Positions 1 to 28,107 of a stretch of DNA of 28,107 nucleotides are shown piece by piece (position 1 is the first letter of the stretch; the number at the start of each line of letters is the position of its first letter). The notes under the pieces are model-generated. The model saw only the letters and a list, made by a program, of their open reading frames with translations. It had not been told where the DNA came from and made no database searches. Source of the DNA: Candidatus Baldrarchaeum yapensis (lineage in GTDB: Archaea > Asgardarchaeota > Baldrarchaeia > Baldrarchaeales > Baldrarchaeaceae). Location: positions 1-28,107 of the forward strand of contig JAEOSH010000023.1 of assembly GCA_016840465.1 (NCBI GenBank). Reading direction: 5' to 3'. The position numbers and the translations under genes were made by a program.

Positions 1-102
1 CATTTTAAACAATAAAAATCCTATAAATTCTAAGTAGATCATACAAAAATTCTCAGTCCCGAAACTCATCCCCGAGCCTATCTCAACGATAACTCCTCTC
101 AT
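1..102 (-). CDS. N-terminal fragment of a hypothetical protein, running off the left edge
   Basis: Open frame from ATG at 102 to the window edge with no stop (MRGVIVEIGSGMSFGTENF...). AGGTGA lies upstream, and it diverges from mfnA across a palindromic TATA-like element. Confidence 0.35.
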   Translation of the reverse strand, partial: MRGVIVEIGSGMSFGTENFCMIYLEFIGFLLFKM

Positions 103-123
103 AGGAAAAATTCACCTTCTCTC

Positions 124-137
124 GATAAAATTTTATC
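124..137. promoter_or_regulatory. Perfect 14-bp palindrome GATAAAATTTTATC, candidate bidirectional TATA element
   Basis: Perfect palindrome giving TTTTATC on each strand, equidistant (28.5 nt from its centre) from the GTG at 159 (+) and the ATG at 102 (-). Confidence 0.45.
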
Positions 138-158
138 ACCCAAGATAACTCCCAATGC

Positions 159-1325
159 GTGATCCCAATGGAACTCGATGGTATGAGCGAAGAGCAGATA
201 CTGAGAGAGCTTTCAGAAATACTCGAAGAGGACATGGACTACGAATCGGGAAGAATACTCGGTAGCATGTGTACAAAACCGCATCCCCTCGCGGTCAAGG
301 TTTTCCAAAGAACAATAGAGAAGAACCTAGGAGATCCCCTTCTCTTTCCTGGGGCGCTCAAAATCGAACGTGAAGTAATAAGAATGCTTGGAACGCTCCT
401 CCATAACCCAGATGCTCATGGAAATATAGTTACAGGAGGAACAGAAGCAAACATAATGGCCATTAGAGCCGCACGAAACATGAGTGGGAAAAAGCATGGA
501 AAAATAATCGTTCCTGAATCTGCTCACGTATCATTTGATAAAGCAGCAGAACTAATGGGACTAAAAATTATTCGTGTACCGTTAACAGAAGAGTATATTG
601 TGGATCTCGATAAATTGAACGAATACATAGATCGGGAAACGATAGCGATCGTGGGCATTGCGGGAACAACAGGGCTCGGAGTAGTAGATCCTATAGACAA
701 AATGGCGGAAATTGCAACCGATAGTAAAGTATACCTCCATGTAGACGCTGCCTTTGGAGGCCTAGTACTACCGTTTTTGGAAATGCTAGGATATAAGGTG
801 CCAATATGGGATTTTAGAGCAGAAGGTGTGATGTCGATAACCGTAGATCCGCATAAAATGGGAATGGCGCCTATACCCGCTGGAGGGATACTCTTCCGCT
901 CCGAGGAGATAATGAAACACCTATATATAAAAGTACCATACCTGGCGGGAGGAGCCGTTAATCACGCAACGATCGTCGGTACTAGGAGCGGCGCATCCGT
1001 CATCGCAACATGGGCACTCTTCAAACACCTCGGAATAAAGGGGTACATGGAGGTGATAAGACGTTGCATGAAACTAACAGAGTTTCTAGCATCCGAAATA
1101 GAGAGGACGCCTGGAGCACAACTTGTCAGAAAACCCATTATGAACATCGTCGGAATAAAATTCGACTCCGCTGATCCGGGCATCGTTGACAGGAAGCTAA
1201 GAGAAAGAGGATGGGCTCTTGGAAACTTCGGAAGCTTTCTCAGAGTTGTCATAATGCCTCACATAAGGAAGGAGCACCTGGTGGAGTTCGTAGGAGATCT
1301 CCGGGAAATACTCGAAAATTTGTAG
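159..1325 (+). CDS. mfnA: PLP-dependent L-tyrosine/L-aspartate decarboxylase (group II decarboxylase)
   Basis: ILGSMCTKPHP, NLGDPLLFPG, TGGTEANI, HVDAAFGG, the PLP lysine motif DPHKMG and GTRSGA are typical of archaeal MfnA. Confidence 0.9.
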   Translation: MIPMELDGMSEEQILRELSEILEEDMDYESGRILGSMCTKPHPLAVKVFQRTIEKNLGDPLLFPGALKIEREVIRMLGTLLHNPDAHGNIVTGGTEANIMAIRAARNMSGKKHGKIIVPESAHVSFDKAAELMGLKIIRVPLTEEYIVDLDKLNEYIDRETIAIVGIAGTTGLGVVDPIDKMAEIATDSKVYLHVDAAFGGLVLPFLEMLGYKVPIWDFRAEGVMSITVDPHKMGMAPIPAGGILFRSEEIMKHLYIKVPYLAGGAVNHATIVGTRSGASVIATWALFKHLGIKGYMEVIRRCMKLTEFLASEIERTPGAQLVRKPIMNIVGIKFDSADPGIVDRKLRERGWALGNFGSFLRVVIMPHIRKEHLVEFVGDLREILENL

Positions 1326-1374
1326 GTCTAGAAAACAATAATAGGGGGATCAACGAGATAAGAGTGGTGTCTCC

Positions 1375-2007
1375 ATGATGGGTAGAAGACTACTACTGGC
1401 GGCGTGGCTTGCGCTATTTGTGTTTGCATTCTTCTCGCATTACGTACTTCCATTCCGCTCGCTAATAATACCTATAATCTCAAACACGGGCGAAAAGATC
1501 CTATGGATCGTAACACTTCTCTCTCTTCCCGCGGTAATAGCAATAACCGGTCATGGAACTGAGGAATCCGCTCCTCTAACTGTCGAGAGAAGATTGCCCA
1601 GCGAGTATGCCAGGCAGATCGATGAATATGAGCAAACAATCTCAAGGCTTCAAAAAAGGATAAGGGAACTTGAAAGAGAACTTCAGCGACTTCGCGAAGG
1701 TCACAGGGCGCCAAAACTCAGGAAAGGAGAAGTGATAATAAGTGAGATTCCAGAAGAGGAGGAAAAGGAGGAAATAAAAGAAACTTCAGAGGAGGGAACT
1801 CCGGCAAGGCAACCTATCGGGTTAATAGATAAAGTGAGCGAAATAGAGCAAAAGATAATCGCTGCCGAGGAACTCCTCAGGCGTGCCCAAGAACAATATG
1901 GAAAAGGCGCAATTCCTAAAGAAGTGTATATGAGAATAAAGGAACAGTGTGAGGAGAAAATCAGACGATATAAAGAAGAGCTTGCAAACATCGCAAGAGG
2001 GCGTTAG
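1375..2007 (+). CDS. Hypothetical membrane-anchored coiled-coil protein
   Basis: Two N-terminal hydrophobic segments, a heptad-rich coiled coil (YEQTISRLQKRIRELERELQRLRE), an acidic linker and a C-terminal helical hairpin with GAIPKEVYMRIK. Confidence 0.75.
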   Translation: MMGRRLLLAAWLALFVFAFFSHYVLPFRSLIIPIISNTGEKILWIVTLLSLPAVIAITGHGTEESAPLTVERRLPSEYARQIDEYEQTISRLQKRIRELERELQRLREGHRAPKLRKGEVIISEIPEEEEKEEIKETSEEGTPARQPIGLIDKVSEIEQKIIAAEELLRRAQEQYGKGAIPKEVYMRIKEQCEEKIRRYKEELANIARGR

Positions 2008-2705
2008 AGATAATCTCGCCACTGGTAAGCGGTCTCATATGCTAATCTTATATGCCTCCGTGCATTCTTCGTAACAACATTCATGTGCCCTGGTAGTAAC
2101 ACCTCAACATCCAGCTCCGATAACCGCTTAAGGCTATTTATCAGCTGATACTTATCTCCTGTCGGTAAGTCAACCCGCCCGAATGCCCCATCACTGAACA
2201 CAGTGTCCCCTGAAACTAGAACCTTGTACTCATCATCGTATAAACACATACTCCCGGCAGTGTGACCAGGTGTGTGAAGCACCCTAAACTCATAATCCCC
2301 AATCCTTACCTTGCTTCCCTCCCTCAAATGAACATCCACCCTCACAGGCGGATACGACTGGGGTAACAGGCCCGCCATTATGACGTCATCATTCCCCTCC
2401 TCCAGAAACTTCGCCTCAACTTCATGCGCGTAAACCTTGAAAGAAAACCTCCTCATGAGCATCAGCAATCCGCCACTGTGATCAAAGTGCGCGTGTGTGA
2501 GTATAACCCTCCTTATACTGCTCGGCTTCAGCCCCCTATCCTCCATCAGTCTTAACATCTTGCTCACATAGAAACCAGTTCCCGTGTCTATCAGAGTGAT
2601 CTCATCTTCGTCCTCAAACACGTAAATGTTGGAATCAAAGGCATATCCCACGGGTTCCAGCTCCCACACGTCGATAACATAAACTCCCTCAATGACCTTC
2701 CTCAT
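2004..2705 (-). CDS. Metallo-beta-lactamase-fold hydrolase (glyoxalase II-like)
   Basis: LIDTG, THAHFDH, HTPGHTAG, SGDTVF and PGH metal-binding motifs. Start placed at ATG 2705 after GGAAGGTG. Confidence 0.9.
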   Translation of the reverse strand: MRKVIEGVYVIDVWELEPVGYAFDSNIYVFEDEDEITLIDTGTGFYVSKMLRLMEDRGLKPSSIRRVILTHAHFDHSGGLLMLMRRFSFKVYAHEVEAKFLEEGNDDVIMAGLLPQSYPPVRVDVHLREGSKVRIGDYEFRVLHTPGHTAGSMCLYDDEYKVLVSGDTVFSDGAFGRVDLPTGDKYQLINSLKRLSELDVEVLLPGHMNVVTKNARRHIRLAYETAYQWRDYL

Positions 2706-2863
2706 GTCATGCACCTTCCAACATCACTCCAGCATCACTATCTTACCTCCATTAAAACTTTTCAAAAATTTCCCACATCAACAAGCCTGCAGCGTTCGCA
2801 CCCTCTCGGCGGATGTTTTCAAAACCATCTTCAGCGAAAGCAATACCATAGTGCGTGTGCAAA

Positions 2864-2878
2864 GGAAAAGCTTAAATC
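2864..2878 (+). promoter_or_regulatory. BRE/TATA promoter candidate for tRNA-Gln
   Basis: GGAAAAG followed by CTTAAATC, about 35 nt upstream of the mature tRNA 5' end. Confidence 0.5.
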
Positions 2879-2911
2879 CCATTCGCAGGTTATTTTAAAT
2901 ACCTGGAGCGT

Positions 2912-2987
2912 AGCCCGGTGGGGTAGCGGCCAATCCTCCCGGCCTCTGGAGCCGGGGACCCGGGTTCGAATCCCGGCCGGGCTACCA
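2912..2987 (+). tRNA. tRNA-Gln (anticodon CUG), intronless, CCA encoded
   Basis: Acceptor stem AGCCCGG/CCGGGCT plus A-CCA, anticodon arm CCGGC-CTCTGGA-GCCGG, T arm CCGGG-TTCGAAT-CCCGG. Confidence 0.97.
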
Positions 2988-3097
2988 AAATCTTCTTCTC
3001 TTGCTCCTCTCCGGAATGCTAATTTATGTCGAATTTTAGTAGCACGACGGTGTGGTGAATCCTAGCATCTTCCGCTAAACCAATCGCCCCAATCATC

Positions 3098-3772
3098 TCA
3101 CTTAATGGCAATTCCTACCATAGTTTTCCTTATTGCTTTAGCAACTAGTGTTCCGGCAATTGTCCCGAGTGTGAGCCGTTCCCATATGAGCATTAAGGGA
3201 AAAGCAAATATGAAAACCTCAGTTGGTAGATTAAAGACGTAAACTGCTATCATGAGCATTGCGGACTGTTCTCCCATTGTGGCGTTGTACGCAATTATGA
3301 AGTCTTTCAACCTCTCAATCTTTCCCGATAAAAAAGGCAACAACGAACATAGTATTCCCGCCACCAGATGCGGTACGATCCAGTATGGAAACATGTAATG
3401 TATTCTCAGGTATGCCCATGCAATTATAGAGAAATAGATGATGGGTACGATCCCCGCAACTTTATCTCCTTCCGAGGCTCTCAACGCAACCTTTCCGATT
3501 AAGGTTCCGGTAAGCGGTAAGAAGAACCACAAATAGCCGAAGAAGGCGGTTGGTGGGAGATACCCAGCAAGAAGACCTCCTATTATAGCTATGAGAATCG
3601 CCTCCCTAAACGGGAATACCATAACCAAAATTGCCGGGAATAATATGTTTGCGGTCAGAAATGCTGGCCCTCCGATGAACTGACTCACCGGAATCATCGA
3701 AAAGACGACATAGAGAGCGGAGAAAATGCCAACCATCGCGATTCTGACCGAGGGTGTCATGCGGTAAGTCAT
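3098..3772 (-). CDS. Multi-pass membrane protein, ECF transporter S-component-like
   Basis: 224 aa, almost entirely hydrophobic helices. The N-terminal IAMVGIFSALYVV...IPVSQFIGG pattern resembles S components. Confidence 0.65.
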   Translation of the reverse strand: MTYRMTPSVRIAMVGIFSALYVVFSMIPVSQFIGGPAFLTANILFPAILVMVFPFREAILIAIIGGLLAGYLPPTAFFGYLWFFLPLTGTLIGKVALRASEGDKVAGIVPIIYFSIIAWAYLRIHYMFPYWIVPHLVAGILCSLLPFLSGKIERLKDFIIAYNATMGEQSAMLMIAVYVFNLPTEVFIFAFPLMLIWERLTLGTIAGTLVAKAIRKTMVGIAIK

Positions 3773-3790
3773 TACAACACCCTATTTCAC

Positions 3791-3820
3791 CGTATTCATA
3801 CGTATTAATACGTGCATTTA
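3791..3820. repeat. Tandem 10-bp repeats forming overlapping palindromes (CGTATTCATA/CGTATTAATA/CGTGCATTTA)
   Basis: Read directly. Includes the perfect palindrome CGTATTAATACG (3801-3812), with a further CGTATTA at 3831-3837. Confidence 0.55.
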
Positions 3821-3834
3821 TGTGTAAACACGTA

Positions 3835-4158
3835 TTACCATTTAAGCCTTCCGCCCATGAGTTCCTCAAGCACCCTTCTCATATGGAACACCGCGATGGC
3901 CGCCTCTTCTCCCAGCGAGCATCTGCACGCATCGCATTGCGGACATTTGAGCCATCCGCATTTTGGGCAAATTTCGGCACTGCGAATACGGAACTTCTCT
4001 CCACATTTGAAACAGTACACGTATGGATCGGAAAAGAAGTCTAAGAACCTTTCAATCACTCCAGATAGCGATAAATGACGCCCTTTGACAGTGTCTTTTG
4101 CTCTAGTGAGTATTTCGGCATCTACGGTTATCGTAAGTTTTGTTTTTCTGGCGCCCAT
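3835..4158 (-). CDS. Ribbon-helix-helix DNA-binding domain fused to a Cys-rich zinc-finger domain
   Basis: KTKLTITVDAEILTRAK...SLSGVIERFL is RHH-like, followed by CFKC, CPKC, CPQC and CRC. ATG 4158 follows GAGGTG. Confidence 0.75.
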   Translation of the reverse strand: MGARKTKLTITVDAEILTRAKDTVKGRHLSLSGVIERFLDFFSDPYVYCFKCGEKFRIRSAEICPKCGWLKCPQCDACRCSLGEEAAIAVFHMRRVLEELMGGRLKW

Positions 4159-4222
4159 GGGCCTCCCCACCTCATGTCAGAATCACGCCTTATATGTGTG
4201 TTGGAACAACTCCCGCGGAAGG

Positions 4223-5842
4223 TCACCTTATGGGCACTCCCTCCACGAGCCTATCGGATAGCACACGGGTGATGCGCACCTTCATGGTTTTGCCGACATC
4301 GCTACCTGCGTTTCGAACTAGGATCACAGGGCCCTCGTTAATAACGTAGCCAACCCCATAAGACAGGTTGTACTTGTAGGGCTCCGCTATTATCACTCTG
4401 AAGGTTCTTCCGAGCAACTTCTTCTTCACGTTCTTATTTATACGTCGAGCCTCCTCAACTATCAGCCTGCTCGCTGGATCCTTTACCGCGGGCACACTTC
4501 TAAAGTCTCCGAACGCCGAAAATGGCAGAGGTTTAAACCTATATATAGTTATTTTCTCCACTCCCTCCCTCTCAAACTTTCTCATGATATCAACGGTTTC
4601 TCTCGCCGTTTCCATTGTTTGTCCCGGGAGACCATGTATGAAGTAAACATATGGGCGTAGTCCGTACTTTTTCGCTATTTTTACGGCATTCAGCACTTCT
4701 CTCGGCGTACATGGCCTTCCTATATCTATGCAGTGCTTCTCCGATCCCGTCTCGCATCCGAAGTGTATCGTTGTACCGGGAAGATACTTTGCAATTATTG
4801 ACGCGCCCCTCTCATCGAACAGCGACGCCTTCGCGTTCTCTATGCTTATATAAACGTCATTTTCCTGAACCTCGGGCAGTGAAGTGATCATCGAAAGCAA
4901 CTTCTCGATCGCCTCATAGTTTGGTGGCGGCCATCTAGGATCCGTTAAAATACCGCCTTCAACCAATTCTTCGCGTTGATACTCGAGAAAATCCGAGGCT
5001 CCGAGAATTATCCTCCTAGCTCCTAATTTTACCAATTCCTTTATCTCCCTAACTATGTGTTCTGGATACCTGCTCCTAGGGGGACCGTAAAGCGAGGGTA
5101 CCGAGCAATACCCGCAACCGGGAGGTATATTCTCGGGACAGTAGTATCGCTCTTCAAGAGGTCCTTCCCTGCACTTCCCACAACCACTACACTTTCTACC
5201 GTCTGGTAACTCTATCCTCGTCCTGTAAAAGTTCGAGCATCCCCTCACGCACTCGACATATATTCGTGCGGCAAAGAATGTGGGATAATCGAGAATGTGA
5301 CGGATCGATGGAAAGTAACTATTTAACTTCTCCTTAGAAAGTATTGGGCGGAGTTTATTAAGAACAACTCCCTCCTCACTTCTCCAGGCAATTCCTCGGA
5401 CGTTCATCAACTCCTCATCCGGCGGGACTTCACCATCTTTAAGTCCGAGAGAGAGTAACTCCTCTAGAGTTTCCTCTCCCTCTCCTATTACCGCCAGATC
5501 ACAGTTGCATCTCCTAAAGAGTAGATAAGGATCGGCAGCGATGGGTCCTCCCACCACGGCGGGTGCTGGTTCTCCCTTGTACTTACTTTTCCACATATTC
5601 ACAATCTTCATGACCGCTGGCAAATCTATGCTCATCCCACTGACCATTAAAACGTCATATTCCCGCATAATCTCAGGTTTTTGAATCACTGTTTCCGCGG
5701 TCATTATTTTAGAGTACAACTTCCATTTGCTGAGAATACCGGCAATCGTTCTGGGTGCTGCACCTATCACATCCCTAGTAAACCTCCGTTCTCCTTTTTC
5801 TGCTCCTAAAGCGTCTACGATCAAGAACTTCATACTCATCAT
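4223..5842 (-). CDS. B12-binding radical SAM protein with C-terminal TRAM-like domain
   Basis: Cobalamin-binding-like N-terminus (VVGGPIA, AVIGEGEETL), RGC...GCGYC cluster motif, FGCETGS, YFIHGLPGQT and a C-terminal beta-rich TRAM-like region. Confidence 0.85.
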   Translation of the reverse strand: MMSMKFLIVDALGAEKGERRFTRDVIGAAPRTIAGILSKWKLYSKIMTAETVIQKPEIMREYDVLMVSGMSIDLPAVMKIVNMWKSKYKGEPAPAVVGGPIAADPYLLFRRCNCDLAVIGEGEETLEELLSLGLKDGEVPPDEELMNVRGIAWRSEEGVVLNKLRPILSKEKLNSYFPSIRHILDYPTFFAARIYVECVRGCSNFYRTRIELPDGRKCSGCGKCREGPLEERYYCPENIPPGCGYCSVPSLYGPPRSRYPEHIVREIKELVKLGARRIILGASDFLEYQREELVEGGILTDPRWPPPNYEAIEKLLSMITSLPEVQENDVYISIENAKASLFDERGASIIAKYLPGTTIHFGCETGSEKHCIDIGRPCTPREVLNAVKIAKKYGLRPYVYFIHGLPGQTMETARETVDIMRKFEREGVEKITIYRFKPLPFSAFGDFRSVPAVKDPASRLIVEEARRINKNVKKKLLGRTFRVIIAEPYKYNLSYGVGYVINEGPVILVRNAGSDVGKTMKVRITRVLSDRLVEGVPIR

Positions 5843-5862
5843 CTCGGCAAATGGCGTGCTTT

Positions 5863-5870
5863 TTTATAAA
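5863..5870 (-). promoter_or_regulatory. TATA box (TTTATAAA) of the radical SAM gene, probably leaderless
   Basis: Consensus TATA about 21 nt upstream of ATG 5842 and no SD. Confidence 0.5.
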
Positions 5871-5994
5871 TTCTTGAAAAGTATCTCAATTACATGCGTA
5901 TCACAAACGTCTCTCTCCTCTACTCTGATGGCCACGCGAGATCTCTCGGGTATTACGATGAAGTGCGTGGGTAGCGATGTTTAACACCACTTGA

Positions 5995-6016
5995 GATGCT
6001 GATTCGATGCTGATTC
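5995..6016. repeat. Perfect tandem 11-bp direct repeat (GATGCTGATTC x2)
   Basis: Read directly in the intergenic region between the divergent radical SAM and aIF1 genes. Confidence 0.6.
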
Positions 6017-6147
6017 ATTGAACGAGTAGCAATCCATGGTAACTTCCTATTTAGCGAGCCACATGTTAAGGAGAACAAGATTAATAGGCATTTATGATAT
6101 TAATTATTGTCCTACAACCTCCATAAAATAACCTTAAAGGAGGCCGG

Positions 6148-6213
6148 ATGGTATATCTGAGATATGTCCGGTTTGCGGATTACCACAAGATCTATGTGTA
6201 TGCAAGGAGATAG
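6148..6213 (+). other. Out-of-frame AUG-initiated 21-codon ORF overlapping the aIF1 start
   Basis: ATG at 6148 reads [21 protein letters not shown] and ends at TAG 6211-6213, in a different frame from aIF1. Confidence 0.4.
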
Positions 6214-6461
6214 CTAAAGAGGAGCAAAGGATAAAGATAAGACTGGAAAAGAGAAAGTGGGGACGAGAGGTTACAATAATAGAGGGATTTGATGAAAAGG
6301 AGGTGGACCTTGACCGCATCGCATCAAGGCTCAAACAAAAATGTGCCTGTGGCGGGACCATTAAAAACGGACGGATAGAACTCCAAGGCGATCACAGACA
6401 GAAGGCAAAGCAAATACTGATAGAATTGGGCTTCCAAGAGAGCAACATCGACATCACCTGA
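6153..6461 (+). CDS. sui1: Translation initiation factor aIF1 (SUI1/eIF1 homolog) with a predicted non-canonical AUA start
   Basis: Hand translation gives (I/M)[101 protein letters not shown], a complete archaeal SUI1. There is an in-frame TAA at 6135-6137 and no ATG/GTG/TTG before the zinc knuckle. GGAGG lies at 6139-6143. Confidence 0.93.
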
Positions 6462-7449
6462 ACTCCCTGCCTTCACTGACTAAAGACTCAAACCCTAGTG
6501 CACTCACAAGTTCCTTATAGCGGTTCCTTATTGTGACCTCCGTAACTCTAGCAACCTCTGCGACCTCGCGTTGCGTGCGTCGCTCTCCGGTGACAATAGC
6601 AGCAAGGTATAAGGCTGCCGCTGCAAGTCCAGTGGGATCCTTTCCCGCTGTTAAGCCTTTTTCTTTTGCTTTTTTCAGGATATCTATCGCCTTCTGAATG
6701 GTTAAGCCAGAAACATTCAACTCGCTTCCAAATCGTTTTACAAAGTTGAGGGGGTCGCTGAACGGAATTGCATATGGGGTCTTCTTTAAAATTCCGTACA
6801 GCAACCTGTAATATTTCCCTAACTCTTTCTTAGAGATTCTGGACTCGCGAGCAACTTCGTCAAGCTTTCTAGGTATGCCGTGAATTCTACATGCCGCGTA
6901 CAGCACTGCTGCGACCATTGCGCTTATGCTCCGCCCCCTTATCATTCCACTCTCCAAGGCAATTCTATAAAGAAGTGCTGCACTCTCTTTTACCGTCTGC
7001 GGTAGATCCATGAGGCTAGCCAGTCTTTCCAACTCATTCATCGCCTGAACAAGATTTCTATCAGCACTTGTATGCATGCGCACCCTCATATGCCACTTCC
7101 TTAGCTTGTATGCATGTATGCGCTCACTTAAGCTGAGATCCTTACCACTCGCATCCTTGTTCCTCCAATCTATCAGTGTGCTGAGACCCTTATCATGGAT
7201 TGTGAGGGTAAGGGGTGCACCCGTTCTGGCCCTCCGCTCCTTCTCTTCCCTCGTGAAGGCCCTCCACTCGGGCCCCCTATCAACAACATGCTCGTATAGC
7301 ACTAGCCCGCAACCGGTGCACACGAACTCTCCCCTTTCGTGATCGAAAATCACCTCCTTACATCCGCACTCCGGACATACAGTTATGTCATCTCCCATAT
7401 GGTCCTGAACGCTATTGTTTTCCGAATGTCTAGTCGTCTCTGCGGACAT
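6454..7449 (-). CDS. tfb: Transcription initiation factor IIB (TFB)
   Basis: Zinc ribbon CPEC...CTGC, B-reader GPEWRAF, and two cyclin repeats ending [16 protein letters not shown] 7449 follows AGGTGAGG. Confidence 0.96.
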
Positions 7450-7559
7450 GAAGTACCTCACCTAAAAAGACAGTATACGCTAGCCTTCTTTTGATAGAAG
7501 GTAAACACAATTAAAAGATGCTTAATTCGAGAGTCTTACTTACCTTAAAAACAGAAACA

Positions 7560-8474
7560 TCAGGAGGTCGTTATCTCGCATCCGTCTTTGCGGACGATCA
7601 CCGTTTCCTCGGCCTGCGCAACCATACTTCCTTTAATATCGGATAACACCTTGTACTCGTAAAGGATGCCCTTCGTGCTTAATTCCTTGAGTGCAAGTTT
7701 GACTGCAGGGATCTCCTTAACAAGCCATCTTTCGGCAAATGGCAACCCTTTGAACCTATCCGCTGCGATTCTTAGAAGCTTTCTGGAGCTTGTGAGCCTA
7801 ACGGGGACCCTCACCGGGAGAAGCCTATAGATGTACGCATAAGGCGCCTCGCGAACAACACCCGTTCCAGTGGTCGCGAATACCTCTACTGCGAATACCT
7901 CTCCCTCCTCCATCACGTCGCCGGATGGAAGCCCTATGTTTGGTATTGTCTTCGCACCATGGAGTGAGTACTCCTCCAACAGATGCCCCGTCAGGTTCCT
8001 TATCGGCCTATATCCATACTCCCTTATCTTCTCCTCTATTAGCCTTCCGATCTCGTTGGTTCTGACTCCAGCCTTTATGTTCTCAAGTGCGACTTTCAGA
8101 GCAGCCTCCGCTGCCTCCTTAAGTCTCTCAAACTCGCTATTGAAACAGAAAGTAACCGCTGTGTCGGCAATATACCCATCAACATGCACACCAATGTCGA
8201 CTTTAACAACACTTTCATCCTCGATTATCGTTTCATCTCTAGGAGGGGACGTGTAATGGGCGGCAACGTTATTCATCGAAACATTGCACGGAAAGGCCGG
8301 TTGTCCACCTTTCTCCCTAATTAATTTCTCTACGCTCTCACAGATGTCTATCACTCTCGCGCCAACCTTTACCAGTTTTTCTAACTCTTTCTTCACGGCC
8401 TGCGCGATTTCGCCAGCCTTTCTGTACCGCTCTTCTTTCTCTTCCCTCGATAACTCATTCTCCTCCTCACTCAT
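7560..8474 (-). CDS. map: Methionine aminopeptidase, type II
   Basis: AFPCNVS, AAHYT, KVDIGVHVDGYIADTA, NLTGH, AVEVFAT and AQAEET. ATG 8474 follows GAGGAGG. Confidence 0.95.
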   Translation of the reverse strand: MSEEENELSREEKEERYRKAGEIAQAVKKELEKLVKVGARVIDICESVEKLIREKGGQPAFPCNVSMNNVAAHYTSPPRDETIIEDESVVKVDIGVHVDGYIADTAVTFCFNSEFERLKEAAEAALKVALENIKAGVRTNEIGRLIEEKIREYGYRPIRNLTGHLLEEYSLHGAKTIPNIGLPSGDVMEEGEVFAVEVFATTGTGVVREAPYAYIYRLLPVRVPVRLTSSRKLLRIAADRFKGLPFAERWLVKEIPAVKLALKELSTKGILYEYKVLSDIKGSMVAQAEETVIVRKDGCEITTS

Positions 8475-8521
8475 GACTATCCTCCTCACGGTAGTATCAA
8501 GAAGTGTGCTATAAAAAGTTT

Positions 8522-9928
8522 CTAGAGTTCCCTAAAGCGCGAAACGAAGTCCAAAAGTTCCTTATCAACCTGCCATAATTTCCTGCGCTTATCCCAGAAC
8601 TTGTACATCTGCCATGGAACCCAGGAGCCTATGTTCTTATACCTTCTAATTATCAAAAGGTCATCTACATATTCTCGTAAGCTATCAAACAGGAACGCAA
8701 ACTTCTCCCCGTACCCGTGTGGAAGTCTTATGTATAGCATGACCCCCTTCTCGTGCACTATTATAAAACACGAGGGGAACTCGTTCGCCGCCTTGAGTAA
8801 AACTTCCCGCATGTGCTTATCACAAACGACGTTCAGCGCTATGATGTCGTCCAGCCCCAGCCCCTCAACGTATGTATAGGGTTTCCAGACGTTATGCCTT
8901 TCCAGCCGCAACACCCGTTTTCTCACAGCATTTAATGATAGCGAAAATCCATAATTCCTGAGAAAATTCGTAAGTTCTTGATAAGGAGCACGATACTCGA
9001 CCCCACGATATAAGAAAATCAGAAAATCGGGTCTATCGAAATCCATAACTCTACCTTCTAAGAAATGAAGATCTGGCATCGGAAGTACATCCTCGTACTT
9101 TTCAACGAAGTTTATGAGGCCATAAACCCACATGTCTTCCGGAAAGAACCATTCTCTCCCGTCATATCTTTGCAGGTTCCAGCTTTGACCCACAGCCTTT
9201 ATCTCATAAATTTTAACATCATCCAGAACATCATCCTTTAATGCAATTATATTTCGCCTGAACTCATCTTTTAATCGTATTTGATCAGGAATTAGAAAAC
9301 CTAACCATCCCCATTTTTTAGATCCAGTTGAAAACGTATCAATGTTTATACTCGTAAGAAAGGAGGAATTAAAGACCTTGCTTAACATTTTCTCAAAAAC
9401 TGCATCAAATTCCATAAAAATTACATAATATTTTAGTTTAAAGCGTGCATAATTACGAAATGCACAGAATCTAACTCCAAGTTTTTTCTTTAACTTCTTC
9501 AGATTGTAAGTAATAGTTGCAGGACAAACTCCTAACATACTAGCAATATCCTTCAACTTCTTATCAGGATGTATCAATAATGTCTCAAGTATCTTGCGTT
9601 CAGATCCCCTTATCTTTTCGGAGAACTCAAATAAGGACAGAAGATTAAGTATTTGTTGCTTGTTCGTTATACCATACTTCTTTATCATTCTGAGCCTGCA
9701 GATTATCGCCTCGTATAAACTTTTGTCTTTCGGCACAAGCATCGGATCAAAAGGCCGCATATCCTTGGTCTTAGGAAATAACATTTTCTTATCTTCGATT
9801 AAACCATCGCATCTCGCAAGATAAATCTTTATTTTCAGAAATAGATCCTGTAAGTCTGGATCTGATGTCTTAGGGAAGAGATCATCATACTGGTTCAGGA
9901 CTGATGTGAGCTCGGTCTCGTCGCTCAC
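8522..9928 (-). CDS. Large winged-HTH (Lrp/AsnC-like, two HTH modules) putative transcription regulator
   Basis: HTH1 is ILETLLIHPDKKLKDIASMLGVCPATITYNLKKL. A second HTH-like segment is FSLSLNAVRKRVLRLE. Each is followed by a beta/alpha RAM-like region. Confidence 0.65.
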   Translation of the reverse strand: MSDETELTSVLNQYDDLFPKTSDPDLQDLFLKIKIYLARCDGLIEDKKMLFPKTKDMRPFDPMLVPKDKSLYEAIICRLRMIKKYGITNKQQILNLLSLFEFSEKIRGSERKILETLLIHPDKKLKDIASMLGVCPATITYNLKKLKKKLGVRFCAFRNYARFKLKYYVIFMEFDAVFEKMLSKVFNSSFLTSINIDTFSTGSKKWGWLGFLIPDQIRLKDEFRRNIIALKDDVLDDVKIYEIKAVGQSWNLQRYDGREWFFPEDMWVYGLINFVEKYEDVLPMPDLHFLEGRVMDFDRPDFLIFLYRGVEYRAPYQELTNFLRNYGFSLSLNAVRKRVLRLERHNVWKPYTYVEGLGLDDIIALNVVCDKHMREVLLKAANEFPSCFIIVHEKGVMLYIRLPHGYGEKFAFLFDSLREYVDDLLIIRRYKNIGSWVPWQMYKFWDKRRKLWQVDKELLDFVSRFREL

Positions 9929-10033
9929 GCTGGTACACCGTTTTAATCTTTACTGATTATTTTTAAAAATTTTCCACGTATACGAACATCTTCTTCGCAT
10001 AAAAACTTTTCATTTGCCAAGAAAATTCGACTA

Positions 10034-10057
10034 ATATATTTTTCCGAGGAAATATAT
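10034..10057. promoter_or_regulatory. Imperfect inverted repeat ATATATTTTTCC-GA-GGAAATATAT, candidate operator
   Basis: Lies in the AT-rich divergent intergenic region upstream of the wHTH gene. Confidence 0.3.
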
Positions 10058-10211
10058 CTTTAGACATGAAATTAGATGCAAATTAACGTAAACGTCTTGA
10101 TATTTACTCTCGTTTTCTGGAATTATTATAATCCATTGTCACGCTTCCAATCCTAGGTGATGAGAATGTACCCACAGGATCCATTCCCAGTTTAAATATG
10201 GGGCGTTCGCT

Positions 10212-10418
10212 ATGACGATGAAGCGCATGCTAATAACGCCAGCAACGAAAGAAGTAGAGCTAAGGGAAATCGCTGCACTGACGGAATTAATAACTGAATA
10301 TGTCAAGAAGGCAATGAAGTGCACCGACGTTTACATCGTTGGAAGAGCGTCCAACGGGAAAATCATCATAAGGAAGAACTCTGTCGGCGTGGAAGTGATA
10401 AAGGAGGGTATCAAATGA
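10212..10418 (+). CDS. Small hypothetical protein (63-68 aa depending on start)
   Basis: TTTAAATA TATA box at 10191-10198. Its stop overlaps the next start (ATGA). Confidence 0.6.
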   Translation: MTMKRMLITPATKEVELREIAALTELITEYVKKAMKCTDVYIVGRASNGKIIIRKNSVGVEVIKEGIK

Positions 10419-10711
10419 TAAAAGTGATGTTATCCACATCTAAGGACTTTATCGAGTTTATAAGGAGTAAGCGAAATGAGATAGAAGTTGTATTCATGAT
10501 GGAACGCGACGGCAAAAAGGTATACATACTGCCGTGCCTTGTCAACGGCCTCCCAATAATGATGTTCTGCGAGGTAAATGACGGAGAACTGAACCTCGAG
10601 GAGAAAATAAAGATCTTAAATGGAGTGGATGCGACGCTCTGGAAGGTTAGGATCCTGAAAATAGACAAAATAGAGGAGTTGAGCAAAAGCGTGGCGATTC
10701 CGATAAGGTGA
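10415..10711 (+). CDS. Small hypothetical protein (98 aa)
   Basis: GGAGG at 10403-10407 and an ATGA overlap with the upstream gene define the start at 10415, not the 10319 given in the track. Confidence 0.65.
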   Translation: MIKVMLSTSKDFIEFIRSKRNEIEVVFMMERDGKKVYILPCLVNGLPIMMFCEVNDGELNLEEKIKILNGVDATLWKVRILKIDKIEELSKSVAIPIR

Positions 10712-10814
10712 TTCTTGAAAGGTTTGAGAAGTTTTTATACTTCGGCGTCTTCACAATTTTTATTACCACTTCTTTAACAAATCTGTGCATAGATTCTTCC
10801 CTGGTATCGGGCAT
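10647..10814 (-). CDS. Possible 55-aa small protein
   Basis: GAGGTG lies 9 nt before ATG 10814. Reads MPDTREESMHRFVKEVVIKIVKTPKYKNFS... and overlaps the convergent gene end by 65 nt. Confidence 0.2.
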   Translation of the reverse strand: MPDTREESMHRFVKEVVIKIVKTPKYKNFSNLSRITLSESPRFCSTPLFCLFSGS

Positions 10815-10960
10815 CTCCGATCCCACCTCTTACTTTATAGAAACTTTAATAACGGTCAGCATGTTCTTTTAGGCTAAGTTCACCGTAACATAATCACGCG
10901 ACTTTAACGTCACTGGTATAAAAACTCATTCTCGGGTTATGATCACCGAGGTGTGTCGAA

Positions 10961-13171
10961 TTGGTTAGGGTCAAGGACCCCGAGGAAGTAGCGAAACTGA
11001 TAATGCGAGGACCGCTGGAGAATAAGAGAATATTCAGCATAGTGGCCCACATAGACCATGGAAAGACCACCACAACAGACTACCTGCTTAGAAGAGCGGG
11101 GCTTATGAGCTTCGATGCCGCCGGGCAAGTGCTGATGACAGACTACGACGAGGAAGAGAAACAACGAGGGATCACCATCTTCACCAGTGTTGTCAACCTC
11201 GCGTACGAGTATAAGGGCAGGGAGTACATCTTCCAGATAAACGACACCCCGGGTCACATTAGTTTCACGGGAGAGGTCTCAAGAGCGCTTAGAGGCAGTG
11301 ATGGTGCCGTGATTCTCGTTGATGCGCTGGAGGGAGTAATGACACAGACGGAAACCAACATCAGGCTCGCTGTGGGTGAGGAGTTATGCAAACCAGTACT
11401 TTTCATCAACAAGGTTGATAGACTAATAAGCGAGCTGAAGCTATCGCCTCAGGAGGTAAATCAGCGCCTCGACAAAATCGTACGTAAAGTTAACACGTTA
11501 ATAGCAAAGGTGGCGCCCCCAGAGTTCAAAAAGGAGTGGCAAGTGAGTTTCCAGAAGGGCTCCGTTGCGATAGGATCCGCTAAGCATGGTTGGGGATTCA
11601 CAATACACACCCTGCGCGAGAAGAAGATACATCCGAACATAATATTCGAGAAGTACCAAGAAGGAGACGTAGAATGGTTGAGAAAGAACCTGCCACTCGA
11701 TGATGCACTCCTTCCGATGATTATAGAGCATCTTCCAGATCCGAAGACTGCCCAGAGATACAGGATAAGGAAGCTGTGGTCCGGAGACCCCGATAGTGAA
11801 GTTGGTCGTGCCCTAATGGAGTGCGATCCCGACGGCCCAATGGTTGGGATGATAACAAAGATATTCATACACCCCAAGAGTAAGCGTCCGACGCTCATCG
11901 GTAGGGTATTCTCCGGAACTCTCTCAGAGGGAGACGAAATATATCTGATATCGCAAAAGTCGACGCAGAGAGTCAAAAGGCTGGGAGTTATGGAAATTAC
12001 CGACATCCTTGACGTGGATGCTGTCCCTGCTGGCAACTTATTCGCAATATTTGGCTTCATCTGCCCAGCAGGAGAAACATTCACCGAGCCGGGTCTCAAT
12101 ATACCGCCGTTCGAAGAGATAAGATACGTTGCTGAGCCAGTTGTCTCAGTAAGAATAATGCCGGTTAATCCACAGGACCTTGCCCGCCTTGGTGAAGTTG
12201 TGAAGATGTGGGTGATGGCAGATCCCACCGCGATGTTCTACATTGACAGGGAGGCGAACCAGTACATTCTCTCCGGAATAGACCCGCTTCAGATAGAGAT
12301 CCTAACAAAGCGCATCAATGAGCAGGTACCGATTAAGGTAACTCCGCCAATAATCGTGTACAGAGAGGTGCCAACACAGAGAGGCCAGGAACTCTATACG
12401 AAGTCTCCAAATGCTCTTAACAGAATACAACTATATGTCGAGCCGCTAGATGAGGAGACCATGGCACTCATCCGTGAGGGTAAGATATGGGCTGAGCAAG
12501 ACCCAAAGGAGAGAGCAAAGATTTTGAGAGAGATAGGCTGGGAGACGGACGAAGCCCGTGGGGTTTGGGACATTTATGGTTTGAACATTTTCGTTGACAA
12601 GACTAAAGGTGTCCAAAGGCTTGATAGGATAAAGAGCTACATAATCGGGGCGTTCAGAGACTGGTGCTCCGGTGCAACGCTCGCTAAAGAGCCCGCAATG
12701 GGAGTAAAGGCGGTTATGGAGGACTGCTTCGTACACGAAGACCCTGCACACACCACATACTACCAGATTTCACTGATGACAATCGCAGGACTCAACATAA
12801 GCTTCCTGACCTCGAAACCGCGCCTCTATGAGCCAATCGTTCGAGTCGACATAAAGGTGCCAATGGGATACGAGGGAGAAATATTCAGAATAATCACGCA
12901 CCATAGGGGCCAGATTCTTGGAGTTGAACATGAAGAGGATGTCGTCAGAATAATGGGTAGACTTCCAACTGCGGAGACTCTGCAAATAGCCGATGAGTTC
13001 AGAAGTGCAACACAGGGTCGTGCTTTCTTCGGATATGAGTTCGACAGATTCGAGCCCGTGCCCGAGAACCTTCAGGAGAAGTTAATAAGGGAGATCAGAA
13101 AGAGAAAGGGACTCCCAGAAGAACCACCGACAATAAAGGACTGGGAGAGATTCATATACGTCAGAACATAA
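10961..13171 (+). CDS. fusA: Elongation factor 2 family GTPase, divergent paralog (aEF-2p-like)
   Basis: AHIDHGKT, RGITI, DTPGH, NKVD and EF-2 domains II-V are present. The diphthamide loop reads HEDPAHTTYYQ rather than H...HRG. It is not in the str operon context. Confidence 0.9.
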   Translation: MVRVKDPEEVAKLIMRGPLENKRIFSIVAHIDHGKTTTTDYLLRRAGLMSFDAAGQVLMTDYDEEEKQRGITIFTSVVNLAYEYKGREYIFQINDTPGHISFTGEVSRALRGSDGAVILVDALEGVMTQTETNIRLAVGEELCKPVLFINKVDRLISELKLSPQEVNQRLDKIVRKVNTLIAKVAPPEFKKEWQVSFQKGSVAIGSAKHGWGFTIHTLREKKIHPNIIFEKYQEGDVEWLRKNLPLDDALLPMIIEHLPDPKTAQRYRIRKLWSGDPDSEVGRALMECDPDGPMVGMITKIFIHPKSKRPTLIGRVFSGTLSEGDEIYLISQKSTQRVKRLGVMEITDILDVDAVPAGNLFAIFGFICPAGETFTEPGLNIPPFEEIRYVAEPVVSVRIMPVNPQDLARLGEVVKMWVMADPTAMFYIDREANQYILSGIDPLQIEILTKRINEQVPIKVTPPIIVYREVPTQRGQELYTKSPNALNRIQLYVEPLDEETMALIREGKIWAEQDPKERAKILREIGWETDEARGVWDIYGLNIFVDKTKGVQRLDRIKSYIIGAFRDWCSGATLAKEPAMGVKAVMEDCFVHEDPAHTTYYQISLMTIAGLNISFLTSKPRLYEPIVRVDIKVPMGYEGEIFRIITHHRGQILGVEHEEDVVRIMGRLPTAETLQIADEFRSATQGRAFFGYEFDRFEPVPENLQEKLIREIRKRKGLPEEPPTIKDWERFIYVRT

Positions 13172-13175
13172 TTTG

Positions 13176-15002
13176 CTATTCTGCACCCTCTTCAACCATT
13201 TTCTCCGCCTCGATCGCAATAGGCAGATAGTAGTACTCTCCTATCGATTTTTGATACCTATCCATCTTTGATCCTTCCTTATTTACACGTGGCCGCCCGG
13301 TCTGCGGGTCTCGTCTGAACGTTATCTGTAAGTCCTTAAGGAACATGTTCATGCCCGTTTTCATGTCAAGCGGTCTGGTGGCATGTCCGTGTCGCCCTGG
13401 TTCCCCGTAGAAGATCATAAGCCTATCAGCAATAAAATCTTGGGCGACTATATCATGTTCAACGACAAATGCTGCGGCCTCCTTCATCTCTACAACTCTT
13501 CTAATAGCCCTCGCAACTGCAAGTCGTTGTTCCACATCCAAAAACGCGCTGGGCTCGTCAAGGAGATATAAATCCGCATCCCTAGAAAGGCAAGTGGCAA
13601 CCGCGACTCTCTGCAACTCTCCACCGCTTAAATCCGGAACATACGCTCTTAAAAGACGCCTGAGTTGAAGTCCCTCTATAATTTCCGTCTTATAAATGCT
13701 GGAGTTATATGCGGAGCCAGCAACTGTTCTCAAAAGGCTTTCAACGGTTCCATCGTAATCAGGCGAAATATATTGGGGCTTATAACTTATCTTCAGTCGG
13801 AAGTCAGGCTTCTCTCCTTCATCCGGCTCTATTAGCCCTGCCAGCAACTTTATAAAAGTTGTCTTGCCGATCCCGTTCGGTCCAAGGATCCCTATGACCT
13901 CGCCCTTCATGACCTCGCCTCCCTCAACCTCGAGCACAAAGTCCTTGTACCTTTTGATCATGCGCGGGAAGGTCAGAAAGATGTTCTCAGGAAGAACTCT
14001 CTGAACTGGTGCAGGCCTGAGGTGGAATCTTATGGGCTCTTTACGGAACCTTATGTTCTCATCCGCGATGTAGCCATCTAAGAATATGTTGATTCCCTCA
14101 CGTGCACTATGGGGATGTGATACTATTCCGTAAACTCCGGGAACCCCATAAAATATACATATGTTGTCCGAAAGATAGTCCAGCATTGCAAGGTCGTGTT
14201 CAACAACCACAACGGTCTTTCCCGCTTTGCAAAGCTCCCTGATACTTCTAGCAACCCTTATCCTTTCCTTAACATCAAGGTAGCTTGATGGCTCATCGAA
14301 TAAGTAAACATTTGCATCTTTGAGTTTTGCAGCGGCTATTGCGAGTTTCTGCAACTCTCCACCACTGAGAACCTTTACCTCGCGATCCCACAACTTTAGA
14401 AGGTCTAATTGTTCTGCAACCTCCTTTGACATGCCTATCTCGTCTACTTTCTTTAAAATCTGCCCCACGGTCCCCTTCACGACCTTCGGGATCTTCGTGA
14501 TGTTTTGAGGTTTGTGAACAACCCTCATCTCCTTGTCGATCAACTTCTTAAAATAAGGTTGTAGCTCTGATCCGCGGAAGAACCTTATTATTTCGTCCCA
14601 TTCGGGTGGATCGTCATGTCTTCCAAGGTTTGGTTTCATTTCTCCAGCGAGAATTTTCAGCGCGGTGGTCTTTCCCGCAGCGTTTGGTCCTATCAGTCCG
14701 GTCACCCTCCCAGGCTTTGGAATCGGCAATCTGAACAACTCAAACCCGTTGGGGCCGTATCTGTGCACAAGATCGCTCTTTAAACGCTCAGGTAGGTTCA
14801 CTATACTTATTGCCTCGAATGGACACTTCTTAATACAAATACCACATCCGCTACACAACTTCTCCGAAATGACCGGCTTTCCGGTCTCTTCATCGAATAC
14901 TATTGCTTCAACGCCGGTCTTCACCATTGGACAGAATCTCATACATTCCTTTGTGCAGTCCTTGGGCTTGCAATTGTCATAATCGATCACTGCGATTCTC
15001 AT
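13176..15002 (-). CDS. rli: Ribosome recycling factor ABCE1 (RNase L inhibitor homolog)
   Basis: N-terminal 2x[4Fe-4S] domain (CKPKDC..C...CP; CSGCGICIKKCP) and two ABC domains (GPNAAGKTT, LSGGELQ, GPNGIGKTT, VVEHD). Confidence 0.97.
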   Translation of the reverse strand: MRIAVIDYDNCKPKDCTKECMRFCPMVKTGVEAIVFDEETGKPVISEKLCSGCGICIKKCPFEAISIVNLPERLKSDLVHRYGPNGFELFRLPIPKPGRVTGLIGPNAAGKTTALKILAGEMKPNLGRHDDPPEWDEIIRFFRGSELQPYFKKLIDKEMRVVHKPQNITKIPKVVKGTVGQILKKVDEIGMSKEVAEQLDLLKLWDREVKVLSGGELQKLAIAAAKLKDANVYLFDEPSSYLDVKERIRVARSIRELCKAGKTVVVVEHDLAMLDYLSDNICIFYGVPGVYGIVSHPHSAREGINIFLDGYIADENIRFRKEPIRFHLRPAPVQRVLPENIFLTFPRMIKRYKDFVLEVEGGEVMKGEVIGILGPNGIGKTTFIKLLAGLIEPDEGEKPDFRLKISYKPQYISPDYDGTVESLLRTVAGSAYNSSIYKTEIIEGLQLRRLLRAYVPDLSGGELQRVAVATCLSRDADLYLLDEPSAFLDVEQRLAVARAIRRVVEMKEAAAFVVEHDIVAQDFIADRLMIFYGEPGRHGHATRPLDMKTGMNMFLKDLQITFRRDPQTGRPRVNKEGSKMDRYQKSIGEYYYLPIAIEAEKMVEEGAE

Positions 15003-15011
15003 GACATCCAC

Positions 15012-15950
15012 CTATGGGAACCTTATGCCCGCATGCACCTTTTCGTCATCTGATGAACAGTACGCCCAAGACATAAATGGAGTGCTATGAGAAATTCCAA
15101 CGTTCCCACGTGTGTCTAACAGGATAATCCCCATGGGTACATCCTTCGCAACACTAACGACATGATCTATCGTCATATCGGCCGCATGTTGTGCAAATAA
15201 TCCTTTCCGGAGCAATTCACATGCGTACCTTGCAACCATGAGTCTCATCGACACCTCTCCTAAACCCGTAACGGAAGCCGCTCCCACGCCATTCTCCGCA
15301 TACGTTCCGGCCCCTATAATCGCAGAATCCCCGATCCTTCCCGGAAGCTTTAACATAATTCCACCAGTACTCGTTCCCGCTGCAAGATTACCATCCCTGT
15401 CTAGGGCTACGGCTCCAACAGTTCCGCTCGAAATCTCCGGAATTTTCCGAATCAACTCTAGATTCTTGCGGAAAAACTCGTAACTTCCCTCCTTGAATTT
15501 CTTGAGAACATCTTCCCAAAGACGCCTCTGTTCGTCGGTTATGGGGTTACACTTCTCCATTTCGAACTTCTCCGCTAACAATTCGGCAGTTCTCCCCGTT
15601 ATCAAGACATGATCTGTCTTTTCCATCACAATTCTCGCTAGGGAAATCGGATTCTTAACACTCGAAACGAGAGCAACCGCGCCCGCTTTGAGAGTTCTCC
15701 CATCCATTATCGACGCGTCCATCTCCACAGTTCCGTTAATTGTCAACGCGGAACCCGTACCTGCATTGAACACCGGATTATCCTCTAAAACCCTAACTGT
15801 AGTCTCAACGGCGTCTAAAGCCGATCCTCCTCTCTTAAGTACTTCATAACCCGCCTGTGCGGCAGTCCTGATGCCATTCAGCACATCGTTCTCAGGAAAC
15901 ACCAACCTTAATCCGGCACCGCCATGACATAGAATAACAAAACGTCTCAT
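15012..15950 (-). CDS. iaaA: Isoaspartyl peptidase / L-asparaginase (Ntn hydrolase, asparaginase 2 family)
   Basis: HGGAG, FNAGTGS, EMDASIMDG, nucleophile GTVGAVA, TSTGG and GRIGDS. Confidence 0.9.
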   Translation of the reverse strand: MRRFVILCHGGAGLRLVFPENDVLNGIRTAAQAGYEVLKRGGSALDAVETTVRVLEDNPVFNAGTGSALTINGTVEMDASIMDGRTLKAGAVALVSSVKNPISLARIVMEKTDHVLITGRTAELLAEKFEMEKCNPITDEQRRLWEDVLKKFKEGSYEFFRKNLELIRKIPEISSGTVGAVALDRDGNLAAGTSTGGIMLKLPGRIGDSAIIGAGTYAENGVGAASVTGLGEVSMRLMVARYACELLRKGLFAQHAADMTIDHVVSVAKDVPMGIILLDTRGNVGISHSTPFMSWAYCSSDDEKVHAGIRFP

Positions 15951-15975
15951 ATCGCTCAACTCCACATTTTTGAAT

Positions 15976-17832
15976 CTAAATTAGTGCAAGCAACATTAGC
16001 ACGAGCATGGATACAGGAAGCACAAACAGAGAGTAATATCTTGCGGCTGATGCACCGGCTGTAACGAGATTTAAAAGAAGTGTGAAGTTCTTTCCAAGCA
16101 CCTTCAATCTTGGGACATTTACAATTTTAGATCCAACTTTTACCTCTTCTAGATTCTTAATCGCATCCAGCGCAACTCTTTTCGCTAATTCCACTATTTC
16201 GTCGTGCAATCCTCTTTCACCCAGATAATTCTGACCTGACAACTGGGTGATACCAGCGGTGTAGTGCGTATCAGTCGTACAAACCTCTACGATGATATCA
16301 TCGATTTTGTGCCCCATAGAGTATATTTCCTCCTTAGCGGCCGTTACAACAGTGTCTATTATCCTTTCCCTTAGCCCCCGCGCCAAATTATTGCTGTCAT
16401 AGACTATGATCAGTAGGAGTTTCCCGCCCACCGCGATGGCAATCGCACTCACACCATCAGGCCCCATGCCGTGCTCACTGGGTATCCCAGTATTCCTTAA
16501 CTTTGACACACCAGCCATGATGCTCCCCTCGTGTACCTGCCTATCCTTACCACCTATCAGCAGTCTTACCCCCTCCAGAATGTCAAAAAACTCCGGGGAC
16601 CCAACGTCGACTGGAAGTCGCCTTTCATCGATGCAATTATGTGCATCCACCATTATTAAATCCTCAATCGCCCTGATACCGCTAGAAGCAACAAGCCCCG
16701 CCTCTAGTGAAATATCATCCATACTACGGGGAGCCCGCGTCACAATGACTAAAAGACTCCCCCCAATTCCGATAGATGTATAGGAAAAGTCCTTATACTT
16801 TAGCGTGTACGGCACAAAGGCAACTTCATGGCAGTTTATGTTTTCGACCTCACTTAACACAACTTCCTCGATTTTCTTTATCTCAGACCTGCTTGCAAGG
16901 TCATATTCGTGAGTTGAGGGACCATGTAATACCAAAACCCTCGTGCCTAACTTCTCCTCCAGAGAGCGGCTCAAGATGAACGGCATATTACTGCTTCCAA
17001 TGTTGCCATAAAGTCCCGGATGTATGTAAGGTACTAGGAGAAGGGCCTTAAGCCGTCCATCGGCTTTTCTTCTGAACACAAAAATACCCACTGGGAGAGT
17101 CTTTTCCTCAGCTACCATCATCAGGTACTTTTCCATCAGTGCAGGCTCATGTACCATCCATTCTGCAAGTGCAGCCCTTAAGAGGTCAACTGCATCGACA
17201 CCAATGGACTTTTTACTGAAAGATCCCACACATGCCAGTAGCCCGTAACCGAATAGCAACCCCACAGCAAGCGGTACGAGTATTTTGAATAATAGTAGCG
17301 GAAGAGTCACTAGTGGGAGAGAAGAGTCAGCATATAACACCCAGGATACGGCAGGCAAATATATCAGGGATTGAGCGAGTGATAAGAATGCTGCATGGAT
17401 CCAAGACAATGAGCTTAGAGATCTACATGGAATCGTGACAACTGTTGCGATAAAGAACGTCATGAAGGGATATGCACACATTATCGTTATTGAGGGAAAC
17501 AGGCATGACAGTCCAAGTGTTATTACCAGTAATGTGGATGCAATAGTGTAGGATATGAGAAAAACCGCAACGCTTCTCCTAAAATCCAACATCCGGAACT
17601 TCTCACCTCTGGTCATGGTGCTGAGTAACATCGATGGCACAAATATTGAAAGAATTGAGAAGGCCATGAGTGTGAAAACTCCCATTAGTGTAACATTACC
17701 AAAAAGAAGCACGATTATCAGCGAGAATGCAAATGATAAAACTACTGAGAACTTCACGAGTTTCGGCAACCTCGGTAGGGAAAACATCCTAGAATACATC
17801 CTTTCCACATCACTTATGCTCACATCTACCAC
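15976..17832 (-). CDS. DUF2070-family membrane protein
   Basis: N-terminal multi-TM region, then a soluble domain with HPG..G..GSS, HGPSTHEYD, DAHN, DSNN and TTDTH motifs, and a C-terminal TM helix. Confidence 0.8.
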   Translation of the reverse strand: MVDVSISDVERMYSRMFSLPRLPKLVKFSVVLSFAFSLIIVLLFGNVTLMGVFTLMAFSILSIFVPSMLLSTMTRGEKFRMLDFRRSVAVFLISYTIASTLLVITLGLSCLFPSITIMCAYPFMTFFIATVVTIPCRSLSSLSWIHAAFLSLAQSLIYLPAVSWVLYADSSLPLVTLPLLLFKILVPLAVGLLFGYGLLACVGSFSKKSIGVDAVDLLRAALAEWMVHEPALMEKYLMMVAEEKTLPVGIFVFRRKADGRLKALLLVPYIHPGLYGNIGSSNMPFILSRSLEEKLGTRVLVLHGPSTHEYDLASRSEIKKIEEVVLSEVENINCHEVAFVPYTLKYKDFSYTSIGIGGSLLVIVTRAPRSMDDISLEAGLVASSGIRAIEDLIMVDAHNCIDERRLPVDVGSPEFFDILEGVRLLIGGKDRQVHEGSIMAGVSKLRNTGIPSEHGMGPDGVSAIAIAVGGKLLLIIVYDSNNLARGLRERIIDTVVTAAKEEIYSMGHKIDDIIVEVCTTDTHYTAGITQLSGQNYLGERGLHDEIVELAKRVALDAIKNLEEVKVGSKIVNVPRLKVLGKNFTLLLNLVTAGASAARYYSLFVLPVSMLVLMLLALI

Positions 17833-17964
17833 CGCACCTCAACGCTCACATGCGGAGAACCCACGTAGGCTATCATAACATTCCCGTGTTACTAAAGGTA
17901 TCGGCACCCAGTAACCGTTGCGTCATGAGGCACTATAGAGGAGGACAGAATAAAACCAGAACCT

Positions 17965-18678
17965 TCATACAAATCCGCTATCCTCGAAGACATCCCTTTT
18001 CTTTTCACTCATTGTTGCCTGCTCATCACCCTCCGGACTCTCAGATAACTCCTCAAGCAAACTCTGGACGAGCATCGATAGCGCATCTCTACCACCGCAT
18101 TTTATCGACAACTCTATCAGGTTCATCGTTAAGTCCTTCAGGCTTCGGAGCAACTCCGTTTTTATGAAAATATCGTCTATCCTCTTAATTCCACGAAGCA
18201 ATGCCTTCAGAGATACAAACACCTGCGAAAAAATGGAAAATACCTCCTCGGGAAGGGCAACCGCCTCGGTCTTCTCGGCTTTGACGAACCCCAGCAAACT
18301 TCTGTAAAGATCCTGTAGCACGAGGGTAAGATCTTCTCCATTCTTTATCCTCTTACTAGCGGTCTCAAGAAGCGCCTTCACATCGTTACTTTTCAGAAAA
18401 ATGGTGCCCGCATCCTCCTTATCGAAGAAGCACACAACACAGAAGTCTCCTATTCTGTCCGAATGATCGAAGTACGCGCAAGCAAACATGTCAACTCCTT
18501 GAAGGTAAGAATAGACGAAATTCTCCTCTCCCTTCCTTTTGCTCATATCTTTGAGCAGCCATAACTGCAGAGACACATCCGCAACATCAATGTCTTGGAG
18601 GAAATTCCACGGAAACCTTTCCTCCATGAGCGGCCCTAACTTCAAATCGAACCTTATGAGGCTTGTTCCCCTGATCAT
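17965..18678 (-). CDS. Longin/uDENN-like domain protein with helical C-terminus
   Basis: N-terminal beta strand plus FDLKLGP (F-D/H-x3-G-P motif of uDENN/longin proteins), a helix, then a three-strand meander (FVYSYL/FACAYF/FCVVCFF) and helices. Confidence 0.55.
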   Translation of the reverse strand: MIRGTSLIRFDLKLGPLMEERFPWNFLQDIDVADVSLQLWLLKDMSKRKGEENFVYSYLQGVDMFACAYFDHSDRIGDFCVVCFFDKEDAGTIFLKSNDVKALLETASKRIKNGEDLTLVLQDLYRSLLGFVKAEKTEAVALPEEVFSIFSQVFVSLKALLRGIKRIDDIFIKTELLRSLKDLTMNLIELSIKCGGRDALSMLVQSLLEELSESPEGDEQATMSEKKRDVFEDSGFV

Positions 18679-18731
18679 TGTGATCACTATCACGAATAGT
18701 TGTATTATCGATTACTATTTTAGAGTCCTAC

Positions 18732-19487
18732 TTATAAAAATTGTTTATTTGTACCTTGATTCGGATTTGACATCGAAATTATCCGCAATTTTTTCAAAAT
18801 GGGCATCTTCTCGATCGCCTCCTTTGTCAATTTGTTCCACAATATCCTATTCGGTTTAGGGTATGAGGTGTTCGTTCTAATGACCCGAGTGGGCGTAACT
18901 ATAATGTCTACCGGAACGTCATGAGTCTCGAATGGAATACCCTCGACCACCTGCACGTCATGAGCAGTCGCAACAACCGGCACCTCCTCTCCAAGTGCAC
19001 CCGCTGTTCTCAGAATAACATATTCAAGGTCCCCGTACCCGTGTCCCTTGCCCAGCTTCGCCCCATCCGGAGAAACCGCGACAACTCCCGTCACGAAAAG
19101 ATCCACGTTAAGTCTCGGAATATCAACCGTTCGCCCGTATTTGAAAGCCCCCGATATCGTGGATGCCTCGTTGACTCTATTAGGGGGGACTGAACCGGCC
19201 TCGATTACGAGGAAGCCCTTTCTTAGTCTCGGGGTTGCTATGACAAGAACTTTACCATCTCTAAGCGCAAACTCCCTCACTGGGCGTTGAGGGCTGTCCG
19301 GATTGCAGAAGATAACGTTTGCCCTTTCGTATTCGGGTAAACAACGAAGCCTTTCCGCCGCCTTTTCTGCACCGATAAAATTGGGTATTCTTCCCCGCAC
19401 CGGTAATGGGAATCTTGCTATGCCTCTCTCCTCCATAAGTCTCCATATTGTCTCCCTAATTTCTCGCTTCCTCTCCTCGACGCCCAT
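18732..19487 (-). CDS. 5-formyltetrahydrofolate cyclo-ligase family protein (MTHFSD/COG0212-paralog type)
   Basis: GRIPNFIGA, NPDSPQRPVR, TPRL, KLGKGHGYGDLEY and HDVPVDIIVTP. Confidence 0.85.
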   Translation of the reverse strand: MGVEERKREIRETIWRLMEERGIARFPLPVRGRIPNFIGAEKAAERLRCLPEYERANVIFCNPDSPQRPVREFALRDGKVLVIATPRLRKGFLVIEAGSVPPNRVNEASTISGAFKYGRTVDIPRLNVDLFVTGVVAVSPDGAKLGKGHGYGDLEYVILRTAGALGEEVPVVATAHDVQVVEGIPFETHDVPVDIIVTPTRVIRTNTSYPKPNRILWNKLTKEAIEKMPILKKLRIISMSNPNQGTNKQFL

Positions 19488-19555
19488 AACCGGCACCTTT
19501 CACTATTGATGACCTAAAATGGTACACACTCTCCACAAGCTTTACTGGAAGGTAT

Positions 19556-19567
19556 GCACACGTGTGC
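19556..19567. promoter_or_regulatory. Perfect 12-bp palindrome GCACACGTGTGC between divergent promoters
   Basis: Read directly, about 30 nt upstream of the ileS BRE/TATA. Confidence 0.35.
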
Positions 19568-19597
19568 CACACGACCCCACTTATGTGTGATATCGGA

Positions 19598-19612
19598 GAA
19601 AAAGTTTTAAAT
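19598..19612 (+). promoter_or_regulatory. BRE/TATA promoter of ileS-rpl22e
   Basis: GAAAAAG followed by TTTTAAAT, a consensus archaeal promoter, implying a leader of about 165 nt. Confidence 0.6.
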
Positions 19613-19630
19613 TAGTGGATCGTGGGAATA

Positions 19631-19726
19631 TTTGCGAGGTGCAAAACGTGAGGGATCGCAAAATCCACATACTCCCTTCATCCCTCCACGCCTGAGTTAC
19701 CACTCGCGTCTAGTTCTACTAGTTTT
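19631..19726 (+). ncRNA. Putative structured 5' leader of ileS
   Basis: CGTGAGGGAT (19647-56) pairs with ATCCCT-C-CACG (19680-90), and GCGAG pairs with CTCGC as an outer stem. A competing pairing is TTTGCGA (19631-37) with TCGCAAA (19656-62). Confidence 0.3.
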
Positions 19727-19797
19727 AATGCTCGAAAGGATCCATCTTTGGCTTCTACTCGCACATTACCAGAAATTGAAGGAAATCGGAGGGAACT

Positions 19798-22700
19798 TTG
19801 TTGGAAGAGGATCATGTGAGAGCATTATCCGGAAACTATGAACCCCATAAGGTAGAGCAGGAGATATTCGAGTTCTGGGAACGGGAGAAGATCTACGAAA
19901 AGGCAAAGAACAAGGGAGAAAAGAAGTTCTACTTCCTAGACGGTCCCCCCTATGTCACAAACCCCATACACGTGGGAACTGCATGGAACAAAATAATGAA
20001 AGACGTAATATGCAGGTTCAGGAGAATGCAGGGATACCTCGTGCGTGATCAGCCGGGCTACGACTGCCATGGACTGCCAATTGAGGTACAAGTTGAGAGG
20101 ATGCTCGGAATAAAGCACAAGTGGGAAATAGAGAAGATGGGACTCGAAAACTTCATAAAAACTTGTAAAGAGTTCGCGCTGAAACACGAAAAGATATTAA
20201 CGCAACAGTTCAAGAACCTCGGTGTCTGGATGGATTGGGAAAACCCCTACATGACGCTCACTGATGAGTACATAGAATCAGCATGGTGGTGGATAAAGAA
20301 AGCATATGAGAAGGGATTGCTCGTCAAAGGCAAGCGAGTCGTCCACTGGTGCCCCCGCTGCGAAACCACCCTCTCCGGATATGAAATCACGGACGAATAT
20401 AGAGATGTTTCAGACCCTTCAATATACGTCAAATTCCCAGTGGTCGGCAAGGAGAAAGAGTACATAGTGATATGGACGACGACCCCTTGGACACTCCCCG
20501 CAAACGTTGCGGTGATGGTACATCCTCATTATACGTACGCAAGAGTAAAGGTCGGGGATGAAGTGTACATAATGGCGCTGGAGAGAGTTCCCGAAGTAAT
20601 GCAGGAGGTCGGAATAGAGAAGTATGAGATATTGGAACGCTTTCCCGGATCCAAGTTGGAGGGCCTTAAGTACAGATCTCCACTCGCAGAGGAGGTTCCG
20701 CTCCAGGCAAAACTCGATGAAATGGAAAATGCCCACATAGTTGTACTCTCCGAGGAATATGTTACACTCACAGAAGGATCGGGGTGTGTCCACTCCGCCC
20801 CCGGACATGGAGAAGAGGACTATGAGGTCGGTTTAGAGTATAACCTCCCAATGCCGAGCCCGGTGGATAGCTCCGGAAGGTTCACTGAGGAGGCCGGAAA
20901 GTACGCTGGACTGTACGTTAAAGATGCAGACAAAATAATAATAGAGGATCTGAAGCGGAAGGGATACCTCCTATACAGCGGTAGAATTGTGCACAAGTAC
21001 CCGCACTGCTGGCGATGCAAGAGTCCGCTGATTCTCCGATTGACCGATCAATGGTTCATAAAAATAACGGCCATAAAGAAGAAACTGCTGGAAGAAAATG
21101 AAAAGGTGTTCTGGGTTCCCAGATGGGCAGGGTTTAGCAGATTCAAGAACTGGTTAGAGAATGCAAAGGACTGGGTAATCTCACGTCAGAGGTACTGGAA
21201 CACCCCACTTCCGGTATGGGTGTGCGAGAAGTGCGGAAACGAGGTAGTAATAGGTTCTAAGGAGGAACTTCTCCAAAAGGCGATCGAGGTTCCCGAGTAC
21301 CTAGAACTACACCGTCCCTGGGTCGATAAGGTGTTACTAAAATGCGAAAAATGTGGAGGGGTGATGAGAAGGGTTCCTGACGTGCTTGACGTGTGGCTTG
21401 ACTCAGGAATTGCCTCATTTGCCTCCCTTAATTATCCAAAGAACGAGCAGGACTTCAAGAAATGGTTCCCCGCTGACGTGGTGCTTGAGGGTCACGATCA
21501 GACGAGAGGATGGTTCTACACACTTCTGTGCACCTCAGTACTGGCGTTTGACGTTGCGCCCTACAAGGCGGTGGTGATGCACGGCTTCGCATTAGATGCA
21601 AAGGGAAACAAGATGTCAAAGAGCTTGGGCAACTTCGTTGCACCGGAGGACGTGATAGAGAGGTTCGGAAGAGACATCCTCAGACTGTACCTGCTACAGA
21701 ACACCACATGGGAAGACCTGAGGTTCAACTGGGAGGGAGTGGAAGAAGTTCAGAGGATAATGAACGTCCTGTGGAATGTATTTGTCTTCGCGACAACGTA
21801 TATGGAACTTGATAAGTTCTCGCCCAAGAAGTACTCACTTAGGGATCTGCTCCCGCATATGGCCCCAGAAGACAGGTGGATGCTGTCGAGAATAAACTCG
21901 GTCGTTAAGAGCGTAACAAAGAAACTCGACGAGTATCTCTTCCATGAGGCAACCCGAGAACTTCTGGACTTCATAGTCGAGGATGTAAGCCACTGGTATA
22001 TAAGGTTGATTAGACGCAGAGTTTGGATAGAAACCGAAGACATTCGCAAAACGATCGCATATGCAGTTCTCTACGATGTCCTCAAGAAATTCATACTGTT
22101 ACTGGCTCCGCTTGCGCCGTTCATAACCGAGAAACTATACCAGTTCATGGTGAGACCCGTAGAACCCGAAATGCCCGAAAGCGTCCACCTCTGCAGGTAC
22201 CCCGACCCGGATGAGGAGTTCATAGACAAGGAACTCGAAAAGATGATGAGTATCGTGAGGGAGATCGTATCGGCTGCTAATAGCGCGAGACAAGCGGCAA
22301 CGCCTCCTATAAAGATACGACAACCCCTAAGTGAAGTGATCGTACTAACCGACGATGAACTCGTGAAAAAAGCAGTAGAACGCCTTAGTGAGGTGATATG
22401 CGATCAGTCCAACGTCAAAGAGATCAAAGTCTTGCCGTTAAGTGAAGAATTGAAGTTCAAGAAAGTGGAACTGAAGCCACGAATGAATGTGCTAGGACCT
22501 AAGTATAAGGATCTGGCAAAGAGAATTGCAGAAGAACTATTGAAGGTAGATGCGGAGGAGGTTCTGAGGTCAATTGGAGAGAAGGGAACTTACGAATTAA
22601 GAGTCAATGGTAGATCGGTGAGCATAACAGAAGAAGACATAGAGGTTGAGGAAAAGGTAGTATCCGGATTCTCACGCGCGGAAACGAGGTATGGAAAGGT

Positions 22701-23007
22701 GTATCTTAACACGAGGATAACGAGAGAACTCAAGGCCGAAGGACTGGCACGTGAGGTCATCAGAAGGCTGCAGGAAATGAGAAAGCAGGCACAACTCAAG
22801 CTCGAGGAGTACGTGAGGATGTTCGTGCAATGTCCGTCCGAAGAAGATGTCGAGCTACTTAACGAGTTGAAGGACTTTGTGTCCAGAGAGGTCAGGGCAT
22901 CGCAACTTATGATATTAAAGCCCAGTGAGACACCACCAAAGATGAAGTTTACTAAGGAATGGAATATTGATGAAAGTAAGTATGTGATGGGCCTCGACAT
23001 CCAGTGA
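19798..23007 (+). CDS. ileS: Isoleucyl-tRNA synthetase (archaeal/eukaryotic type)
   Basis: FLDGPPY, HIGH-like HVGTAWNK, WTTTPWTLP editing domain, DWVISRQRYW and KMSKS. Confidence 0.97.
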   Translation: MLEEDHVRALSGNYEPHKVEQEIFEFWEREKIYEKAKNKGEKKFYFLDGPPYVTNPIHVGTAWNKIMKDVICRFRRMQGYLVRDQPGYDCHGLPIEVQVERMLGIKHKWEIEKMGLENFIKTCKEFALKHEKILTQQFKNLGVWMDWENPYMTLTDEYIESAWWWIKKAYEKGLLVKGKRVVHWCPRCETTLSGYEITDEYRDVSDPSIYVKFPVVGKEKEYIVIWTTTPWTLPANVAVMVHPHYTYARVKVGDEVYIMALERVPEVMQEVGIEKYEILERFPGSKLEGLKYRSPLAEEVPLQAKLDEMENAHIVVLSEEYVTLTEGSGCVHSAPGHGEEDYEVGLEYNLPMPSPVDSSGRFTEEAGKYAGLYVKDADKIIIEDLKRKGYLLYSGRIVHKYPHCWRCKSPLILRLTDQWFIKITAIKKKLLEENEKVFWVPRWAGFSRFKNWLENAKDWVISRQRYWNTPLPVWVCEKCGNEVVIGSKEELLQKAIEVPEYLELHRPWVDKVLLKCEKCGGVMRRVPDVLDVWLDSGIASFASLNYPKNEQDFKKWFPADVVLEGHDQTRGWFYTLLCTSVLAFDVAPYKAVVMHGFALDAKGNKMSKSLGNFVAPEDVIERFGRDILRLYLLQNTTWEDLRFNWEGVEEVQRIMNVLWNVFVFATTYMELDKFSPKKYSLRDLLPHMAPEDRWMLSRINSVVKSVTKKLDEYLFHEATRELLDFIVEDVSHWYIRLIRRRVWIETEDIRKTIAYAVLYDVLKKFILLLAPLAPFITEKLYQFMVRPVEPEMPESVHLCRYPDPDEEFIDKELEKMMSIVREIVSAANSARQAATPPIKIRQPLSEVIVLTDDELVKKAVERLSEVICDQSNVKEIKVLPLSEELKFKKVELKPRMNVLGPKYKDLAKRIAEELLKVDAEEVLRSIGEKGTYELRVNGRSVSITEEDIEVEEKVVSGFSRAETRYGKVYLNTRITRELKAEGLAREVIRRLQEMRKQAQLKLEEYVRMFVQCPSEEDVELLNELKDFVSREVRASQLMILKPSETPPKMKFTKEWNIDESKYVMGLDIQ

Positions 23008-23017
23008 GGTGCATAGG

Positions 23018-23296
23018 GTGCCGGTCGAGGCGTGCAAAATAGAGTGTAGTAAACTGGCGATGGATAAAGGGACCGAGTTGGTAAGCAGGCTTGCAGAGTT
23101 CATGAAGGAGAAACTGAAGGGCTATGACGTAAAGGTTGATGGAACCACAGTGATAGTTTCGGGAGAAGGTGGAGTGACAAAAAGGAAGGTCCGCCTATAC
23201 ATAAAGAAATTTTTGCACAAAAACGAACTTAAAGACACATTTAAAGTGATCGCTGGTAACGCGGAGACATTCGTCATACATAAAATGAAAAAATGA
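23018..23296 (+). CDS. rpl22e: Ribosomal protein eL22 (L22e)-like
   Basis: IECSKL...LAEFMKEKL...KRKVRLYIKKFLHKNELKDTFKVIAGNAETFVI aligns by eye with eukaryotic RPL22 (LDCTHP...FEQFLQERI...[33 protein letters not shown]). GAGGTG precedes GTG 23018. Confidence 0.75.
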   Translation: MPVEACKIECSKLAMDKGTELVSRLAEFMKEKLKGYDVKVDGTTVIVSGEGGVTKRKVRLYIKKFLHKNELKDTFKVIAGNAETFVIHKMKK

Positions 23297-23305
23297 TGTT
23301 TTTGC

Positions 23306-25162
23306 TCAGCCCCATAGATCTTTTGCAACATCACTCAGTCCAAGCTCCTCCAATTTTTCTCTCGCCGGCTTTCCGGTCTCCCAGTCCCATTTTCTCTCTT
23401 TGTAGTATCCTCTTAGCAATGTCTCCATATCCGGCGAGAATCCTTGGGTTGCACCCTCCTTCAATGGCTCAATTGCAATTCTTGGAAGCCTGTCATCCGC
23501 CCTTGTAACCCCTAATTTCACATTAATTGCCCTCTTTAAGTTGAAAATTCTCTCCCCAGTCGTCAGTACAGTTTTTGCATCAAAGTTCCACCCTGTAATC
23601 GCAGTGAGCATTCGTGCCACTTGACTGGGCGTGTTTATCTGCGAGAACTGACATAGCAGAAGCGCATTATACAGTTCCCTGAAGTTCTGCCATCGTGCTG
23701 CCATTGCACCTTTTGCCTCGCTACACTCAAATCTGTCTCCGGCGCTGACCTTTGCCTCAAAAACATCAATACCCATGTCTATATACCAGTAGTCTGCCCT
23801 CAGGTGACATGCTCCACGTGGACTTGTCGCGTAGCACACGGCCTGGCCAGCAAAGGCCCGAGGATCATGCATGGGTATCTCGAGCCCCTTCACATGAGCA
23901 GCCTCGTCTTGACTCACCCCCAACTTCTCCGCAATTCTTTTGACACCCTCAGCAAGCAGATCCCCGATTCCTTCACGCTTTGCGATCATCTGTACGAGCT
24001 TTACTATGGTCTCGCCATCCCCCCACTTTATCTCAAGCCCCGCTTTATCCTTTGTCAGAATTCCCTTTTCATAAAGGTACATCGCAAACGCTATCGACAT
24101 TCCCGTCGATATTGTGTCGAGCCCAAAATCGTTGCAGAGATGATTTGCGTATACTATGGTGTCTAGGTCAAAGTTCCAGCACAGAGGCCCGAACGACATG
24201 ACAGTCTCGTACTCGGGCCCATCCACTTCATCAATGCCAAATTTCCCAAACTTCGTCAGCCGTCCACACCCTATGGGGCACCCATAGCACGAAACCGAAA
24301 ATACAGAGTATCTCTCTCTCAGAGCCTTCCCGTCAACCTTATCTACCGGGAAGACGCTCCGAGTAAAGTACCTCGCAGGCCCATCTCCAATATACATGGA
24401 TATGTCAGTGTATGCAGGGGTTCCAAATTCGTTTAGCAAACTAGTAAACGCAACCGAAACCAAACCTGCAGGCGAAATCGCTGCCGCCTCGAGAGCCTTC
24501 ACCTCTGCTTTTAACCGATCTGGATCTTTTATCTCCGGCCGTTTATCACCATGTACAACGATAGCCTTAAGCTTCTTTGACCCCATGACAGCACCCAGCC
24601 CGCACCTTCCAGCAGCTCTTCCATGATCGTTCATAACGGCAGCGTACTTTACGAGGTTCTCGCCTGCCTGTCCAATCGCTGCAACTCTAGCCCTCTTTTC
24701 ACCAACCTCCTTTATGAGAGTATCTCTTGTTTCGTAGAATCCTTTGCCCCAAAGGTGGGAGGCGTCCCGGATTTCCGCACTTCCATCATGAACATACAGA
24801 TAGACGGGCTTATCGGATTTCCCTGTAATAATAATTCCATCAAAACCGGTAGATTTTAGAGCAACCGCGAAAAAGCCACCACTCGTTGCCTCTCCCCAGA
24901 TGTTAGTAAGCGGAGACTTCGCACAAACAGCATGTCTTCCCGAAGATGGCACCCCAGATCCCGTGAACGGCCCTGTTATAAATGCAAGTGGGTTTTCCGG
25001 ACCTAAAGGATCTAGATCCTTCGTCATGAACCTATACAGGAGTCTTGCTGCTAAGCCCGACCCACCTATGAAGTTCTTCAAATCTTCTTCTTTTAATTCG
25101 ACAGTTTTCGTTTCCTTTTTACTCAAATCAACCCACAGAACCTTACCATGATACCCATACAT
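23306..25162 (-). CDS. aor: Tungsten-dependent aldehyde:ferredoxin oxidoreductase family protein
   Basis: KSPLT, GRAAGRCGLGAVMGSKKLKAI, CYGCPIGC, EYET, CNDFGLDTIS and RGACH. Confidence 0.93.
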   Translation of the reverse strand: MYGYHGKVLWVDLSKKETKTVELKEEDLKNFIGGSGLAARLLYRFMTKDLDPLGPENPLAFITGPFTGSGVPSSGRHAVCAKSPLTNIWGEATSGGFFAVALKSTGFDGIIITGKSDKPVYLYVHDGSAEIRDASHLWGKGFYETRDTLIKEVGEKRARVAAIGQAGENLVKYAAVMNDHGRAAGRCGLGAVMGSKKLKAIVVHGDKRPEIKDPDRLKAEVKALEAAAISPAGLVSVAFTSLLNEFGTPAYTDISMYIGDGPARYFTRSVFPVDKVDGKALRERYSVFSVSCYGCPIGCGRLTKFGKFGIDEVDGPEYETVMSFGPLCWNFDLDTIVYANHLCNDFGLDTISTGMSIAFAMYLYEKGILTKDKAGLEIKWGDGETIVKLVQMIAKREGIGDLLAEGVKRIAEKLGVSQDEAAHVKGLEIPMHDPRAFAGQAVCYATSPRGACHLRADYWYIDMGIDVFEAKVSAGDRFECSEAKGAMAARWQNFRELYNALLLCQFSQINTPSQVARMLTAITGWNFDAKTVLTTGERIFNLKRAINVKLGVTRADDRLPRIAIEPLKEGATQGFSPDMETLLRGYYKERKWDWETGKPAREKLEELGLSDVAKDLWG

Positions 25163-25173
25163 TCCTAAACACC

Positions 25174-26421
25174 TCAGAAGTCCACATCCTTACCCTCATA
25201 CGCGTATATCAACAACTTCCTTAATTCCTCCACCGACGTGGGCCTGGGGCTCGCCGGAGTTACGGCATCCTCATATGCGTACTTGGCAAGCACATCTAAG
25301 TTCTTCTCGAAGTCCTCTCTACTAATTCCATGATCCTTCAGGACATAAGACACGTCAAGTGACCTTAAGAAGTCCTTAAATAGATCGACAAGCTTCTTGA
25401 GGTACTCCTCATTGGTCTTTGCCTCTATCCCTAAATATTTCGCAAGATCTATGTAGCGATCCGTAGCCTTTGCATAGTAAGGTATAACGTAAGGTATGAA
25501 TATTCCAACCGAGATTCCATGATGTATCCCGAAGGCTTTACCAACTGCATGTCCTAAACTGTGCGTGAGAGCGGTCCCACTATTGCTGAACGCAATTCCT
25601 CCCATCGTTGCTGCGATGTGCATCTTATACCTTGCCTCCATGTCTTTGGGGTTACGATACGCACGCGGAAGGTACTTCAATATCAACTCTATTGCCTTAA
25701 GTGCAATAGCATCTGTAAACTCCGTGGCCATTGATGAGAAGTAAGCATCTACCGCATGGGCCAGTGCATCAAGACCTGTGCCGACGGTGAGTTTAGGAGG
25801 CATGCCAGCTGCAAACTCGGGTAATAATATCGCATAATCCGGAACCAACTCTAAGGAGGCAATTTCTAATTTCCGAGGTGGAGTCTGTGACGTGTCTGTC
25901 AAAACCGCAGCATAAGTCGTTTCAGAACCGGTACCACTTGTAGTCGGACACGCAACAAGCCTAGCCTTCACCCTTAAACCAACTGGAAACAGGGGATTTA
26001 ACATTTTCAGATTAGTTCCGGGTCTTTCGTAAAGAACCCATGCCGCCTTGGCAGTATCTATGACGGATCCTCCACCCACTGCAATTATAAGGTCAGGCTC
26101 GAACTTCTTCATATCCTCCGCGCACTCTTGCACAGTTTCTAGCGGGGGCTCAGGAACAGCCCTGTCCCATATCTGCACTTGGAAGCCAAAGGTTCTCAAG
26201 GACTGAGCAACCTTATCGGCGAGATGCTTGACGTATTGATCCGTTACAATGAACGCCCTCCTCCTCGTACACATGCTTGCCATCATCATCGAAAACGCCA
26301 GCAATCCTAGTTTCCCTACGAAGATCTTAGGGCAAAAAAACCATCCATAAACCTCATGAATAGCGTCTGCACCTAACATGTGCAACAGGGTTCTCATACG
26401 CTTTTCCGTATACCAGTACAC
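25174..26421 (-). CDS. Iron-containing alcohol dehydrogenase
   Basis: GGGSVID, PTTSGTGSE, DALAHAVD and HSLGH..G....HG. Start reassigned to GTG 26421 after GGAGGTG. Confidence 0.9.
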   Translation of the reverse strand: MYWYTEKRMRTLLHMLGADAIHEVYGWFFCPKIFVGKLGLLAFSMMMASMCTRRRAFIVTDQYVKHLADKVAQSLRTFGFQVQIWDRAVPEPPLETVQECAEDMKKFEPDLIIAVGGGSVIDTAKAAWVLYERPGTNLKMLNPLFPVGLRVKARLVACPTTSGTGSETTYAAVLTDTSQTPPRKLEIASLELVPDYAILLPEFAAGMPPKLTVGTGLDALAHAVDAYFSSMATEFTDAIALKAIELILKYLPRAYRNPKDMEARYKMHIAATMGGIAFSNSGTALTHSLGHAVGKAFGIHHGISVGIFIPYVIPYYAKATDRYIDLAKYLGIEAKTNEEYLKKLVDLFKDFLRSLDVSYVLKDHGISREDFEKNLDVLAKYAYEDAVTPASPRPTSVEELRKLLIYAYEGKDVDF

Positions 26422-26454
26422 TGAGGCCCACCTCCCTTTAAACTCGAGTAAACC

Positions 26455-26468
26455 TAATGTCCACATTA
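26455..26468. promoter_or_regulatory. Inverted repeat TAATGT-CC-ACATTA just downstream of the adh-aor TATA box
   Basis: Perfect 6-bp arms. A TTTATAT TATA lies on the minus strand about 10 nt upstream. Confidence 0.35.
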
Positions 26469-26648
26469 AGAATATAAACGTTTGGCTAAAAACGAACACC
26501 ATCGGAACGCCAGTGCATACGGTACTTTTGCAAATTCACAAATGCTCGAGTTCTCATTTTGTCACAGGTTGTATTACTACATCGTTTTTCATTATGCAAC
26601 GAATTAAGAAGTTTCTCGCGAAAAACTAACGAGTAAACCGCACGAAGG

Positions 26649-26927
26649 TCATCCGCCCAGAGCAAATATCCCCAACACTATCAGCATCCCGGAACTTATA
26701 ACAAGTTTTGTAACATCCCTCCCCCTCACAACTCGCCCATTCACTATCGCAACCGCTGACCCCCTTAGAGCACGCTTCTTCCTCTCAAATACCCTGCGTT
26801 CAAACTCCTCGCCATACTTGTCACATAGAAACTCTAGGACATCGACAAGTGAGCGAAACATGCCAGCTGGCAGTCTATCTTCAATTTTTCTGGTCAAATC
26901 ACGTAATGTCGCGAGATATCGGATCAC
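26649..26927 (-). CDS. MoaD/ThiS-like ubiquitin-fold sulfur carrier (atypical C-terminus)
   Basis: IRYLATLRDLT, VLEFLCDKYG, AIVNGR and terminal GG. Adjacent to adh-aor. Confidence 0.55.
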   Translation of the reverse strand: MIRYLATLRDLTRKIEDRLPAGMFRSLVDVLEFLCDKYGEEFERRVFERKKRALRGSAVAIVNGRVVRGRDVTKLVISSGMLIVLGIFALGG

Positions 26928-26958
26928 TATGACATCCTCTTCACGCCGGAAGGAGGAG

Positions 26959-27019
26959 TTGCGTCAGTGTGAGCTGAGCCAGTCATCAAATCCTCTTCTG
27001 TTCGCCTCATCATCCGCAA
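26959..27019 (-). ncRNA. Box C/D methylation guide sRNA with two guides to the 23S rRNA peptidyl-transferase centre
   Basis: Minus strand reads TTGCG-G-ATGATGA (C)-GGCGAACAGAAG-AGGA (D')-TT-TGATGA (C')-CTGGCTCAGCTCACA-CTGA (D)-CGCAA, with a 5-bp terminal stem. Guides are complementary to the conserved CUGUUCGCC and GUGAGCUGGGUU of 23S rRNA. Confidence 0.88.
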
Positions 27020-27175
27020 ACACCGAATTAGTACACCGAAATTTTATCTTCCACAAATATACTTAAGCTACACATAATAGCTTTTCGCTAACTTCGCTTA
27101 AGTTGCTTTATCGCTTACAGACGAATGCCTACTCAGAACTTTCGAATATCACTAGGGTAGTCTGCTATTTGGCAG

Positions 27176-27946
27176 TTAAATTCTTTCCTCTCCGCCCTCT
27201 TTCGTGCGAACTCTAACGTCCTGTATGTACTTCTTTGCTACCCTAGCAAGATCTAATAGTTTTTCGCGAGATGGTGGAGTTATCTTTGAGTACGAGGGAT
27301 CAAGAGTTCCCCCTTCGGTTCTGAACTGCTGAAGGACGTAGATGTCAACATATTCCGCCACGGTCGAAGCGATATTTTCAATATCCGCGGGAGAATCTAC
27401 AATCCCCGGAACAACGGTTGTTCTTCCCTCCAAAAATGCCCCATGATCATGTATAACCCTCAGAGATTCCATCAAATTTTTAATAGCCCTCCCTCCAATA
27501 ATCGGTATTCCTATCGCCCTTCCATAACTCTGGGGATCCAGTCTTGCCTTTATGTCTATCGCAAAGTAATCGATACAGCTCGTATCCATCAGCAGTTTCA
27601 GCCGTGAAGGATAAAATCCGTTCGTATCTACTTTGACAAGCAATCCTAAATCCTTAATACCACGTACCAACTTTATTAAAGGCCCTATTTGCTGCAGGGG
27701 TTCGCCTCCAGTTATGCACACGCCATCTATCAGTACGGAGTTTTCCTCGATGAACGAAAGAACTTTATCGACCTCCACCGCTCTGCAATCTTCCTCCCGG
27801 AAAAGCCTCCAATTCTGACAGTAAGGGCACCGAAAGGGACAACCGCAGAGAAATATTACTGAGACCACTTTACCGGGGTAATCAACCGTCGATATCTCAA
27901 CTACTCCTCCGAGTAATAAAACATCATCACGCCCGCTCAAGAACAT
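27176..27946 (-). CDS. nrdG: Anaerobic ribonucleoside-triphosphate reductase activating protein-like radical SAM enzyme
   Basis: STVDYPGK, GCPFRCPYCQN, ITGGEP, KVDTNG, IDIKA and RTTVVP. Start is uncertain (track 28039; ATG 27946 fits the upstream TATA better). Confidence 0.8.
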   Translation of the reverse strand: MFLSGRDDVLLLGGVVEISTVDYPGKVVSVIFLCGCPFRCPYCQNWRLFREEDCRAVEVDKVLSFIEENSVLIDGVCITGGEPLQQIGPLIKLVRGIKDLGLLVKVDTNGFYPSRLKLLMDTSCIDYFAIDIKARLDPQSYGRAIGIPIIGGRAIKNLMESLRVIHDHGAFLEGRTTVVPGIVDSPADIENIASTVAEYVDIYVLQQFRTEGGTLDPSYSKITPPSREKLLDLARVAKKYIQDVRVRTKEGGEERI

Positions 27947-28002
27947 CTCCCAACGCCTGTTTATCAACGCTCTACTTTCCTGTAACTGCCCATTAAAATT
28001 TT

Positions 28003-28107
28003 TTAATACGGTAATCTCATAGAGTAACCGTTCTCCCACTTGGTAGCATTCAGCAATTTATAGTAATTTTCAGCCACCAAGTGGGCCATCACGGCTCCCG
28101 GTCGCTC
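28003..28107 (-). CDS. Possible 3' end of an upstream gene (partial)
   Basis: Open frame from the right edge, ERPGAVMAHLVAENYYKLLNATKWENGYSMRLPY*. Confidence 0.3.
   Translation of the reverse strand, partial: ERPGAVMAHLVAENYYKLLNATKWENGYSMRLPY

Follow-up and report, generated by a model that had tools for sequence, protein, structure and literature searches.

Feedback control of start-codon stringency is textbook knowledge for bacteria, in which it is exerted through IF3, and for eukaryotes, in which it is exerted through eIF1. The bacterial infC gene, encoding IF3, starts at AUU, and its negative translational autoregulation has been demonstrated. The aIF1 (SUI1) locus in the window (the whole stretch of 28,107 nucleotides that was analysed) resembles infC in that the gene of a factor rejecting non-canonical starts is itself preceded by a normal Shine-Dalgarno (SD) sequence and has a near-cognate start. 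Moreover, the Asgard family f9 (Promethearchaeota) also uses AUU for aIF1. However, aIF1 and IF3 have neither fold nor origin in common, the codon in the window is AUA, the codon in Asgard archaea varies by lineage (AUA, AUU, AUC, CUG), and the feedback exerted by aIF1 is a putative one.

The second described system is that of eukaryotic eIF1 (SUI1), in which an AUG in a poor context leads to negative autoregulation (Ivanov et al. 2010, as cited in PMC6237735); PMC6237735 gives the poor-context AUG of eIF1 solely as a eukaryotic analogy. In the Asgard case the protein is homologous to eIF1 (SUI1 domain) and acts likewise in start-site stringency, and its mRNA also has a suboptimal start. Nevertheless, eukaryotes keep AUG, weaken its Kozak context and rely on scanning, whereas the aIF1 gene of the window has a near-cognate codon that is positioned by an SD. 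Compared with ordinary archaeal aIF1 (Nezhaarchaeales, DPANN-type), the protein is the same, with the (M)SEIC start and zinc knuckle, and the layout is likewise SD-led. However, the ordinary genes start at ATG, or at TTG or GTG in some clades, and a canonical start was missing in none of 60 such loci.

The first-pass annotation of this DNA knew of no description of such a start for archaeal aIF1. This agrees with our searching of the archaeal-initiation literature and a 2026 Asgard review in full text, in which neither aIF1 genes with a non-AUG start nor an autoregulation of aIF1 came up. PMC7531240 and PMC6237735 likewise do not describe an archaeal feedback on start-codon stringency.

The aIF1 frame and its start region

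A complete 102-codon SUI1 frame missed by the ORF list had been described in the first-pass annotation, and the profile scores bore this out. The frame scored 85.8 bits against Pfam SUI1 (cut-off 25.5), 160.3 bits against NCBIfam NF002096 (cut-off 98) and 119.6 bits against TIGR01158 (cut-off 111.65). It also carries the archaeal-type zinc knuckle CxxC...CxC, and an N-terminal zinc knuckle is a common trait of archaeal aIF1 (PMC6237735). For this gene the standard ORF list gives merely a 52-aa GTG fragment (6303-6461), because no ATG, GTG or TTG precedes the first Cys codon. The features of the locus are the following.

6090-6108, + strand: TATA-like element atttatgatattaattatt, in the AT-rich stretch 6090-6131, read from the sequence
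6122-6131, + strand: TATA-like element cataaaataa, in the same AT-rich stretch, read from the sequence
6135-6137, + strand: in-frame TAA closing the aIF1 frame upstream (another in-frame TAA at 6129-6131)
6139-6143, + strand: Shine-Dalgarno GGAGG (AGGAGG from 6138), 9 nt before ATA 6153
6148-6213, + strand: 21-codon ORF over the aIF1 start, opening at the out-of-frame ATG 6148-6150 and closing at TAG 6211-6213
6153-6155, + strand: ATA, proposed near-cognate start codon of aIF1
6153-6461, + strand: aIF1 (SUI1) coding sequence, 102 codons plus TGA
6165-6203, + strand: N-terminal zinc knuckle, 13 residues, in frame in all relatives
6222-6434, + strand: SUI1 domain (Pfam PF01253), residues 29-99 of the 107-residue frame
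6454-7461, - strand: convergent gene of TFB (TFIIB), sharing 8 nt with the end of aIF1; a neighbour outside the proposed mechanism

The open frame runs from 6138 to 6458 and ends at TGA 6459-6461, giving 107 residues when counted from the TAA. Between TAA 6135-6137, which stands 5 codons ahead of the ATA, and the first Cys codon (6165) it reads RRPDGISEI and contains no ATG, GTG or TTG; the in-frame stop and the lack of a canonical start ahead of the zinc knuckle, both reported earlier, are thus plain from the sequence. The codons ATA-TCT-GAG-ATA-TGT aligned with M-S-E-I-C of homologues (public record P0005; loci L144 and L147), so that ATA 6153 indeed falls at the position of their Met. Furthermore, a public 102-aa protein record begins MSEICPVCG, which is the frame from ATA 6153 with ATA read as Met. 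The GGAGG was located 9 nt ahead of this ATA, as had been stated, with ccggatggt (6144-6152) as the spacer, and the assembly letters over 6140-6165 include GGAGGCCGGATGGTATATCT.

Other ways of entering the frame were rejected. Initiation at the downstream GTG 6303 would cost the protein its conserved zinc knuckle as well as half of its SUI1 domain; since the zinc knuckle is conserved in frame in all relatives, it must be translated, and GTG 6303 is ruled out. Read-through from the upstream 31-codon ORF (6036-6131) would have to pass two in-frame TAA codons. The gene sits within a gap of 310 nt that follows a divergent radical-SAM gene, and its other neighbour, TFB, belongs to the Pfam families Zn_Ribbon_TF and TFIIB (annotated in the twin assembly). 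Since aIF1 stands alone between a divergent and a convergent gene, translational coupling to an upstream gene is no option. The AT-rich stretch 6090-6131 with its two TATA-like elements is a candidate promoter of a monocistronic aIF1 transcript.

The SD ends 4 nt ahead of the out-of-frame ATG 6148, which in turn precedes ATA 6153 by 5 nt and is one base out of the aIF1 register. It could compete with the AUA; nevertheless, it appears not to be a core part of the feature because it is missing from the sister family f2. A geometry like that of the window (ATG, 2 nt, then CTG) was seen in the two loci L017 and L020 of family f4 and is absent in f2. A hairpin can be drawn across part of the SD and the ATA, in which GGCCGGAU pairs with GUCCGGUU (window 6138-6185), with -17.2 kcal/mol for 6128-6200. 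This hairpin was rejected as a feature, with a z of -0.7 relative to shuffled sequence and no counterpart in f2. Rfam gave no match over 5800-6500; its sole match in the window is a tRNA gene at 2912-2984 on the + strand (RF00005, 54.4 bits).

The own genome, 96% complete and in 100 contigs, gave a single aIF1 match, and the frame is intact, with 66-73% identity to relatives across the full length. Since aIF1 is essential in H. volcanii (PMC3828320), this single copy must be expressed.

To place the 9-nt spacer, the starts of the own genome were tabulated by distance from GGAGG. ATG after GGAGG peaked at a 7-nt spacer (62 cases), followed by 34 cases at 8 nt and 28 at 9 nt, on a background of about 10-15. 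The earlier statement that 9 nt is the spacing of other SD-led genes was thus no more than roughly right: this spacing is above background, but the mode is 7 nt. The 4-nt spacing, which is that of ATG 6148, was found in 14 cases and equals background. For ATA after GGAGG there was no peak at spacers of 7-9 nt. When the genome was scanned for aIF1-like configurations (a codon 6-10 nt behind an SD, close to the 5' end of a long ORF that lacks a canonical start in the vicinity), 149 SD-led starts at ATG, GTG or TTG were recovered, one at ATA, which is aIF1 itself, and a handful of doubtful others. A short stretch lacking a canonical start is trivial, but a conserved single-copy factor gene lacking one is not. 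With aragorn, run on the own assembly with and without intron search, no tRNA-Met and no tRNA with a UAU anticodon were found.

Two other genes of the same genome were observed on the side. In a 534-aa radical-SAM protein (Pfam 45.6 bits; L304:80-1681 on the - strand, equal to G000:C37:7779-9380) a canonical start first occurs at 34 codons from the beginning of the frame, whose 5' end has an ATC 8 nt behind GGAGG (within GGGAGGTG). It may be a second non-canonical start in this genome, or just a shorter protein. The aIF1A gene (G000:C59:12757-13092) starts at TTG (TTG-CCA-AAA, 'LPKKK'; L204:1516-1518, equal to G000:C59:12772-12774); TTG occupies the homologous place of aIF1A in several Asgard families (f3, f7, f8), and ATG does so in f9 and f2.

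Start codons of aIF1 in relatives and in other archaea

In class and order searches the own class comprised five species genomes only. It was placed in the Asgard archaea through the names that NCBI gives to near-identical proteins of other families. The ATA start was conserved in all four of them that carry aIF1, namely that of the window's own family (f1) and three of the sister family f2; close relatives with a canonical in-frame AUG, which would have spoken against an AUA start, were therefore not what was found. The three f2 genomes have AGGAGG, a divergent 9-nt spacer and then ATA-TCC-TTA-GAA-AGA-TGT. Past the upstream stop their aIF1 frame lacks a canonical start, and none of the frames has an ATG close to the SD. 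The layout common to f1 and f2 is AGGAGG, 9 nt, ATA-TCN. A second public assembly (GCA_054386075.1, an 80-kb contig) was identical over 6060-6200, including the ATA and the out-of-frame ATG. Protein scans of genome and metagenome contigs gave no match closer than 68% identity and only ATG-starting homologues of other lineages.

The tabulation of aIF1 start codons proposed in the first-pass annotation was carried out over the Asgard archaea and two other phyla. The loci were anchored by tblastn, the frame was walked upstream to the in-frame stop, and the canonical starts before the zinc knuckle were listed. No canonical start was present in 60 of the 136 Asgard aIF1 loci, as compared with 0 of 60 in two other archaeal phyla. 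The 60 loci belong to eight families, with the following counts of loci without a canonical start.

f1 (the window's own family): 1/1
f2: 3/3
f4: 2/2
f7: 4/13
f9: 46/51
f25: 1/1
f26: 2/2
f28: 1/5

At the homologous position these 60 loci have ATA, ATT/ATC or CTG. The other 76 Asgard loci start at ATG (49), GTG (24) or TTG (3). The largest family in the census is f9, named Promethearchaeota/Lokiarchaeia by NCBI; in ten of its genera an in-frame stop follows GGTTGTGA, and two or three codons separate this stop from ATT-AAA-GAC-GAC-GAC-ATT-TGT, with ATC replacing ATT in two loci of one genus. Most genera of f7 have GTG directly ahead of S-D-E-G-G-I-C and four have CTG there, and in two of these four the stop is just two codons upstream. 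Two genera of f26 have GGAG, 9 nt, and then ATA; in f4 an ATG precedes the CTG start by 5 nt; and in f28 the homologous codon is ATG, GTG, TTG or ATA, depending on the genus. An SD-like match of at least 4 nt preceded 59 of the 60 near-cognate starts, and the spacer was fixed within a lineage, being 9 nt for ATA (f1, f2, f26) and 10 nt for CTG (f7).

On a gene tree, at least 11 changes between canonical and non-canonical starts were counted, versus 43-49 in the five of 100 label shuffles listed. The tree was computed from a protein of 100 residues with the start region left out; since it is weak, the origins are given as 'several' only. The use of three different codons by unrelated families cannot be explained by fewer than several separate origins. 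In many Asgard lineages a near-cognate codon has taken the place of the aIF1 start codon, and this happened several times independently.

Some further loci were noted in the census. Some f9 genomes have a second, diverged aIF1 copy with about 44-49% identity to the query: L300 (G216:C2), L302 (G283:C23) and G165:C222. The starts of these second copies are ambiguous, with an upstream GTG or ATG, or an ATA or ATT at the I-K-D/E-E/D-K-I-C position. Locus L014 (G030, family f18) has ATA (ATA-GCA-CAA-CAA-ATA-TGT) versus ATG in five sister genomes, and its start is also ambiguous, for an in-frame ATG lies within the SD region 4 codons upstream.

The loss of the canonical start is specific to aIF1, because aIF1 of two other phyla and Asgard aIF1A keep canonical starts and aIF1 was the one SD-led ATA start in the genome-wide scan. 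A canonical start was missing in 0 of the 60 aIF1 loci from two other archaeal phyla. The 30 loci of the phylum including a Nezhaarchaeales genome start at ATG (13), TTG (16) or GTG (1), and the 30 loci of a small-genome DPANN-like phylum all start at ATG. The aIF1 homologues obtained from pattern scans of genomes and metagenomes also start at ATG throughout. As for the control aIF1A, a canonical start was missing in 0 of 50 Asgard genomes (14 of them f9, the own class included), and ATG, GTG or TTG stood at the expected N-terminus.

Within the phylum that includes the Nezhaarchaeales genome, one clade has TTG behind AGGTGA (TTG-AGC-GAA-ATA, that is, L-S-E-I-C) in 16 of the 30 genomes sampled (loci L143, L147-L152, L154, L157-L159, L164-L166, L170 and L171). 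Weak aIF1 starts are thus not confined to Asgard archaea.

Proposed autoregulation and alternative explanations

There is strong support for a gene model with initiation at AUA 6153, which represents one case of a phylum-wide pattern; we consider it very probable that this AUA is the real start of aIF1. In the proposed mechanism, the GGAGG 9 nt upstream would position the 30S subunit on AUA 6153. The initiator Met-tRNA would pair imperfectly with the AUA, and the protein would begin Met-Ser-Glu-Ile-Cys. The near-cognate starts predicted for aIF1 across the Asgard archaea are AUA, AUU/AUC or CUG, and often GUG is predicted.

The published biochemistry of aIF1 bears on what such a start may do. 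According to PMC4705826 and PMC6237735, 30S complexes in the S. solfataricus system bind both AUG and AUU mRNAs without aIF1 and AUG mRNA alone with aIF1, and S. solfataricus aIF1 is also described as destabilising a non-AUG initiation complex; this evidence on codon discrimination comes from an archaeon distant from the organism of the window. In the P. abyssi model, aIF1 hampers the initiator tRNA in becoming fully accommodated as long as no proper codon is paired, and weaker codons are expected to lower the output (PMC6237735). Since aIF1 destabilises non-AUG initiation complexes, a weak start on its own mRNA would most likely serve to make its synthesis sensitive to aIF1. With aIF1 in excess, the AUA of its own mRNA would be rejected, and at low aIF1 this AUA would be accepted, so that an aIF1 synthesis inversely sensitive to aIF1 activity would be the most likely function of the weak start. 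The mark of this type of autoregulation, a conserved near-cognate start on the factor's own gene, was found in 4/4 class genomes and in 60/136 Asgard loci. From the published aIF1 biochemistry together with infC and eIF1, we put the chance that aIF1 negatively autoregulates through its own weak start at about even. The statement as a whole, an AUA start with a feedback function, is favoured to a modest degree. We infer that AUA is used in vivo, that Met is the first residue and that a feedback loop operates.

The main rival to this reading accepts the near-cognate start as real but assumes that it simply keeps the output of a small stoichiometric factor low, with no feedback by aIF1. Initiation-factor genes indeed often carry weak starts: aIF1A starts at TTG in the own genome and in many Asgard families, and it is no fidelity gatekeeper of the kind that aIF1 is. 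Moreover, aIF1 has TTG in 16/30 genomes of another phylum and GTG in 24 Asgard loci, and sequence by itself demonstrates no feedback. However, GTG, TTG or a weaker SD would suffice to lower the output, and yet the starts repeatedly left the normal set, with a good SD kept, on the very gene whose product rejects such codons, while the control aIF1A always stays within the canonical set. Furthermore, some feedback would come about by itself if aIF1 discriminates between codons in the published way. A merely low-output start is for these reasons a serious but rather unlikely explanation.

A transcript that begins at about 6148-6153, leaderless, near-leaderless or otherwise SD-independent, with GGAGG as promoter-proximal DNA, is improbable. 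The TATA-like cataaaataa at 6122-6131 lies about 26 nt before 6153 and could place the transcription start near 6150, in which case the GGAGG would be outside the mRNA; SD use has also been reported to be rare in Lokiarchaeia (PMC12993045). Nevertheless, AGGAGG and the exact 9-nt spacing are kept across two families in which the spacer sequence has diverged, SD-like motifs stand before 59/60 near-cognate starts, SD-led ATG starts are clearly enriched in the own genome, and a leaderless mRNA with AUA at its very 5' end would be a still greater rarity. These points argue for SD-led initiation at AUA 6153.

If the sequence were in error, the true codon at 6153 could be ATG, or an extra base could bring ATG 6148 into frame. 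The genome is a metagenome assembly of 100 contigs, and S. solfataricus aIF1 was once mis-annotated as frameshifted through a sequencing error (PMC8211752). However, the second assembly is identical, ATA stands at the same place in three genomes of the sister family, 60 Asgard loci from many assemblies have starts of the same kind, and the public 102-aa protein record also begins at this ATA. The indel that the first-pass annotation had named as fatal to the AUA start would have no ATG to rescue in the sister family, and an error is very improbable.

Equally improbable is a start at AUG 6148 with a programmed -1 frameshift that takes the ribosome to the aIF1 frame. The offset of this AUG is one base, and a -1 shift would bring the two frames together, but ATGGTATATCT (around 6148-6160) contains no slippery X XXY YYZ motif. 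In addition, the AUG stands 4 nt from the SD, a spacing at background level, it is missing from the sister family, and the downstream structure is neither significant nor conserved. A decaying pseudogene with a lost start codon would account for the missing canonical start but is hardly credible, given that this is the sole aIF1 copy in a 96% complete genome, that the frame is intact at full length with 66-73% identity to relatives, that the same start state is kept across families and that aIF1 is essential where tested (PMC3828320).

Annotation and evolution of the Asgard aIF1 start

The first-pass annotation had expected annotation pipelines to miss or truncate such genes, and the public entries agree with this in part. 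Many JGI, ENA and Logan entries and some NCBI entries are cut to 70-90 aa; the Promethearchaeota aIF1 entries P0154, P0157, P0217 and similar ones have this length, with an internal TTG or GTG start and no zinc knuckle. However, NCBI records start the window's gene at ATA and Promethearchaeota aIF1 at the homologous ATT (MKDDDIC...). The gene models are therefore partly in the databases already; the circuit is well supported as anatomy, and from this anatomy and the described analogies we infer the regulation. Callers limited to ATG, GTG and TTG clip aIF1, which can distort marker-gene and comparative analyses of Asgard archaea.

AUA, AUU and CUG could be genuine start codons of an essential archaeal gene. 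A conserved near-cognate aIF1 start in the archaeal lineage closest to eukaryotes is a candidate for the missing archaeal version of the feedback, and the start pattern of Asgard aIF1 bears on when the eIF1 circuit arose. With some reserve, we suggest that self-limitation of aIF1 through its own weak start might be a general, repeatedly evolved rule in Asgard archaea and may be a forerunner of the poor-context loop of eIF1. If this is true, the abundance of aIF1 in Asgard cells would set a genome-wide threshold for non-AUG starts, and all three domains would tune the stringency of initiation by the same circuit logic.

Follow-up and report, generated by a model that had tools for sequence, protein, structure and literature searches.

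We sought to determine whether a short intergenic segment of the Candidatus Baldrarchaeum yapensis genome, read in an earlier note as a dual-guide box C/D sRNA, specifies a single RNA for two 2′-O-methylations in the catalytic centre of 23S rRNA, at U2552 and A2577 (E. coli numbering), and whether such an RNA could replace the enzyme RlmE. The segment occupies the minus strand of the window (the entire 28,107-nt stretch of DNA analysed here) from position 27019 to 26959, where 248 bp separate an nrdG2-like gene of the radical SAM type (28039-27176) from a moaD-like one (26927-26649), and the boxes, guides and stem that can be read from its sequence make up a 61-nt box C/D sRNA gene, its ends being inferred from the terminal stem (Table 1). 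As in archaeal C/D sRNAs generally, the terminal boxes C (RUGAUGA) and D (CUGA) lie about 50 nt apart and enclose two guides, each at the upper end of the usual length of ~10-12 nt; the D′/C′ combination AGGA/AUGACUG, non-consensus yet paired, is predicted to fold into a K-loop with tandem G-A pairs and a short stem; and both guides are complementary to the rRNA of the host, with a Watson-Crick pair at the N+5 position. In orthologues, the terminal stem differs from that of the host and is shorter, and, judged by eye, a purine run and an A/T-rich element are found at a comparable upstream distance. These boxes, together with the host 23S matches and the orthologues described below, bear out the identification of the RNA as a dual guide.

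Table 1. Parts of the predicted guide RNA gene and its surroundings, in window coordinates
Feature	Position	Strand	Remarks
Box C/D guide sRNA gene, 61 nt	26959..27019	-	Intergenic, moaD-like and nrdG2-like ORFs on either side
Terminal stem, 5′ arm UUGCG	27015..27019	-	Pairs with 26963-26959, 5 bp
Terminal stem, 3′ arm CGCAA	26959..26963	-	Pairs with 27019-27015
Box C AUGAUGA, consensus	27007..27013	-	Same in 14/14 related RNAs, but part of their search pattern
D′ guide, 12 nt	26995..27006	-	9 Watson-Crick pairs with 23S 2551-2559; A at 26999 opposite U2552
Box D′ variant AGGA	26991..26994	-	Register backed in 14/14 by D′/C′ covariation
K-loop linker, 4 nt	26987..26990	-	Between D′ and C′
Box C′ variant AUGACUG	26980..26986	-	C and U of this box pair with D′ G and A
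D guide, 12 nt	26968..26979	-	Pairs with 23S 2574-2584; U at 26972 opposite A2577
Box D CUGA, consensus	26964..26967	-	From the sequence
Possible BRE/TATA-like element	27040..27052	-	~21-33 nt upstream of predicted 5′ end; weak, by eye

No Rfam family was matched by the sRNA at the gathering score, and the search up to E 10 yielded sub-threshold matches only, mostly to C/D RNAs on its own strand and coordinates. None of the named C/D families (sR1-sR60, snR71, snR52) reached its threshold: the best was yeast snR71 with 15.6 bits, so far below its gathering score of 60 that homology is not shown, and the archaeal sR families scored 9-14 bits. Thermodynamic folding (z 0.48) was uninformative, as is to be expected for K-turn RNAs.

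The target sequences that the earlier note had taken from consensus rRNA are indeed present in the 23S rRNA of the host (contig C59:1031-4195), and complementary to both guides. The pairs formed by the D′ guide are contiguous and leave its three box-adjacent bases (AAG, positions 1-3) unpaired with the target, and the D guide forms eight Watson-Crick pairs and then one G-U, one G-C and another G-U pair. At N+5, the D′ guide faces host LSU U2775 and the D guide A2800; these bases, 25 nt apart, correspond to E. coli U2552, in the A-loop, and A2577, as claimed (the numbering was checked against the E. coli row in the alignment of PMC4644070). When both guides were compared with host 23S rRNA, the assembled parts of 16S rRNA (which is assembled only in part) and the 24 tRNAs found, the U2552 and A2577 sites were the top matches; other candidate targets in the 16S parts and tRNAs scored lower and were rejected. 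The D′ duplex, with its 9 bp, is weaker than those of most guides of the host genome.

Orthologues of the sRNA were found in all four sister genomes, i.e. those of the same order, and on four metagenome contigs. In the sister genomes the sRNA directly follows ileS-rpl22e, on the opposite strand; in the window, ileS, rpl22e and the sRNA keep this order and orientation, but an aor-adh-moaD block lies between them. This block (23306-26927, minus strand), which consists of aor (618 aa), an iron-ADH gene and the moaD-like gene, separates rpl22e from the sRNA, its neighbour in the sisters; as there are 32 nt from the end of the sRNA to the moaD-like start downstream, a common transcript of sRNA and block is possible. 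The rpl22e gene itself (23009-23296, plus strand) codes for a homologue of ribosomal protein eL22 (PF01776) and stands right after ileS, as in the sister genomes. Syntenic conservation spans two families, between which the loop and the flanks have diverged but the guides and boxes are retained. The core of the D guide and the A2577 register persist in 7/7 aligned sequences from the host's order, and position 2551 shows a compensatory change, the host guide having G against C2551 and that of sister G001, the one sister with an available 23S rRNA, having A against U2551.

A wider pattern search extended to 131 Asgard genomes recovered RNAs sharing the D′ guide also in a family assigned to Njordarchaeales by the names of its cluster members and in a second family, f16 (L085-L089, L092 and L102, from genomes G312-G317 and G023). 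Convincing U2552 guides in these 131 genomes were confined to the two groups and the host's order, and none was convincing in the D slot. The Njordarchaeales and f16 RNAs have the D′ guide, the U2552 register and covarying D′/C′ boxes in common with the host sRNA, but their D guides point to U2580, G2578 or outside this region, and they lie in another gene neighbourhood. Such a combination of one D′ guide with varied D guides fits the reshuffling known for archaeal guide modules. A 23S fragment from G314 was left out of the comparison; it has two guide mismatches, lies at a contig end and may be contamination. Searching GTDB-wide with the exact guide-pair pattern returned three genomes of the host's order and 13 other, bacterial matches that look like chance, although RNAs with a variant A-loop, a different C box or the two guides swapped would escape this pattern, and the pairing is therefore not shown to be unique to the order.

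The D′ register was the weak point of the U2552 assignment, because the AAGA found three bases upstream of AGGA would select U2555. In 14 related RNAs, guide positions 13-16 read AGGA, GUAA, GCGA, GUGA or, in genomes G317 and G023, canonical CUGA, and the C′ boxes change in step with them (AUGACUG, AUGAACG, AUGAGCG, AUGAUCG, AUGAUGA). In the U2552 register, 14/14 of these RNAs have both D′/C′ stem positions either paired or occupied by the usual U-U; they are kin and represent about five lineages or independent types, and therefore do not amount to 14 independent tests; other registers reach at most 8/14 on any criterion. The pair types are A:U/G:C, G:C/U:A, G:C/C:G, G:C/U-U and C:G/U-U, all of them at guide position 13-16. 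By this covariation the D′ register is clear, with U2552 as the predicted target. The sister genomes have GUAA as their D′ box, in which the sheared G-A pair lacks its G.

The boxes C and D, the variant D′ box and the 5-bp stem described in the earlier note all stand; the supposedly perfect C′ box was mis-registered by three bases. With AUGACUG (26986-26980) as C′, both spacers are 12 nt, the loop has 4 nt and C′ forms Watson-Crick pairs with D′, whereas UUGAUGA (26989-26983) would leave stem positions unpaired, lengthen the spacer to 15 nt and shrink the loop to 1 nt, or to 0 nt in G312. The correction leaves both targets unchanged. As the D′/C′ boxes vary by compensatory Watson-Crick pairs, searches based on consensus boxes mis-register or miss such RNAs. 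The AGGA/AUGACUG pair itself recurs in four host sRNAs with unrelated guides, namely C9:10786(+), C30:2023(+), C38:23485(+) and the present one, C32:27013(-); the other three are strong candidates with guides of 10-13 paired bases. The orthologues in sister genomes use GUAA/AUGAACG instead, which suggests that a K-loop module was copied within the host genome, or that there is a local binding preference.

Taken as a whole, the sequence, the host 23S complementarity, the conservation, the covariation and the protein genes are best explained by a double guide, and we consider it quite probable that both U2552 and A2577 are methylated through the host sRNA. In the archaeal model (PMC4644070), L7Ae binds C/D and C′/D′ and is joined by Nop5 and fibrillarin, and 2′-O-methylation takes place at the base that is paired five nucleotides upstream of D or D′. 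The gene would be transcribed as an archaeal double-guide box C/D sRNA and fold into a C/D kink-turn and a C′/D′ K-loop with a non-consensus, Watson-Crick-paired stem; an RNP assembled with L7Ae, Nop5 and fibrillarin would then pair with two pre-23S segments 25 nt apart, the A-loop of helix 92 and the strand around 2574-2584, and, following the N+5 rule, methylate U2552 through the D′ guide and A2577 through the D guide. The sRNA may also keep this region open during assembly, in a chaperone role.

The sRNA can hardly be viewed as a replacement for RlmE, because the genome encodes an RlmE-family protein too, as the check proposed in the earlier note revealed. This FtsJ-family protein of 197 aa (contig C64:7861-8451; PF01728, E 9e-59) has the K-D-K-E catalytic residues when aligned to E. 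coli RlmE (FtsJ), and scores 249.7 bits with TIGR00438 (cut-off 300), 150 bits with E. coli RlmE, 137 with Spb1/FTSJ3 and 134 with a tRNA Nm32/34 enzyme. The gene is present in 4/4 sister genomes, and, with the host protein as query, matches were obtained in 51/61 Asgard genomes; none was found among these 61 in the Njordarchaeales and f16 genomes with a U2552 guide. Families f10 and f13 (G012, G015, G025, G035) yielded neither RlmE nor a clear U2552 guide. Since a convincing guide was found in only three groups, two of which lack an RlmE match, the host's order is the sole case of co-occurrence in the sample. In yeast, snR52 and Spb1 likewise coexist: snR52 makes Um2921, while Spb1 is responsible for Gm2922 and serves as a back-up for Um2921 (PMC11121408), and the RlmE of a halophile has been proposed to carry out both the U2552 and G2553 methylations (PMC2584109). 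By analogy, the guide might make Um2552 and a Spb1-like enzyme might act on G2553 and back up U2552, a division of labour that we put forward only tentatively and regard as unlikely; if true, the snR52/Spb1 arrangement would have a precedent in archaea. The host's order thus offers a test case for an archaeal counterpart of the yeast redundancy.

The presence of the enzyme also opens the way to another reading, in which the sRNA methylates A2577, its D′ arm binds the A-loop as an anchor or chaperone only, and the RlmE-family enzyme makes Um2552. The intact K-D-K-E residues and the occurrence of the gene in all four sisters agree with it, as do the degenerate D′ box (AGGA, or GUAA in the sisters) and the short D′ duplex; however, the D′ register, the 12-nt spacer and the compensatory D′/C′ pairing are kept throughout the order, the same AGGA/AUGACUG pair borders well-paired guides in three other host sRNAs, and the related RNAs of Njordarchaeales share the D′ guide where RlmE was not found, which together make an arm devoted to binding unlikely. 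Still less probable is that the true D′ box is the upstream AAGA, with U2555 (C2556 in the sisters) rather than U2552 as the target. In that register all nine guide bases would pair, and C2556 is a predicted guide target in two archaea, but a 9-nt spacer would be needed, boxes ending in RA occur in 1/14 and stem pairs in 1-3/14 of the related RNAs, the C2556 register (ACGA) reaches 5-6/14, and the ACGA of the sister genomes is ACAA in one orthologue; both alternative boxes were ruled out by the register test on the 14 RNAs. That the boxes are arranged by chance, or that the element is a relic and silent, is scarcely credible: 72 looser C/D-like architectures exist in the host genome, but only 43/200,000 shuffles of both guides produced two such sites ≤50 nt apart (a joint probability of 2e-4), so that ~0.015 chance cases would be expected, and the synteny over two families, with guides and boxes outlasting loop and flanks, also speaks against it.

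Comparison of the double guide with previously described RNAs places it in a known class, as both targets have already been predicted in archaea and double guides usually have closely linked targets. For U2552, a guide is predicted in five of the seven archaea surveyed, helices 90-93 being a hotspot, and one RNA with two closely linked targets is a common pattern; the novelty that the earlier note attached to a single RNA covering both sites is therefore lost. In Methanopyrus kandleri, the D′ guide of sR17 is directed at alignment position U2826 (E. coli U2552) and the D guide of sR56 at A2851 (E. coli A2577) (Dennis et al. 2015, PMC4644070). Targets, slots, guide cores and N+5 register are the same as in the host, but in M. 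kandleri they are divided between two RNAs whose partner guides are different, whereas the host has them on one, with a non-consensus D′/C′ pair. Nanoarchaeum equitans sR10, Sulfolobus acidocaldarius sR7 and Pyrococcus abyssi sR25 are also double guides with one guide predicted for U2552; unlike in the host, the partner target is E. coli 2606 in N. equitans and alignment G2783 in S. acidocaldarius. A U2552 and an A2577 guide on one RNA were not found in the literature compared, the Pyrococcus/Thermococcus sets lying outside this comparison, and a literature search for Asgard C/D sRNAs returned no paper.

The yeast equivalents named in the earlier note are correct: Um2921, made by snR52 with Spb1 as back-up, and Am2946, made by snR71, are the nucleotides equivalent to U2552 and A2577. 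The snR71 Rfam consensus has a 10-nt guide core and register in common with the host D guide, but snR52 and snR71 are separate, longer snoRNAs, in contrast to the one 61-nt RNA of the host. Guides to one conserved site converge, and their likeness is no proof of descent. The value of the locus lies mainly in annotation, in that an Asgard lineage gains a previously unannotated guide RNA, along with the predicted methylation of two nucleotides of the catalytic centre that it would share with eukaryotes.

The host genome (2.27 Mb, 96% complete) encodes fibrillarin, Nop5 and L7Ae, and the host is probably a thermophile, judging from the 65% G+C of its 23S rRNA. The fibrillarin, nop5 and RlmE-family genes lie within ~7 kb of contig C64 (1307-8451), near genes that, named by eye, resemble trm1, rps8e, SRP19 and gar1. 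The genome contains about 20 additional C/D sRNA candidates whose guides are directed at rRNA or tRNA, a lower bound owing to the strict pattern used, and several of them have two strong guides. Elsewhere in the window, a tRNA-Gln(CUG) gene is located at 2912-2987 on the plus strand.
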